A stretch of 64,000 nt of DNA. It comes from Myxococcota bacterium. Its GTDB lineage: Bacteria; Myxococcota_A; UBA9160; SZUA-336. The DNA is taken from contig CBDFGR010000001.1 of NCBI GenBank assembly GCA_965247115.1, forward strand, positions 224,001 through 288,000, read 5' to 3'. The notes under the pieces were generated by a model. The model ran no database searches. It was not told where the DNA came from and saw only the letters and a program-made list of their open reading frames with translations. Positions 1 to 64,000 of the stretch are shown here, in pieces. Every line of letters begins with the position of its first letter. Position 1 is the stretch's first letter. The position numbers were made by a program, and so were the translations under genes.

Positions 1-444
1 GTCAAGGGTAGGTCGACCTCCTCGAACGGCTCTGGCCGCTACATGGCGCGCGACCCGCGCGGGCGTTCTCCCAAAGTCGCGTTCCGTTGGCCCCTGCGGG
101 GCAAGCTGGCTAGCAGCTACGGCCTACGCGGTGGCGCTCACCACGACGGGATCGACATCTCGCGCAAGTCGGGGACCGCGATTCGGGCTGCCGAGGCTGG
201 CCGGGTGGTCCACTCCGACAACTCGCTCCCAGGCTACGGGAACATGGTCATCCTGAAGCACGCAGGTGTGTATTCGACGGTGTACGCGCACAACCGGCGC
301 AATCTCGTCAAGGTCGGAGAGTTCGTGCAACGGGGTCAGGTGATAGCGGAGGTCGGCAGGACGGGTCGCTCGACGGCGCCCCACCTGCACTTCGAGGTCC
401 GCAAGAACGGCCGTGCGACCAATCCTCTAGACTACCTGCGATGA
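1..444 (+). CDS. M23 family metallopeptidase (NlpD-like), 5'-partial
   Basis: Frame open from base 1; HxxxD (HDGID) and HxH (PHLHFEVR) M23 motifs; lies upstream of apt. Confidence 0.9.
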   Translation, partial: VKGRSTSSNGSGRYMARDPRGRSPKVAFRWPLRGKLASSYGLRGGAHHDGIDISRKSGTAIRAAEAGRVVHSDNSLPGYGNMVILKHAGVYSTVYAHNRRNLVKVGEFVQRGQVIAEVGRTGRSTAPHLHFEVRKNGRATNPLDYLR

Positions 445-965
445 GTCCCCAGGAGCAGCTCGCCGAGAAGATCCGCGACATCCCGGGCTTCCCGGAGCCG
501 GGGATCTTGTTCAAGGACATCACGCCGCTTTTGCAGGAGCCAAAGTCCCTGGCGCTGGCGTGCCAGCTCCTCGCGCAGCCCTACCTCGAGCGCGAGGTCG
601 AGCTGGTCGTCGGGATCGAGTCGCGTGGCTTCCTGTTTGGCCCCGCCGTGGCACAGCAGCTCGGTGCCGGGTTCGCGCCCGCCCGCAAGCTCGGGAAGCT
701 GCCCTGGGAGACGCTTAGTGAGCGCTATGACCTCGAGTACGGCAGCAACGAGATCGAGATGCACCGGGACGCCGTGCAACCCGGTCAACGCGTCCTCATC
801 GTCGACGACCTGATTGCCACGGGTGGGACTGCGGCGGCCACGGTCAAGCTGATCCGGCGCATGGAAGGCCATCTCCTGGGCGCGTCGTTCCTGATCGAGC
901 TCGCGGCCCTCGAGGGCAAGAAGGCCCTTCCCGGCGTCGAAGTCTCTACGATTCTCTCTTACTGA
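441..965 (+). CDS. apt: Adenine phosphoribosyltransferase
   Basis: IRDIPGFPEPGILFKDITP, GIESRGF and PRPP motif VLIVDDLIATGGT; ATGA overlap with upstream gene. Confidence 0.97.
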   Translation: MSPQEQLAEKIRDIPGFPEPGILFKDITPLLQEPKSLALACQLLAQPYLEREVELVVGIESRGFLFGPAVAQQLGAGFAPARKLGKLPWETLSERYDLEYGSNEIEMHRDAVQPGQRVLIVDDLIATGGTAAATVKLIRRMEGHLLGASFLIELAALEGKKALPGVEVSTILSY

Positions 966-1055
966 ACGCCGCCCGCTAGGCCTTCATTGCCGGCCCCCGC
1001 TGGCCGAATCACATCTGGGGAACTGAGTTCCCGAGTCTGCGACACGGGGGACCGG

Positions 1056-2828
1056 ATGAGCAAGCTGCTCGTCATTGACGACACGACCGACCGCGCACGT
1101 CAGCTGGTCGAGAACCTGGCGTCGAGGGTCTACGAGTGGCACACGACCGCCTGGGGCGCGAATACCGTGAGCGAGGCCGCAGCGTTGCAGCCAGACGTGA
1201 TCTTGCTCGACGTCGGGCCGCGGGGCGTGGACTCGGCGTTGCGCTGCGCGTCCCTGGTCGAGACCGTGGCGAAGGTGATCGTGATCGTGATCGCGCCGTC
1301 GGATCGGGAGGCAGACGTCCTGCGCTGTCTGCAGGCCGGTGCCGCGGACTGGATCAACCGGCCCGTGAACGGCGCGCTGCTTCATGCCAGGATCGCCGCG
1401 CTGATGGTCGCCCAGCAAGATCATGAGGCACGTCGGCAGCTCGCCGGTGAGCTCGACGAGCGCCGCCGCAGCGGCGACGGCGGACTTGGCGACGACCGCC
1501 AGGACTACCGCTTCCTCTCCACCCACGATCCGCTGACCGGTCTGCCGACGCTCCAGATGTTCGACGAGTACGTGACCAAGTCCATCGCGCAGGCCCAGCG
1601 TCACCCGCAGACCCTGGCGGTGATCTGCCTGGACCTGGATAACTTCAAGCAGATCAACGATGTGCTCGGACACGCAGTGGGAGACCAGCTCCTCCAGGCG
1701 GTCTCCCGGCGTCTGCGCCAGAGCGTGCGCAGCTCCGACATGGTCGCGCGGCTCGGCGGCGACGAGTTCATGATCCTGCTCGTGAACCTGAACCGGCGGG
1801 AGGATGCGGCGGTCGTCGCGGCCAAGATCGTCGGCGTCCTGTCGCGGCCACACGAGCTGTCGGGGCAGGAGATCTTCATGACACCCAGCGTCGGCATCTC
1901 CGTGTATCCCGACCACGGCGACAACTCCGAAGGGTTGATCGGGCGCGCGGAAGTCGCCATGCGCGCGGTGAAGGACCAGGGCAGAGCGAGCTTCCTGTAT
2001 TACGTCGCAGACGAGAACAAGAATGCCCGGGAGCGAATGCAGCTCGAGTATCACATGAGAGATGCGCTGGAGCGTGGGCAGTTCAAGCTTTACTTTCAAC
2101 CTCAGGTCGACGCTCGAAAAGGCAACCTCGTTGGTGCGGAGGCCCTGATCCGCTGGTTCCACCCGGAGCTCGGAATCGTCTCACCGGGCGAGTTCATTCC
2201 CATTGCAGAGGCTTCCGGGCTGATTCGACCGCTCGGCGACTGGGTGATCCGTGAGGCCTGCGGGCAGAAGAAGCGCTGGGAAAGCGAGGGGCTGGGGGGC
2301 TTTCCGATCTCGGTGAACGTGTCGTTCCGTCAGCTCACGACGGGCCGTTTCGCGGAGACCGTCAAGCAGGTCCTGCGGGCCACCGGGCTCGAGGCCAGGC
2401 ACCTCGACCTGGAAATCACCGAGAACACCATCATGGAGCAGCTCGCTCAGGCCCTGGAAACGCTCAAGACCTGCGAGGACCTCGGCGTGACCATTTCGAT
2501 CGATGACTTCGGGACGGGCTACTCGTCGCTGAGCGTGCTGGGAACACTTCCGGCTCATACACTCAAGATCGACCAGTCCTTCGTGCGTGACATACATAAG
2601 AGTGCGACACGTGCGGCCATCACGCGGACCGTAATCGCCGTCGCTGCCGAGCTCGGCCTTGCGACGATCGCCGAGGGTGTAGAGACCGAGGAAGAGATGG
2701 AGTTCGTGGCGGCGCTTGGCTGCACGCGCATGCAGGGCTACCTGTTCGGCCACCCGGTCCCGCCAGACGAGTTCCTGGAGCAGTGGAGCGACGACGCCGT
2801 CGCAGACGTCACGCTGTCCGCGGGCTAG
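1056..2828 (+). CDS. Response regulator REC-GGDEF-EAL c-di-GMP enzyme
   Basis: REC (LLVIDD...DVILLD), RxxD I-site plus intact GGDEF, EALIRW and DDFGTGYSS; start placed at ATG 1056. Confidence 0.93.
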   Translation: MSKLLVIDDTTDRARQLVENLASRVYEWHTTAWGANTVSEAAALQPDVILLDVGPRGVDSALRCASLVETVAKVIVIVIAPSDREADVLRCLQAGAADWINRPVNGALLHARIAALMVAQQDHEARRQLAGELDERRRSGDGGLGDDRQDYRFLSTHDPLTGLPTLQMFDEYVTKSIAQAQRHPQTLAVICLDLDNFKQINDVLGHAVGDQLLQAVSRRLRQSVRSSDMVARLGGDEFMILLVNLNRREDAAVVAAKIVGVLSRPHELSGQEIFMTPSVGISVYPDHGDNSEGLIGRAEVAMRAVKDQGRASFLYYVADENKNARERMQLEYHMRDALERGQFKLYFQPQVDARKGNLVGAEALIRWFHPELGIVSPGEFIPIAEASGLIRPLGDWVIREACGQKKRWESEGLGGFPISVNVSFRQLTTGRFAETVKQVLRATGLEARHLDLEITENTIMEQLAQALETLKTCEDLGVTISIDDFGTGYSSLSVLGTLPAHTLKIDQSFVRDIHKSATRAAITRTVIAVAAELGLATIAEGVETEEEMEFVAALGCTRMQGYLFGHPVPPDEFLEQWSDDAVADVTLSAG

Positions 2829-4038
2829 AGTGTACGGCTGAGAAACCAGAAGAGGCCGAGGCCGCACACCGCGGCCGAGCCCAGCTCGGTGACCAGACGT
2901 GCCGCGCCGCCTCGGACTCTCTCGAGCCAGAGCAGGAGCGGCCAGGCCAGCGCCACGACGGCGAGCTGCCCGGTCTCGACGCCGAGGTTGAAGCCCAGCA
3001 GGGCCGCCACGATGCGGTCGGCAAGCCGATTTCGGTAAGGAAACCCCCGAAGCCAAAGCCGTGGACGAGGCCGAAGGCGAAGGCGACGGCGGTGCGAAGC
3101 CGGGCGGGGCGGGTGGCGACGGAGAGGAGCCCGAAGTGACAGCCAGAGAAAAGCGCCAGTCCGAGCAGGATCCCGGACGAGAGGATCCCGACCCCCGCCG
3201 CTGCGAGCGCCGCCAGGGCGAGCAGACCCAGCAGGATCGTCATGGGAACCAGACGGCCGCGGTCGGTGAGGAGCCAGGCGTTCTCCGCCCCCACCAGGGC
3301 GATCGAAAATCCGATCAGCGCCTCGACTGCGGCGGTATCCGGCTGTAGGACCCGGAGCACTGCGAGCCCGAGCGTGACGCTGTGCGCCACGGTGAAGCCC
3401 GTCACCAGGGTCGCGACCTCGCCGAACGTTCGCGCGAGCAGCAGCAACGCGATCACGAAGGCCAGGTGATCCCAGCCTGACAGGATGTGCTCGATGCCGA
3501 TCCCCCAGTAGTCGAGCAGCGAGCTCCCGCTGAGCGCCGTCTCCCGCTCGCCCCCGGCCAGGTCCAGCGGCCAGTGCGGTGCCCTCTCGGACAACACGCG
3601 TTCGACGACACCCCCGTCCGGCAGTAGCAGGCGCGCAAAGTGGAGGTGCGACGGTTCGGCATCGAGCAGCAGGACGCTGCGGATGGAGAGGTCGCGGGGC
3701 TGCGGGCACTCGAGCTCCCAGACCCATGACGACCAGCCCTCGCGGGCTCGACGCGGGCTCGGTCTCGACACCGCAGCGCACGGCCGGTCTCCCGAGAAGA
3801 TGCGCAGATCCGCTGCGAGTCTGCGGCTCGCGCGAGTCACGCCCTGGATGCTCAACGGCGACGCGACACCGATCCGGCTCAGGTCCAGCAGTGTGACCTG
3901 CGCGCGCACGCTCGCGCCGGTCTCTGTGAGCTGCCAGCTCGAGTACGAGACGCTGCGCGTGTGAGCTCGAAGCCCGGTCGCTGGAAGCAGAGCGAGCAGG
4001 CCCAGGATCAACGGGGCGTAGCTCCAGTGCCTGCTCAT
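2825..4038 (-). pseudogene. HupE/UreJ-family membrane protein with a frameshift near 3020 (real or sequencing error)
   Basis: GIEHILSGWDHLAF, FTVAHSVTL and FGLVHGFGF in one frame; conserved tail LLGFNLGVETGQL in another frame ending at 2825. Confidence 0.8.
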
Positions 4039-4928
4039 GGGATCTGGTCGGCCTGCTCGATCTCGGCGCGGCGGCGCAGCTCGTCGAGCGCAGCGCGCAG
4101 CGCCGCATCTCCAGCGCGCCGCACCCACTCGCTGCGAACCTCCGCCTCGACCTCGGCCAGCTCGGGCGTTACACCAGGCTCGCGCCCGAGCGAGTACAGC
4201 AACGTGTAGCCCTGCGCGGAAGACAGGGGATCGCTCACCTCTCCCGGCGCCAGACTCAGCGCGGCTTGCGTCGCGCTGGGACCGAGGTACTCGCGGAGCT
4301 TCACCGGAGAGAGGTACGTCTCCGGCAGCTGCGCGACCTCAGCGTCGCCGAGCTCACTTTTCACGAGCGCGAACGCTTCTCCAGTCCGGAGCCTGCGCAC
4401 GGCATCGCGCGCCCGGGCGAGAGCCTGCTCCGAGGAGCGCCGCGGCTCCGAGCGCACAAGGATCTTACCGATATGCGCACGACCCGGGCGTGCAAAGTAG
4501 TCGACGCGCTCGTGATAGAAGGCCTCGAGCTCCGCATCGCTCGGGTCCGTGTCCGACGCTGTGGCGACGACGGCCTGGATGACCGCAGCAACGAGGCCTG
4601 CGCGGACTCGTGCGTCGTGGCGTGGCAGCTCCAGGTCGAGTGCGTGCTGGACCAGCAGCTCCTCGTCGATCAGTCGATCCAGCACGCGCTGTCGCTCAGC
4701 CCGACTCGGGACGGAACGACTGTCGGCCGCGAGTGCGGCGACTGCGCGTTCGTACTCCGCTGAGCCGATCAGGCTGTCATTCACGCGGGCGACCGCGTGC
4801 GAAGGCAGGCCGGGAGCCGGCGACAGGAGTCCGAGCGCCACCGTGGCGAGCCCCGCTGCCGCACCCAGGCCCAGCAGGAGCCGCGCTCGATGGGCGTGCT
4901 CCGACGGTGTGCTCTCCGTCGTGCTCAT
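4035..4928 (-). CDS. SurA/PpiC-type peptidyl-prolyl isomerase
   Basis: VARVND, LDRLIDEELLVQ (SurA N-terminal-like), parvulin-like C-terminus; ATGA overlap with the HupE gene. Confidence 0.8.
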   Translation of the reverse strand: MSTTESTPSEHAHRARLLLGLGAAAGLATVALGLLSPAPGLPSHAVARVNDSLIGSAEYERAVAALAADSRSVPSRAERQRVLDRLIDEELLVQHALDLELPRHDARVRAGLVAAVIQAVVATASDTDPSDAELEAFYHERVDYFARPGRAHIGKILVRSEPRRSSEQALARARDAVRRLRTGEAFALVKSELGDAEVAQLPETYLSPVKLREYLGPSATQAALSLAPGEVSDPLSSAQGYTLLYSLGREPGVTPELAEVEAEVRSEWVRRAGDAALRAALDELRRRAEIEQADQIP

Positions 4929-4964
4929 CTCTTGCGTCCGGCCCCGCCTCCCGGAAGGCCGATC

Positions 4965-5591
4965 TTACACGACGGAGCGCGCGACCGGGCTGCTCCGCCC
5001 CGCAAACCGGAACCAGACCCGGACTCCTAGGAGTGCGGTGAGGATGGTCGCGTAGATGAGCGGCTCCAGGAGGTCCGCCTTGGTGAGCCACAGGTAGTGG
5101 ACGACTCCCGCGACGCCCGCAGCGTAGGCGAGCCGGTGGAGCTGCACCCAGCGCCTCTTCAGCCGTCGTATCCAGCCGCGTGTCGAGGTGATCGCAAGTG
5201 GCAGCAGGCAGAGGAAGCCCGTGAAGCCGGCTGTGATGTAGGGGCGCTCGAGCACGTCTTCGAGCACGATGCTCCAGTCGAAGAACAGGTCGAGTGCCAC
5301 GTACGTGGACAGGTGCATACAGGCGTAGAAGAACGAGAACAGACCCAGCGTCCGCCGCCGCGGTGCCAGAAAGCTCCAGCCCAGCAGGCGCCGCACGGGA
5401 GTGACCGCGAGAGCGGCGAGCAGGAAGCGCAGCGTCCAGTCGCCCGTGGTGTGCGTCAACGTCTCGATGGGGTTCGCACCGAGGCGGCCCGCCAGCCCGT
5501 CAAGCAGGAGGAACGCGGCTGGCGCGACGCCGACGACGATCACCAGGGCTCGGAGGCCGGGCCCACGTAGCCACGTCCGCGAGCCCGCCAC
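4965..5591 (-). CDS. msrQ: Periplasmic Met-sulfoxide reductase heme-binding subunit
   Basis: LGANPIE..THTTG, RRTLGL, PLAITS, WVQLHRLAY; GTG start after GAGGA; directly downstream of msrP. Confidence 0.93.
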   Translation of the reverse strand: MAGSRTWLRGPGLRALVIVVGVAPAAFLLLDGLAGRLGANPIETLTHTTGDWTLRFLLAALAVTPVRRLLGWSFLAPRRRTLGLFSFFYACMHLSTYVALDLFFDWSIVLEDVLERPYITAGFTGFLCLLPLAITSTRGWIRRLKRRWVQLHRLAYAAGVAGVVHYLWLTKADLLEPLIYATILTALLGVRVWFRFAGRSSPVARSVV

Positions 5592-5599
5592 GATCGTCC

Positions 5600-6577
5600 T
5601 CAGTAGTTCCTGGCGAGGTCCATGCCCGCATACAGGCCGGCGACCGCTTCGGCGTAGCCATTGAAGGGCAGCGTGGGCTGCTTTGGCTCGAAGAAGCCCC
5701 CCCCGATGCGGCGGTGTCGCTTCTGGCTCCAGCGGGGATGGTCGACAGCGGGATTGACGTTCGCGTAGAAGCCGTACTCGCGTGGTGCAGACATGTTCCA
5801 GCTCGTCTTCGGGCGCTTGCGCGTGAGACGGATGCTCACGATCGACTTGATGCTCTTGAAGCCGTACTTCCATGGAACCACGAGGCGTAGCGGGGCGCCG
5901 TTCTGGTTGGGCAGCACGCGCCCGTAGAGACCCACCGCGAGGATGGTCAGTGGGTGCATGGCCTCGTCCAGACGCAGGCCCTCGCGGTAGGGCCAGTCCA
6001 GGACGCGGCGACGCTGCCCGCGCATCTGCGCGGGGTCGTGCAGCGTTCGGAACTCCACGAAGTTCGCGCGGGACGTGGGCTCGAGCCGGCGCAGCACGTC
6101 GCCAAGCGGGATTCCGATCCACGGGATGACCATGGACCAGGCTTCGACGCAACGCAGCCGGTAGACGCGCTCCTGCAGTGCGTGCGGCTTGATCAGGTCT
6201 TCGAACGCGCGTTCGCCTGGCTTCGCCACTTCACCTTCGATCGCGACCGGCCACGGCTCGGTCACCAGGCTGTCTGCGTAGCGGGCAGGGTCTTCCTTGT
6301 CCGTGCCGAACTCGTAGAAGTTGTTGTACGAGACTGCATGGTCAAAGCGGGTGTGGACCTCGTCGGTGCTGAAGGGGCTCGGCTCGAGCGGACCGAGCGG
6401 CGCCAGGTCCTCGGGCTTTGTGACCGCGGCGGCCCGTCGTGGGAGTCCCGCAGTGGCGAGCAACGCGCCCGCTCCCAGTGCGGACTCGCGCAGGAACTCG
6501 CGTCGACGCAGGTAGAGCGCCTCGTCCGTGATTTCACTCGAGGCGATGTCACCAGGGCGACGAATGCGAATGTGCAC
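5600..6577 (-). CDS. msrP: Periplasmic Met-sulfoxide reductase molybdo-catalytic subunit
   Basis: SEIT..RRREFL Tat signal, [33 protein letters not shown]. Confidence 0.97.
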
Positions 6578-6677
6578 GAAGACGGCCTCCTCTCTCGGGC
6601 GCTGTTCTCGGCCCGTTCATCGGATGCCACAGAGAGTCTAGTGTTTCCCTTGCGGGCGCCGCGAACGCAGCCACCTC

Positions 6678-8177
6678 TCAGCCCAGGGTGACCAGGCGGC
6701 CGCAGTTTCGGCCCGCCGCCTTGGCGCGGTAGAGCGCGCGGTCCGCCGCCGCCACCAGGGCGGACGGACTCGCCACCGCCTTCGCGTCGCGACAGGCACA
6801 GGCCCCGATGGAGACCGAACGTCGCACCGACTCGCCCTGCGTCTCGATCGAAGTCGTGTAGATCACTCTCCGCAGCCGCTCCATGCGAGCCTCGAGCTCC
6901 TCGGGGGTAGCCTGCGGGCAGATCACGGCAAACTCCTCTCCGCCGTACCGACACGCCTCCTCGCCAGATTCCGCGCTCTGCAGGATCGCGAAGCCGATCT
7001 CTCTCAGCATCTGGTCGCCGACCTGATGGCCGTGGTCGTCGTTCACACTCTTGAAGTGGTCGAGATCGAGGAGCAAGAGCCCAAGCAGCGTGCCGTTCTT
7101 GCGCGCGCGCTCGAACTCGACGTACAACGTCTCGTCGAAATAGCCGCGGTTCTTCAGACCCGTCAGCGGATCGGAGATCGCCCGCAGCTCGAGGTCGCTG
7201 TTCGTCTTTCCGAGCTCATCCAGCTCGGAGGTCACGCTGCGTACCTGCTCGTTCAGAGCGAGGCTCTCGCGCACCAGGAGCTGGGTCGCCTGCGAGGCGA
7301 TCGCGGCCAGGCTCGCAGGGTCATTGGTCTCGAGGTCGAGCCCAAGCGCTAGGTTCGGGAGACTCTCCTGGATCTCCAGGAGCACCTCGCAGCAGTCCGC
7401 CCGATCGAAGTCCAGGTAGCGGGCCCCCGCGCGTTCGACCCTGGCAGCGCCGGAGACCACGTCCCCGCCGGACAGCAGGTCGCCGCAGATCGCGCAGAAA
7501 TGGAGAAGCTGCGCGAGCCCGAGGTCCGTGGAGTCTTCCGCCTGCTCTGGCTCGATGTGGTTGCGAATCGTGGTGCAGATGCGATTCGGCAGACCCCAGG
7601 CGGCGAGCAGGTCCGCTCCGAGTTCGACGCTGCTGTTCCCGAGCTCTTCTCGCTCGATCTCGTGCAATGCCCTCCCGCTCTCGCGCCAGGTCTCGAGAAT
7701 CGGGCGATAACGATCCGGGAGGCACTCGGCAAGCACCAGCCGGCCAAATCCGCTCAGCATTCCGCTGAGGAAAGCCTCCTCCTTGAGCGTGGGGAATCTC
7801 CTCTCGCTGAGCAGCTGCATGGCGAGGGCCGTCGCGGAGGTACGCGTCCAGAAGTGGCGATAGTCGAAGCCGCAGAGCGACTCGCCTCGACTGATCGACA
7901 GAATCGAGAACGAGAGGGCCAGGAGGTTCACGCTGCGCAGGCCCAGGATCAACACTGCCTGGCGTATGCTCGAGATCTCCCGCGGCAGTCCGAACAGGCT
8001 CGAGTTCGCGGTCTTCAGCAGCTTCGCGACGAGCGCGGGGTCCTGGCTCAGAGCCTCCGCCAGCTCGCGGATGTCGACCTGGTCGTCTCTGTTGAGCTCG
8101 ACGACGCGCAACGCCACGGCCGGTGGGGATGGCAGCTGATCTGCTTTCTCGAGCTCTTGCAGCAGGCTGGGGGGCAT
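6678..8177 (-). CDS. HDOD-GGDEF diguanylate cyclase
   Basis: LPSPP..., DPALVAKLLKTANS (HDOD); DPLTGL, DLDHFKSVND, RYGGEEF. Confidence 0.92.
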   Translation of the reverse strand: MPPSLLQELEKADQLPSPPAVALRVVELNRDDQVDIRELAEALSQDPALVAKLLKTANSSLFGLPREISSIRQAVLILGLRSVNLLALSFSILSISRGESLCGFDYRHFWTRTSATALAMQLLSERRFPTLKEEAFLSGMLSGFGRLVLAECLPDRYRPILETWRESGRALHEIEREELGNSSVELGADLLAAWGLPNRICTTIRNHIEPEQAEDSTDLGLAQLLHFCAICGDLLSGGDVVSGAARVERAGARYLDFDRADCCEVLLEIQESLPNLALGLDLETNDPASLAAIASQATQLLVRESLALNEQVRSVTSELDELGKTNSDLELRAISDPLTGLKNRGYFDETLYVEFERARKNGTLLGLLLLDLDHFKSVNDDHGHQVGDQMLREIGFAILQSAESGEEACRYGGEEFAVICPQATPEELEARMERLRRVIYTTSIETQGESVRRSVSIGACACRDAKAVASPSALVAAADRALYRAKAAGRNCGRLVTLG

Positions 8178-8239
8178 TCGCGCTCCGAGGGAGTCCTCTT
8201 AGTCTTCGTCGAGGTCGGGGGCTCTGCTTTAGCGCGACG

Positions 8240-10525
8240 CTAGAGACCGGAAACGGGTGCCACTGGCGCGCCACGGTCGAGCTCTTCACCGGCCGGGGAC
8301 GCGACTGTGCTTGCCGAGGCGCCTTGCAGGGCGCGGATGAGCCCGTCGACGGTCAGTAGCTCTGGTAATACTTCCGGGTCGTCGGGAGCCTCGGGACTGA
8401 AGACCAGGTACATGGGGACGCCGGCCCTGCCGTGCCGCGCGAGCTCCGCTCGGATCTCGGGATCGCGGCGCGTCCAGTCAGCCTTGAACGGGACCACCTG
8501 CAGGCGCTCGAGCTCCGCCAGCACGCGCTCGTCTCTGAGCACGACCCGCTCGTTCAGCTTGCATGTGATGCACCAGTCTGCGGTGAAGTCGACGAACACC
8601 ACGCTCCCGCCGCGTACCGAGGAGGAGACCTCGCCGGGGTCGTAGCTTCGCCAGGCAATTGCGCCCGACTCGGCCCCGCGCTCGTCGCTGGTTGTGCGCG
8701 TGGCGGGGAGAGTGAGGGTGCCGGCAATCGCGATCAGAGCTACGAGAGTGGTTCCGGCTGCGAGCAGCCGCGTGCTGGCGGTGCGCTGCAGCGCACCGAA
8801 GACCCAGGCGGCGAAGCCGACGACCAGCAGGAAGACGAGCAGCGCCACCATGCCATCCGTTCCTGCGAAGCGTCCGGAGAGCCAGAGCATCCAGACAACG
8901 GTCCCGAGCAAGGCAAAGCCCAGGAGCGCGCGCAGGTGGAGCATCCAGCCGCCGGAGCGTGGGATCCAGCGGGCCCAGGCCGGGACCAGGGTGACGAGCA
9001 GGTACGGGGAGGCGAGACCGATCCCGATCGCGAGGAAGATCCCGACGATCACAGGAATCGAGCTCGCGAAGGCCAGGCCGATCGCCGTACCCAGAAACGG
9101 GGCTGAGCAGGGAGTTGCGACGACAACGGCGAGGAGTCCCTCGAAGAAGCTGCGCCGCATCCCCACCGCGCTCGCCTCGAGGCGGTTGAGCGCGCTCGAG
9201 TCTATGAAGATCTCGAAGACACCGAAGAGGTTCAGTGCGAAGAGCAGCAGCACGGTGCTGATCGCAGCGACGAAGAGCGGCTCCTGGAACTGGAATCCCC
9301 AGCCGACCTGCGTCCCCGCGAGTCGCAGACCGACGACGACGCCGGCCAGGCCGAGCATGGTCACGAGTATGCCGCCGGTGTAGGCGAAGCCATGCCCGAT
9401 CACCTCGCGGCGGCTGTGGTGGGCGAGCTGGGTCATCCCCACGACCTTGATGGCGAGGACCGGTAAGACGCAGGGCATGAGATTCAAGATCAGACCGCCC
9501 AGCAGCGCGAGCAGCACGGCCTGCCAGAGTGGCACTCCCGCCGCCTGCGGTGGCTCGAGCCATGGGTTCTGGATCAGTCCCACCTCTGCGCCCTGGGCGG
9601 CGCGCGGAAGCGGGACGTCGATCTCGACCCAGCTGCCGGGAGCGTCTCCGCCCCGAAGTGCTACGACACCCGTGATGCGTTCGGCCGCGTCGGGAGCTTC
9701 CTCGACGGAAGCCGTGAAGCGGACGAGCATGCCCCTCTCGTCGAGAGGATGCCGCGAGCTGCCGAGCACCGCGAGCTCAAGTCCCGGGGTTGCATCGGGC
9801 ACGAACGCCCGCTGGCCGGAGACGGGCCGCAGGGCCACCCCCTCCGGAGCGTTGAGAGCAATCGCGCCTCTGAACGTGTCGCCGGGTCGAACGGCCGTCT
9901 GGGAGTAGAGCGCCTCTACCTGGATGCCAAGCGCTTGGGCGTTGCCCGGGACACGGCCCGCATACTGCTCGAAAAGCGCCTCGATCTCTGGCCGCGCCAC
10001 GACGTCTGCCTCTCGGACCGGCAGGCGCATGCTGAGCTCAGCGTGGCCAGGGACGCACTGGACCTCGCAGGCGAGATAGTCGACCTCAGCCGCGATCTCT
10101 ACCTCGTCGCCGAGATCGCCCGCGAAGCGTGCAGTCGTGAACAGGAGCACCTCGTCGGCATAGCCGTAGGTGGTCAGGAAGCCGTCCGACTCGGCGAAGA
10201 CCTCGGGTGCTGGCCACTGGAGCTCGCCCGTCTCGGCTCCGTCGATGCTCCACTCGACCAGGGTCGCAAGTCCGGATTGACCGGGGTTTCGCCAGTAAAC
10301 GTGCCAGCCCCGATCGAGGCTGAAGAGCAAGCCTACGCGCGCACTTACGCCGGCGTAGACGGCGTCCCGGTCCACCAGCAGGCGTACCTCGACCTTGGCA
10401 TCCCCCGCTCGGATGACTCCCTCTGAGAACGCGGTCTCTGCTACCTGGGGTGCGCCCCACGCGAGGCGGCCGCCGAGGACGACCGCAAGGACCAGCATGG
10501 CTATGAGCGACGCACGGCTTCGCAA
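8240..10525 (-). CDS. dsbD: Thiol:disulfide interchange protein (DsbD_N + TM + thioredoxin)
   Basis: GWHVYWRNPG, CEVQC, LNLMPCVLP, ATPCSAP, DFTADWCITC. Confidence 0.93.
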   Translation of the reverse strand: MRSRASLIAMLVLAVVLGGRLAWGAPQVAETAFSEGVIRAGDAKVEVRLLVDRDAVYAGVSARVGLLFSLDRGWHVYWRNPGQSGLATLVEWSIDGAETGELQWPAPEVFAESDGFLTTYGYADEVLLFTTARFAGDLGDEVEIAAEVDYLACEVQCVPGHAELSMRLPVREADVVARPEIEALFEQYAGRVPGNAQALGIQVEALYSQTAVRPGDTFRGAIALNAPEGVALRPVSGQRAFVPDATPGLELAVLGSSRHPLDERGMLVRFTASVEEAPDAAERITGVVALRGGDAPGSWVEIDVPLPRAAQGAEVGLIQNPWLEPPQAAGVPLWQAVLLALLGGLILNLMPCVLPVLAIKVVGMTQLAHHSRREVIGHGFAYTGGILVTMLGLAGVVVGLRLAGTQVGWGFQFQEPLFVAAISTVLLLFALNLFGVFEIFIDSSALNRLEASAVGMRRSFFEGLLAVVVATPCSAPFLGTAIGLAFASSIPVIVGIFLAIGIGLASPYLLVTLVPAWARWIPRSGGWMLHLRALLGFALLGTVVWMLWLSGRFAGTDGMVALLVFLLVVGFAAWVFGALQRTASTRLLAAGTTLVALIAIAGTLTLPATRTTSDERGAESGAIAWRSYDPGEVSSSVRGGSVVFVDFTADWCITCKLNERVVLRDERVLAELERLQVVPFKADWTRRDPEIRAELARHGRAGVPMYLVFSPEAPDDPEVLPELLTVDGLIRALQGASASTVASPAGEELDRGAPVAPVSGL

Positions 10526-10728
10526 GGGGGCAACTCCTATCGCCAGGACCTACGGGAGTGGGGTTCGCGCGGTTACTACCCCCCTAATATCGGCTCCGAG
10601 GCCAGATTCTGCCATTCTCGAGCCAGGCCCTGTCCCCGGCTGGCCGTCCCCGCCCCCATCGGCATACAGAAGTCCGCCCTGGCCGCCGATACCCCTGGGA
10701 GTCGGTTACTGGCGGAGGTGACCCGGGC

Positions 10729-11736
10729 ATGCGGCGCGCAGCGAGGATTCTGGCGCTCTGCGCTGCTCAGCTCTTGATGCCTCCGGACGCTCCGGCCCAA
10801 GAGCTCGACACGAACTGCATGGGCGAGGTCTGCGTCCAGCCTATCCAGGACGGGAACTCGGTCAGCTTCGACGCAATCAACAGCTCCGCGGCGCCCGTGA
10901 CCGTCACCATCCGTTTCACCTCACTCGCGAACCTGACGCCGTATCCGAGCCTGCCCCCCGTCCACATCGTCCAGCCGCGCGCCTACGCCCGCGTCGCCCA
11001 GTTCGTGGCCGCGAATCCTGCGGCGCGCTGGGCCTTCCGGTACAACTGGTCCTGGGTGATGGGCGATGCGAGCGCTCGCCACAACGACTCCACCCTGTAC
11101 CGGATGCCCTTCGGGGGACACGAACCGCGTCCAGTAACGCAGGGGAACAACGGCCTCTACTCGCACACGGGCGCGCATCGCTACGCCGTCGACTTCGGCA
11201 TGCCCGTCGGTACCCCGATCCTGGCCGCGCGGGGCGGCCTCGTCGTCCGCGTGATGGATGGGTACACCAGGGCCGGGATCAGCGACGAGTTCCTGAGCAA
11301 GGCGAACGCCGTGCTCGTTCTACACGACGACCGAACGATGGCCACCTATGCGCATCTGGACCCCGGCTCCGGCGTACGCGAGGGCATGCATGTGCGCACG
11401 GGGGACGTGGTCGGGTTCAGCGGCAACACGGGCTACTCGACAGGACCGCACCTGCACTTCGAGGTCTGGAAGATCGACTCGAGCGGCGCCCTGGCGACGC
11501 TGCCCGTTCGCTTCTACGATCGGGTCAGAGGAGCCGTGGCGCCGAAGACGCGCTGGTCCTACCAGCCGGGCTGCAATCCCCGCTGGATTCCCTGCCAGCC
11601 CAACGAGCTGCCTGCCGAGCTGAGTCCCGCCAATTCCGGGCACGTGACCCGCAGTGACGATGGGACCTGTCGCTGCCCGAACGGCTCGGTGATCACGACG
11701 CACCTGCCATGTCGGATGGTGTGCCCGCGACGCTGA
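10729..11736 (+). CDS. Exported M23 family peptidase with Cys-rich tail
   Basis: Signal peptide, H..YAVDF, YAHL, STGPHLHFEV. Confidence 0.88.
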   Translation: MRRAARILALCAAQLLMPPDAPAQELDTNCMGEVCVQPIQDGNSVSFDAINSSAAPVTVTIRFTSLANLTPYPSLPPVHIVQPRAYARVAQFVAANPAARWAFRYNWSWVMGDASARHNDSTLYRMPFGGHEPRPVTQGNNGLYSHTGAHRYAVDFGMPVGTPILAARGGLVVRVMDGYTRAGISDEFLSKANAVLVLHDDRTMATYAHLDPGSGVREGMHVRTGDVVGFSGNTGYSTGPHLHFEVWKIDSSGALATLPVRFYDRVRGAVAPKTRWSYQPGCNPRWIPCQPNELPAELSPANSGHVTRSDDGTCRCPNGSVITTHLPCRMVCPRR

Positions 11737-11742
11737 CCTCTC

Positions 11743-12141
11743 CTATTCCTCTGGCTCCAGCACGAGCGCCGCCGAGTTCAAGCAGAAACGCTCTCCGGTC
11801 GGGGCCGGCCCGTCTGGAAAGAGGTGCCCGAGGTGGGCGTCGCAGCGTTTGCAGGCGACCTCGACGCGGTGCATGCCGTGGCTCTGATCGGCGCGTGTCT
11901 CGATCGCGTCCGGATCGAGCGGCTGGAAGAAGCTCGGCCAACCCGTGCCCGAGTCGAACTTGGCCTCGGAGCTGAACAGCGGGGTCTGGCAGCAGACACA
12001 GCGGTACGTGCCGGGCTCCTTGGAGTCGTGGTAGATGCCGGTGAACGCCAGCTCCGTGCCCTGCTCCCGCGTGATCGCGTACTGCTGCTCGCTGAGCTGA
12101 CTCCGCCACTCTTCCTCGTTCTTCACGATCTTCTCTGTCAT
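11743..12141 (-). CDS. msrB: Peptide methionine-(R)-sulfoxide reductase
   Basis: [30 protein letters not shown]. Confidence 0.97.
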
Positions 12142-12225
12142 GGCTCCCTTCCTCTTCTGCCCCATCATGCCCGTCCGAGTACCGCCGGACCAGCGCGCTC
12201 GACCTCAGGATCTCTCGTTACGCGG

Positions 12226-12498
12226 TCAGCTCAACCGCGCGCGGACGGCCGGCGGCAGCCAGTGCTGCTCGAGCCAGTCCGTGCGATGGGTCTTGAGTGC
12301 TTCCGCCAGCACATCGATCCGCAAGTCGAGGGGATCGGTCGCCGAGAGCACGACCCATACCTCGCCGCGGACACGACAGGCAGCACTGGCCACACCGAGC
12401 TCGAGCTGGGCGGCGCGCGTCGGCTCGAGCGTACGCACCTCGAGTTCGGTCACCTGTGCGAGCTCGACCAGGGCCTGTAGGAGCTCGGGATTGGTCAC
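12226..12498 (-). CDS. Hypothetical protein
   Basis: Compact ORF filling the gap between fxsA and msrB on the same strand; start uncertain. Confidence 0.6.
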   Translation of the reverse strand: MTNPELLQALVELAQVTELEVRTLEPTRAAQLELGVASAACRVRGEVWVVLSATDPLDLRIDVLAEALKTHRTDWLEQHWLPPAVRARLS

Positions 12499-12546
12499 GC
12501 GGGGAGAGGGTAGCAAGCGGTGAACAGGCTGGCTCCGCCGTCGCGC

Positions 12547-12990
12547 TCAGGGCTCCCCCCGCGGTGTTCGTTCGCGCTGGAAATCCGCGTCTACGGACTC
12601 CTCGAACCCCTCCACAATGATGCGTTGCTCCAGCAGGGCACGCTCGAAGCGGCGCCGCAGTCCCGCCTTGATCAGACTGCGGAAGCCGGGAACGAGACAC
12701 AGGAACCCGATCACGTCGGTCAGGATGCCGGGCGTGACGAGCAGCGCGCCCGCCACCAGCACGATCACCCCGTCGAGGAGTGAGCTCGCCGGCAGGCCGC
12801 CGCTCGAGAGCTCGCTCTGGAAGCGGCGCAGGACCTGGAGCCCCTGCTGACGTGCGAGCGTTGCGCCCAGCACGCCCGTCACGACGATCAGGCCGATGGT
12901 GGCGGCGGTGCCGATCCGGCTCCCGATCTCGATCAGCAGGGCCAGCTCGAGTGCCGGAACCAGCGTGAAGAGCAGGATCAGTCGAGCCAT
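12547..12990 (-). CDS. fxsA: FxsA family membrane protein
   Basis: LFTLVPALEL, GALLVTPGILTDVIG. Confidence 0.92.
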   Translation of the reverse strand: MARLILLFTLVPALELALLIEIGSRIGTAATIGLIVVTGVLGATLARQQGLQVLRRFQSELSSGGLPASSLLDGVIVLVAGALLVTPGILTDVIGFLCLVPGFRSLIKAGLRRRFERALLEQRIIVEGFEESVDADFQRERTPRGEP

Positions 12991-13005
12991 GGGCCACGAG
13001 CTCGC

Positions 13006-14382
13006 TCACGCGAGCAGCGCTGGACACTCCTCTTCGATCGCGGGTCGGAGCTCGTCGAGGGTCTCCGTCAGCGCGGCGGCGGCGTGATCCACCTCGGCTT
13101 CTCCCATGGGTGTCGAGATGCAGTACATGAGCCGTCCCGCTCCGAACACCCCGCGGCGTAGCATGCCCAGGTGCAGGAGCTCCGAAACCCGCCCCGACTC
13201 GATCATGGCCTGTACCGTGTCTCGGGCATTGCGGATGGGCCGGTCGCTCAGGTGGATCAAGGAGAGCGACCCGAGCCCGGTGGCCTGACCGCGGACGCCG
13301 GACTGCCGGAACGCGGTGTTGAAGCCAGCACGCAGCCGCTCGCCGAGCCCGTTGATGCGATCGACATCGTCGGAAGCATAGTGACGGAGCGCGGCGATCC
13401 CGGCCGCCATGGTGAGCGGGTTTCCGCTGAACGTGCCGGCGTGCATGACCGTGTCGCGACGGTCCGGGTTGAACTGCTCCACGAGATCGCGCCGGCCGCC
13501 GAAAGCCCCGATCGGCAGTCCGCCGCCGATGATCTTCCCCATCGCCGTCAGGTCCGGCGCCACACCGCTCCGCTCCTGCAGCCCGCCAAGCGCCACGCGA
13601 AGGGTCACGACCTCGTCGAAGACGAGCATCACCTCGTTCTCGAGCGTGATCTCGCGCAGCGCGGCCAGGTAGCCGGGCTCGGGAGGAACCATTCCCATCC
13701 CGCCCAGCATCGGCTCCAGGATCAGTGCGCAGATCTCGTCGGCCCCTGCCTCGATCTGGCGGCGGGTGATCTCGGGCTCGTTGAACGGCGTCACGATCAC
13801 GTCGGCAAGCGAGCTGTCGGAGAAGCTGCGATCGGGGATCACCGCTGCGGGACTGTCGAGGGGCCCGGACTTGCCAGGGGTCGGGACCAGGCTGATCTCG
13901 CCGAAGTCGTGACTCCCGTGGTATCCCCCCTCCACCTTCATGACCTTGGGCTTGCCGTTCCAGGCCCTGGCGGCTCGGACACACAATGCGGTGGCCTCGG
14001 TGCCGGAGCTACAGAAACGAAGCTCCTCGAGCGAGGGCACGCGCTCGCAGAGCAGCCGCGCCAGCTCGACCTGCGTATCCGTCGGCGCGGCGTACGCCGA
14101 ACCAATGGACATCTGCTCAGCAACGGCGGCGACGGTGGGCGGGTGCGCGTGCCCGTGGATCAGCGACGTGAAGTTGTTCATGAAGTCCAGGTACTCGTGA
14201 CCATCGGCGTCGCTGAGCCGGCAACCCCCGCCTCGCACAATGAACGCGGGGTAGGGGCGGTAGTGGGCGCTGGCGCGTGTGTCTCCGCCGGGCATGACCT
14301 TTCGAGCCCCCTCCATCAGCTTCTCGGAGCTGCGGGTCCAGTCGCGATAGGCCTCGATCAGTCGATCTGCGCTCGCCGCCAT
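13006..14382 (-). CDS. Class III aminotransferase (GSA aminomutase-like)
   Basis: SGTEA, FDEVVT, PLP lysine motif DLTAMGKIIGGGLPIG, GTFSGNP. Confidence 0.9.
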   Translation of the reverse strand: MAASADRLIEAYRDWTRSSEKLMEGARKVMPGGDTRASAHYRPYPAFIVRGGGCRLSDADGHEYLDFMNNFTSLIHGHAHPPTVAAVAEQMSIGSAYAAPTDTQVELARLLCERVPSLEELRFCSSGTEATALCVRAARAWNGKPKVMKVEGGYHGSHDFGEISLVPTPGKSGPLDSPAAVIPDRSFSDSSLADVIVTPFNEPEITRRQIEAGADEICALILEPMLGGMGMVPPEPGYLAALREITLENEVMLVFDEVVTLRVALGGLQERSGVAPDLTAMGKIIGGGLPIGAFGGRRDLVEQFNPDRRDTVMHAGTFSGNPLTMAAGIAALRHYASDDVDRINGLGERLRAGFNTAFRQSGVRGQATGLGSLSLIHLSDRPIRNARDTVQAMIESGRVSELLHLGMLRRGVFGAGRLMYCISTPMGEAEVDHAAAALTETLDELRPAIEEECPALLA

Positions 14383-14470
14383 CGACCCAATCTACACCGC
14401 GGGCGAAGCCAAATCCCAGCCCTTGTTGGCCCTGCGCCAAAGTGCGAGCTTCCTCGGTGGAGGAGGCTCC

Positions 14471-15565
14471 ATGAGCAGCGAGCAGGCGTTCGAAGCTCCT
14501 CGAGCCGGGCGGCTCGAGTTCACATCTGACGAGCTGCTGGCGGAGGCAGCCTACGACGAGCCGCTCGACGCGGCCGGGATCCGCTGCCACGGGGGGTTTG
14601 TCGCCGGGCGCTATCAATCTCCTCGGGCGCTCTACCGTGGACCGGCAATCGCGAGCTGGCAAGCACGCCTGCGTCAAGAAGGTGAGCCCCTGCTTCACCT
14701 CCCAACCGAGTATGTCCCGCCCCACTACCCGAACTACCCCCAGGCGAAGCTCCTCTTGCAGGAAGGGATCGCACCGCCGATCGCGCGCGCCCTCACGATC
14801 ATCTCCATCGTCGAGGGCTTCGGCGCCCGCATCCGTGAGGTGCGACTGCCGGACCTGCACAGGTCGATCAAGGAGGACCTCGCCGGCACCGCCCTGGCCC
14901 ACCTGGAGGGCGGGCTGTTCGAGGCGCACGCTCGCGACGAGGCCGGCCACCGCGACCAGGGCGGACACAAGCAGATGTGGGAGGCTGCGCGCGATCTCGG
15001 ACTCGACAAGCCAGAAATTCCGGACGATGTGCTCATGCGGATGATGATGCGCGGATCTCGCCCTCCGCGGCGGCGTGCGTTTCCGGCGCTCTCGCCCCGT
15101 CTGGAGGACGCGATCACCTTCATGGCCACGGTGATGGTCCTCGAGATCTTCGCAGAGGACGTGTTCGAGTGGGCGAAGGATCTGCTCGGCGATCCGGAGG
15201 TCTCGGCAGATCCCGTCGGTGCTGCCGCGATGGTTGCGAACATCCAGGCAGACGAGAAGCCACACGTCGAGTACCTGCGCACGGCGCTCTCGGAGCTGCG
15301 CGCGCGCACCCTGATTGCCGAGGACGGCAAGACCGAGCTTCCGGGAGCGGAGGTCATCGACCGGATCTTCGAGAGCAGCCTGCGCGAGGCGGCGACGCGA
15401 CGCCCGCAGAAGGAGCGCGAGGATCTGCGGCGCGAGATTCGCGAGGCCATCAGCGATGGCCCGCGCGCCAGCGAGATCGCGAGGACCTTCGAGAACCTCG
15501 ACTCGGGCTGGGTGTTCCCGGCGCCCGATGACGAGCGTCTCGACCTGCTGCTCGAGAGCGCATGA
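14471..15565 (+). CDS. Ferritin-like di-iron carboxylate protein of unknown function
   Basis: GGAGGAGG RBS; paired E...DExxH motifs (IVEGF..RDEAGH; LEIFAE..ADEKPH). Confidence 0.65.
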   Translation: MSSEQAFEAPRAGRLEFTSDELLAEAAYDEPLDAAGIRCHGGFVAGRYQSPRALYRGPAIASWQARLRQEGEPLLHLPTEYVPPHYPNYPQAKLLLQEGIAPPIARALTIISIVEGFGARIREVRLPDLHRSIKEDLAGTALAHLEGGLFEAHARDEAGHRDQGGHKQMWEAARDLGLDKPEIPDDVLMRMMMRGSRPPRRRAFPALSPRLEDAITFMATVMVLEIFAEDVFEWAKDLLGDPEVSADPVGAAAMVANIQADEKPHVEYLRTALSELRARTLIAEDGKTELPGAEVIDRIFESSLREAATRRPQKEREDLRREIREAISDGPRASEIARTFENLDSGWVFPAPDDERLDLLLESA

Positions 15566-16872
15566 CCCTGCCGCAAGAGCTCGCAGAGCGTGCCTACCGC
15601 TCGCTGCGGATCGGCTTCACCGCCCTCTGCGTCTGGCTGCGGCTGAAGCTGCCCAGAGGCTGGGATCGCCTGCGCGGCCGCGCTCGGGCCGAGCGCGACA
15701 TGACTCCCTTTCACCAGCGCAACGCCGACCAGATCTTCCGGACGGCCACGGCGCTGCGTGGGCTCCTGATCAAGATGTGTCAGGTCGTGGGCACACGTTC
15801 CGACGTGTTCCCGCCCGCCTACGTGCAAACGCTCTCGCAAGCCCAGGACCGTCTGCCGCCGCGCTCCTTCGAGGAGATCCGCGGCGTCGTGGAAGGGGAC
15901 TTCCAGAAGCCCCTCGACGCGCTCTTCGCGGACTTCGAGCAGCAGCCGGTCGCCGCCGCATCTCTTGCCCAGGTGCATCGGGCCAAGCTCCTGGATGGGC
16001 GGGGCGTCGCCGTGAAGGTCCAGTACTCCGACATCGAGCACATCGTGCGCACCGACCTCGCCGCGACGCGGCGCATCTGCCGGCTGTACGAACGCCTGGA
16101 CCCACAGCCACTCGAGCTGTTGCCGCTGCTCGACGAGATGCAGAAGCATCTCGAGCTCGAGCTCGACTTCCGCCGCGAGGTGGAGAGCGCGGATCGGGTT
16201 CGTGAGCTCTTCCAGGGGGACGACCGAGTGATCATCCCGAAGATCCACTACGAGCTCTCGACACGGCGGGTCATCACGATGGAGTTCGTGAGCGGGATCA
16301 AGGTGACCGAGAAGGAGCAGCTCCTCGCCGCGGGGATCGACCCACGCGCCGTCGTCGACGGGCTGATGACGATCTACAACCAGATGATTCTCGCCTACGG
16401 CTTCTTCCAGGCGGATCCCCATCCGGGGAACATCTTCGTCCAGCCCGGGCCGCGCTTCGTGATCCTCGACTTCGGACTCTCGAAGCAGCTGCCCCGCGGC
16501 TTCGGCCTCGGCATCTTCGAGCTGATGTTCTCGATGATGACGCTGAACGAGTCGGCCATGGTGCGGGCGTTCAACGAGCTCGGCTTCCGCACGAAGACGG
16601 GGGACTCGAATACGTACCTGGAGATGGCGCATCGGATGATCGACGCATCCGACGGAGGGACGTTCCGCGGCGAGTTCACGGAGGAGATGACGGACGAGCT
16701 CTTCCAGGCGATCCGCGAGAACCCGATCGTGGAGGTGCCGACGGACTTCGTGCTCGTGGCGCGTGCGTTCTCGCTGCTGTCGGGGATCGCTCATACGCTG
16801 GGGCACCGGGCGAACGTGCTCGAGACCATGGGTGGGGGCGGAGCTAGCAGCGCTGCTTCTGGGGGGGAGTAG
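15562..16872 (+). CDS. AarF/ABC1/UbiB family atypical kinase
   Basis: AAASLAQVHRA, VAVKVQY, FQADPHPGN, LDFG. Confidence 0.93.
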   Translation: MTLPQELAERAYRSLRIGFTALCVWLRLKLPRGWDRLRGRARAERDMTPFHQRNADQIFRTATALRGLLIKMCQVVGTRSDVFPPAYVQTLSQAQDRLPPRSFEEIRGVVEGDFQKPLDALFADFEQQPVAAASLAQVHRAKLLDGRGVAVKVQYSDIEHIVRTDLAATRRICRLYERLDPQPLELLPLLDEMQKHLELELDFRREVESADRVRELFQGDDRVIIPKIHYELSTRRVITMEFVSGIKVTEKEQLLAAGIDPRAVVDGLMTIYNQMILAYGFFQADPHPGNIFVQPGPRFVILDFGLSKQLPRGFGLGIFELMFSMMTLNESAMVRAFNELGFRTKTGDSNTYLEMAHRMIDASDGGTFRGEFTEEMTDELFQAIRENPIVEVPTDFVLVARAFSLLSGIAHTLGHRANVLETMGGGGASSAASGGE

Positions 16873-16892
16873 CGGACTTCCTAGGCAGGGGC

Positions 16893-17012
16893 GGGCGTCG
16901 GAGGTCGGGATCTTCCGCCGCCGGACAACGCTCCTTGCGTTCTCGGGGATTGGGGTCGCCTCGGGAACCGCTAACACTGTCCGGCGGGGGAAGATCCCGA
17001 CCTCCGACGCCC
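16893..17012. repeat. REPIN-like palindrome copy 1 (35-bp inverted arms, 1 mismatch, 50-bp spacer)
   Basis: GGGCGTCGGAGGTCGGGATCTTCCGCCGCCGGACA (16893-16927) vs TGTCCGGCGGGGGAAGATCCCGACCTCCGACGCCC (16978-17012). Confidence 0.9.
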
Positions 17013-17097
17013 TGATGCCACTCGGGGTCTCCTGCGGTTTCCACTCGGGGTGACGCGGTGTAGACTCCTTGGTGGCTTTTGTTTGGAGGATCCCCCT

Positions 17098-18483
17098 TTG
17101 GCCGGAATTACTCGTTACGGGAGCTATGTCCCCTACTTTCGCCTGACCAGAGCCGCTATCGGTGGCGGGCAGGGGGAGCGGGCCGTGGCGAGCTACGACG
17201 AGGACTCCGTCTCGATGGCGGTCGAGGCGGCGCGCGACGCGGTTCGGGGCGCGCCCGCTGTCGACGCCGTGATCCTCGCGACTACCAGCCCGCCGTATGC
17301 CGAGAAGTTGAACGCGGCGATGTTGCAGGCCGCGCTTGACCTGCCCTCTGGAGTGCGATCGCTCGAGCTCGGCGCTTCCTCGCGCATGGGGCTGGCGGCG
17401 CTGCTGCTCGGGGCAGACATCGCGACTGCGGGGGATCGCGCACTCGTGTGCGCGTCAGACGTGATCATCGGTGCGCCGGGTGGAGCACGCGAAAGTCAGA
17501 GTGGGGACGCGGCGGTCGCGTTCCTGACGGGGGGCGATGATGAGGCCGTTGCACGCTTCATCGGGCGCGCGTCGGCCACCACCGAGGTGCTCGATGTATG
17601 GCGGCTCCCCGAGGACGCTTTCGCGAAGCAGTGGGAAGAGCGGTTCGGGGCGAGCATTCTCGGGCCGGTGCTGAACGACACGGCGACCCGGGCGCTGCAG
17701 GCCTCGGGTGTCGAGCCGACCGATCTCAAGACGGTGATCGCCGACTCGACGAACGCGCGAGCGACGGCCGGGCTGCCACGAGCCCTTGGGCTCAAGCCGG
17801 AGCAGCTCGCAGATAACCTGGCGGCTGGTGTCGGGCGCTGCGGCGTCGCGCACGCAGGCCTGCTGCTCGCACGCGCGCTCGACGAGGCGAGCCCTGGCGA
17901 TCGGATCCTGGTGCTCTCCGCAGGAGATGGCTGCGACGCGGTGGTGCTCGAGGTGACGGAGCGGATCGCCAGTGGTCGTCCGCGCCACAGTGTGAACGGG
18001 TGGATCGCGTCCCATCGCAACGATCTCCCGTACAACTCGTATCTCAAGTGGCGTGGGATCCTGCCTTTCGAGCCGCCCCGGCGGCCGGATCCGGACCGGC
18101 CGGGCGCCCCGCCGATCGCACGCTCCTATTCGTGGAAGTACGCGTTCGTCGGCTCGCGCTGCGAGGAGTGCGGCGCGGGTCACCTCCCGCCGCAGCGCGT
18201 CTGTGTCAAGTGTGCGGCGGTCGATCGCATGAAGCGGGAGCCGTACGCGGACACACCGGGGAAGATCGCGACCTACACCTTCGATCACCTGGCCTACTCG
18301 ATGCAGCCCCCGGTGGTGGCGGCGATCGTGGACTACGAGGGCGGCGGCCGCCTGAGCTGTGAGCTGACCGACGTCGACCCCCAGGATGTCGAGATCGGAA
18401 ACGAGTTGGAGATGACCTTTCGACGCCTCTACACAGGGCAGGGCGTACACAATTACTTCTGGAAGGCGCGCCCGCGGCGCTAG
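17098..18483 (+). CDS. HMG-CoA-synthase-like domain fused to DUF35 (Zn-ribbon + OB-fold)
   Basis: GI..YGSYVPYFRL, YDEDSVSMAVEA; CEECG..LPPQRVCVKC and OB-fold ending NYFWKARP; TTG start after GGAGGA. Confidence 0.88.
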   Translation: MAGITRYGSYVPYFRLTRAAIGGGQGERAVASYDEDSVSMAVEAARDAVRGAPAVDAVILATTSPPYAEKLNAAMLQAALDLPSGVRSLELGASSRMGLAALLLGADIATAGDRALVCASDVIIGAPGGARESQSGDAAVAFLTGGDDEAVARFIGRASATTEVLDVWRLPEDAFAKQWEERFGASILGPVLNDTATRALQASGVEPTDLKTVIADSTNARATAGLPRALGLKPEQLADNLAAGVGRCGVAHAGLLLARALDEASPGDRILVLSAGDGCDAVVLEVTERIASGRPRHSVNGWIASHRNDLPYNSYLKWRGILPFEPPRRPDPDRPGAPPIARSYSWKYAFVGSRCEECGAGHLPPQRVCVKCAAVDRMKREPYADTPGKIATYTFDHLAYSMQPPVVAAIVDYEGGGRLSCELTDVDPQDVEIGNELEMTFRRLYTGQGVHNYFWKARPRR

Positions 18484-18495
18484 AGGAGCAACGGT

Positions 18496-19671
18496 ATGGC
18501 GAGCAAAGGGATTTGCGATCGCGTGGCCATCGTCGGGATGGGCTGCACGCCTTTCGGCGAGCACTGGGACAAGGGAGCGGATGACCTGCTGGTCGATGCC
18601 GGTACCGAGGCGTTCCAATCGGCGCAAGTCGATGCGGATACGGTGGACGCCTACTGGCTCGGAACCGCGGGCAGTGGGAGCTCGGGCATCATGCTGTCCG
18701 AAGCCCTCAAGCTCCCCTACAAGCCGGTCAGCCGGCTCGAGAACATGTGCGCGACGGGGAGCGAGGCGATGCGCAACGCGGCGTACGCTGTGGCGAGCGG
18801 TGCCTACGACCTGGTCATGGCGATCGGCGTGGAGAAGCTCAAGGACTCCGGCTTCTCTGGCTTGACCGGCAGCAGGCCTCCGTCCGACGGAACGCAGTCG
18901 AGCATGACGGCGCCGGCCACGTTCTCGCTGCTCGCTCCCGCCTACGCCAAGAAGTACGGCGTGGACGAGGAGACGCTGCGCGAGGTGCTGACGCGAATCG
19001 CCTGGAAGAACCACAAGAACGGTGCAAAGAACCCGAAGGCGCAGTTCCAGAAGGAGGTTTCCAAGGAGAAGATCGAGGCTTCGCCGAAGGTTGCGGGCAT
19101 GCTCGGCATCTTCGACTGCTCGGGGGTGAGCGACGGCTCTGCCGCCGCTATTCTGTGTCGGGCCGAAGACGCGCATCGCTACACGGACCATCCGATCTTC
19201 ATCAAGGCGCTGTCGTTCGTGGCGGGGCCCTCCGAGGGATACTTCAGCCAGGACTACGATTTCACGACCTTCCCGGAGGTGGTGGCGAGCGCAGAGGACG
19301 CCTACAAGCAGGCCGGCGTCACGAACCCGCGCGACGAGATCAGCATGGCCGAGGTGCATGACTGCTTCACGCCGACGGAGCTCGTGCTGATGGAGGACAT
19401 GGGGTTCTCGCCGCGGGGCCAGGCCTGGAAGGACGTCCTGGAGGGGCGCTTCGACGGCGACGGCCCCCAGCCCATCAACGTCGACGGCGGCCTGAAGAGC
19501 TTCGGACATCCGATCGGGGCCAGCGGACTGCGAATGATGTACGAGATGTGGCTGCAGCTGCGCGGCGAAGCGGGCGAGCGCCAGATCGCCGATCCTCAGC
19601 TCGGCGTGACGCACAACCTGGGCGGGGCCCCGGGACGCTGCGTGAGCTTCGTCTCCATCGTCGGGAAGTAG
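18496..19671 (+). CDS. Non-decarboxylating thiolase-like acyltransferase (SCP2/PhlC type)
   Basis: [33 protein letters not shown]. Confidence 0.92.
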
Positions 19672-19687
19672 CGCCAAGCCAGCGTCC

Positions 19688-20245
19688 GTGAAGTTCACGA
19701 AAACGGAGCTGCCGGGAGTCATCCTGGTCGAGCCAGACGTCTATCGCGACGCCCGCGGCTTCCTGTTTGAGTCCTACCACGCCGAAAAGTACGCCGAGGG
19801 GGGAATCCGGGAGCGCTTCGTCCAGGACAACCACTCGCTCTCGGAGCGCGGCACCCTGAGAGGCATCCACGTCCAGCTGGCTCGGTTGCAGGGAAAGCTC
19901 GTGCGGGTGATCGAGGGCGAGGTCCTGGACGTCGCTCTCGACATCCGCAGGGGCTCCCCGAGCTTCGCCAAGCACACGAGTGTCGTGCTGTCGGCGGAGA
20001 GCTTCCGCCAGCTGTACATCCCGCCGGGCTTCGCGCACGCGTTCCTCGTCACGAGCGAGACGGCCCAGGTCGAGTACAAGTGCACGGACCACTACGACCC
20101 GTCTAGCGATATCTCGATCGCCTGGAACGATCCAGACCTTGCCATTGCGTGGCCGATCTCCGATCCCATCCTGTCGAGCCGGGACGCGGCGGCACCGCAG
20201 CTGCGGGACCTCGTCGACCGGCTGCCCGTCTACACCCCGGCCTGA
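19688..20245 (+). CDS. rfbC: dTDP-4-dehydrorhamnose 3,5-epimerase
   Basis: [34 protein letters not shown]. Confidence 0.95.
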
Positions 20246-20255
20246 CGCGCCCGGC

Positions 20256-21122
20256 TCAGGGTTGCCGAGCCAGGGCCTCGAGCCAGGCCAGCCAGATCGT
20301 GGCCGCAGTGGCCAGCAGACCGAGGGTCTGAACCACGACGCCGGGCGAGCGTGTCAGGATTCGCGCGAACAGGACTCCGAGCAGGGTCCCCACGGCCAGA
20401 CCGGAAGCGTGTGCCGCCATGTCCGAACGCTCCCCGGTCCCGAGCATTGCAAGCAGACCGATCCCAGCGGCGAGCGCGAGCCACGCCGGCGCGGAGCGCG
20501 AGCGCAGGGAGCGGCGGCGCACGAACTGCTGCCCGCACAGGATGCCGACCGCGCCGAACACCGCCGTCGACGCGCCCACCGCCACGTGCCCCGACCCGTG
20601 GACCGCGGCACTCGCGGCGTTCCCGATCGCCCCGGAGAGCAGGATCAGCATCGACCCCAACCCTGGTCCGAGCGACGCGCACACCGCGGTCGCAAAGATC
20701 GCGAGCGCGGCCACGTTGCCGAGCAGATGCGGCAGATCCATGTGGAGCGTCAGCGCTGTCACCGTTCGCCACCACTCTCCCTCGAAGATGCGGTCCGACA
20801 CGGAGCTGCCGAACACGAACCAGCTACCGCGTGGGTCGTACGGGCCTGTCACCAGGAAGAACGCGGCCACGCCGATGGCCAGTGCGACCCCCGCGCGTGT
20901 GGAGCCGTAGTGGAGGGCTGCTTTGCGCCCAGTCTCCTCGGCCAGGTCGTCGTCGTAGTCCGCGAGTACCTGCTCCGCCTCTACCGCGCGTTCACTGGGG
21001 ACGGCGACGACCCAACTCCCGCCGCTCTTCGCGACCTGCGAAGGGATCCCCTGCGAAGAGAGGGCCAGACTCCAGGCTAACGCCGTCGATTGGTCGGGTG
21101 CGCGCCGCAGTGGTTCGTCCAC
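20256..21122 (-). CDS. Rhomboid intramembrane serine protease
   Basis: WWRTVTALTLH..HLLGN, GASTAVFG, AHASG; start placed at GTG 21122. Confidence 0.9.
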   Translation of the reverse strand: MDEPLRRAPDQSTALAWSLALSSQGIPSQVAKSGGSWVVAVPSERAVEAEQVLADYDDDLAEETGRKAALHYGSTRAGVALAIGVAAFFLVTGPYDPRGSWFVFGSSVSDRIFEGEWWRTVTALTLHMDLPHLLGNVAALAIFATAVCASLGPGLGSMLILLSGAIGNAASAAVHGSGHVAVGASTAVFGAVGILCGQQFVRRRSLRSRSAPAWLALAAGIGLLAMLGTGERSDMAAHASGLAVGTLLGVLFARILTRSPGVVVQTLGLLATAATIWLAWLEALARQP

Positions 21123-21174
21123 TCCTGATACAATCGCACAACTGGCTCGCGCCGCAGCCGTTGCTGGAGGGAAC

Positions 21175-22107
21175 ATGCCACTCGATCCGCAGATAAAGGC
21201 CGTCCTCGAGGCGATGAGTGCTCTGGCCATGCCGAGCCTCTCCACTGTGCCCCCTGACGTCATGCGCAAGGCCTTCGAAGAGCAGCGCAGTGCGAGGCCA
21301 GAGGGCGATTCCGTGGCAAAGGTCATCGATCGGCAGATTCCCGGACCGGATGGGAAACTGACGGTGCGCGTCTACTCGCCTTTCGGAGCCGGGCCCTTCC
21401 CGGTGCTCACCTACTTTCACGGCGGCGGGTTCGTGCTCTGTGACCTGGACTCGCACGACAGCACGTGTCGCGGCCTCACCAACGCGGCGCAATGCGTGGT
21501 GGTGTCCGTGGACTACCGGCTCGCGCCAGAGGCCCCGTTCCCCGCGGCACCAGAGGATTGCTACGCGGCAACGCGCTGGGTAGCGGAGAACGCGCCCGAG
21601 CTCGACGGGGATCCCGCGCGGCATGCCGTAGCAGGTGACAGCGCAGGAGGGAACCTCGCCGCGGTGGTGGCGCTCATGGCACGAGATCGGGGCGGCCCTG
21701 CGCTCGTGCACCAGCTGCTCATTTACCCGGTCACGGACCACTCCTTCGACACGCCCTCGTATCTCGACAACGCAGAGGGCTACTTCCTCACGCGCGAGAT
21801 GATGCAGTGGTTCTGGGGGCACTACCTAAAGAGCGAGGCTGACGGGATGCAGGCGCTGGCATCCCCGCTGTGCGCCGACGACCTCTCCAATCTACCGTCC
21901 GCGACCGTGATCACCGCGGAGTTCGACCCGCTACGCGACGAAGGGGAGGCATACGCGGCGCGCCTCGAAGCGTCGGGCGTGCCGACGGAGCTCGTCCGCT
22001 ACGAGGGCATGATCCACGGCTTTTTCGGCATGACCGATACCGTGGATCGTGCCAAGGAAGCCGTCGCGCAGTCTGGTCGTGCCCTGCGCCGCGCGTTTGG
22101 AGCCTGA
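21175..22107 (+). CDS. HSL-family alpha/beta hydrolase (esterase)
   Basis: HGGGF, GDSAGG, DPLRDE, HGF. Confidence 0.95.
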   Translation: MPLDPQIKAVLEAMSALAMPSLSTVPPDVMRKAFEEQRSARPEGDSVAKVIDRQIPGPDGKLTVRVYSPFGAGPFPVLTYFHGGGFVLCDLDSHDSTCRGLTNAAQCVVVSVDYRLAPEAPFPAAPEDCYAATRWVAENAPELDGDPARHAVAGDSAGGNLAAVVALMARDRGGPALVHQLLIYPVTDHSFDTPSYLDNAEGYFLTREMMQWFWGHYLKSEADGMQALASPLCADDLSNLPSATVITAEFDPLRDEGEAYAARLEASGVPTELVRYEGMIHGFFGMTDTVDRAKEAVAQSGRALRRAFGA

Positions 22108-22122
22108 CAGGAGAGAGAACGC

Positions 22123-23178
22123 ATGGACGTTCCGCGGGGCATCCACTACGCGAACGTCAGCCGCTTCTTCCGGGAACACGTACCGGGTGGCGACCGCGAG
22201 CTCACCTTCGAGCAGATCAGCGGGGGGCGCTCGAACATCACCTACCTGGTGCGCGGGGGTGGCGCGGAATGGGTCCTGCGGCGTCCGCCCCTGGGCCACG
22301 TGCTGCCCACCGCTCACGACATGGCCCGCGAATACCGCGTGCTGACCGCCCTTCGAGATACGAACGTGCCCGTTCCCCACACGCATGCGCTGTGCGAGGA
22401 CGGCGCTGTGAACGACATGCCGTTCTATGTGATGGAGTACTGCCCCGGGATCGTCCTCGCGAACGACATTCCGGCCGGCTATGCCGAGAGCCACGACGAG
22501 CGCCGCCATATCAGCCTGAACCTGGTCGAGACGCTGACCCGGCTCCACGCGGTGGACTACCAGCAGGTCGGTCTCGGGGATTTCGGGCATCCGAAGGGCT
22601 ACATCGAGCGGCAGGTACGCCGCTGGTCGCAGCAGTGGGAGCGCTCGAAGACCGGCGAGCTGCCGGAGATCGAGGATCTGATCGTGCGCCTGCGCGCGGC
22701 CCTGCCCGAGTCACCCCAGCCCACGATCGTGCACGGCGACTATCGACTCGGAAACATGGCGCTCGACCCGAACGACTCGAGCCGCATCGTCGCCATCTTT
22801 GACTGGGAGATGGCCACTCTCGGTGACCCGCTCGCGGATCTCGGCTACACACTGATCTGCTGGTACGAGGAAGAAGACCTCCGGACCGATGCGCTACCCA
22901 GCGTCACTGCGCGTCCCGGCTTCCTCAAGCGCGCGGACCTGATCGAGGAGTACGCGAAGCGGAGCGGTCGTGACGTCTCCGCGATCGACTTCTATCAGGT
23001 GCTCGCCCTGTACAAGCTCGCGATCATCAGCGAGGGAATCTACGCGCGCTACCTCCAGGGCAAAACTCTCGGCAAGGACTTCGAGGGCATGAAGCGCGCC
23101 GCCGGCCCCACCGCCCAGCGAGCCATCGACATCGCGAACAGCTCCTCAGACCGCCGCCTCCGAGGAACCGCGCACTAG
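22123..23178 (+). CDS. APH-like phosphotransferase (ACAD10/11 N-terminal-like)
   Basis: GGRSNITY, VLRRPP..AHDMAREY, HGDYRLGN, DWEMATLGDP. Confidence 0.92.
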   Translation: MDVPRGIHYANVSRFFREHVPGGDRELTFEQISGGRSNITYLVRGGGAEWVLRRPPLGHVLPTAHDMAREYRVLTALRDTNVPVPHTHALCEDGAVNDMPFYVMEYCPGIVLANDIPAGYAESHDERRHISLNLVETLTRLHAVDYQQVGLGDFGHPKGYIERQVRRWSQQWERSKTGELPEIEDLIVRLRAALPESPQPTIVHGDYRLGNMALDPNDSSRIVAIFDWEMATLGDPLADLGYTLICWYEEEDLRTDALPSVTARPGFLKRADLIEEYAKRSGRDVSAIDFYQVLALYKLAIISEGIYARYLQGKTLGKDFEGMKRAAGPTAQRAIDIANSSSDRRLRGTAH

Positions 23179-23214
23179 CGGAGAATCTCTAAAGGCGCGA
23201 TAGCGAGAGGGACC

Positions 23215-23907
23215 TCAGGGCGAGGCGCGCGCTTCTCCGGGCACATCTAACGGATCGAGCAACCCATGGCGCCGCCAACCCTCGGCGAGCAGCCACGTAC
23301 GTGCGGCGGCAACTGACCGAGGCCCCAGACGATGCTCGACTCGCGCAGCACCTCTCTTCCAGCCGGAAAACCAGCGCCCCGAGGAGGCGCGATCCAGCGT
23401 CTCGCGCGTAGCGCCGTGATGGCGGGCCGCGTTGAGCAGCACATACCGGATCGCATTCCGGACCTCGCGCGGCGTCTTCAGCACCCGCATGTGGTAGCGA
23501 TCCGCCAGCAGCCCACCACGCCACCCGAACGCCCGCCACATCGCCCAGACCATCCTCCTACCGAGGGACTTCATCCCCCGACCGAGCGCAGCCCGATCCT
23601 TCGTCTCGACGATAAGGTGCGCGTAATCCCGCAAAAGCGCGTAGTGCACCACCCGAAACTCTCCACGGTCGCAACCCCGCGCCAGCGTCTCCTCGAACGC
23701 CCGCACGAAGACCGGAGCTCGCAACAACGGAGCCCCTTCGCGCACCCGCAGCGTCACGTGACACGGATGCCTCGACGCGAGACTCAGCCGACTTCGGTGG
23801 CGAACCAGCGGATTCGCCCCAGGCTTGCGTCCCGCCCCCTCGCGCCGCCCGCGACGACGCGCCAGAGGCCGTAGATGAAGCGAGAGCTGTCGATCTGACT
23901 TTCTCAT
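23215..23907 (-). mobile_element. Y1/HUH REP-associated tyrosine transposase (RAYT-like), probably degenerate
   Basis: HPCHVTLR, FRVVHY...DYAHLIVE (HUH site reads YAH), DRYH..LKTPREVRNAIRYVLLN with catalytic Tyr. Confidence 0.8.
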
Positions 23908-24085
23908 CTATTCACCAATTGGTGTAGATTAGGGCTTTCTAAGACCGGGCTCTCCTGCGAGCCCGTGTCTCGAAGCTAAGGGCATTGAAGGGAACAGAGA
24001 AGCCGGAAGGCCGGCTACTCGAACGGTCTTCGCTCGCGAGTTCCTGCTTCGGCTGGGGTTCGGTGGAAGGAAGAGCGGGGGAGGG

Positions 24086-24817
24086 CTACTGGAGGCGGCG
24101 GGCGTAGAGGTCGAAGACTCGCTCCCAGACTCGTTCCGCGGCCTCTTTTTTGTAGATGCCGGTGCGTTCGGGGAAGCAGAAGCCGTGCTCGGTTTCGGGC
24201 CATGTGTCGATCCGGTAGCGTACGTCGTGCTTGTCGAGCGAGGCGATGAGCTCGGGAATCACGTTGTCGGGCACCCAGGTGTCCGTCTCGGCGAAGCCGA
24301 AGTACAGCTCGGCCCTGACGCGGTCGGCCAGGAGGTGGGGCGAGTCGAGCTCATCCGTCACGATTCCGACGCCGTAGAGGGATGCGGCCGCGCCGAAGTC
24401 CTGCGGAAAGCTCCCGGCGGCAGACACCACGTACTGACCGCTCATGCAGTAGCCGATGCAGCCCTTGGGGCCGGACGCCACCTGCGGCTGGTCCGCGAGG
24501 AAGCTCAGCATTCCCCGGGTGTCGCGCACGACGAGCTCGTTGGAGAGGCTCCCCATGGCGGCGAACATGCGCTTGCGCTCCTCGTCGCCAGCAGCGAGAT
24601 CGAAGCGCGGTCGGCCCAGGCGGTAGTACATGTCCGGCAGGAGCACGTAGTAGCCCTGGGTGGCGATGCGGCGAGAGAAGTCGCGCAGCTCCTCGCGGAT
24701 GCCAGGTGCGTCCATGTAGAGGATCACGGCAGGGAAGGGGCCCTCGCCGTCCGGGTGAGCCGCGAAGCCCTCCATCCGGCCATCCATGGTCTCGATCTCG
24801 TGGGTCCGCTCGATCAC
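24086..24817 (-). CDS. Dienelactone hydrolase family protein
   Basis: YMDAPGIR, GYCMSG nucleophile motif, HGF; GTG start after GAGGAGG. Confidence 0.92.
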   Translation of the reverse strand: MIERTHEIETMDGRMEGFAAHPDGEGPFPAVILYMDAPGIREELRDFSRRIATQGYYVLLPDMYYRLGRPRFDLAAGDEERKRMFAAMGSLSNELVVRDTRGMLSFLADQPQVASGPKGCIGYCMSGQYVVSAAGSFPQDFGAAASLYGVGIVTDELDSPHLLADRVRAELYFGFAETDTWVPDNVIPELIASLDKHDVRYRIDTWPETEHGFCFPERTGIYKKEAAERVWERVFDLYARRLQ

Positions 24818-24929
24818 CGCTGCCTCCTCTTGTGCGAGGCACCAGCATCGCACACTGGCCGGGTAGCGTGTGATACGGTCGATCCGCAAGAGACGCCACC
24901 GGATCAAACAGCTTGCAGCGGGGGTCACG

Positions 24930-26294
24930 ATGAGCGAAGAGGCCGAAGGCAGAGAACACAGGAACTTCGCACGCGCCCGTGAAAGTCTCGCCGCGCGCAC
25001 TCCTCGCTCCGCTGAGGCAAAGGCAAGGGGATCCAAGGTGCTGGCGATGGAGGTGGTGCAGACAGTCACCATGCCCCATCCGATCTATATCGAAAGCGCC
25101 GCCGGCGCGCGCGTCACGGACCTCGATGGAAACACGTACATCGACCTTACGGGCGGCTTTGGTCCACTGGTGCTCGGGCACGGGCCGCAGTGCGTGAAGG
25201 ACGCGCTAGCGGAGCAGCTCGAGCGCGGCTGGCACTTCGGCATTCACAACGCGCGGCAGGCGGAGCTCGCCGAGCTACTGCAGGAGGCAGGCCGGTGCGT
25301 CGATACCGCAGTGTTCGCGAACTCCGGCACCGAGGCCACCATGTACGCCGTCCGCCTCGGCCGCGCCTTCACGAACAAGAGCAAGATCGCGCTCTTCGAT
25401 GGCTCGTACCACGGAGTCCATGACTACGCGCTCATCAAGGCAGACACCGCGAGCCCGCGTTCGCGCCCCACCACGCGCGTCCTCGGCGGTGGTGTACCCG
25501 ACGTGATCAAAGGCGAGACCGTGATCGTTCTCCCCTACCGCGATCCGGCCGCCTACGACCTGATCCGGGAGCACAAGGACGACCTCGCCATGGTGCTGAT
25601 CGAGCCGGTCCAGAGCTCGAATCCAAGACTGGACACCGGCGACTTTCTCCACGGACTGCTCGACGTGTGCCGCGAGAGCAACGTGCTGTTCCTCATGGAC
25701 GAGGTCATCACGGGCTTCCGCATCCAGTACGGCGGCTGCCAGCAGCACTACGACATCACCCCGGACCTCGCGACGTTCGGCAAGGCGATCGGTGGCGGTC
25801 AGCCCATCGGCGCGGTGGGCGGTCGGGGCGACGTGATGAACGGCTTTACGGGCAAAGACGACGCCCCCTTCATCTTCTCCGGGGGAACGTTCTCCGGGAA
25901 CCCGTTGACCATGGCCGCCGGCATTGCAGCGGTGGGCTATATGCGGGAACGCAAGGAGACGCTCTACCCCTACCTGAATGATCAGGGCAATCGCTTCGCC
26001 GAAGCCGTCAACAGCTTCTGCCGCGACAACGACATCCCAGCCCAGGTCATGAACGCGGCCTCGATGTTCCACCTCATATTCCAGGGCGGAGAGATCGGCG
26101 GATCGCGGGACATCACAAACGAGAATCGCACGGCCGAGCGCCAGTTCTACCTACACCTCATGAACCACGGAGTGATCGTTCCGGGCATACACCTGGCGTT
26201 CCTCTCTGCCGCCCATACACCCGCAGACGTCGATGAGGTCATCGAAGCCTTCCAGGCCTCCTTCCTGGACGTGCGCGAAGACGGCTTGCTCTAG
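24930..26294 (+). CDS. Class III aminotransferase (GSA aminomutase-like)
   Basis: NSGTEAT, DEVITGFR, DLATFGKAIGGG, GTFSGNP. Confidence 0.9.
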   Translation: MSEEAEGREHRNFARARESLAARTPRSAEAKARGSKVLAMEVVQTVTMPHPIYIESAAGARVTDLDGNTYIDLTGGFGPLVLGHGPQCVKDALAEQLERGWHFGIHNARQAELAELLQEAGRCVDTAVFANSGTEATMYAVRLGRAFTNKSKIALFDGSYHGVHDYALIKADTASPRSRPTTRVLGGGVPDVIKGETVIVLPYRDPAAYDLIREHKDDLAMVLIEPVQSSNPRLDTGDFLHGLLDVCRESNVLFLMDEVITGFRIQYGGCQQHYDITPDLATFGKAIGGGQPIGAVGGRGDVMNGFTGKDDAPFIFSGGTFSGNPLTMAAGIAAVGYMRERKETLYPYLNDQGNRFAEAVNSFCRDNDIPAQVMNAASMFHLIFQGGEIGGSRDITNENRTAERQFYLHLMNHGVIVPGIHLAFLSAAHTPADVDEVIEAFQASFLDVREDGLL

Positions 26295-26304
26295 TCGAGC
26301 GATA

Positions 26305-26386
26305 AGACCGACGTTCTCCGGTCGAAGACCGACGTTCTTCGGTCTCTGAGACCGACGTTGTCGTCGGGGCGGAGAACCTCTACTAC
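26305..26386 (+). promoter_or_regulatory. Three direct repeats AGACCGACGTT overlapping a putative tRNA promoter
   Basis: Repeats start at 26305, 26326 and 26349; TTGTCG(26358)-N17-TACTAC(26381) precedes tRNA-Arg. Confidence 0.55.
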
Positions 26387-26397
26387 TTGCGGGGCGC

Positions 26398-26474
26398 GCT
26401 CCCGTAGCTCATTTGGATAGAGCATTCGCCTCCTAAGCGAAGGGTAGTAGGTTCGAATCCTACCGGGAGCGCCA
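26398..26474 (+). tRNA. tRNA-Arg(CCU)
   Basis: Acceptor GCTCCCG/CGGGAGC, anticodon arm TTCGC-CT CCT AA-GCGAA, GGTTCGAATCC, encoded CCA. Confidence 0.97.
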
Positions 26475-26482
26475 GTCAGCGC

Positions 26483-26821
26483 TCAGAAGAGCAGGATCTG
26501 CTCGTAGAACTCGAGAAACTGCTCCGACGCACCTTCGAAGCGTACGCCAAAGCCCGGACGGGCGTCCGGCTGCTCTAGCTCAGTCGTGCTCCAGACCACG
26601 ATGCGCTCGATCTCGACCTTGCGCCCCTGCTGGGTGTGGAAGAGGACGCGGATCTCACTGCCCGGCTCGGGTAGCACGTCGGAGCGCAGGAAGAGGCCGC
26701 CTTTGCTCACGTTCTTCACGTGACCCTTGCCGCGCACCTCGCCGGACTCGAAAGAGGCCGGGACGCGCGCGACGCTGCGCTTGAGCTTGCGCCGCTCGAT
26801 CCCGCCTGTGCTTCTCGCCAT
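26483..26821 (-). CDS. PilZ domain protein
   Basis: ERRKLKR (RxxxR), NVSKGG (D/NxSxxG), GFGVRF. Confidence 0.85.
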   Translation of the reverse strand: MARSTGGIERRKLKRSVARVPASFESGEVRGKGHVKNVSKGGLFLRSDVLPEPGSEIRVLFHTQQGRKVEIERIVVWSTTELEQPDARPGFGVRFEGASEQFLEFYEQILLF

Positions 26822-26935
26822 TTGGCCTTCCTCTCCCAGTCGTCGGGCCTATCGGTCCGCGGCCGGGCAGGCTTGACGAGCGCCAGGGACGGAAAAGCGC
26901 CTACTATAGAGTCCGCGCGGGCCTCTGGAGAGCGA

Positions 26936-27907
26936 ATGGAGAAGGCAGACCTCGACGCGGTGCTCCGGCGCCATGGACTGGAGCCACTCACTCGCGCGCG
27001 GGTCGACACTCTGCAGCTGAACGTGACGCTGCGCTGCAACCTCGCCTGCCACCACTGTCACGTGGAGTCCGGGCCCAAGCGCACCGAGGCCATGGACGAG
27101 GCCGTGGTCGCCCGGGTGCTCGATCTCCTCGCGGCGAGTCCCGGCGTGCGGACGCTCGACCTCACGGGCGGCGCTCCGGAGATGCACCCGGATTTCCGGG
27201 TCTTGGTGGAGGGGGCACGGGCGCTGGGACTCGAGGTGATCGACCGCTGCAATCTCACCATCCTCCACGAGCGCGGATATCGGGATCTGCCGGAGTTCCT
27301 CGCCAAGAACGGCGTGACGGTGATCGCTTCGCTGCCCTGCTACACCGGGGAGAACGTCGAGAGCCAACGCGGGCGAGAGGTGTTCGACCGCAGCATCGAG
27401 GCACTGCGCTGGCTGAACAGCCTGGGCTACGGTCGCGCGAGCTCGGACCTGAGTCTCGACCTGGTCCACAACCCGCTTGGTCCCTCGCTTCCGCCTCCGC
27501 AGGGCGAGCTCGAGAAGGAGTACAAGGTCGAGCTCCGGGAGCGCTTCGGGATCGAGTTCCACCGCCTGCTCGCGATCACGAACATGCCGATCAAGCGCTT
27601 CGGCGACATGCTCGTGAGACGCGGCCAGGCTTCCGAGTACCTCTCGCTCCTGGTCAATCACTTCAATCCACGCGTCGTCCCCCAGGTCATGTGCAGAACG
27701 CTCGTCTCGGTGGGACACGACGGACAGCTCTACGATTGCGACTTCAACCTGGCGCTCGAGCTTCCGCTCGCTGGCAAGCGCCGGACGCTGTGGGAGATCG
27801 AGACCCTATCCGAGCTGGAGGGCGATCCCATCGCGACGGCCTCGCACTGCTTCGGCTGCACGGCGGGCGCGGGATCCAGCTGCGGCGGAATCCTCGAGGA
27901 GAGCTAG
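26936..27907 (+). CDS. arsS: Radical SAM protein, ArsS/DUF3641 family
   Basis: CNLACHHCHVESGPKRTE, DLTGGAPE, YDCDFN, HCFGCTAGAGSSCGG. Confidence 0.85.
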   Translation: MEKADLDAVLRRHGLEPLTRARVDTLQLNVTLRCNLACHHCHVESGPKRTEAMDEAVVARVLDLLAASPGVRTLDLTGGAPEMHPDFRVLVEGARALGLEVIDRCNLTILHERGYRDLPEFLAKNGVTVIASLPCYTGENVESQRGREVFDRSIEALRWLNSLGYGRASSDLSLDLVHNPLGPSLPPPQGELEKEYKVELRERFGIEFHRLLAITNMPIKRFGDMLVRRGQASEYLSLLVNHFNPRVVPQVMCRTLVSVGHDGQLYDCDFNLALELPLAGKRRTLWEIETLSELEGDPIATASHCFGCTAGAGSSCGGILEES

Positions 27908-28155
27908 CGACTCTGCTCGGCCTTGCGCGCTTGCAGGATCGCCCGGAGCAGCTCCTGGGGCGCGTCCTGCGGCGGAGGTCCTTCCGAGATCTGGCAGACG
28001 GACTTCCCGAGTCGCACTGTGGTCTTGTAGCTCTCGAGATAGTCCAGGCACGGCGGGCAGCAGTCCAGGTGCTCCTCGAAGATGCGGGCCTGTGCGGGGG
28101 GCAGCTCCCCGCTCGAGTAGTCGGTCAAGAACTCAACCATTTCTCGACAGGTCAT
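27904..28155 (-). CDS. Zinc-binding anti-sigma factor (zf-HC2)
   Basis: MTC...HLDCCPPC (HxxxCxxC); ATGA-coupled to the ECF sigma. Confidence 0.9.
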   Translation of the reverse strand: MTCREMVEFLTDYSSGELPPAQARIFEEHLDCCPPCLDYLESYKTTVRLGKSVCQISEGPPPQDAPQELLRAILQARKAEQSR

Positions 28156-28769
28156 CCCTCGGCTCCCTCGCGCATGTGTGGGTCCAGCAGCGTCCGCAGC
28201 GCCAGCCGGGCCCGGTGAAGGCGGATCTTGACGGCGTTCGGCGTGACCTCGAGCAGGTCGGCTGTCTCCTTGGTGTCCAGCTCTTCGATGTCACGCAGAA
28301 GCAGAACGTTCCGGTAGATCTCCGGAAGCTCGTCGATCAGCTCGCGCACCATCGCTCGTGTCTCCTGACTCTCGAGCACCTCGTGCGCCGTCCTCTTCCA
28401 CTCCACCGGTGTGGTGCTCTGATGACCATCTTCGATAAAGGTCGGGAGCAGCTCTTCGATAGGAGTCTCTGGCCGTCGCTTGCGCGAGCGGATCTTCATG
28501 AGCGCGGCGTTCACGACGATGCGGTGCAGCCAGGTGGAGAGGCGCGAGCCTCCCTCGAAGCGATCGATGGCCCTGAAGGCGGACAGAAACGCATCCTGCA
28601 CGACGTCGTGCGCGTCCTCCTCGCTACCCAGCATGCGTCGCGCCACCGAGAGGAGCCTGCCGGCCTGCTCGTTCACCAGCCGCTCGTAGGCGTCGTCGTC
28701 GCCGGCGCGCAGACGTCCGATGAGCTCGGACTCCTCGAGCCGGTCGGGAGCGGCGCTCGACGTCGTCAT
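28152..28769 (-). CDS. ECF sigma-70 factor
   Basis: AHDVVQDAF, LSTWLHRIVVN, region 4 AVKIRLHRAR. Confidence 0.93.
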   Translation of the reverse strand: MTTSSAAPDRLEESELIGRLRAGDDDAYERLVNEQAGRLLSVARRMLGSEEDAHDVVQDAFLSAFRAIDRFEGGSRLSTWLHRIVVNAALMKIRSRKRRPETPIEELLPTFIEDGHQSTTPVEWKRTAHEVLESQETRAMVRELIDELPEIYRNVLLLRDIEELDTKETADLLEVTPNAVKIRLHRARLALRTLLDPHMREGAEG

Positions 28770-28844
28770 CCACGCCAGGATACCGCAGCGGGAGACGCGG
28801 AGCCGGCTTGACACCCCCTATGCAGGAGCGAGACTCGCGCGGCA

Positions 28845-29870
28845 ATGCGAATCGGTCTGCTGACTGGGGGTGGGGACTGTCCGGGTTTGAACGGGGTCAT
28901 TCGAGCCGTGGTTCGCCGCGCCGTAGCGCGCGACAGCGAGGTGGTCGGCATCCTCGAGGGCTGGCGCGGACTCATCGAAGGCCACACGCGCACGATCGAG
29001 CCCGAAGAGGTGCGAGGGCTGCTGCGCATGGGCGGTACGGTGCTGCGGACCTCGCGCACCAACCCGTTCCGTGCGCCCGAGGTGTTCGAGCAGATGGCCG
29101 AGAGCTGGAAGCGTCTCGGCCTCGACGCGCTCATTGCGATTGGGGGTGAGGACACCCTCGGCGTGGCTGCCCAGCTCCATCGAGAGCAGAGCTGGCCCGT
29201 CGTGGGAGTTCCGAAGACGATCGACAATGACATCTCCGCTACCGACTACACCTTCGGCTTCGATACTGCGGTCTCGATCGCGACCGAGGCCATCGACCGC
29301 CTCCACACCACCGCGGAGAGTCACAACCGCGTCATGGTCGTCGAGGTCATGGGTCGCCACACCGGCTGGATCGCGATCCACGCTGGGATCGCCGGTGGGG
29401 CCAGCTACATCGCGATTCCCGAGCGCGAGGTGAGCATCGAGGAGATCTGCAACTCACTGGTCGAGCGCGCCGGCTCGGGCCGGAACTACAGCATCGTCGT
29501 GGTTGCCGAGGGCGCCCGCATCCACGGCCTCGAGGGCGGTCGCAGCTCTCGGACCGACGAGTTCGGCCATTCCCTGCTGGGCGGGATCGGCCATGCGCTG
29601 GCGGAACGTGTCGGCGAGCAGACTGGCTTCGAGACGCGCGTGACCGTGCTGGGCCACGTCCAGCGTGGAGGTACGCCGACGGCCTACGATCGCGTGCTCT
29701 CGACTCGTTACGGCGTTCTCGCCTGCGACCTCGTGCACCGGGAACAGTTCGGAACCATGGTGGCCTTGCGGGGGAACGAGGTCCTCGCCGTCGACCTCCA
29801 GCAGGCCGTCGCCGAGCCCAAGACGGTCGATCCCCAGCTGATCGCGCTGGCGGAGATCTTCTTCAACTGA
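28845..29870 (+). CDS. pfkA: 6-phosphofructokinase
   Basis: GGGDCPGLN, GGEDT, PKTIDND, EVMGRH, LGHVQRGG. Confidence 0.95.
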   Translation: MRIGLLTGGGDCPGLNGVIRAVVRRAVARDSEVVGILEGWRGLIEGHTRTIEPEEVRGLLRMGGTVLRTSRTNPFRAPEVFEQMAESWKRLGLDALIAIGGEDTLGVAAQLHREQSWPVVGVPKTIDNDISATDYTFGFDTAVSIATEAIDRLHTTAESHNRVMVVEVMGRHTGWIAIHAGIAGGASYIAIPEREVSIEEICNSLVERAGSGRNYSIVVVAEGARIHGLEGGRSSRTDEFGHSLLGGIGHALAERVGEQTGFETRVTVLGHVQRGGTPTAYDRVLSTRYGVLACDLVHREQFGTMVALRGNEVLAVDLQQAVAEPKTVDPQLIALAEIFFN

Positions 29871-29937
29871 GGCAGATGACGCTCACTCGTGCGCGTCGTC
29901 AACTCCGCAGCTGCGTGCTCCGATACTGCTCGAGAGC

Positions 29938-30591
29938 GTGAGAGAATTCCGCAGCAAGGACACCTGGACGATCTTCCGGATCATGGCCGAGTTCGTCGAG
30001 GGCTTCGAGACCCTCGGCCCCGTCTGGCCGGCGGTATCGATTTTCGGGGGCGCTCGTGTCCAGCGCTCGAATCCCACCTACGCTCTCTCCCGCGAGATCG
30101 CTCGATCCCTCGCAGAGGAGGGCTTCGCAATCGTCACCGGTGGAGGTCCGGGAGCGATGGAGGCCGCGAATCGCGGCGCCAAGGAGGCGAATGCCCCCTC
30201 GATCGGCCTCAACATCAAGCTGCCCAAAGAGCAGGACTCGAACCCCTACGCAGACACGGTGATCCACTTCGACTACTTCTTTGCGCGCAAGGTGATGTTT
30301 GTGAAGTACTCGTGCGCGTTCGTCGGGCTCCCTGGCGGCTTCGGGACGCTCGACGAGATGTTCGAGTGCCTCACGCTCAAGCAGACCGAGAAAATGAGGA
30401 ACTTCCCGGTGATCCTCGTCGACTCGAGCTACTGGGGCGGTCTGGTCGACTGGCTGCACGACGTCGCCTTGCGGCGCGGCATGATCTCGAAGCGCGATCT
30501 GAAGCTCTTTCGCGTGGTCGACACTGCCGAGGAAGTCACGCGACTTGTCGCGCAAAGCTGGAAGCGCCAGCAGCAGCAGCTGCCCGCGTAG
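29938..30591 (+). CDS. LOG family (TIGR00730) protein
   Basis: TGGGPGAMEAAN, RKVMF, PGGFGTLDE. Confidence 0.93.
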   Translation: MREFRSKDTWTIFRIMAEFVEGFETLGPVWPAVSIFGGARVQRSNPTYALSREIARSLAEEGFAIVTGGGPGAMEAANRGAKEANAPSIGLNIKLPKEQDSNPYADTVIHFDYFFARKVMFVKYSCAFVGLPGGFGTLDEMFECLTLKQTEKMRNFPVILVDSSYWGGLVDWLHDVALRRGMISKRDLKLFRVVDTAEEVTRLVAQSWKRQQQQLPA

Positions 30592-30867
30592 CTATTGCCA
30601 GCGGTACTCGCGGCTGCACGTCCTGCAGAGCAGGCGCTCACCACGCCTGGACAGCGGTGCCCCGCAGTCGCAGCGCCCTGCGAGACGGTGGGCGATAGCC
30701 TCTAGCTCGGCCCCATCGCCGGCACCGACCTCGATCGCAAAGTGGTTTCCCTCTCGCACCACAATCGCGTCCGACACCAAGAGGCGGGTGCATTCTGGCT
30801 CGGCGGTCTCGGGCAGCGTCTCGCGGAGGACGGAAAGGGCACGTCCGGTCAGGTCCTGGATCTTCAT
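30592..30867 (-). CDS. Small hypothetical protein with C-terminal Zn-ribbon
   Basis: CDCG...LCRTC; fills an intergenic gap. Confidence 0.6.
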   Translation of the reverse strand: MKIQDLTGRALSVLRETLPETAEPECTRLLVSDAIVVREGNHFAIEVGAGDGAELEAIAHRLAGRCDCGAPLSRRGERLLCRTCSREYRWQ

Positions 30868-30979
30868 GACGTGCGAATACAGCAAAGGCCGTGCCCGCTC
30901 CCGAGTGGCCGGGCGCAGCGCGAGGCGGCGTGAGGGCCAGGAAGCTGCCAAAAAGGGGAAGATCCTTGCCCAGCCCGGG

Positions 30980-31273
30980 CTACTTCAGGACGAAGGTGAT
31001 GTGGGTCTGCCCGATCACGACCTCGTCGCCATCCTCGAGCTCGGCCGAGCGCTGCTTCTTGCCGTTGACCCGGATCCCATTGGTGCTCTGGAGATCCTCG
31101 ATCGTATAGGCGCTGTCCTCCCAGAGGATCACCGCGTGCTCGCGGCTCATACTCTCGTCCTTGAAGCGGAGGTCGTTCGTGGGGGCGCGGCCGATCAGGG
31201 TCTCGGCCGACTGGAGCTGGTAGATCTCGTCCGGATGGCCATCGCGGCGCAGAATCAGCTCAGCTTCCCTCAC
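30980..31273 (-). CDS. Stand-alone FHA domain protein
   Basis: IGR, SREHA, DLQSTNG motifs. Confidence 0.9.
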   Translation of the reverse strand: MREAELILRRDGHPDEIYQLQSAETLIGRAPTNDLRFKDESMSREHAVILWEDSAYTIEDLQSTNGIRVNGKKQRSAELEDGDEVVIGQTHITFVLK

Positions 31274-31305
31274 AGATCGGCGATCGGCAGCGCCTCTTCG
31301 CGGCT

Positions 31306-32112
31306 TTAGACGTCGAGCCGCCGGTGCTTGAGCGCGGGAAGGCGGGCCCGAATGTCCTCCAGACGCTGGAAGTCCAGCTCCGCCAGGGCCATCCCCTCGC
31401 CGTCGGCCGCCGTGGCGAGCACGGTGCCCCACGGGTCGATGATGAGCGAGCGTCCGTAAGAGCGCCGCGTGGTGTTGTGCTCTCCGTACTGCGCTGCGGC
31501 CAGCACGAAGGCCTGGTTCTCGATCGCCCGGGCCCGCAGCAATACTTCCCAGTGATCGCGTCCGGTGGGGACCGTGAAGGCGGAGGGAACGAGGAGGATG
31601 CGGGCGCCCCGTGTCGCGAGCTTGCGGTAGAGCTCAGGGAAGCGCATGTCGTAGCAGACCGAAAGGCCGATCGCGCCAAGCGACGTGTCTGCTACTACCA
31701 GCTCGCTGCCTGCTGCCACCGTGCGCGATTCGTGTAGCGACGCGCCCGGGAGCTCCACGTCGAACAAATGGATCTTGCGGTAGACGCCCCGGATCTCGCC
31801 GTCGCTGTCGACCAGGACCGACGTGTTGTAGACACGGGTAGCGTCGTCCGTTCGCTCCGGGAACGTGCCGCCCGCGATCACCACTTGGTGGTGCCGCGCC
31901 AGGTCGCGGAGCAGGCGCGTCAGGGGACCGTCCAGGTCCTGGGCAAAGGGATTCGGCCCCGTTTCGAACTCCTCACGCATGACGAGCAGGTTTTCCGGCA
32001 GAGCGACGAGCTGGGCGCCAGCCCGGGCCGCTCGCTCGATCCAATGGGTAGCGGTCTCGAGGTTACGCTCGGGATCGCCGCCCGATGTGATCTGAACCAC
32101 GGCGGCTATCAT
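31306..32112 (-). CDS. Carbon-nitrogen hydrolase (Nit1-like)
   Basis: LPE, YRKIHLFD, VCYDMRFPE, RARAIENQ. Confidence 0.93.
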   Translation of the reverse strand: MIAAVVQITSGGDPERNLETATHWIERAARAGAQLVALPENLLVMREEFETGPNPFAQDLDGPLTRLLRDLARHHQVVIAGGTFPERTDDATRVYNTSVLVDSDGEIRGVYRKIHLFDVELPGASLHESRTVAAGSELVVADTSLGAIGLSVCYDMRFPELYRKLATRGARILLVPSAFTVPTGRDHWEVLLRARAIENQAFVLAAAQYGEHNTTRRSYGRSLIIDPWGTVLATAADGEGMALAELDFQRLEDIRARLPALKHRRLDV

Positions 32113-32146
32113 GCGCGCTGAGCTTAGCACTCGAGGTGGAGGTGCG

Positions 32147-33400
32147 ATGGGGGAGCTGCTGCGGGTGGACCTGCGCCGCGCCGGCATCAAGCGGGCGGAG
32201 CTCCAGGCCCACGCAGCAACGCTGCGCTCCGCGCGCACGGACCTCTACGACACCGCGGAAGGGGAGTTCCTGCGCCTACCCCACGACAAGGAACTTCTGC
32301 AGCAGATCAGGCGCTACTCCAGGACGCGCCCCGCGGGGGTGACCGACGTGGTACAGCTGGGCATTGGCGGTAGCTCGCTCGGTGCTCGCGCCCTGTGCGC
32401 CGCCCTCGTACCGCCAGGCTCGAACGCGCGTCGCGGAGCCCTGCGCAGCCACTTCCCCGACAACGTTGATCCGGAGCACTTCGGCCCCCTTCTCGAGCTG
32501 CTTGACCCGCGCCGCACGCTGGTCCACGTGGTCAGCAAGTCGGGCAGTACCCTCGAAACGCTCGCGCAGCTCGCGGCCCTGCGCAGCGCCTGGGGAAAGA
32601 GCGCCAGGCTCGACCACTTCATTGTCACCACCCAAGCAAAGAGCGAGCTGGCGAGGTACGCGCTCAAGGAGGGCATCTCGCACGTCCTCACCTTTCCCAA
32701 ACACGTTGCCGGACGCTTCTCCGTGTTCACCGCCAGCGGACTCCTGGTGCCGACACTGTGCGGTGTAAACGTGAGCCGGGTCCTCGCGGGAGCGCGTGCC
32801 ATGGAGTCGCGCTGCCGCCGCGACCCGCTCGCTGGCCCAGCGGGCAGACTCGCAGCCACCCAGTTCCTGCACGAGCGCCGCGGCCGCCCGATCCACGTGG
32901 AGATGATCTACGCAGACGCCCTTCTCCCGCTCGGCGACTGGTTCCGCCAGATCTGGGCCGAGAGCCTCGGCAAGGGAGGGAAGGGCGCCACTCCCGTCGT
33001 CGCCCGTGGTGCCACCGATCAGCACTCCCAGCTCCAGCTCTACGTCGCCGGCCCGGACGACAAGCTCTACACCCTGGTCCTGGTGGACAAGCTCCGCGCC
33101 GGCCGCCGTATCACCCGCCGCACCGAATCCCCGGTTCTCCATGGCCGCGACCTCGGCGAGATCCTGCGCGCCGAAGCGCAAGGCACGCGCGAAGCCCTCC
33201 TAGAAGCCAACCGCCCCCTCATCGAGCTCCACCTCCCCCGCATCACCCCGGAGATCGTCGGCGAGCTACTGCTGATGCAGCAATACCAAACGGCCCTGGC
33301 AGGAGCCCTCTACGGAGTAAACCCCTTTGACCAACCCGGCGTAGAATCCGGCAAACAAGCCACCCTCCACCTCCTCAAACAACCCCCAAAGAAAACCTAG
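32147..33400 (+). CDS. pgi: Glucose-6-phosphate isomerase
   Basis: GIGGSSLG, SKSGSTLE, GRFS, QIWAESLGK, DQHSQLQ, PFDQPGVE.GK. Confidence 0.93.
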   Translation: MGELLRVDLRRAGIKRAELQAHAATLRSARTDLYDTAEGEFLRLPHDKELLQQIRRYSRTRPAGVTDVVQLGIGGSSLGARALCAALVPPGSNARRGALRSHFPDNVDPEHFGPLLELLDPRRTLVHVVSKSGSTLETLAQLAALRSAWGKSARLDHFIVTTQAKSELARYALKEGISHVLTFPKHVAGRFSVFTASGLLVPTLCGVNVSRVLAGARAMESRCRRDPLAGPAGRLAATQFLHERRGRPIHVEMIYADALLPLGDWFRQIWAESLGKGGKGATPVVARGATDQHSQLQLYVAGPDDKLYTLVLVDKLRAGRRITRRTESPVLHGRDLGEILRAEAQGTREALLEANRPLIELHLPRITPEIVGELLLMQQYQTALAGALYGVNPFDQPGVESGKQATLHLLKQPPKKT

Positions 33401-33431
33401 AGACACTCTCCAACCCACAAGCAGGCAAGGA

Positions 33432-33547
33432 GGCCGGAGGTCGGGGACACTTCCCTTGGCGGACCGTGTAGCGCTGTCGGAAGCAACCCCCACCTCTGCA
33501 CCGGCAAAAGCGAGGTCCGCCAAGGGAAGTGTCCCCGACCTCCGGCC
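33432..33547. repeat. REPIN-like palindrome copy 2 (perfect 34-bp inverted arms, 48-bp spacer)
   Basis: GGCCGGAGGTCGGGGACACTTCCCTTGGCGGACC (33432-33465) and its exact reverse complement (33514-33547), between convergent genes. Confidence 0.92.
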
Positions 33548-33556
33548 GGCCTACCG

Positions 33557-34591
33557 CTACTTCCGAAAATCCTGCGGATTAATAGAATTCCGCCGCATCA
33601 CGTCGTAAAAATCCTTCCGATCCTTCTTCGCGATGCGCGCCGCCCGACTGATATTCCCCTTGCAGAGCCGCAGAATCCGCGTCACGTACTGACGCTCGAA
33701 GGCGCGCTTGGCATCCCGGAACGACGCCATCTCCTCCGTCGATGCCTCCGTCCCGAGCAAGAGATTCTCGCTGCCCACTTCTTCGCCCTGGGCCAGCCGC
33801 AGCGCCGAGCGGATCTGTTCGCGGAGCTCCCGTTCGTTGGCGGGCCAGTCGTGATCGCGCAGTCGCTCCAGCGCCTCACGCGTGAACCCCCGCACGGAGC
33901 ACGGACGTCCCAGCTCTGCCTCGATCTCCTCTCGTGCCTCGGCCAGCGCGTGCGCCGCGAGCGGCAGGATGTCCTCACGCCGCTCGCGCAACGACTGGAG
34001 CTCGATGTTGAGCACGAGGCGCCGACCCAGCTCGGGCACGATGCGCCCAGCCCCGGTCAGCTGGGCGAGCGGCTCCGTGCTGGAGCCGATCAGCCGACAC
34101 TCCAGCGGTTGTGGCTGCCCCCCACCCAGGCGCCGGAAAGATCCCTCCTCGATGGCTGCGCCGAGCAGCTGCTGCAAATCCTTGGGAACGGCCTCCAGGT
34201 GCTCGAGCAGCACAGTGCCCGCTCCCACCCTGCTGAAGGCGCCGATCGATTCCGAGGGCAGGGAGGTAATCGCGTCTTCCTCGCTGCCAAAGAGCTCCCG
34301 CCCCAGGAGCGCTTCGGGAACGAGCGAGGCGTCGAGCGCGAAGAAGCCTCCTGCGGCCCACTCGCTCGCACTGTGAATCAGGCGTCCCACGAGCTCTTTG
34401 TCCACGCCATCTTCGGCGTTCACAAAGACCGGGAAGCGTCCGCGTCCCGCAACGGCAATCTGCTCCTGAGCACGCTGCACGGAACGGCTCGTCCCAATCA
34501 GCCGCTCGCTCCTACGACGAGTGCTCTTCTCCGCTGAAGCCAGCTCCGACTCGCCCGCAGCGCCCCCCGGCGCGGTCGGTGAGCTCGACAT
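33557..34591 (-). CDS. Sigma-54 activator-like AAA+/Fis-HTH protein with degenerate motifs
   Basis: LIG.S, ELFG, L.ERREDI, WPANERELR, GNISRAARI; Walker A, GAFTGA and Walker B altered. Confidence 0.85.
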   Translation of the reverse strand: MSSSPTAPGGAAGESELASAEKSTRRRSERLIGTSRSVQRAQEQIAVAGRGRFPVFVNAEDGVDKELVGRLIHSASEWAAGGFFALDASLVPEALLGRELFGSEEDAITSLPSESIGAFSRVGAGTVLLEHLEAVPKDLQQLLGAAIEEGSFRRLGGGQPQPLECRLIGSSTEPLAQLTGAGRIVPELGRRLVLNIELQSLRERREDILPLAAHALAEAREEIEAELGRPCSVRGFTREALERLRDHDWPANERELREQIRSALRLAQGEEVGSENLLLGTEASTEEMASFRDAKRAFERQYVTRILRLCKGNISRAARIAKKDRKDFYDVMRRNSINPQDFRK

Positions 34592-34738
34592 TGCTTCTCC
34601 CCCCATTCCCCAAGAGGTTGACCAGGCTCACTGTCTGTCAGTGGATGTTTTCGCTTCCCGGGATGGGATGCCCGCAGTGCATGGTACCTTCTGGCAACAC
34701 AATCGTACCGCGTCCGAAGGCCTGACAGGGGGAAAAAG

Positions 34739-36478
34739 GTGTCGGAGGTCCGCGTTTTACCGGACGATCTCGTCAATCAGATCGCCGCTGGAGAGGTCGT
34801 CGAACGCCCGGCCTCGGTCGTCAAGGAGCTGGTTGAAAATGCCCTCGACGCCGAGGCCACCCGCGTCCGTATCGCGATCGCGGAGGGCGGAATGCGCCTG
34901 ATCGCTGTGGATGACGACGGCCGTGGCATGGACCGCGCCGATGCGGAGCTGGCCTTCCGACGCCACGCCACGAGCAAGATCCGGCGCGCGGAGGATCTCT
35001 CCCGGGTCGCCACGCTCGGCTTTCGCGGCGAGGCCTTGCCGAGCATCGCGGCCGTCGCCTCGCTGCGCATGCGCACGCGGCAAGCGGACGCAGCACTCGG
35101 TGTGGAGCTGGTCGGGACGGGCGACGGCATCGATTCGGTGCGAGAGCTGGCCTGTCCGCTCGGAACCCACGTCGAGGTGGGGGAGCTGTTTGGCAACATT
35201 CCGGCGCGGCGCAAGTTCCTGAAGACCGCCATGACCGAGTCCTCGCACGTGGTGCGCTGGCTCGAGCGCATCGCGCTGGCGCGACCGGACGTGCGCTTCG
35301 AGCTCGAGCGGGACGGACGGCGCACACTCTTCTTTCCCCCGACGGCGGATCCGCGCGAGCGGGCGCTGGCAGTCCTGCCGCACAGCATCGGCGGCCGTCT
35401 CGTCCAGGTAGAGGGTCGGTCTCCCGGAGCGCGGCTGTTTGGCTTCGCGACCCCGACCGACGTCTCGCGCGGGACCACGAGCGATGTCCACCTGTTCGTG
35501 AACGCGCGCCCGGTGCGTGACCGGCTCCTGCTGCAAGCCGTGCGACAGGCGTACCGCGATGCGCTCCCACCGGGCCGGCACCCCGTCGCGGTCCTCTTCG
35601 TCGAGGTGGATCCCGGCGAGGTCGACGTGAACGTGCACCCCGCGAAGTCCGAGGTGCGTTTCCGCGACCCACGCGCGCTGAGCGCGCTCGTCCGCCGTAG
35701 CCTGGTCGGGGCTCTCGGCGTGCGTGGGCGCAGCGCCGAGCGTGCTCCCCAGATATTCCCCGGGGAAGCATCGAAGGTAGGGGAAGAGCTGACGCCGGCC
35801 GACTACGCGTGGGCTCCCGAGCTCCCGCTGAGCTCGACTCCTGGCGCTCCGGGTGCCCCGTTCTCCTTCGCGGCCCTGCGCTACGTGGGGCAGGTGCTCG
35901 CCACCTTCCTCGTCCTTGAGGGCGACGACCAGCTCGTGCTCTTGGATCAACACGCGGCTCACGAACGCGTGTTGTTCGAGCGCATGCGCCAGGCACTTCT
36001 GGACGGCAAGCTGGAGCGCCAGAACCTCCTGACGCCCATCTGGCTCGAGCTCGCGCGGAGCGATGCGGACGCGCTGCTATCGAACCGTGCGAGCCTCGGC
36101 AGTTCAGGCTTCGAGATCGAGGGCGGGGAGGGCACACTCGCCGGGGGCGTGCGGGTGGGCGTCCGCTCCGTGCCCGCCGTGCTAGCGCATGGCGCGAAGG
36201 TCGACTGGCCAGAGCTGCTGGAGGAGACCGCCCGCGGGCTGCGCGACCCGGCCGCCCGGGATGCGCGCGACGGGCTCGAGGGGGCCCTGCACGGGATCCT
36301 CGCGACCGCTGCCTGCCACGCCGCAACGCGCAAGGGCGACAGGCTCGAGGCGCCCGAAGTCCACTCGCTGCTCGCGGCCCTGGATGACACCATCTGGTTT
36401 CCGAACTGCCCACACGGGCGCCCGATCCTGAGCGCGCTCGACGGGGCCGAGCTCGGGCGCCGCTTTCTCCGGCGGTAG
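34739..36478 (+). CDS. mutL: DNA mismatch repair protein MutL
   Basis: NQIAAGEVVERPASVVKELVEN, GFRGEAL, DQHAAHER, CPHGRP. Confidence 0.97.
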   Translation: MSEVRVLPDDLVNQIAAGEVVERPASVVKELVENALDAEATRVRIAIAEGGMRLIAVDDDGRGMDRADAELAFRRHATSKIRRAEDLSRVATLGFRGEALPSIAAVASLRMRTRQADAALGVELVGTGDGIDSVRELACPLGTHVEVGELFGNIPARRKFLKTAMTESSHVVRWLERIALARPDVRFELERDGRRTLFFPPTADPRERALAVLPHSIGGRLVQVEGRSPGARLFGFATPTDVSRGTTSDVHLFVNARPVRDRLLLQAVRQAYRDALPPGRHPVAVLFVEVDPGEVDVNVHPAKSEVRFRDPRALSALVRRSLVGALGVRGRSAERAPQIFPGEASKVGEELTPADYAWAPELPLSSTPGAPGAPFSFAALRYVGQVLATFLVLEGDDQLVLLDQHAAHERVLFERMRQALLDGKLERQNLLTPIWLELARSDADALLSNRASLGSSGFEIEGGEGTLAGGVRVGVRSVPAVLAHGAKVDWPELLEETARGLRDPAARDARDGLEGALHGILATAACHAATRKGDRLEAPEVHSLLAALDDTIWFPNCPHGRPILSALDGAELGRRFLRR

Positions 36479-36480
36479 CC

Positions 36481-37407
36481 GTGAGCCCCGCGCCGCCCAC
36501 TCAGCCTCAGGTGCTGGCTGTCGTCGGGCCCACGGGCACGGGCAAGACCGAGCTCGCCTGTGAGCTCGCGCGGCGTGCCGACGCCGAGATCATCAGCTGC
36601 GACTCGCTGCAGGTCTATCGCGGCATGGACATCGGCACGGCCAAGCCGTCTCCGGCGCTGCGGACCGAGATTCCCCATCACGCGATCGACATCGTGTCTC
36701 CCGACGAGGAGATGTCTGCCGGCCGCTTCGCAGAGCATGCGCGCAAGGCCGCTTTCGAGATTCATGCGCGCGGTCGCTGCGTGATCCTGTGCGGCGGTGC
36801 CGGTCTGTACGCCCGCGCGTTTGCGGGCGGCTTGATCTCGAACGCAGAGGCCGATCCCGACCTGCGCACCGAGCTGGAGGCGCGCGCTACGGAGTCCCTG
36901 CAGCAGGAGCTGCGGCAGAACGATCCGATCAGCGCTGCGCGGATCCCGGCCGGCGACCGGGTACGTCTGGTGCGCGCGCTCGAGATCTCCCGCCTGCACG
37001 GCAGCCCGGTCTCCGAGGTCCACGCGCGCCACGGCTTTTCCGATCGTCCCTTCGACGTTCGCTGGCTTGGCATCGACCTGGATCGGAAGGCCCTGTGGCA
37101 CAGGTTGCGGCAACGCGTAGAGCGCATGTTCGCGGAAGGTCTGGTTGAAGAGGTTCGCTCCCTACACTCGGCAGGCTACACTACGAAGTTTCGCCCGCTT
37201 CGATCGATCGGTTACCGGGAAGTCGCGAGCCTGCTCGAAGGACAGGGCACCGAGACCGAGGCGCAGGACGCGATCTCGCTGGCGACGCGGCGCTACGCCA
37301 AGCGCCAGCGCACCTGGTTTCGCGCGGAGCCGGAGCTCCACTGGGTCGACGGTCAGGATCCGGAGGCGGCTCTACTCCGCGGACTGCGAGAGCTCCGCAG
37401 CGGGTGA
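36481..37407 (+). CDS. miaA: tRNA dimethylallyltransferase
   Basis: GPTGTGKT, DSLQVYRGMDIGTAKP, YAKRQRTWF; follows mutL. Confidence 0.97.
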   Translation: MSPAPPTQPQVLAVVGPTGTGKTELACELARRADAEIISCDSLQVYRGMDIGTAKPSPALRTEIPHHAIDIVSPDEEMSAGRFAEHARKAAFEIHARGRCVILCGGAGLYARAFAGGLISNAEADPDLRTELEARATESLQQELRQNDPISAARIPAGDRVRLVRALEISRLHGSPVSEVHARHGFSDRPFDVRWLGIDLDRKALWHRLRQRVERMFAEGLVEEVRSLHSAGYTTKFRPLRSIGYREVASLLEGQGTETEAQDAISLATRRYAKRQRTWFRAEPELHWVDGQDPEAALLRGLRELRSG

Positions 37408-37866
37408 GGGCGGCTCGGAGCCGGAGAGAATGCTCCAGTAGCTGGTGCCGACGCGGACGGGGCAGGGCCCGAGCTCGGTGCGATAGATCTGGGGAGCCTC
37501 GTCCTGCTGCGCGAAGAGCGGCCCGCCGGCCTCCTCGGCGAAGAGGCTGAACAGACCGGGCAAGATCTCGAAGGCGCCCGAGACGATCCGCAGCACTGTT
37601 CCTCCCACCTGGATGACGATGAAGACGGGGTAGCTCGGAAGGAACGAGACCCAGAGCTTGTACGGCTCCCCCGTCTCGGAGAGAGCCTTGTAGGCGTCTC
37701 GACCCGAGATGTACGGCGCAAACAGGATGTCGGTGGGCGCGAGCGTGATCGAGCTGAAGGCGCGGCAGAGCTGCGTGGGATCGGCACGGGCTTCGCCGAG
37801 CGGCGCCCCCAGCAGGATTCCGACGAGAGCAAAGGCGAGTGTGGCGCGGAGCAGCGAGCTTGACAT
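37372..37866 (-). CDS. Exported/membrane hypothetical protein
   Basis: Signal-peptide-like N-terminus (ARA|DP), hydrophobic segments. Confidence 0.65.
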   Translation of the reverse strand: MSSSLLRATLAFALVGILLGAPLGEARADPTQLCRAFSSITLAPTDILFAPYISGRDAYKALSETGEPYKLWVSFLPSYPVFIVIQVGGTVLRIVSGAFEILPGLFSLFAEEAGGPLFAQQDEAPQIYRTELGPCPVRVGTSYWSILSGSEPPSPAAELSQSAE

Positions 37867-37896
37867 CTGGTTCCTCTGAGCGAGCGTGAGGATGCC

Positions 37897-39258
37897 GTGA
37901 GCGCCTCGAGCATGTCAAAGGCGGCGGATGCGCTGCCGCTGGTCGCCGTCATCGGACGGGCCAACGTCGGCAAGTCGACGCTGTTCAACCGGCTGCTGCG
38001 AGAGGGACGCTCTCTCGTCGAAGACACCCCCGGCGTCACTCGCGATCGCGTGGCCGCGAACGCCTGGATCGAGCGACGCGAGGTGCTGCTCGTGGATACG
38101 GGAGGTCTGGACCCGGACGCCGAGGTCGGCATTCCCGCGGCCATCCGGGCCCAGGTGGGCGAGATCCTCGAGAGCGCGACGGTGATCCTGTTCGTCGTCG
38201 ATGCGCGAGACGGTCCGCTCCCGCAGGACACGGAGATCGCAGCTCTCCTGCGCCGGGCCAAGTCCCAGGTGATCGTTGCGGCGAACAAGGCAGACGGGCC
38301 GCCCCAGGATCTGGCCAGCGGGGAGTTCCATGCACTCGGCTTTCCGGAAGTCCTGCCCGTCTCCGCTGAGCACCGGCGCGGGCTGGCCGACCTCGAGCTC
38401 GCGATTGCAGAGCGGCTGCCGCCGCTCGAAGAGCGTGAGACCCCGCCCGATCCGAGCCCCAGGATCGCGATCGTCGGGCGGCCCAACGTGGGGAAGTCGT
38501 CGCTCCTGAACCGGTTGCTCGGCGCGGAGCGCAACATCGTGGCCGGCGAGCCCGGAACGACCCGAGACGCCACGGACTCGGCGCTGGAGCTGGGCGGGAA
38601 GCGCATCGTACTCGTCGACACGGCAGGGATACGCCGGCTCGGAAAGCGGCGTCAACATCTGGAGCGGGGCAGTGCGTTCATGTCGCTCCGCTCGATCGAG
38701 CGGGCAGACCTCGTACTGCTCGTGCTGGACGCCGCGGTGGGGGTTACCGATCAGGACGCGAAGATTGCGCGTCTGGCCCTCGACCGCGGCCGCGGCCTGA
38801 TCCTGGTCCTGAACAAGTGGGACCTGGTCGCGGGCACCGATCAGGAAGCGCGCGTGGCAGGTCAGCTCGAGCGAAAGCTCGGCTTCGTCCCGGATCCTGT
38901 CGTGCTGCGCACGAGTGCGACGACGGGACTCCGCGTCCGTCAGCTCGTCCCGCGTGCGCTCGAGCTCCTGGCTGAGCTCTGGCTCGACATCCCCACGGCA
39001 GAGGTGAATCGCGCGCTCGAAGATGCGGTCGGGCGCTACGCGCCACCTCTGAAAGGGCGGCGGCAGGCCCGCTTCTACTACGCGACTCAAACCTCAAGCA
39101 GACCTCTGACATTCCTGGTCTTCGCGAACAATCCAGACCTGATTCCAACGAATTACCGCCGATACATCGAGTCATTCTTGCGAAAACGATTCGGCCTGCG
39201 CTCGGCACCACTGCGGGTCCGCTTTCGAGCGCGGCGCAAGGCGGATCGGGAGCGCTAG
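37897..39258 (+). CDS. der: Ribosome biogenesis GTPase Der
   Basis: Two tandem G domains (GRANVGKS/DTGG/NKAD; GRPNVGKS/DTAG/NKWD). Confidence 0.96.
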   Translation: MSASSMSKAADALPLVAVIGRANVGKSTLFNRLLREGRSLVEDTPGVTRDRVAANAWIERREVLLVDTGGLDPDAEVGIPAAIRAQVGEILESATVILFVVDARDGPLPQDTEIAALLRRAKSQVIVAANKADGPPQDLASGEFHALGFPEVLPVSAEHRRGLADLELAIAERLPPLEERETPPDPSPRIAIVGRPNVGKSSLLNRLLGAERNIVAGEPGTTRDATDSALELGGKRIVLVDTAGIRRLGKRRQHLERGSAFMSLRSIERADLVLLVLDAAVGVTDQDAKIARLALDRGRGLILVLNKWDLVAGTDQEARVAGQLERKLGFVPDPVVLRTSATTGLRVRQLVPRALELLAELWLDIPTAEVNRALEDAVGRYAPPLKGRRQARFYYATQTSSRPLTFLVFANNPDLIPTNYRRYIESFLRKRFGLRSAPLRVRFRARRKADRER

Positions 39259-39296
39259 AATCTCGCGCGAATCGGGGCGGAGGGCGCTCGACGGCA

Positions 39297-40085
39297 ATGA
39301 CTCAGCCATCGTTACAGCACGGGGACACCGAGACCCGGCTGAAGGGCTTTGATGCGGTCCTGGAGCGCCTGTTCGAGCGAGCGAGCGAACATGCTCGCTC
39401 GCTCGCGATCGGCCTGGGGGTGGTGGTGGTCATGGGCGTGGCCGCGGCCGTCCTGTACGACAGGGCTAAGGGCGCGCAGGAGGAGGCGGCGAGCGCGCTG
39501 GCAGTCGTCGAGGCCCAGTTCAGCGCGGCCATGGGCGCGCCGCCGGGAGAGCCGCTGCCGCCCGAGCCCGCGAACGCGAACATTGCCCGCCTGGCGCGGG
39601 AGGCCGCGCTCGAAGACCTCGAGCTCGTGATCTCCCAACACGAAGGCAGCCAGGCCGCCCGGATCGCGGCGATCCGTGCCGCCGAGATGGAGATCGACCT
39701 GGGTCGGCTCGACGCCGCCAGCGAGCGCTTGCGGGAGTTGCCCGCGCGACTCGCTCTGGACGACCCCAAGCGCGCCGTGGCGCTGCGCCTCGCGGGCTAT
39801 GTGCTCGATGAGCAGGGCGAGCCACTCGCTGCTGCAGAGGCCTATGAGCTGGGCGCACAAGTCACGACGTATCCCGGCCGTCCCATGCTCCTGCACGCAG
39901 CGGCGGAGGCGTACGAGAGGGCTGGCGAGTACCAGAGGGCGATCGAGGCCTACCAGCAATCGCTCTCCGTGGCTGCAGAGGAGCTGGGGCAGCCAACGCG
40001 AATCCTGCGCCGGATCGAGGCGCTGGAGTACTGGCTGGGAGACGGACCCACCTCAGGGGCCGATAAGGAACATTCTGTTAAATAG
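39297..40085 (+). CDS. Membrane-anchored TPR protein (YfgM-like)
   Basis: Single TM segment followed by TPR-like helices. Confidence 0.7.
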   Translation: MTQPSLQHGDTETRLKGFDAVLERLFERASEHARSLAIGLGVVVVMGVAAAVLYDRAKGAQEEAASALAVVEAQFSAAMGAPPGEPLPPEPANANIARLAREAALEDLELVISQHEGSQAARIAAIRAAEMEIDLGRLDAASERLRELPARLALDDPKRAVALRLAGYVLDEQGEPLAAAEAYELGAQVTTYPGRPMLLHAAAEAYERAGEYQRAIEAYQQSLSVAAEELGQPTRILRRIEALEYWLGDGPTSGADKEHSVK

Positions 40086-40188
40086 AATAGATCCTGGGCC
40101 TTGCCGTGGTGACCGGGAGTGTTATATGAGCCCCCTGCCCACAGCCACGCCAAGGCGTGCGTGGGGCTTGAAAGGAGCGGCATTTCGG

Positions 40189-40530
40189 ATGGAGGCTGAG
40201 CGGAAGGAAAGACTGGGAACAAAGTGGACCTGCTATTCGTGCGGAATCAGGTTCTACGACCTGAAGAAGCCCGAGCCCACCTGCCCGAAGTGCCAGGCCG
40301 ACCAGCGCGAGTCGCCGTTGCTGGAGAAGAAGCCGACGCGGGCACGCGCGACCAAGAAGAAGACCGCCCGCAAGAAGAAGACGGCCAAAGCCAAGAAGAC
40401 GAAGGTCTCAGCGCTGGCCGCCCTCGATGACAATGAGACGACCGTCAAGCCCGACGAAGACCGGGTCCGGCCGGTCGACGAGATCGATCCGAATGAGGTG
40501 AGGTCCGAGATCGCGGGAGACGACGCGTAG
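40189..40530 (+). CDS. FYDLN acid-domain (TIGR02300-like) Zn-ribbon protein
   Basis: LGTKWTCYSCGIRFYDLKKPEPTCPKC, acidic tail; AAAGGAG upstream. Confidence 0.85.
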   Translation: MEAERKERLGTKWTCYSCGIRFYDLKKPEPTCPKCQADQRESPLLEKKPTRARATKKKTARKKKTAKAKKTKVSALAALDDNETTVKPDEDRVRPVDEIDPNEVRSEIAGDDA

Positions 40531-40545
40531 CGCGACGGCTGCGTC

Positions 40546-40965
40546 CTACAGGCTGAGAACGCGGCGCTTCATCCGGTTCCAGGGCTTGTCGAGTCCTCGA
40601 TCGCGGATCGACTGCTCTCGTTCCAGCTCCTTCAGGGCCCCCTCCTGCTCGAACAGCTCCGCACGACGATTGCGCCAGGTCTGGTTGTACAGCTGGAAGC
40701 TCTCGAAGCCTCGCACCCTGCCGTGGATGTCGGACGGCGCGAAGCCGTCGACTTCATCCTGTCCGTGCGGGGCCTCACTCACCTGGGCGGCCAGCTGCGT
40801 TACCTGCTGCTGGTACGCCTCGATCAGCGCTACCAGATTCTCGTCGGACATGTCCGCATAGGTGCGATTCTGAAGCTCGGTATCGAGGTGCTCGTTGCGG
40901 CGGTAATTCAGGAACCCACCCGCGCACAGGCCGACGATCAACAGGACCAGGAGGAATTTCCACAT
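40546..40965 (-). CDS. Hypothetical membrane-anchored coiled-coil protein
   Basis: MWKFLLVLLIVGLC N-terminal TM segment. Confidence 0.65.
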   Translation of the reverse strand: MWKFLLVLLIVGLCAGGFLNYRRNEHLDTELQNRTYADMSDENLVALIEAYQQQVTQLAAQVSEAPHGQDEVDGFAPSDIHGRVRGFESFQLYNQTWRNRRAELFEQEGALKELEREQSIRDRGLDKPWNRMKRRVLSL

Positions 40966-41033
40966 GCACGACGGATCGGCGCAACACAGGGCGGGGTTGA
41001 GCCCGCCTTTCCGCAACGGCTAGCGCCGGAGCG

Positions 41034-43082
41034 TCAGGGGCGACCGTCGTAGAGGAGCTGGTAGATACGGCGGGAACGGACCACGCGGCGCAGGTAGCGA
41101 CGCGTCTCGCTGTAAGGTACGGACTCTACGAAGACGTCCTTTGCCTGTCGGCCATCGCGCTCGAGCCAGCGCGACACGATGTTCGGTCCGGCGTTGTACG
41201 CCGCGATCGCGAGCTCCTCCGAACCCCGGAAGCGTCCGACGAGCCGCTTCAGGTAGAACGTGCCGAAGCGGATGTTCGTGTCGGGCTCGAGCAGGATGTC
41301 GGCCTGGAACGCTGGCACGCCAAGCGAGCTCGCGATGCGGTCGCCCGTCTGCGGAATGATCTGCATGAGTCCCATCGCGCCCGCAGGAGAGGCGATTTCC
41401 GGCCGGTAGGTGCTCTCTTCCCGCATGACCGCGTAGACCAGGGCGGAATCGAATTCGAACTCCGCAGTGGCCCGCCGAACGGGCCTGTCGAACGGACGAG
41501 GCCAGGCCAGCTGCCACGCCTCGCGCCAGGCGGGATCGATGCCCTGCTCTAGCGCTCCCCCGAAGCCGTTGATCACCGTCCGCACCGCTCGGAAGTGGTC
41601 GCCGAGCGTGTGAAGCAGCTCTGCCGCGGTCAGGCTCGACTCCCGATCGAGGTCAGAGCCGCGCAGCCAGCTCTCGACCTCGTCGGTCGCCAGATCGGAG
41701 AAGCCGGCTTCAATGAGCAGCTTCGCACGATCGGCATGCCGATCGCTCGAGGCGCTGCGCTGACCTACGAACGACCGTTCCAGTCGGGGATTCATGCCGA
41801 GGCGGCTCGACGCGATGAGCCCGTAGTACGAGAGCGGGAGTGAGCTCGCGAGCTGCTGCAGATCCTCTCGGCCCGCCGCTTCGTCGAGCTGCATGCGGGC
41901 CATGGCGTGCCAGTAGCGCGCTCTCTGGACCTCGATGTCCCATTGGGAGCCGCGCGTCAGCGGACGAAGGTGCCGGAGTGCGGCGTGGTGGTCCCCGCGC
42001 ATCAGATCCGCCCACCCGAGCTCCCAGCGTGCGGCACGCCGGAGCTCGGGCACCAGGGCCTGCTTCTCTACTCCGCGGAACAGCTCCTCGGCCTGCGCCG
42101 GCTGCTGGTCCTGAAGCAGGACCGCGCTCAGGTACTGCGCTCGCGTGCGCAGCGCCGGGTCCGGGCCCTTCGCGATGCTCGCGAACTGCTTGAGCGCCAT
42201 GTTCGTCTTGCCGGAACGAGCCTGTGCGCGTGCGGAGCGGATGGCCGCGTTCCCGTTGCTGGGGTCTGTCTCCACGATGCGGGCAAAGGCGTCCTGCGCC
42301 TCGGGGTAGCGGCGCTGATTGAAGAGACAGTTTGCCCGGCCCTCCTCCGCCTCGCCCCGGCCTTCGCCATCGGCCTCCGCTCGCGCCAGCACCTCCTCGT
42401 AGAGCAAGAGCGCGCGCCCGCAGTGTGCCGAGGCTCGCAGGCGCTCGGCGAATTCGAGCAGCCAGCCGAGCGCCGGCTCTGGCGCCCCCGTCGCAGCCGT
42501 GAGCTCTACACTCCGCACATACGCTGCCTCGGCCACCTTGGAGAGTGGCCAGCGTCGCCAGGTCTTCCGGTACAGACGCAGGGCATCGCCAGGCAGGGGC
42601 TTCTGATCGAACGCCTGCGCCGCCTCCAGCATCAGCGAGGCAGAGTTCTCGGGGTCGCGCGAGCTCTCCCACGCGAGCCGCTGCTCGCGGTAGCCAGCGA
42701 GCAGGTCGCCCTGTTCGAGCCGGAGCTGCGCGATCTCGTGGTGCAGCCGCGACTCGACCTCGGAAGGAGGATCTCGCTGCAGACCGTGCCTGGCCGCCGC
42801 AATCGAGTCCTCGACCTTGCCCTGCTCGCGCAGGATCCGGGCCCGAATGAGCGCAACGTGGTCCGCCAGATCGCTCTCTTCCAGAATGGCGAGACGCGCC
42901 AGCGCATGGTCGAGCTCTCCCTCGCTCCAGTCGTGACGCACCTCGACGAGCACCGTCGCGGGGTCGGCGATCTTGCCCGGGACCGCCGCCGTACCCAGCA
43001 GCAGCAGCAGGGCGAGCGCCCCTCGCGCGCCAGCGCGCGTAGACAGGCCGTCTCCGCGGTCTCTCATCCCGTGCCCCTTCAT
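41034..43082 (-). CDS. TPR-containing soluble lytic transglycosylase
   Basis: AVMREES, GAMGLMQI, AAYNAG, PYSETRRY. Confidence 0.93.
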   Translation of the reverse strand: MKGHGMRDRGDGLSTRAGARGALALLLLLGTAAVPGKIADPATVLVEVRHDWSEGELDHALARLAILEESDLADHVALIRARILREQGKVEDSIAAARHGLQRDPPSEVESRLHHEIAQLRLEQGDLLAGYREQRLAWESSRDPENSASLMLEAAQAFDQKPLPGDALRLYRKTWRRWPLSKVAEAAYVRSVELTAATGAPEPALGWLLEFAERLRASAHCGRALLLYEEVLARAEADGEGRGEAEEGRANCLFNQRRYPEAQDAFARIVETDPSNGNAAIRSARAQARSGKTNMALKQFASIAKGPDPALRTRAQYLSAVLLQDQQPAQAEELFRGVEKQALVPELRRAARWELGWADLMRGDHHAALRHLRPLTRGSQWDIEVQRARYWHAMARMQLDEAAGREDLQQLASSLPLSYYGLIASSRLGMNPRLERSFVGQRSASSDRHADRAKLLIEAGFSDLATDEVESWLRGSDLDRESSLTAAELLHTLGDHFRAVRTVINGFGGALEQGIDPAWREAWQLAWPRPFDRPVRRATAEFEFDSALVYAVMREESTYRPEIASPAGAMGLMQIIPQTGDRIASSLGVPAFQADILLEPDTNIRFGTFYLKRLVGRFRGSEELAIAAYNAGPNIVSRWLERDGRQAKDVFVESVPYSETRRYLRRVVRSRRIYQLLYDGRP

Positions 43083-43160
43083 CGTGTGAGGGTAACGCTG
43101 GCCAATGTCGCTGCCATTCGCGAGGTGGCCGCCCTACTCTGCTACGTTTTCAGCGCCGAC

Positions 43161-44327
43161 ATGAGTCTGCGTCTGCTGCCAGCTCTCCTGTTTCTCGCCC
43201 TCGCCTGCGGCGAACGCAGCGCCGAGTTCGCGGAGCCGCGCCGCGCGCTGTGGGTGCTGGCGGAGGGAACGCATCGCACGCTCGAGGATCCTGCAAAGAT
43301 CGACCAGCTCGTTCGCGATGCGGTCGAGCTCCACGTGAGCGACTTGTTCGTGCAGGTGTATCGCTCGGGCAAGAGCTGGTTTCCATCGGAGCGGGCCGAC
43401 GACTCGCCCTATCGGGCGATTCGAGCTGCGGGGCACGACGACCCCCTGCCACGCGTCGTCGAGCGAGCGCACGCTGCCGGGCTGCGCGTGCACGCCTGGT
43501 TCAATGCACTGTCCCTGGCCCGAAACGAGCGTGCCCCCCTGCTGGTGCGACTGGGACGCGACGCCGTGCTCGTGGATCGCGTCGGTCGCAACCTGCTCGA
43601 CTACCCCCGGTACGACGTGCCCCGTTCGCCCGACTTCTACACGCGCCTGGGGACCCCGGGAATCTGGCTGGATCCCGCGGGGCCGGGGGTGATCGAGTAC
43701 CTCGAGGGAACCGTAGACGACCTCGTGAAAAGCGCCCCCGATCTGGACGGTCTGCACCTGGACTACATTCGCCATCCGATCACGCTGCCCATGCTCCCCG
43801 GCTCGCGCTTCCGCGGCCTGGACTTCGGCTACGGCGCCGCGTCCAAGGAAGGATTCGTGGCCGAGCGCGGCGGCTTCCGTCTGGGCGATACCTGGGACGT
43901 CTACCGGCGCGAGCAAGTGGGCGAGGTTGTGCGTCGCCTCGGCGCGCGCCTGCCCGCAACCTGGGAGCACTCCGCTGCGGTCATGAGCTACGCGGATCGA
44001 GCGTACCTGACGGCAATGCAGGACTGGCGCCACTGGCTCGAGCAGGGTTGGCTCGACTTTGCCGTGGCCATGGCGTACACCAGGGATGACACATTGTTGC
44101 GTTACATGATCGGCGAGCTGCGGGGAGGCGTGGCTGGCGACCGCGTCTGGATCGGTGTCGGCTCCTGGCTGTTCGTCGCAGAGCCCGAACGCGCGGCTGC
44201 GCAGCTGGACGCCGCGCTGGCGGCGGTGCCGATGGGCGTGGCGATCTTCTCCTATGACGCGATCGCAGCGGCCCCGGAGGCACGGGCTGCGCTTGGGCCT
44301 CGGCCCAGGGTGGGAGCGGCGGAGTGA
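43161..44327 (+). CDS. GHL10 (family-10-like glycoside hydrolase) lipoprotein
   Basis: LALAC lipobox, RALWV, LFVQV, GLRVHAWFN, DGLHLDYIR, QDW..W. Confidence 0.85.
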   Translation: MSLRLLPALLFLALACGERSAEFAEPRRALWVLAEGTHRTLEDPAKIDQLVRDAVELHVSDLFVQVYRSGKSWFPSERADDSPYRAIRAAGHDDPLPRVVERAHAAGLRVHAWFNALSLARNERAPLLVRLGRDAVLVDRVGRNLLDYPRYDVPRSPDFYTRLGTPGIWLDPAGPGVIEYLEGTVDDLVKSAPDLDGLHLDYIRHPITLPMLPGSRFRGLDFGYGAASKEGFVAERGGFRLGDTWDVYRREQVGEVVRRLGARLPATWEHSAAVMSYADRAYLTAMQDWRHWLEQGWLDFAVAMAYTRDDTLLRYMIGELRGGVAGDRVWIGVGSWLFVAEPERAAAQLDAALAAVPMGVAIFSYDAIAAAPEARAALGPRPRVGAAE

Positions 44328-45310
44328 TCCAGAAGGCAGACCTCGAGTACGAGCTGCCTCCCGGGCGGATCGCTCAACGCCCCGTCGAGCCGCGCGATGC
44401 GGCGCGGCTCCTCGTGCTCGAGCGAGCGAGTGGGCAGCTCAGCGAGCTGCGCTTCTCCGAACTTCCAGCGCACTTCGGCCCTCATGATCTCGCGATCGTG
44501 AACGACACCCGGGTCATTCCGGCGCGCCTGCGCGGTTGCAAGGTCTCGGGGGGCCAGGCCGAGGTCCTGCTCGTGGAGCGCGAGTCCGACGGGAGCTGGC
44601 TCGCCCTGCTCCGGACGGGCGGGCGCTTGCGAGCCGGTCTCCTGCTCCGCTTCGGTGAGCTCGAGGCGCGTGTCGAAGCGGTGCTGCCGGATGGAAGCTG
44701 CCGTCTGCGCCTCGACAAGGAGGAGCTGCTCGAGCAGCTCGGGGAGGTGCCGCTGCCGCCCTACATTCGGCGCGACGCGCCGCTGGCCAGCGACCCCGAA
44801 GACTACCAGAGCGTCTTCGCCGAAATTCCGGGCGCGGTGGCCGCCCCTACCGCCTCACTCCACTTCACGCCGGAGCTTGCGGCGCGGCTGCAGATTGCCA
44901 GGGTCACGCTCCACGTAGGGCCCGGCACGTTTCGGCCCATCCGCTGCGAGCGACTCGAGGACCACCGGATCGATCCCGAGCGTTTCGAGGTCCCCGCGGA
45001 GACGGCGTCTGCCATCGGCAGGGCGCGAGCGGTCGGTGGTTGCGTGACCGCGGTGGGAACCACGGTCGTGCGCGCGCTGGAAACCTCGGGAGAGCAGGCC
45101 GCATCGGGGCGCACGGGCCTGGTGATCTTGCCGGGCCACGAGTTCCGCGTTGTCGACTCGCTCATCACGAACTTTCACATGCCCGGCTCGAGCCTGCTTG
45201 CGCTGGTGCAGGCCTTTGCGGGTGTCGAGGCGACGAAGCGGGCATACGCACACGCCATCCGCGAAGGGTTTCGCTTCTATTCCTACGGAGACGCCATGTG
45301 GATTCGCTAG
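44324..45310 (+). CDS. queA: S-adenosylmethionine:tRNA ribosyltransferase-isomerase
   Basis: NDTRVIPARL, PLPPYIRR, AAPTASLHF, FYSYGDAM. Confidence 0.96.
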   Translation: MIQKADLEYELPPGRIAQRPVEPRDAARLLVLERASGQLSELRFSELPAHFGPHDLAIVNDTRVIPARLRGCKVSGGQAEVLLVERESDGSWLALLRTGGRLRAGLLLRFGELEARVEAVLPDGSCRLRLDKEELLEQLGEVPLPPYIRRDAPLASDPEDYQSVFAEIPGAVAAPTASLHFTPELAARLQIARVTLHVGPGTFRPIRCERLEDHRIDPERFEVPAETASAIGRARAVGGCVTAVGTTVVRALETSGEQAASGRTGLVILPGHEFRVVDSLITNFHMPGSSLLALVQAFAGVEATKRAYAHAIREGFRFYSYGDAMWIR

Positions 45311-46464
45311 CCGCGATCCCACCCCGCTTCGAGACCCTCGCCCGTGACGGTGCGGCGCGCGTCGGTCAACTGCACACGACCCACGGCGTTCTCCACACGC
45401 CGGCCTTCCTGCCCGTGGGTACCTACGGGGCGGTGCGTGGTCTCACTCCCAGCGAGCTCCGCGAGGTGGGCGTGGAGGGCATCCTCACCAACACCTATCA
45501 CCTGCACCTGCGTCCGGGCGAGGAGTCCGTTTCCCGCCTCGGCGGCCTGCACCGCTTCATGGGCTGGAGTGGCCCGATCGCGACGGACTCCGGGGGCTTC
45601 CAGGTCTACTCGCTCGATCACCTGTGCCGGCGCAGCGAGGGCGGCGTCGAGTTCAAGAGCCCCATCGATGGGTCAACGCGCAGCCTGACGCCGGAGAGCT
45701 GCATCGAGATCCAGGAGCGTCTCGGGGCGGATCTGATCCTGGCGCTGGACGAGTTCGAGCCGATCCCGCGCGAGGGTTCCGCCGAGCAGGCCCGGCCGAT
45801 GATGGAGCGTACGCTTCGCTGGGCTGAGCGCTGCCGCGTGGCAGCCACACGAGCGGATCAGCTGCTATTCGGCATCGTGCAGGGGGGCGGCGCCGGCGCG
45901 CTTCGCGCGGAGAGCGCCCGAGAAACGGCGGCACTCGGCTTTGAGGCCTTCGCCATTGGCGGCCTCGGGCTTGGGGAGTCTCTGGAGCAACGTCGCGCCC
46001 TGGTAGACGTCGTGGTCGCCGAGCTGCCGGAGAGTCGGCCACGCTACTTGATGGGGGTCGGCCCGCCAGAGGACCTGATCCAGGCCGTGTCTCAAGGGAC
46101 GGATCTGTTCGACTGCGTCGTCCCCACGCGGGACGGGCGACACGGTTCCGTGTTTACCCGAGAGGGCCGGATCAATCTGCGCAACGCGCGCTTCCGCGAT
46201 GATGGGGGCCCGCTCGATCCGGAGTGCGGCGGTCCCTGCTGCGCGCACTACTCCCGCGCCTACCTACGGCACTTGCTCCGCTCCGGAGAGTTCCTGGCAC
46301 AGCGTCTCGTGAGCCTTCACAACCTCGCCTTCTACATGAGCTTGATGCGTGAAATGCGAGATTCCATCGCCGCCGGCAAACTTCAAGCATGGGTTGAAGG
46401 ATGGCGCGCTCGCTATGGGACATCCGCGGCGGCGACCACTTCGGCTACACACAGCGCGGCGTAG
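45298..46464 (+). CDS. tgt: Queuine tRNA-ribosyltransferase
   Basis: TPAFLPVGT, NTYHL, DSGGFQ, GIVQGG, FDCVVPTR. Confidence 0.96.
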   Translation: MDSLAAIPPRFETLARDGAARVGQLHTTHGVLHTPAFLPVGTYGAVRGLTPSELREVGVEGILTNTYHLHLRPGEESVSRLGGLHRFMGWSGPIATDSGGFQVYSLDHLCRRSEGGVEFKSPIDGSTRSLTPESCIEIQERLGADLILALDEFEPIPREGSAEQARPMMERTLRWAERCRVAATRADQLLFGIVQGGGAGALRAESARETAALGFEAFAIGGLGLGESLEQRRALVDVVVAELPESRPRYLMGVGPPEDLIQAVSQGTDLFDCVVPTRDGRHGSVFTREGRINLRNARFRDDGGPLDPECGGPCCAHYSRAYLRHLLRSGEFLAQRLVSLHNLAFYMSLMREMRDSIAAGKLQAWVEGWRARYGTSAAATTSATHSAA

Positions 46465-47396
46465 GCGGGCAGCTTCGCCCCGAGCGCGCCTGCCTCGATG
46501 CGCACGTCAGCATGCACCGGCCAGAGCCGCTCCGACACACGAGCGCGTAGGTCGTCGAGGAACAGGTCCGCGTTTCGCTCAACGATCGTGCCGAGCACGA
46601 TTCTCTCCGGGTCCAGGCCGATCACGACTCCTGCCAGTCCCGTGGCGAGGTGATCGAGGAACTCTGCTCGGAGGGCGAGGGCGTACGGGTCGCCCGCTCG
46701 CAAGGACTCGACCCAGAGCCGCGTGCTGACTCTTGCCGGATCTCCCCCGGCCCTGGCCAGGATCTCGGGCGCCTGCCCCTCCTCGATGTCCTCGCGGATC
46801 CGTTCGGCCAGCCCGGCCCCGCTGACGTAGGCCTCGAGACACCCGCGCAGCCCACAGGAGCAGGGCCGACCACCCGGCACGATGGCAACATGCCCGATCT
46901 CGCCCGCGGAGAAGTGCGCGCCCCTGTAGAGTCGCGAGTCCAGGATCAAGCCAGCTCCGACTCCCGTGCTCATCGTCAGGTACACCATGTGAGCGCTGCC
47001 CTGCCCTGCCCCGAAGCGCCACTCTGCCAGCGCAGCCGCGTTGGCGTCGTTCTCGAGCCCACCCCGCAGGCCAAGTGCGGAGGAGAGCTCGGCTACGAGT
47101 GGCACGTCGTGCCAGCCGGGCAGGTTCGGGGCCTCCAGCACCACGCCGCGCACCGGATCGAGGGGACCAGGAGCGCACAGGCCCAGTGCATCCACCTCGG
47201 AAGACGAGACGCCGGTCTCGCGGAGCAGATGTCCTGCCTGCGCCTCGAGGGCTCCGAGATCCGCCTGCCAGGACCCGCTCGTCCAGTCCTCCCGGCGGGA
47301 TTCAGCCACGATCTCGCCGTTCGCGCGCCCGAGGGCGGCGACCGTCTTCGTACCGCCAATGTCCAGTCCCAGGAGCAAACGCTTCGGTTCTGGCAA
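46413..47396 (-). CDS. ROK family sugar kinase
   Basis: GLDIGGTK, ENDANAAALAE, GEIGH..CSCG..GCLE; start approximate. Confidence 0.92.
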   Translation of the reverse strand: MPEPKRLLLGLDIGGTKTVAALGRANGEIVAESRREDWTSGSWQADLGALEAQAGHLLRETGVSSSEVDALGLCAPGPLDPVRGVVLEAPNLPGWHDVPLVAELSSALGLRGGLENDANAAALAEWRFGAGQGSAHMVYLTMSTGVGAGLILDSRLYRGAHFSAGEIGHVAIVPGGRPCSCGLRGCLEAYVSGAGLAERIREDIEEGQAPEILARAGGDPARVSTRLWVESLRAGDPYALALRAEFLDHLATGLAGVVIGLDPERIVLGTIVERNADLFLDDLRARVSERLWPVHADVRIEAGALGAKLPAYAALCVAEVVAAADVP

Positions 47397-47470
47397 CCCA
47401 CTCTCCCGTACAGGTCTAGGACGTGAAAATGCCACTTCGTGAATGAGCGGTCCCGTCCGATAGGAGGGGA

Positions 47471-47929
47471 ATGCACAACCGAGTCGTCCCGATCCTGATT
47501 CTGGCGAGCGTGACCCTGGCTGGCTGCTCACTTGGCCGGGGCAACCCGGAGTTCCTGATCCCAGCCAAGCGCGTGGCTGTGGTGCGGGATACCGCGGAGC
47601 GCTACGGCGACAATCTGCGCTGGGGACGGCTGGACGCGGCGCTCGGGATGGTCGAGCCGGACCGCCGAGCGATGTTTCTCGCGACCTTCCGCGATGCGAA
47701 CCCCCCACTGCGCTTCACGAATTTCGAGATCGTCACGGTCGAGCTCGGCACCTCGCGAGAGGAGGTGGAGGTGCTGGCGAGCTTTCGACTCTACCGCCTG
47801 CCGAACCTCTCAGAGCGGAGCGTTCACGAGCTGCAAGTCTGGCGCTTCGACCCGGCACGAGGCCGCTGGTACATCCGTCCGGACCTGTCGCTGTTTCTCG
47901 ATTCCGGAGTCAGTGCGGGCGGTCGCTGA
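47471..47929 (+). CDS. Hypothetical lipoprotein
   Basis: AGGAGG RBS, LAGC lipobox. Confidence 0.75.
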   Translation: MHNRVVPILILASVTLAGCSLGRGNPEFLIPAKRVAVVRDTAERYGDNLRWGRLDAALGMVEPDRRAMFLATFRDANPPLRFTNFEIVTVELGTSREEVEVLASFRLYRLPNLSERSVHELQVWRFDPARGRWYIRPDLSLFLDSGVSAGGR

Positions 47930-48389
47930 TATAGATGAGCGGCTTATCGCCTCGTGAGACGACCGTGTGCGGCGTCATGATGCCGTTGCGAGTGAGATAC
48001 CGCCTGCGATCGACGTAGATCGGCTCGTCCCGCTCGGGATCCACCTGGAGCACGATTGCATCGTCGATCTGCAGCCCGAGCGTGACGCTGTGGTTGGACT
48101 TCTCTGGCTTCGCCGGCCTTGAGACCGCCGGCGCCTCGGGCACAGGGAGCGTGGTCAGCGCGGTGGCAATGGAGGCGCCGTGCTGGGCGACGGACAGCCG
48201 CTCGTAGTCCGCAAGCGCTCGATCGTCCTGTCTCTCGGCCCGGTCCGCGTAGCGGGCCGGAATCCGTGCGGCGTCATCGGTGAACGAGAGGACGCCGCTT
48301 TCGGTCTCGTACTGATAGAAGTCGGCTGACGCCGCCATCGGCGTCAGCAGTAGCGCCGCGGCGAGCGCCGTTCGCAGAGTAGCCGTCAT
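47910..48389 (-). CDS. Exported DUF4124-like protein
   Basis: Signal peptide then FYQYETESGVLSFTDD..IP..Y. Confidence 0.7.
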   Translation of the reverse strand: MTATLRTALAAALLLTPMAASADFYQYETESGVLSFTDDAARIPARYADRAERQDDRALADYERLSVAQHGASIATALTTLPVPEAPAVSRPAKPEKSNHSVTLGLQIDDAIVLQVDPERDEPIYVDRRRYLTRNGIMTPHTVVSRGDKPLIYISDRPH

Positions 48390-48666
48390 TCGCTTCCCTC
48401 CCCTAGCTGACACAAGGCTACTCATGTGTCGCCGCAAGTCCACAACAAAGTGTCGCCCTAGGGGCGCATGCGCTCGCAACACTGCTGGCTACGAGGGCGT
48501 CTGCACAGCGGAAACGAGAATCGTCAGATGTCTGTCTTCGAGATGGCGTCTCGCAGGCAACCCGTCCCGAACGCGATCCACCACGGCGTCAAGTCGGCCG
48601 TCAGTTCAGTCGATGAACGCCTGAGGAGCGGCGGCTCGATGGCCCTCCGAGTATGGAAGGTGAGAG

Positions 48667-48984
48667 ATGCTGAAAGACGCCGAAGTCAAGCGAGTCATCG
48701 AGGCGATTACCGAGTACAGAGAGCTGGTGGAGCATTCCACCGACATGCGCGACCAGCTGGAGTCGCTGCACGAACGCTGGCATGGGCTCAAGGAGGAGCG
48801 GGATGGTCTCCGAGTCAGTCTCGACAAGCTCCATCAGACCCTCTCGCAGCTCAAAGCAGACTACCAGGTGATGATGAAAAGGGTGAACGATCTTTCCTCG
48901 ACAGAAGACACCGTGCTCGACAACGTGAAGTTCCTGATCGACGAGTTGGACTCCACCCTGCGAAAGCACGAAACCCCGAGCTAG
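48667..48984 (+). CDS. Small coiled-coil hypothetical protein
   Basis: Heptad-rich 105 aa; GGAAGG upstream; host-like codon use. Confidence 0.7.
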   Translation: MLKDAEVKRVIEAITEYRELVEHSTDMRDQLESLHERWHGLKEERDGLRVSLDKLHQTLSQLKADYQVMMKRVNDLSSTEDTVLDNVKFLIDELDSTLRKHETPS

Positions 48985-49000
48985 GCTGCCACACGACGGC

Positions 49001-50017
49001 ATGACGCTGATGTTTTGGAAGGCATCCAGTCCCTTCACAGACGAGGGCCAGATCGAGGTCGAAGGGCAGAAGGACGGCGAGCGGAACATCCCCGACATGG
49101 GATCGTACCAGCCTGCGCAGTTCGAGCAGGCGCTGGTCGCCCACGGAGAGCGGGACGTCCAGCGGATCTACGAGAAGTCCTCGCAGAAGATCGCGAAGCT
49201 GCAGCCCATCTTTCAGGCCTGCCAGCGGCGCCTCACAGACCTCGAGACGCGCCTCCAGGCTGTCGGTAATCGCTACAAGGCAAGGAAGAGCGAGCTCGGC
49301 CGAGACTTTGCCAGCCGCTTCCCGCACAAGTATCACGTCGCCCTGATCATCTTCCTTGGAGTGGGCGAGTTTCCGCTCAACACGATCGTGTTCCGACTGT
49401 TCGGTGAGCCGGAGTTCCTGACCTACGTGATGGCATCGACGCTCGCCATTACCATCCCCCTACTCGGGCTGTTCATCGGCATCCACCTTCGCCAAACCGT
49501 GCCAGCCACCATCGGAAACATCCTGATCGGCGTCTTGACACCCGGCGTTGCGGCGGCCTCCCTGTTCTCGATCAGCCAGCTGAGAAACACCTACATTGTC
49601 TCTCAGGCCACCGATATCGCGGACGCCGCGTTCACCGGCCAAGACGAGCTGGCCTTTGCCCTCTTCGCCCTGAACGCCCTGGTGTTCTGTGGTGCGATGG
49701 TGAGCGCCTTCTTTTCCCACGATGCCGATGAGAAGCTCGACTCCTGCCACGGCTCGCTAGCAGTACTCGATCGGAAGACCAACACGGTTCGAAGACAGCA
49801 GCTCAAGATCGGCACCAGGATCAACGGCGAGATCCAACGCGCCAAGAGCAAGGTCGAGCAGGTGAGAGCGCTGTCGAGCGAGCGCATTGCCCTCTACCGA
49901 CGCACGAACATCCGTTGCCGCAGCCTCCTACCGCCGCCCTCCTTCCGAAAGAGCCCCGACTATGCCGAGCTGGACTGGTGGCCCGAGGTTGCGCTCAACA
50001 CGGGAAACCGCTCGTGA
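49001..50017 (+). CDS. Four-TM membrane protein flanked by coiled coils
   Basis: Four hydrophobic segments between helical charged regions. Confidence 0.8.
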   Translation: MTLMFWKASSPFTDEGQIEVEGQKDGERNIPDMGSYQPAQFEQALVAHGERDVQRIYEKSSQKIAKLQPIFQACQRRLTDLETRLQAVGNRYKARKSELGRDFASRFPHKYHVALIIFLGVGEFPLNTIVFRLFGEPEFLTYVMASTLAITIPLLGLFIGIHLRQTVPATIGNILIGVLTPGVAAASLFSISQLRNTYIVSQATDIADAAFTGQDELAFALFALNALVFCGAMVSAFFSHDADEKLDSCHGSLAVLDRKTNTVRRQQLKIGTRINGEIQRAKSKVEQVRALSSERIALYRRTNIRCRSLLPPPSFRKSPDYAELDWWPEVALNTGNRS

Positions 50018-50799
50018 GACTGCGCCCCCGCCTCTCCCTCCTACTCCTCGCTGGTTCTCTCGCCGGGACCGCATGCTTCGTCTCGTCAACGGCCGTGGAC
50101 TCCGTCGCGAAGGAGATCATCATCTTCGTGGACTTCTCGGAGAGCATCCGGGGCGAGAACATGTCTTTGATCCAGCAGGACTTCGCGGAGCTCATCCTCC
50201 CTTCTCTCGGGCCTGGCGATCGCATCCTGGTGGCCCCGATCAATGAGAGGACCCTCACGAGCTTTCACCCGCTGATCGATGCGACCCTCCCGGCGAAGCC
50301 CGCGTTCAACGGCTGGGCGGACAACACCCTGGCCTACAACAAGGAGGTGAAGGTCGTCGAGGAGGAGGTTGCGCGCGTTCGCGAGCAGCTGTCCACGCAG
50401 GTGCCCGAAGCGTTGGCCCAAGGAGGCTCCAGCCTGAAGACCGACATCTTCAGCTCGCTCCTGATGGCCGAGAAGCTTTTCGAGGACGAGCCGACCCGAA
50501 AGGTCCTGATCCTCATGTCCGACATGATCGTCGACTACCCGCCCTATCGCTTCGACAAGATCGCTTGGACCCCCGAGAAGAACAAGGAGCTGCTCCGCGA
50601 GCTTGTCGAGAAGGGCATGATGCCCGACCTCTCCGGCGTGTGCGTCTACGTGTCCGGAGCCTCCGCCGGAACCGCAGAGCTGGCCGGCCAGATCAGCGCC
50701 TTTTGGCACGCTTTCTTTACGCTCAGCAACGCGAACCTCGACTCGAGCCGCTACGCCCATGTGCTCCTGCACTGGCCTCCGCCCGAGGCCTGCAGCTAG
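50014..50799 (+). CDS. Exported vWA-like (MIDAS) protein, possible lipoprotein
   Basis: GTGA overlap; signal ending ..GTAC; IIIFVDFSES (DxSxS), KTDI, LILMSDM. Confidence 0.75.
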   Translation: MRLRPRLSLLLLAGSLAGTACFVSSTAVDSVAKEIIIFVDFSESIRGENMSLIQQDFAELILPSLGPGDRILVAPINERTLTSFHPLIDATLPAKPAFNGWADNTLAYNKEVKVVEEEVARVREQLSTQVPEALAQGGSSLKTDIFSSLLMAEKLFEDEPTRKVLILMSDMIVDYPPYRFDKIAWTPEKNKELLRELVEKGMMPDLSGVCVYVSGASAGTAELAGQISAFWHAFFTLSNANLDSSRYAHVLLHWPPPEACS

Positions 50800-51527
50800 G
50801 GCGCCAGCCCCGTCCCCAGACGAGCCAGGTAGCTGCGGATCCGAGCGGCGTTCTTTCCGACGTCGCTCTGCCCGACTCGCGACAGCGAACGCACGTCGAC
50901 CCTGCTCCCGGACGCGCTGGCTGCCACTCGGATCACCACGTCGTCTACGAAACCAAACCAGAACGTGGTGTCCGAGGCCTCGACTCGACCCTCGCCTTCG
51001 CTCGCGTCGACGATCGTCCAGCCCATCGCCTCGGCCGCGCCAAGGGCCGCCTCGAAGACTCGCCCCGGCTCCAGGTCGTAGCTGGCGGTAGCGATATCTG
51101 GATAGGCCTCTAACTGCTGCGCCGCGAGCTCCGCTCCGCCGTACTCCGCAGAGTTCGGTGCGTCCGCCCGCAGCGGCAGGATCGCGACGAAGGCCGGGGG
51201 GTCGGCCGTATCCGTGGTGATGTCGTGTATCGGCGGCACCGCCCGGGCCACCCGCAGGTAGCCTAGAGGAACGGTGAACGCGGGCACGGCAAGCACTACT
51301 CCGAGCAGCCCCAAGAGCCCAGTGCGTCTCCTTTTCCCTGCCACCCCACCAACCCCGCCGATCGCCGAGACGACGGCCGCTCCAATCGCACCGTACACGG
51401 CCCAGCGGAGCACGACAAAGCTCGATCCCAGTCCCCAGAGGCCCAGCTGGTATCCAACCCCGGAGAACGCTGCGGTGAACGCACTGAAGACGGCCACAGC
51501 GAGACCGAGCATCGCGACATGTCTCAT
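50796..51527 (-). CDS. DUF1499 domain protein
   Basis: PPIHDITTD, FGFVDDVVIRV, RVDVRSLSRVGQSDVGKNAARI. Confidence 0.9.
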   Translation of the reverse strand: MRHVAMLGLAVAVFSAFTAAFSGVGYQLGLWGLGSSFVVLRWAVYGAIGAAVVSAIGGVGGVAGKRRRTGLLGLLGVVLAVPAFTVPLGYLRVARAVPPIHDITTDTADPPAFVAILPLRADAPNSAEYGGAELAAQQLEAYPDIATASYDLEPGRVFEAALGAAEAMGWTIVDASEGEGRVEASDTTFWFGFVDDVVIRVAASASGSRVDVRSLSRVGQSDVGKNAARIRSYLARLGTGLAP

Positions 51528-51554
51528 AGCGGCGATTCTATCCGCTGGGCAGAA

Positions 51555-51582
51555 TTGACAGATCCGCCAGCCCAGATAGACT
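51555..51582 (+). promoter_or_regulatory. Sigma70-type promoter of tRNA-fMet
   Basis: TTGACA-N16-TAGACT, 15 bp before the tRNA. Confidence 0.7.
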
Positions 51583-51593
51583 CGCCGGTCGCC

Positions 51594-51674
<81 letters not shown>

Positions 51675-51678
51675 TGTA

Positions 51679-51709
51679 AGCCCCCGGAATCATTTAGATT
51701 CCGGGGGCT
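51679..51709 (+). terminator. 13-bp hairpin after tRNA-fMet (terminator or att-associated)
   Basis: AGCCCCCGGAATC-ATTTA-GATTCCGGGGGCT; lacks a clear U-tract. Confidence 0.6.
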
Positions 51710-51791
51710 CTCCGCGGCTCCGCAAAGAGTGGGTCTTGGGAGTTCGTTGGGACTTTTGGTTGGAGGTCGACCCCAGGAGGATCAGTCGCGA

Positions 51792-52657
51792 ATGGCACGT
51801 CGGAAGGCACCAGGACCGCCACCGATCGAAATGCGCCAGTTTACGGAGCCCGAGCTGGTCGACGGAATCCGTAAACTCCGGCGGCGTATCGCCCAAGTCC
51901 AAGGACTCGACCCCGAAGCGATCAGCTTTGACGACGCACGGGTACACACCGTCGAGTCGAATGTCCACGTAACGATCAGAGAGGTCTTTGGCTCGAACTC
52001 GCCCGAGTTCGATGAGCACCAGTACACCACATCTGGCACGGTGGTATCAACGTGATGGATGACAACTACGTCCGGCAGGGCAAGTTTGCGGAAGGCATTC
52101 CTCAAACAGTCGCGATGCTCGAAGGCTTGGTGGAAAGGCTTGAAGAGAAGAGGAGCGATCTCGCAGATGACCGACCATTCTGGACCTCGGGCGGGCTGGA
52201 GCCGGTGACGGATTCAAGGCGTGTTTTCCTCGTTCACGGGCATGATGAAGCAGCGCGCGAGAGCGTTGCTCGGCTGCTTGAGAAGTTGGATCTGGAAGTC
52301 GTCATACTCCACGAGAAGGCGAACTCTGGCGGGACTCTGATCGAGAAGTTTGAGAAGAACGCCGACGTTGCCTTTGCCGTAGTACTCCTGACGCCGGACG
52401 ACTTCGATCGCGCTCAGGGAGAACCCGCTGAGGTCGAGGAGCATCGCGCGCGCCAGAATGTGATTTTGGAGCTCGGTTACTTCATTGGTAGGCTCGGCCG
52501 CAACCGGGTTTGTCCGCTCTATAAAGAAGGCGTTGTGCTTCCAGGCGATTTCGCCGGAGTGACCTACGTTCCGCTCGACGATAGCGGGGGATGGCAGCTC
52601 AAGTTGGCGAGGGAGCTACGCGAAGCGGGCCTAGACGTAGACCTCAATCGGATCTAG
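51792..52657 (+). pseudogene. TIR-like nucleotide-binding domain protein (CAP12/Pycsar-effector-type TIR), frameshifted near 52025
   Basis: AGGAGG RBS; VFLVHGHD, TLIEKFE, FAVVLLTPDD, RARQNVILELGYF; N- and C-parts in different frames. Confidence 0.82.
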
Positions 52658-53184
52658 AGCGAGGAAGCTCTCAGCGCTGTCTCAACTGCTGACAGTAGGT
52701 CGGCCGGCACGTCTGCTTTGCCGAGGTCTAACGGCTGCCTGTACGCTGAGCCACCGGCCCATTTGGCATAGTGCCTCGCCGTCACCGCAACGTCAGCGTG
52801 ACCGAGCTGCTGCGAGACGTAGCCGAGCTGTACCCCGACCGTGAGCAGCTGGCTCGCGAATGTGTCGCGGAGATCCTTCGGCCGTCGCCTCCCGATTCCC
52901 GCAGCCTTGCAGACGTGAGTGAAGTGGCGACTCCGGTAGTTCGAGGAGTCGGCATCGAGCACGACGATCTCGTCGGGTCCGGGGCGCCCGGCCTCGAGAT
53001 ATCGCTTCTGGAGGAGCTGGCGCAACCGCCGTGACAGCGCCACCGCCCGCGATCGCCCGCTCTTCGTCGTGCCTTCGTGGCGACCTCGTGCCTTCGTCGT
53101 CGCGATCGTGAGTCCCCGCGAAGTATCGGAGGCATCCCGCCCCCACCAGACGTCGCCCCACCGAAGCCCGAGCGCTTCGCCTAG
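52654..53184 (-). pseudogene. Tyrosine integrase A, C-terminal fragment truncated by IS
   Basis: LGEALGLRWGDV, TKSG, KDLRDTFAS, QQLGHAD..TARHY; first catalytic Arg lost at the IS junction. Confidence 0.88.
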
Positions 53185-54459
53185 CAGGCTGCTGAAAAAC
53201 TCCTCATCGAAGGGTACCTTGGGAGCGAGCCCCAAAGGGGGAGGCGTGAGAGGACAGGGGACGCTTCAGGGCGGGATGTTCAGCTACGTGTCGCTGGAGT
53301 CGCGGATTCCGGATGATCATCCGCTTCGAGCGATGCGGCGCATGGTCGACACGGCGCTGCAGCGGCTATCGCCGCGCTTCGACGCGATCTACGCCAGAGG
53401 CGTAGGGCGCCCGTCCGTGCCCCCGGAGCAGCTGCTGCGCGCCCTGCTGCTGCAGGTGCTCTACACCATCCGGAGCGAGCGGCAGCTGGTGGAGCAGCTG
53501 GAGTACAACCTGCTGTATCGCTGGTTCGTGGGTCTGGAGCTTGACGAGGTGGTGTTCAGCGCCACGGTGTTCACGAAGAACCGAGACCGGCTGCTCAAGG
53601 GCGAGATTGCCGAGCACTTCTTCGACGCAGTGCTGGAGCAGGCCGAGACCGAGGGATGGGTGTCGTTGGAGCACTTCACGGTAGACGGGACGCTGATCGA
53701 GGCGTGGGCGAGCCAGAAGAGCTTCGTACGGAAGGACGAGGAACGGAGAGACGACGATGACCCGGGCAACCCGACGGTGAACTTCCGAGGCGAGAAGCGG
53801 AGCAACCAGACGCATGCGTCGACGACGGATCCCGACGCACGACTCGCCGGTATGAGAGGCCAAGGCGCCCGACTCGCGTACCAGGGACACGTGGTGACGG
53901 AGAACCGGAACGGCTTGGTGGTCGCGGCGAAGCTCACGCAGGCGTCGGGATATGCGGAGCGCGAAGCGGCGCTCGAGATGGTGGAAGGTCTGGGAGGCGG
54001 GCGTCGGAGGACATTGGGCGGAGACAAGGGCTTCGACACGAAGGGGTTCGTGGAAGAGCTTCGAGAGTTGGGCGTGACCCCACACGTGGCGCAGAACACG
54101 ACGAATCGACGCAGCGCGATCGACGGGCGGACGACGCGCCACCGGGGCTACGAACTGAGTCAGCGTTTTCGCAAACGGGTGGAAGAGGTCTTCGGCTGGA
54201 TGAAGACCGTGGGGCTGATGCGCAAGACCCGACACCGCGGCACGGATCGGGTCGGCTGGGTCTTCACCTTCACGGCCGCAGCCTACAACCTGATCCGGAT
54301 CCGCAAGCTGCTGGAGGCCACGTAGGTCATGTGCGAAACCGCCCCGCGATCAGCGGAGCCCAAGACCGGTTCGAACCGGGAATCGCGCCCCGCCCCTCGG
54401 CCGGTGAACCCCCTCGTCGGAAGGACCACCCCTCAACCAGTCACTTTCTCCGCAGCCTG
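53185..54459 (+). mobile_element. IS5-family insertion sequence (1275 bp), flanked by CTAG
   Basis: Terminal IRs CAGGCTGCTGAAAAA / TTTCTCCGCAGCCTG; CTAG at 53181-53184 and 54460-54463. Confidence 0.93.
53246..54325 (+). CDS. IS5-family DDE transposase
   Basis: FSYVSLESRIPDDHPLR, GRPSVPPE, VDGTLIEAWAS, GGDKGFD, RKRVEEVFGW. Confidence 0.95.
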   Translation: MRGQGTLQGGMFSYVSLESRIPDDHPLRAMRRMVDTALQRLSPRFDAIYARGVGRPSVPPEQLLRALLLQVLYTIRSERQLVEQLEYNLLYRWFVGLELDEVVFSATVFTKNRDRLLKGEIAEHFFDAVLEQAETEGWVSLEHFTVDGTLIEAWASQKSFVRKDEERRDDDDPGNPTVNFRGEKRSNQTHASTTDPDARLAGMRGQGARLAYQGHVVTENRNGLVVAAKLTQASGYAEREAALEMVEGLGGGRRRTLGGDKGFDTKGFVEELRELGVTPHVAQNTTNRRSAIDGRTTRHRGYELSQRFRKRVEEVFGWMKTVGLMRKTRHRGTDRVGWVFTFTAAAYNLIRIRKLLEAT

Positions 54460-54972
54460 CTAGGCGCGGTCGAGCTACTGATCCGACCAGGAGAGATCCG
54501 CGCACTCAACGTCGCCGATTACAGAGACGGGAAGATCACCGTCGCGCACGCGATCAAGGGACCGAACGCGGATTCTCCCAGACGGGGGACCAAGACTGGC
54601 GAGTACCGCGTGCTCCCGGTGAGCGACCGCCTCGCGGAGTGGCTCGAGCGCCATGTACCGCGTGACCCGGCGAACCTGCAGGCGCCGCTCTTCATGAACG
54701 ATCGCGCGAACCGCGCCCAGAACCCGGAGGGTCGCTGGCTGGCGAATGCAGTCTGGGCTGAGTGGAAGCGTGCGGTGAGCGCAGCGGGCCTACCGGACGT
54801 CAAGATGTACGAGGGCACGAAGCACTCGACCGCGACAGCGCTGAGGCGCGCTGGAGTGCCCCTGGACGTGATCCAGCAGGCGGCTGGGCATAAGGACAGG
54901 CGCTCAACCGAGAGATACGCGAAGCTGGCTGAGGAGGGAGTGGTAGAAGCGCTCAGGCGGCTGAGGCCATGA
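54460..54972 (+). pseudogene. Tyrosine integrase B, C-terminal fragment truncated by IS
   Basis: LIRPGEIRAL, TKTG, YEGTKHS, AGHKD..STERY; ends 65 bp from the tRNA-Leu 3' end. Confidence 0.85.
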
Positions 54973-55037
54973 AATTCTGTCGACGCGGTTGCGACGATTT
55001 CGTATGTCCTCATAACTATGCGATTATGCAGAGCTTT

Positions 55038-55364
55038 TGGTGCCCGGGGCGGGATTTGAACCCGCATGGGGCTTTCGCCCCGAAGGATTTTACGCTTTCC
55101 CCGACGGTTTCCCGTCGGCGCGGACTATCTCTTCACCCACGTGGGGTGCCGGGCGCTCGTCGGCGGGGATTATTGTTGGGACTCACCCCGCTAGTCTCTG
55201 CACCTTCCGCGGAACCTCTGCCCTCCGCGGCTTGGCTCAGGATTACCATGGCCGGAACACCCGGCTGTAGGCTTCCCTGAATTCACCCGGTTTCTTACCC
55301 GCGCGTTGCCGCGCGGGAGACCCGTCCTCGAGTCCTCTGTGTCTGCCAGTTCCACCACCCGGGC
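55038..55364 (-). tRNA. tRNA-Leu(UAA), intron-containing (exons 55364-55331 and 55092-55038)
   Basis: Spliced product: GCCCGGG acceptor, GAGGA-CT|TAA AA-TCCTT anticodon arm, long variable arm GGGGCGAAAGCCCC, GGTTCAAATCC, ACCA. Confidence 0.93.
55093..55330 (-). ncRNA. Group I self-splicing intron (238 nt, tRNA/IC3-like)
   Basis: P GAATTCAGGGAA, Q AATCCTGAGCCAAG, R TGCAGAGACTAG, S AAGAGATAGTCC; 5' exon ends in U, intron ends in G; GNRA-capped P2 and P9. Confidence 0.92.
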
Positions 55365-55608
55365 ACACATAGGGACTATACGGCCTCGCGAAGCCCCGTG
55401 CCCCTTCCGAGATCTGAACTTGGCCGGTAGACCTGCGCGGCGAATGCTGGCCGCTCGCCGCCCGGATGCACGCTCTCGGGGTTGAGTTGCGCGCTCTCGG
55501 AGTGCCTTCTCCCCAGCACGCGACGCATGCGCAGCTAGCGGACAGAAGGTTCAAGATCCGCCGGGCGCCGGACGATGACCTCTGCATGAAGGTCTCGTTG
55601 GCTACAGC

Positions 55609-58600
55609 GTGACCGTGCTACCCCCCTGGCACGGCTTTGCCCGCATTGCGGGATCGCGCGCTTTCGCCGCACTCCTCGTGCTGCTGCTCTGCGCGGTCGC
55701 GCTGGACGCGAACGCCGCGGACGGAGACTTCATCATCGTTCGCGAGGCCACCGCGGGTGACGGGATCACCACCGAGAATTCGTGGGCCACGCTCGACTGG
55801 GACACCACGGTCAAGGACGAGGGCGCCGCGCGCCCCACCCTCTCCGGTGGGAACCAGATCCTCCTCGACGCGGGTCACCATCTCATCCTTTACTCGGTCA
55901 AGGCCACCCAAGCCAGCGGCGCCAACGACCGCACGGCGTGGGCGAACCGGCTCCAGCTGGCGGGCGGGACGCTCGCCTACGGCTACGGCTTCGCGTACAT
56001 GCGCGACAACGAAGGCGCCCAGGGCGCGGCCTCGTTCGGCGGGGCGATCATCGACGTGGCGACAGATGATGACGCCCTCACGCTGCAGTGGGCGCGCCAG
56101 GACAGTAACTCCGGCAGCAGCGTCACGCGCGATGCGAACGCCAGCGGCCTGCAGGTGCTCAAGCTCGCCGACTCGCTCGACTACCTGCGCATCCGGGAGG
56201 TCGGCGGCGGCCAGGACTTCAACACGACGACGTTCACCTCGGTCGACTGGGACACCTCGGACGAGACCGACACAGGCAGCTTCGGGTTCACACCCAGCTC
56301 GACGAATATCACCCTCAAGGGCCCAAGCGGCACTCTGTTTCTCACCTTTGCCAACGTCGGACTGACTGGCACCAGCGTCCGAAAGAACACCGAGCTCGCG
56401 TTCTTCCTGGACGGCTCCGAGCTCGCCGGGAGCCGCACCACAGCCTACGACCGCGGCAGCGGCAACATCAACGAGGCCTGGCTGAGCGGGGCATTCCTGA
56501 TCGCGAAGACCAGCGCTTCCGACCAGACCCTGACGGTTCGCGCCCGCCGGGAGGACACGAACGCGGGCGCGATCACGGTCCGGGGGGGAGAGACGGGCCT
56601 CACGATCGTGGCGCTGCCAGCCGACGCGGAGGCGATCCGGCTCACGCATAGCGCGGTCCAGGACTTGAACACGGCCGGACCCGACACGTTCCCCTGGGAC
56701 ACGGAGGACCAGGAGGACGCCGCGGCGTTCACTCACGATCCGGTGACGAACAACAGCCGCATCGCGGTCGACGTTGCTGACGACTATCTGTTCTTCGCGC
56801 AAGCCTACGCGGAGAACAACGGGGTCTCGCGCGTCAGGCCTTTGATACGGCTCCGCAAGAACGGCGGCTCCGACCTTCCCTACGCCATGGGCATGGGGTA
56901 CGGGCGAAACTCGGAAGGGTCCGTGAACGCAGGCGTGTGGGTCGGAACGATCGCGGAGGACCTGGTCGCGAACGACTATTTCGAGGCCACCCACACCCGC
57001 GGCGCCACGAACACGGGCGCCTTCAACAGCGACCAGCTCTACTTCTGGGGCCTCAGAATCGGGAGCCTGAGCGGGGGCGGAGACTGGTATGCGTCCGCCT
57101 GGCCGTACCGCAAGACGATCACGATCGACTCCGCGCAGGTGCCATCGGATCAGACGAACTTCCCCGTCCTCATCTCCTTAGGCGACTCGCACATCGGAGC
57201 GAACGCGCGCGCGGACGGCTTCGACCTGCTCTTCACCGACACCGACGGCGTGACCAAGCTCGATCACGAGATCGAGACGTACACCACAGCCGATGGCACA
57301 GTCGTCGCGTGGGTCCGAGTCCCGCTGCTCACGAGCGCGACCGACAAGGTGATCCATCTCTACTACGGGAACTCCGGGGCTTCGGACCAGCAGAACGCCG
57401 CCGGTGTCTGGGACTCCGACTACGTGGGCGTGTGGCACCTGAAAGAGGATCCGGGACCCGGGAGCCCGGGCGACATCAAGGACTCCACCGGCAACGCCTT
57501 TCACGGCACCACCATCGACCCGATGACTTCCGGGGATCAGGGCCCCGGCCAGATCAACGGCAGCATCGACTTCACGGCAACCGGGGACGAGATCATCGGC
57601 CCCACGAATGCAGCACTCGATCTGATCGCGACGGACTTCACGATCTCCGCGTGGGCGCTGAATCCCGTCAGCTCATGGAAGACGATCGTGGCCAACGCCC
57701 AGGGCGACACGAATGGCTGGAGCTTCCGGACCAGCGCCTCCGGCCAGATCGAGCTGGTGCTCGGGAACGGCAGCTCCGGGACGTACACAACCGGGACCAC
57801 GACCGCCCCGGCCGGGTGGGTCCACATGACGGCCACCTTCGTCGATTCGTCGAACACGGTGAGCTTCTTCCTGAACGGTGCCGCGGACGGCACGGACACC
57901 TTCACGAGCACGCTCACGGCCTCTGACTACCTGGCCATCGGCCGGCGACCGACCGGTGGCAACTCTTACGACAACTGGCTCGACGAGGTCCGCATCTCCA
58001 AGAAGTCGCGCTCCGCGGACTGGATCCAGACCGAGTACAACAACCAGAGCAATGCTGGCATTGGCGGCTTCCTCTCCGGTGTCGGCGACTCCGAGACGGA
58101 GGACTCCTGGTACGACGCGGACTGGCAGCGCCGCAAGAAGATCACGATCGACTCCACCCAGGTCATCGCGGATGAGACGAACTTCCCCGTCCTGATCTCC
58201 TTTACCGATGGCCAGGTCGGCGCCAGCTCGCGGGCCGACGGGTTCGACCTTCTCTTCACCGATACCGACGGGATCACGAAGCTCGACCACGAGATCGAGA
58301 CGTTCACCACGCCCGCCGGCACCCTCGTTGCGTGGGTCCGGATCCCGCTGCTCACGAGCTCCGTCGACAAGGTGATCTACCTCTACTACGGGAACTCCGG
58401 GGCCGCGGATCAGCAGAACGCCTCCGACGTCTGGGACACCAGCTACATTGGCGTCTGGCACCTGAAGGAGGATCCTGCAGGTGGAGCACCGCAGGCCAAA
58501 GACAGCACCACAAGTGCGAAGCACGGCACGTCTGCCGGTGGGATGACCAGCGGAGACCAGATCCCGGGCGCCATCAACGGGAGTCTCGACTTCGACGCGG

Positions 58601-61600
58601 ACGACCGTATCGACGTGGGCAATCACCCCGAGTTTGACCTGCCCGTCTACTCCTGGTCCATGTGGGTCAAGGGAACGGTTGCGCCGGACTCCTCAGGCCC
58701 GAACGAGCACGTGTTGTGGAACGGGGACTACAACTTCTCGTTCGCCTGGGGACACAGCGCGGCCTTCATGCAGGCCGCCACCCACAAGGATTCCGAAGCC
58801 TGGCAAGCCGCCCAGATCGCCACGACGCTCGTGGCAGACACCTGGTACTACATCACCGGAACCTATGACAGCGCCAACATCCGGGTCTATCTGAACGGGG
58901 GTCTGGAGGACACGCAGGCTGCCGGAACGCCAGTCGCCACAACGGACGTGCTGATGATCGGCTATGCCGATATCGCGGCTTTCGCGGGTCAGATCGACGA
59001 GGTCCGCGTCTCTGACAGCGCCCGCTCCGCCTCCTGGATCCAGACCTCCTACAACAACCAGAGTGCCCCGGGCGGATTCGGGAGCGTCGGTGACGAGGTC
59101 TACCCCTCCCAGGCCTCGGCCTCCGTAGGCGGAACGATCATCTCATCGGTCACTGACAGCGACATCGTCACGGGTGGAAAGACGCTCGTGATCACGCTGA
59201 CGGGCGATACGTGGGTGGCGGCAGGTGGCACTTGCAACGGAGCTGTCGGCGACGTCTGTGGTGATGGGACAGTCTACGCGGGTACGTCACCTGACGGCAG
59301 TGTGGATATGTGGGTCACCCGATGTGATGAAGGACAATCCTGGACTGGCAGCTGCACCGGTACCCGATCTCTGTATAGCTGGAACAATGGCACAACAAAT
59401 TGGACCACTACTGGGATTAACAACTTCATAACAGGTAAAGCCAACACCACGGCGCTCGACGTTCTAGTAGACGCGGGCTCTGGCTATCTGGCTGCCGAGG
59501 CCTGTGAAGCGTTGAGTCTCAATGGACACACAGATTGGTATCTGCCCGCTCACGATGAGATGGAGGTGATGTATACCAATAGAGTCGCAATCGGAGGCTT
59601 TGACACCAGCCAATATTGGTCGTCCTCGGAGGACGATAACAACGGCGTCTGGGAAATCAGCTTCTCTGATGGCAGTTGGAACGCCGGGGGCGGCAACAAA
59701 TCCTTCTCAGACACTGTCCGGTGTGCGAGGACTGGTGCCGGAGGAGGTGGGGCTTTTGATTCTGAGCGGCAGAACATCATCAACGGATTGACTTCTGCAC
59801 AGTCTGAAACGACTGGATGGAATAACGAGGTAAGAGACAAGCAACTTGTCGGTGGCGTTGTGCGGACCAGCGACACCGTGGTCACGATCACGCTGGACGC
59901 GCAGGCCAGTTATGACATTACAGCCAGTGAAACGATCGAGTCGACGATTCCTGCCACGGCACTGGTAACATCCGGCAGTGCACTTACGGCGACACCAACG
60001 TTTGATATCACGGCCGTCGTGGTTGGAGCTGCGGAGTGGGAGTTCGACGATGGCAGCGGCCAGACCGCGGCCGACTCGTCGGGCAACTCCCGCGACGCGA
60101 CGCTCGGCAGCACGGGCTCCTCCGACACCAATGATCCCGCCTGGCTGACCTGCGCCATTGGCGGCAGCGTGCTCGAGTTCGACGGCGTGAACGACTACGT
60201 CGAGGACGCCGATGGCGAGCTCTACATCAACAGCCTGGACAAGTTCACGCTCTCGGCCTGGATCAAGGCCGACGCCGTCGGCACGGACAGGGGCTTCGTC
60301 CACACGATCGTCCCGGACAACAGCGACAGCCAACTCGGCATCCGGCACGACTCCTCCGGTTCGCTGGGAGGCGGCACGAACGTCTTCAAGGTCGGTCTCG
60401 ACGTGAATAGCGTGCCCGGGGCCCAGCAGCTCGAGAGCTCCAATAGCGCTCAGACAACGAGCTGGCAGCACGTCGCCGTGGTGTGGAAGAGCGGTGATCC
60501 GCTCAAGCTGTACATCGACGGCAACCTGGACACGCCGACCTACAACAGCGCCGGAGTCGTCGGCACCGTCACCAACGCTACCACGCTGCGCATCGGTCAG
60601 GGCGGAAAGGACGACGTCCTGGGTGGCTGGGACGGTCTAGTCGACCAGGTCCGTTTCTTCGACACCAACCTGAACGCGTCGGAGATCAGCGCACTCGCAG
60701 CCACGGCGCCATCGGGCTGTGCTGCGGGGCCGGTAGCCCACTGGGACTTCGACGAGGGCAGCGGCCAGACGGCAGCCGACTCCTCGGGGTTCGGTAACGA
60801 CGGTCAGCTCGGGAGCACGACCGGCGTGGACGCGAATGATCCGACCTGGGAGTGCGTCACCGGTGGCTACGCATTGGATTTCAACGGGACCAGCGATTAT
60901 GTGGACCTGGGAAGTCCTGCTTCGCTGAATCTCACTACCACATACAGCGTTGCCGGATGGGTCAAATGGAAAGGGGGAAACCCTAATGCCGTCATCTACG
61001 CATCTGGCGATGCAAATGCCGATCATTATCGAGTTGATGTAAACAACTGCACGGCCAATGGGCTAAGCCTGCGAGAGGATGGCGACGCCTGCCACCCGGC
61101 AACCAGTGACCTCCTGCCCGCCGATACCTGGCATCACATCGCGGTCATCAAAGACGGTGATACGGGAACGAATCTAGCTTTCTACCTGGATGGAGTAAGT
61201 GATGGCACTGCTTCAGCCGGCACCTCTGGAGCCACTGGACTGAAGAGAATCGGGGCTCGAACAGAAGCCACAGACATGTTCTTCGATGGCGTCCTCGACG
61301 ATCTTCGCATCTACGACCGCGCTTTGAGCGGGGCCGAGGTCAGCGCCCTCGCCGCATCCCCGCCTGCTGCATGCCCGATGGCCCTCGTCGCTCGCTACTG
61401 GATGGAGGAGGTTGCGAGCGGCCAGAGTCCGGCACAGCTGATTGACGATCAGGTGAGTCCGCTCGACCTGTCCATCACCTATGACGGCGCGAATCCTACC
61501 TACATCGCACCGTCGACCGGAAGGGGCTGGTCCTCTGCGACCACCACCAACAATGGGCGCGCATCCATTCTGGCTGATAGTACGAAGATCCAGACAGCTC

Positions 61601-64000
61601 TGGACGGCTCGACAAAGGCCAGTATCGAGCTCGTCGTGCGCGTGGATGCGGCCAGCTCCAGTGGTACGCGCCTCATCCATATCGGAAGCTCCACGGAGTC
61701 GGGCCATTTCACAGTCGAAGCAAGCCCGACCAAGATTGAATTCTACTTGTTCGGCGAGACGATCAGGGGAGAGTGGAATCCCGCCTGGGATGCCACGCGG
61801 ATGGCGTTCCACCTGGTGTACGACTCCACCCAGCCGACAGCAGCTGATCGCGTGAAGCTCTACAAGAACGGCGTATTGCTCTCGAAGACCGGCGGCACCG
61901 ACCCACCTCTGAACGAGACCATCAGTGTTCCGGCGGGCAAGTACTTCGTGATCGGCAACCGCGAAGTCGGTGGTCGATCCCTTGACGGCGACATCACGTA
62001 CGCTGCAGTCTACGACGGAGCGCTAAGCGCATCCGAGATCTCCAGCCAAGCGACTGCTCTCTTGGCGAATGATGACTCTGTACCGGCCGCGGCAGGAACC
62101 CTCTACCGCTCCGTTGGAACGAACGGGACTGACCTCAATACGAGCGCCCGTACCGTCGAAGTCTCCGGTACAACGGCGACCTTCAGTGGAAGCATGCCCG
62201 CCAATGTCGGCGTCGGCGACGTGCTCCAGTACCAGGTCGCAGCAACGTGGTACGTCGCCGTCATCTCCGGCCGGACGAGCAACACCGTCTACACCGTTAA
62301 GAGCGCGAGCGGCGCCACGCCTCAGGCGGCTGTGGCTGGGACGGCTGTGAACGTGTACCGGGCGTACACCTCGCTCAACAAGTGGGAGTCCCAGAACGAG
62401 AACGACTCTCTCAACGATCTTGTCGAGGACTTTGACACCTCCACGGACCTGGTCACCGCCAATACGATCATGCAGGTCGCGGCGTACGCAGACGGGGTAG
62501 AGACCGACGGGGGCGCCCTCTCCATCGATGGATGGACTACGGGGCCGACCAACTACATTCGGATCTACACGCCGGTTTCGAGCAGCGAGGTCGGTATCAG
62601 CCAGCGCCACACGGGTGTGGCAGGAACTGGCTACGTGCGCCGACCAACGACCGCGACAACGGCGACTTGCTATAGCCTTCTTGACATCAGAGAGAGCCAC
62701 GTCCGCGTCGAAGGCCTCGAGCTCGACGGCTCCGGCGTCACCACCGGCCGATCCCTGCGGGGCATTCACACGGACTCCCAGGCAGCCGGAAACGACATCC
62801 GCATCTCACATAACCTGATCCACGACATCCGCAACTCGACCGCGGATGACAGCGCTGCGCGCTCCGTCGAAGGTATCTATGTACAAGCTGCAAGCGGCGA
62901 TACCTACAGCATTTCGAACAACATCATCTATGCAATCGAGAATCTCTCCGCGCACGTCTGGTCAAATGTTCGGGGTATGTGGCTGGATACTGGAGCTGCT
63001 GGTACCTCGTACGTCTTCAACAACACCGTCTACGACGTCTTGAACAGTGGCAGCGCAAACGACGGTGTAGGGATCAAGCTCAGGACTGACTCTCACACCT
63101 ACCAGCTCAAGAACAACTACGTCGGGAAGATCACCATGTCGGGCGGCATCCCGACTGCCTACGAGGTACCCGGAGCGCCGACGATTGTCGCCAACAACAA
63201 CGTCTCCTCGGATGCGACGGCCGACGACTTCGGTGGCGCCGGCAACGTGATCAACCAGAGCACCTACGCGAGCTATTTCACAAATGTAACAGCAGGCAGC
63301 GAGGACCTGCACCTGGTGGCCGACTCAAACGCGCTCTGGGGCACCTATGGTGAGGATCTCGATAGCGACCCGAACTTGCCGGTGACGCTCGACATCGATG
63401 GTGATACGCGGGACAGCGGTCAGCCCGATGTCGGCGCGGACGAGGTCTCGCTGACTGGGATGACGACGACCTCGACCGATGGGATCTGGTCGGGAACCGA
63501 GCGCTACATCCATCACGCCAACGGCAACTACTGGGCGGTCTTCTATGACGGCTCGGAGGGCGTGATCTTCTCGTCCGCGGACGGCTCGAGCTGGACGTCG
63601 CAGGGCAACGTGAACGTGACGGCGAGTGAGATCGAGCAGCCGTCAGACATCTCGGCCCGCTTCTCGGGGACCACGGTCATCGTGGCCTACGGCGACGACA
63701 ACGCACCGATTCCCTACAACCAGCTGTACTACCGCCACGGCACGCTCAATGCCGGCGGGACGGTGACCTGGTGGCCCGCAGCAAGCGACGAGCTGATCAT
63801 CCAGGCCGGGAATCACGAAAAGCGCACGCACGCGGCCTTCGACAGCAACAGCTTGCCCTGGATTGGGGGCGCTGGCGATGACGAGGAGCGCTTCAACGTG
63901 CACCGCGGAAGCGCAGCACAGAGCCCCACGTGGACGGACCGGAGCACTACCAACTATGGCGGAACCACGCAGGGCGGGCCGCACTCGACCGTGCTCTTCC
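55609..64000 (+). CDS. Giant secreted multidomain adhesin-like protein (>2790 aa, 3'-partial): 2x DUF2341+LamG, DUF1566, further LamG, beta-helix
   Basis: No in-frame stop found reading frame +1 from GTG 55609 to the window end; signal peptide ..LLCAVALDANA; W.YRK.ITID..NFPVL, YVGVWHL, IDEVR, DIDG..R...DVGADE motifs; missing from the ORF track, consistent with lacking a stop. Confidence 0.9.
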   Translation, partial: MTVLPPWHGFARIAGSRAFAALLVLLLCAVALDANAADGDFIIVREATAGDGITTENSWATLDWDTTVKDEGAARPTLSGGNQILLDAGHHLILYSVKATQASGANDRTAWANRLQLAGGTLAYGYGFAYMRDNEGAQGAASFGGAIIDVATDDDALTLQWARQDSNSGSSVTRDANASGLQVLKLADSLDYLRIREVGGGQDFNTTTFTSVDWDTSDETDTGSFGFTPSSTNITLKGPSGTLFLTFANVGLTGTSVRKNTELAFFLDGSELAGSRTTAYDRGSGNINEAWLSGAFLIAKTSASDQTLTVRARREDTNAGAITVRGGETGLTIVALPADAEAIRLTHSAVQDLNTAGPDTFPWDTEDQEDAAAFTHDPVTNNSRIAVDVADDYLFFAQAYAENNGVSRVRPLIRLRKNGGSDLPYAMGMGYGRNSEGSVNAGVWVGTIAEDLVANDYFEATHTRGATNTGAFNSDQLYFWGLRIGSLSGGGDWYASAWPYRKTITIDSAQVPSDQTNFPVLISLGDSHIGANARADGFDLLFTDTDGVTKLDHEIETYTTADGTVVAWVRVPLLTSATDKVIHLYYGNSGASDQQNAAGVWDSDYVGVWHLKEDPGPGSPGDIKDSTGNAFHGTTIDPMTSGDQGPGQINGSIDFTATGDEIIGPTNAALDLIATDFTISAWALNPVSSWKTIVANAQGDTNGWSFRTSASGQIELVLGNGSSGTYTTGTTTAPAGWVHMTATFVDSSNTVSFFLNGAADGTDTFTSTLTASDYLAIGRRPTGGNSYDNWLDEVRISKKSRSADWIQTEYNNQSNAGIGGFLSGVGDSETEDSWYDADWQRRKKITIDSTQVIADETNFPVLISFTDGQVGASSRADGFDLLFTDTDGITKLDHEIETFTTPAGTLVAWVRIPLLTSSVDKVIYLYYGNSGAADQQNASDVWDTSYIGVWHLKEDPAGGAPQAKDSTTSAKHGTSAGGMTSGDQIPGAINGSLDFDADDRIDVGNHPEFDLPVYSWSMWVKGTVAPDSSGPNEHVLWNGDYNFSFAWGHSAAFMQAATHKDSEAWQAAQIATTLVADTWYYITGTYDSANIRVYLNGGLEDTQAAGTPVATTDVLMIGYADIAAFAGQIDEVRVSDSARSASWIQTSYNNQSAPGGFGSVGDEVYPSQASASVGGTIISSVTDSDIVTGGKTLVITLTGDTWVAAGGTCNGAVGDVCGDGTVYAGTSPDGSVDMWVTRCDEGQSWTGSCTGTRSLYSWNNGTTNWTTTGINNFITGKANTTALDVLVDAGSGYLAAEACEALSLNGHTDWYLPAHDEMEVMYTNRVAIGGFDTSQYWSSSEDDNNGVWEISFSDGSWNAGGGNKSFSDTVRCARTGAGGGGAFDSERQNIINGLTSAQSETTGWNNEVRDKQLVGGVVRTSDTVVTITLDAQASYDITASETIESTIPATALVTSGSALTATPTFDITAVVVGAAEWEFDDGSGQTAADSSGNSRDATLGSTGSSDTNDPAWLTCAIGGSVLEFDGVNDYVEDADGELYINSLDKFTLSAWIKADAVGTDRGFVHTIVPDNSDSQLGIRHDSSGSLGGGTNVFKVGLDVNSVPGAQQLESSNSAQTTSWQHVAVVWKSGDPLKLYIDGNLDTPTYNSAGVVGTVTNATTLRIGQGGKDDVLGGWDGLVDQVRFFDTNLNASEISALAATAPSGCAAGPVAHWDFDEGSGQTAADSSGFGNDGQLGSTTGVDANDPTWECVTGGYALDFNGTSDYVDLGSPASLNLTTTYSVAGWVKWKGGNPNAVIYASGDANADHYRVDVNNCTANGLSLREDGDACHPATSDLLPADTWHHIAVIKDGDTGTNLAFYLDGVSDGTASAGTSGATGLKRIGARTEATDMFFDGVLDDLRIYDRALSGAEVSALAASPPAACPMALVARYWMEEVASGQSPAQLIDDQVSPLDLSITYDGANPTYIAPSTGRGWSSATTTNNGRASILADSTKIQTALDGSTKASIELVVRVDAASSSGTRLIHIGSSTESGHFTVEASPTKIEFYLFGETIRGEWNPAWDATRMAFHLVYDSTQPTAADRVKLYKNGVLLSKTGGTDPPLNETISVPAGKYFVIGNREVGGRSLDGDITYAAVYDGALSASEISSQATALLANDDSVPAAAGTLYRSVGTNGTDLNTSARTVEVSGTTATFSGSMPANVGVGDVLQYQVAATWYVAVISGRTSNTVYTVKSASGATPQAAVAGTAVNVYRAYTSLNKWESQNENDSLNDLVEDFDTSTDLVTANTIMQVAAYADGVETDGGALSIDGWTTGPTNYIRIYTPVSSSEVGISQRHTGVAGTGYVRRPTTATTATCYSLLDIRESHVRVEGLELDGSGVTTGRSLRGIHTDSQAAGNDIRISHNLIHDIRNSTADDSAARSVEGIYVQAASGDTYSISNNIIYAIENLSAHVWSNVRGMWLDTGAAGTSYVFNNTVYDVLNSGSANDGVGIKLRTDSHTYQLKNNYVGKITMSGGIPTAYEVPGAPTIVANNNVSSDATADDFGGAGNVINQSTYASYFTNVTAGSEDLHLVADSNALWGTYGEDLDSDPNLPVTLDIDGDTRDSGQPDVGADEVSLTGMTTTSTDGIWSGTERYIHHANGNYWAVFYDGSEGVIFSSADGSSWTSQGNVNVTASEIEQPSDISARFSGTTVIVAYGDDNAPIPYNQLYYRHGTLNAGGTVTWWPAASDELIIQAGNHEKRTHAAFDSNSLPWIGGAGDDEERFNVHRGSAAQSPTWTDRSTTNYGGTTQGGPHSTVLF
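57085..59060 (+). repeat. Intragenic tandem duplication of the DUF2341-LamG module (~57085-58050, ~58108-59060)
   Basis: Near-identical DNA such as GACGAACTTCCCCGTCCT, AAGCTCGA(T/C)CACGAGATCGAGACGT, TACTACGGGAACTCCGGGGC in both copies. Confidence 0.85.

What the first reader, a model, noticed from the sequence alone, without database searches (positions are those of the whole stretch)
55038..55364. Group I intron in tRNA-Leu(UAA) inserted after U33, in an apparently non-cyanobacterial genome
Seen: a tRNA split by 238 nt containing P/Q/R/S elements, P1 (exon GGACU with intron GGUCU, U.G at the splice site), P3 (CCGGGTG/CGCCCGG), P7 (GACTA/TAGTC), an extra hairpin after P7 and a terminal G. There is no room for a homing endonuclease. 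The only U|...G| junction that restores a 7-nt loop places the intron between U33 and U34. Established: the classic cyanobacterial/plastid trnL(UAA) intron sits one base later (U34/A35). The intron also begins with a second GAGGAC that could pair with 3'-exon UCCUU (P10-like). Inference: an independent insertion that standard tRNA annotation would likely miss, and splicing may gate decoding of rare UUA codons in this GC-rich genome.
Basis: partly seen in the sequence, partly recalled or inferred. Interest (0 to 1): 0.8.

Follow-up and report, generated by a model that had tools for sequence, protein, structure and literature searches.

The report
Self-splicing intron inside leucine tRNA gene
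This bacterium's only detected gene for the tRNA that reads the rare leucine codon UUA is split, one base before the anticodon, by a 238-base group I intron that likely splices itself out; the site is probably already catalogued, but the intron carries an extra hairpin shared with phage introns and absent from the classic cyanobacterial tRNA intron.

Summary
Observation confirmed. A 238-nt group I intron (Rfam RF00028, 68.2 bits) splits tRNA-Leu(UAA) between U33 and U34. This is the only U|…G| cut that gives a 7-nt loop, and compensatory changes in P1 and P9.0 fix both ends. It is not rare: 24 of 32 genomes of this Myxococcota-like family carry it, 2 have the intronless gene, and I collected 67 distinct U33 tRNA-Leu introns. 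Earlier AI notes of this scan found the site in phages and file it as Williams's 2020 class Leu.2Ug; I could not see that table. The same pair occurs in 48 distinct viral-contig introns and is likely the P11 pseudoknot of subgroup IA1, whereas the classical tRNA introns are IC3. The scan noted this architecture before in tRNA-Ile genes. Trees favour an origin separate from the cyanobacterial intron, without rejecting a shared one. Splicing is not shown, and nothing supports regulated UUA gating. An aside in phage contigs, a candidate natural self-circularising group I ribozyme, looks more interesting than the finding.

The parts
55331..55364 (-). tRNA-Leu(UAA) exon 1 (34 nt), ending at U33; its last five bases are the 5' strand of P1
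55093..55330 (-). Group I intron, 238 nt, no ORF; omega-G at 55093
55038..55092 (-). tRNA-Leu(UAA) exon 2 (55 nt): anticodon UAA, long variable arm, T arm, encoded CCA
55318..55335 (-). P1: U33 (55331) pairs with G (55322) as the splice-site wobble; first intron base C pairs with G 55323
   Evidence: U.G in 67 of 67; the +1 pair is C-G in 64, G-C in 2, U.G in 1
55298..55317 (-). P2 hairpin with GNRA loop
   Evidence: 7 of 8 pairs with two-sided changes
55149..55290 (-). P3 (55290-55284 with 55155-55149), seven uninterrupted pairs, enclosing P4, P5, P6/P6a and P7.1
55220..55223 (-). GGGC at the end of P6a; predicted partner of the P7.1 loop (P11-like pseudoknot, inferred)
55122..55198 (-). P7 (55198-55192 with 55127-55122) with the guanosine-binding G-C pair (55196/55123); encloses P8 (55148-55134)
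   Evidence: invariant in 26 of 26 aligned
55163..55191 (-). P7.1 (P7 extension): 6-bp stem and 17-nt loop of motif UGAG-N-CCCAAC-R-AUA; loop bases 55182-55179 predicted to pair with 55223-55220
   Evidence: motif in 59 of 67; same motif in 65 viral contigs
55094..55121 (-). P9.0 (55121-55120 with 55095-55094) and P9 hairpin with GAAA loop; no P9.1
   Evidence: 10 and 13 of 26 sequences with two-sided changes in the two P9.0 pairs
54331..54972 (+). Context, not part of the intron: tyrosine-integrase fragment ending 66 nt from the tRNA 3' end, cut off on its 5' side by a multicopy DDE insertion sequence (ORF 53069-54325)

Best explanation
A compact group I intron interrupts the only detected tRNA-Leu(UAA) gene after U33 and likely removes itself from the precursor RNA, which would restore the anticodon loop that UUA decoding needs. 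Predicted steps, from established group I chemistry: the end of exon 1 leaves the anticodon stem and pairs with the guide in P1; free guanosine bound in P7 attacks after the U33.G wobble; P9.0 places the terminal G in the same pocket; exon 1 attacks there and joins exon 2. The P7.1 loop likely pairs with GGGC at the end of P6a, as the P11 pseudoknot of subgroup IA1 does, and would brace the core. The intron has no mobility gene and looks inherited within one family, with occasional absence. It likely belongs to a P7.1-bearing lineage that also holds tRNA-Thr and tRNA-Lys U33 introns and phage capsid-gene introns, rather than descending from the cyanobacterial U34 intron. It is most likely a tolerated passenger, not a switch. 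Shown: sequence, boundaries, pairings that covary, distribution. Inferred: splicing, P11, ancestry, neutrality.
For: RF00028 68.2 bits; the only RF00028 match in the genome. No other tRNA-Leu(UAA) among 52 intron-free calls in a 98% complete genome. Unique U|G| cut. On a 26-sequence alignment 98.9% of 1626 cells pair and 29 of 63 pairs show two-sided changes; 0 of 500 shuffles reach this, and slid partners pair 32-48%. Across 67 distinct U33 introns the wobble is U.G in 67, the +1 pair covaries, and P9.0 pairs in 63 and 60 of 67 against 0 and 7 of 67 when slid. Intron in 24 of 32 family genomes, intronless gene in 2 of 32, no full match in 387 other genomes of the phylum. GGG in the P6a window in 59 of 59 tRNA introns with the CCCAAC loop against 13 of 51 without, and in 48 of 48 distinct viral-contig introns found by the loop motif alone. 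L163, L181, L229 and the Thr/Lys introns have a different P7 extension and lack the exposed GGG. P11 is described as a P7ext-P6b pseudoknot characteristic of IA1 (PMC13580324, PMC12088405; passages). All 50 P7.1-type introns lie on one side of a 99/94 branch against 44 others, with P7.1 itself left out of the columns.
Against: No spliced junction in contigs of 8 public runs filed as RNA; two contigs of close relatives bridge the 3' junction unspliced. P11 has no two-sided change: its bases are nearly invariant, the base facing the loop G is A in 6 of 59 tRNA and 4 of 48 viral introns, and the sequences are related, so the co-occurrence is not independent. The 99/94 branch is lost when the 14 P3 columns are dropped, and the AU test never rejects joining this lineage to the cyanobacterial Leu introns (p 0.058, 0.31, 0.137, 0.18) or the fMet introns (p 0.07-0.27). 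Only about 100 columns were available, and the viral rows were picked by a motif that overlaps 8 of them. P9.1, part of the IA1 brace in PMC12088405, is absent. No tRNA-Ile2 or IA1 reference intron was in the trees.
Confidence: 0.78

Rival explanations
1. Splicing is regulated and gates translation of UUA-containing genes, like the bldA tRNA of Streptomyces (recalled). A possible route is that the P7.1 loop pairs with the 5' splice junction instead of P6a and blocks P1.
For: UUA is the rarest sense codon: 630 of 1,432,687 codons, 0.42% of Leu codons, in 536 of 3,721 crude gene calls. No second UUA reader was found. The loop-junction duplex is -11.2 kcal/mol against -5.7 for the P11 pairing. 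24% of UUA codons lie in the first tenth of high-GC3 genes against 13-18% for four control codons.
Against: Two family genomes have the intronless gene. The same loop occurs in phage capsid-gene introns with unrelated exons, so its match to this junction is probably chance, and 47 of 59 tRNA copies carry a C that breaks one of the pairs. UUA frequency falls steadily with GC3, as ATA and CTA do. The start codons behind the 5' bias are crude.
Confidence: 0.07
2. The intron descends from a U34 tRNA-Leu intron that slid one base: a guide change moved the wobble from U34 to U33 and a U was gained behind the terminal G.
For: Same host gene, and the two guides differ at the base facing U33. Grouping with cyanobacterial Leu introns is not rejected; core identity to them is 71-77%. 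Sliding looks plausible for another U33 lineage: L211 (identical in L360, L361) starts with U and nests among viral U34 introns at 99/89.
Against: None of the 30 U34 Leu introns in the anchored set has a P7 extension. Core identity is higher to Thr and Lys U33 introns (78-88%, 84%). Joining with all U34 Leu introns is rejected (p 4e-5, 0.007), although that set is itself not one clade, which weakens the test.
Confidence: 0.1
3. The precursor is cut one base later to give tRNA-Leu(CAA), or is not spliced and the gene is dead.
For: The first intron base is C in 64 of 67. Williams 2020 reports 72 Leu.3Cg introns with C at -1. No spliced RNA was seen.
Against: That cut needs a terminal U; P9.0 covariation fixes the terminal G; the first base is G or U in 3 of 67 with its partner changed to match. 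An intact tRNA-Leu(CAA) exists and UUA would have no reader. Conservation across 24 genomes argues against decay.
Confidence: 0.04

Closest known systems
'Leu.2Ug' setting of bacterial tRNA group I introns (nomenclature of Williams 2020, bioRxiv 10.1101/2020.01.27.920355)
   Same: By that paper's naming rule (whole main text read) this intron is Leu.2Ug: tRNA-Leu, loop position 2, U at -1, G at omega. Its length is below the ~400 nt above which the paper expects protein genes.
   Different: Table 1 and Fig. 3 are pictures and the supplement was not available, so I did not see Leu.2Ug listed; that rests on earlier AI notes. The main text says nothing of P7.1, P11, this family or more than one origin per site.
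Classical cyanobacterial/plastid tRNA-Leu(UAA) intron (Leu.3Ug, subgroup IC3; GISSD PMC2238919 passages)
   Same: Same host tRNA, similar P4-P7 core (71-77% over 102 anchored columns), no ORF.
   Different: Inserted one base later; about 2 nt instead of 36 nt between P7 and P3; different P3, P7 and P9 region; separate 100/99 clade.
Cyanobacterial tRNA-fMet intron (fMet.2Ug, one of Williams's four classical classes)
   Same: Same loop position, after U33; also begins with C (L356, L516, L517).
   Different: Different tRNA, no P7.1, 73% core identity, separate 100/100 clade.
Subgroup IA1 introns with P11, e.g. Candida albicans mtLSU (PMC12088405, PMC13580324; passages; Jaeger, Westhof and Michel 1991 seen as a title in reference lists only)
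   Same: A P7 extension whose loop is complementary to bases at the end of an extended P6 stem.
   Different: No P9.1, 238 nt, bacterial tRNA host; P11 is inferred here, not probed. No sequence comparison with an IA1 intron was made.
tmRNA T-loop group I introns (PMC11915505; passages)
   Same: Compact, mostly endonuclease-free introns in a tRNA-like RNA; a P7.1 region is named; several founding events at neighbouring sites are proposed.
   Different: Other host RNA and loop; not compared by sequence here.

Membership tests
Group I intron | Match to the family covariance model above its gathering score | tested here: met
   RF00028 68.2 bits against 50
Group I intron | P1 with U.G at the 5' splice site | tested here: met
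   U.G in 67 of 67 relatives; neighbouring pair covaries
Group I intron | Core helices P3-P9 with the P3/P7 pseudoknot and G-binding pair | tested here: met
   P7 invariant, so shown by pairing, not by covariation
Group I intron | Terminal G placed by P9.0 | tested here: met
Group I intron | Guanosine-dependent splicing and exon ligation | not testable with these tools
   No joint in contigs of 8 runs, which is uninformative at that depth
Group I intron | P10 between guide and start of the 3' exon | tested here: inconclusive
Leu.2Ug setting (Williams 2020) | tRNA-Leu host, loop position 2, U at -1, G at omega | tested here: met
   naming rule
Leu.2Ug setting (Williams 2020) | The setting is listed in that paper's table or seed alignment | not testable with these tools
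   Table and figure are pictures; earlier AI notes say yes
Classical Leu.3Ug intron | Insertion between U34 and A35 | tested here: not met
   reference loci L351, L352, L505-L507 show the later cut
Subgroup IC3 (classical tRNA introns) | No peripheral element between P7 and P3 (recalled; seen in the Leu, fMet and Arg references) | tested here: not met
   36 nt here, about 2 nt in the references
Subgroup IA1 | P7 extension (P7.1 / P7ext) | tested here: met
   Stem pairs in 59 of 59 with G-C to A-U changes
Subgroup IA1 | P11 pseudoknot between the P7 extension and P6 | tested here: inconclusive
   Co-occurrence in 59 of 59 and 48 of 48, no two-sided change
Subgroup IA1 | P9.1 packing on the P7 extension | tested here: not met
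   Only 7 nt between P9 and the terminal G; so 'works like IA1', not 'is IA1'
Subgroup IA1 | Best score with the IA1 subtype covariance model | not testable with these tools
   GISSD subtype models are not held
Mobile (homing) group I intron | Intron-encoded endonuclease | tested here: not met
   Longest stop-free stretch 61 codons; the 67 relatives are 189-366 nt, though my extraction was capped at 420 nt

The most novel reading that the evidence does not exclude
A P11-braced ribozyme of phage capsid-intron stock was fixed in an essential tRNA of one bacterial family and became a switch: its P7.1 loop toggles between the P11 brace (splicing on) and the 5' splice junction (splicing off), setting the supply of the only UUA-reading tRNA and so the translation of UUA-rich, mostly foreign-looking genes.
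Probability: 0.05. Interest if true: 0.7.

Novelty: new variant of a known kind. Interest (0 to 1): 0.3.

Why it matters
For annotation: most genomes of this family appear to lack tRNA-Leu(UAA) unless introns are allowed. For intron evolution: naming tRNA introns by site hides their ancestry. U33 of tRNA-Leu(UAA) holds at least two intron lineages (one clade rejected, p 0.003 and 0.042), and this one looks built like phage mRNA introns rather than like the IC3 tRNA introns. If P11 holds, a 238-nt ribozyme without P9.1 is a small test case for how that brace works. None of this changes how tRNA introns are understood, hence the modest score.

Tried and rejected
RNA evidence: 8 of the 18 runs listed as RNA or possibly RNA were laid. 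All are contigs; no joint, no circle; contigs that join exon 1 to UAAAA belong to other organisms' tRNAs (their 3' exons differ), so they say nothing on splicing. First genome-wide pattern was too loose: 7 of 118 loci were real, and only 11 of 64 parts were scanned. Relaxed ARAGORN intron search gave thousands of false calls and was ignored. My automatic junction classifiers gave wrong isotypes for some loci; I replaced them by explicit junction patterns and dropped 5 spurious rows before counting. 30 of 80 metagenome loci had no split-tRNA call; of 20 of them checked with Rfam, 6 had intron matches, 4 cut by contig ends. Trees: 96 of 118 curated introns were aligned after thinning near-copies; L169 was dropped for a 1-nt deletion, L185 and L404 as long branches, and the P7.1-type Leu rows were cut to 18. 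Annotated phages gave 4 weak partial matches and plasmids none. No sigma-70 promoter or terminator passed the scan, though a TATAGT-like hexamer precedes the gene. The idea that the P7.1 loop is conserved to pair with the exon junction was set aside because phage introns with other exons share the loop. The viral counts for U33 (2 contigs) and U34 (about 180 estimated) used patterns of different stringency and are not a ratio. Literature searches for this site, this family or P7.1/P11 in tRNA introns returned only Williams 2020 as a direct precedent; the library lacks most subscription journals, and the supplement of that preprint, unseen, bears directly on novelty.

Full report
What is there. 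On the minus strand, window 55364-55038 holds a tRNA gene in two pieces. Rfam's group I model matches the 238 nt between them at 68.2 bits, above the gathering score of 50, and this is the only such match in the genome. ARAGORN misses the gene by default and calls tRNA-Leu(UAA) with a 238-nt intron when introns are allowed. Among the 52 intron-free tRNA calls there are Leu genes for GAG, CAG, CAA and UAG but none for UAA, in an assembly rated 98% complete. The tRNAscan-SE 2.0 paper says that program was not designed to detect group I introns (PMC8450103, passages).

Boundaries. Of the eight cuts that restore a 7-nt loop, only the one after U33 has U before the intron and G at its end. Comparison fixes both ends independently. 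In 67 distinct U33 tRNA-Leu introns the wobble is U.G in all; the first intron base and its partner are C-G in 64, G-C in 2 and U.G in 1; and the two P9.0 pairs next to the terminal G hold in 63 and 60 of 67, against 0 and 7 when slid by one. On a 26-sequence alignment 98.9% of cells pair, 29 of 63 pairs show two-sided changes, no shuffle of 500 reaches that, and slid partners pair 32-48%. The structure was drawn from the window's sequence, which favours it over the slid control.

How common. The intron is in 24 of 32 genomes of the window's family, 15 of 17 good-quality ones. Two have the intronless gene; six, five of them at most 85% complete, show neither. In 387 other genomes of the phylum there were only three matches of 22-32 nt (two candidates scored per genome), and the five non-family genomes with RF00028 hits in a sample of 150 had no tRNA call at those hits. 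Named records with introns identical to family copies are titled Myxococcota, Myxococcales, Deltaproteobacteria or Proteobacteria, which gives the phylum-level label. A second lineage exists outside the family: 5 of 61 genomes around G070 hold the split gene, others the intronless one; its 16S rRNA is 84% identical to the window genome's, rank unresolved. A metagenome scan gave 80 loci, 46 classed as U33 tRNA-Leu introns, and two viral contigs carry one. U34 tRNA-Leu introns were also found outside cyanobacteria, in proteobacterial genomes and viral contigs.

Is the site in print? Williams 2020 (whole main text) tested the eight loop positions in 80,413 bacterial assemblies and raised four classical settings, all marked IC3, to 21. 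U33 is classical for tRNA-fMet. The table and figure that list the new settings are pictures and the supplement was unavailable. Three earlier AI notes of this scan name Leu.2Ug as one of them, one with a seed name. I take that as likely (about 0.85) but unchecked.

The extra hairpin. The window intron has 36 nt between P7 and the 3' strand of P3; the cyanobacterial Leu, fMet and Arg references have about 2. The insert is a stem with a 17-nt loop whose motif is kept in 59 of 67 U33 Leu introns. The same motif, searched alone, hit 65 viral contigs, none with a split-tRNA call; four of six downstream exons tested are major head proteins. Every one of 48 distinct viral copies and 59 tRNA copies has a run of GGG at the end of P6a, against 13 of 51 tRNA introns without the loop. 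Introns of the same lineage with another P7 extension lack the exposed run. A pseudoknot between the P7 extension and P6b, called P11, is described as characteristic of subgroup IA1 (PMC13580324, PMC12088405; passages). I infer P11 here. Against it: no two-sided change, an unpaired A in 10 of 107 copies, related sequences, and no P9.1. So the intron works like a stripped IA1 ribozyme; membership is not shown. tmRNA introns are also reported to have a P7.1 region (PMC11915505, passages), and P7.1 is among the features used to class group I introns (PMC3984707, section read). An earlier AI note reached the same P11 reading for a tRNA-Ile intron in another genome; I saw it after recording mine.

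Ancestry. On about 100 anchored core columns, without P1 and P7.1, all 50 P7.1-type introns (18 Leu U33, 4 Thr U33, 1 Lys U33, 1 Arg, 26 viral) fall on one side of a 99/94 branch against 44 others. Core identity to the window intron is 78-88% for the Thr introns and 71-77% for cyanobacterial Leu. The branch depends on the P3 columns, and the AU test does not reject grouping with cyanobacterial Leu (p 0.058-0.31) or fMet (p 0.07-0.27) introns. Independent origin is therefore favoured by build and tree, not proven. One clade for all U33 Leu introns is rejected (p 0.003; 0.042 without P3): four short, AT-rich ones lack P7.1, and L211 nests among viral U34 introns (99/89), a candidate for true one-base sliding.

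Function. Splicing is needed for a UUA reader to exist, and UUA occurs in about 14% of crude gene calls, so the intron is probably active. Contigs of eight RNA runs showed unspliced pieces from close relatives and no joint; they cannot separate RNA from DNA and settle nothing. Gating has no support beyond the codon's rarity: intronless relatives exist, and UUA use drops with GC3 as other A-ending codons do. A mild 5' bias (24% against 13-18%) and a strong computed duplex between the P7.1 loop and the splice junction keep the idea alive at low odds.

Surroundings. An integrase fragment ends 66 nt from the tRNA's 3' end and is cut off by an insertion sequence with 28 near-identical copies; the last 29 nt of the tRNA recur, inverted, about 237 kb away. 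The gene has served as an integration site, which is unrelated to the intron.

Verdict. Real, well formed, family-wide, and probably of a catalogued site; a variant by its P7.1/P11-like build. Interest 0.3. The candidate self-circularising ribozyme in phage contigs, listed under Noticed in passing, deserves its own look. Other papers consulted without bearing on the verdict: PMC13168695, PMC7902536 and PMC6125680 (passages).

Noticed in passing
L577:612-903 (+), L607:611-907 (+); also L578, L590, L593, L594, L603, L604, L606, L634, L641, L642, L644, L654 (IMG/VR contigs): Candidate natural self-circularising (permuted) group I ribozyme. A P7.1-type core (RF00028 58-72 bits in 5 of 5 tested) starts just behind an AT-rich, promoter-like stretch with no 5' exon, P1 hairpin or P2. 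A guide GGCC at its 5' end matches a GGCU that lies 75-80 nt AFTER the likely terminal G, and that segment folds as a rod joining its two ends. 14 distinct loci among 25 pattern hits; 12 have GGCC/GGCU and 2 the compensated GACC/GGUU; the other 11 failed my core pattern and were not examined. It would yield a 75-80-nt RNA circle, like the engineered cis-splicing design of PMC11417360 (abstract). One paper search listed natural permuted group II introns (PMC8637638) but no natural group I case; no earlier scan note matched. Untested.
   Followed up: partly
L358:1500-1761, L533, L534, L511 (tRNA-Thr UGU); L542:1425-1694 (tRNA-Lys CUU): Group I introns after U33 in tRNA-Thr and tRNA-Lys with a P7.1 hairpin of the same stem but another loop tip; G070 holds both a Leu and a Thr U33 intron.
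   Followed up: partly
L211, L360, L361 (identical intron); L155, L162, L185, L193: Short AT-rich U33 tRNA-Leu introns without P7.1, several inside tRNA clusters. L211 begins with U, giving two adjacent U.G pairs in P1, and nests among viral U34 introns: a possible intermediate of one-base intron sliding.
   Followed up: partly
L495; L504: Proteobacterial introns at apparently non-classical settings: tRNA-Arg(UCU) after U34, with a P7 extension, and tRNA-Thr(UGU) after position 36.
   Followed up: no
window 55038-55066 and G000:C1:41864-41892 (L546): Exact 29-nt copy of the tRNA 3' end in inverted orientation about 237 kb away, beside ORFs that look phage-like by eye: probably an att remnant moved by an inversion or misassembly.
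   Followed up: partly
window 51598-54972: Between tRNA-Met and tRNA-Leu: a CAP12/Pycsar-type TIR domain gene (52052-52657), a second integrase fragment (52654-53235, minus), and a DDE insertion sequence with 28 near-identical copies in the genome.
   Followed up: no
L545 (G002:C28:281577-281713); L007 and L547 (G021): G002 has a second, truncated copy (exon 1 and the first 108 nt of the intron, with single-base deletions) 31 kb downstream of the full gene, and its upstream DNA resembles the window's; G021 has two full copies 87% alike.
   Followed up: partly
L018 (G022:C5): This copy has CCC in place of AGA at the start of P7, which removes the guanosine-binding G; possibly inactive or an assembly error.
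   Followed up: no
L017, L020, L023, L025, L154, L210: The same short palindromic unit is inserted, sometimes in tandem, in the P5, P6 or P8 loops of family introns and accounts for lengths up to 366 nt.
   Followed up: no
window 55181 (P7.1 loop): This loop position is U in 45 of 48 viral introns but C in 47 of 59 tRNA-Leu introns; C would strengthen the P11-like pair and weaken pairing with the splice junction.
   Followed up: no
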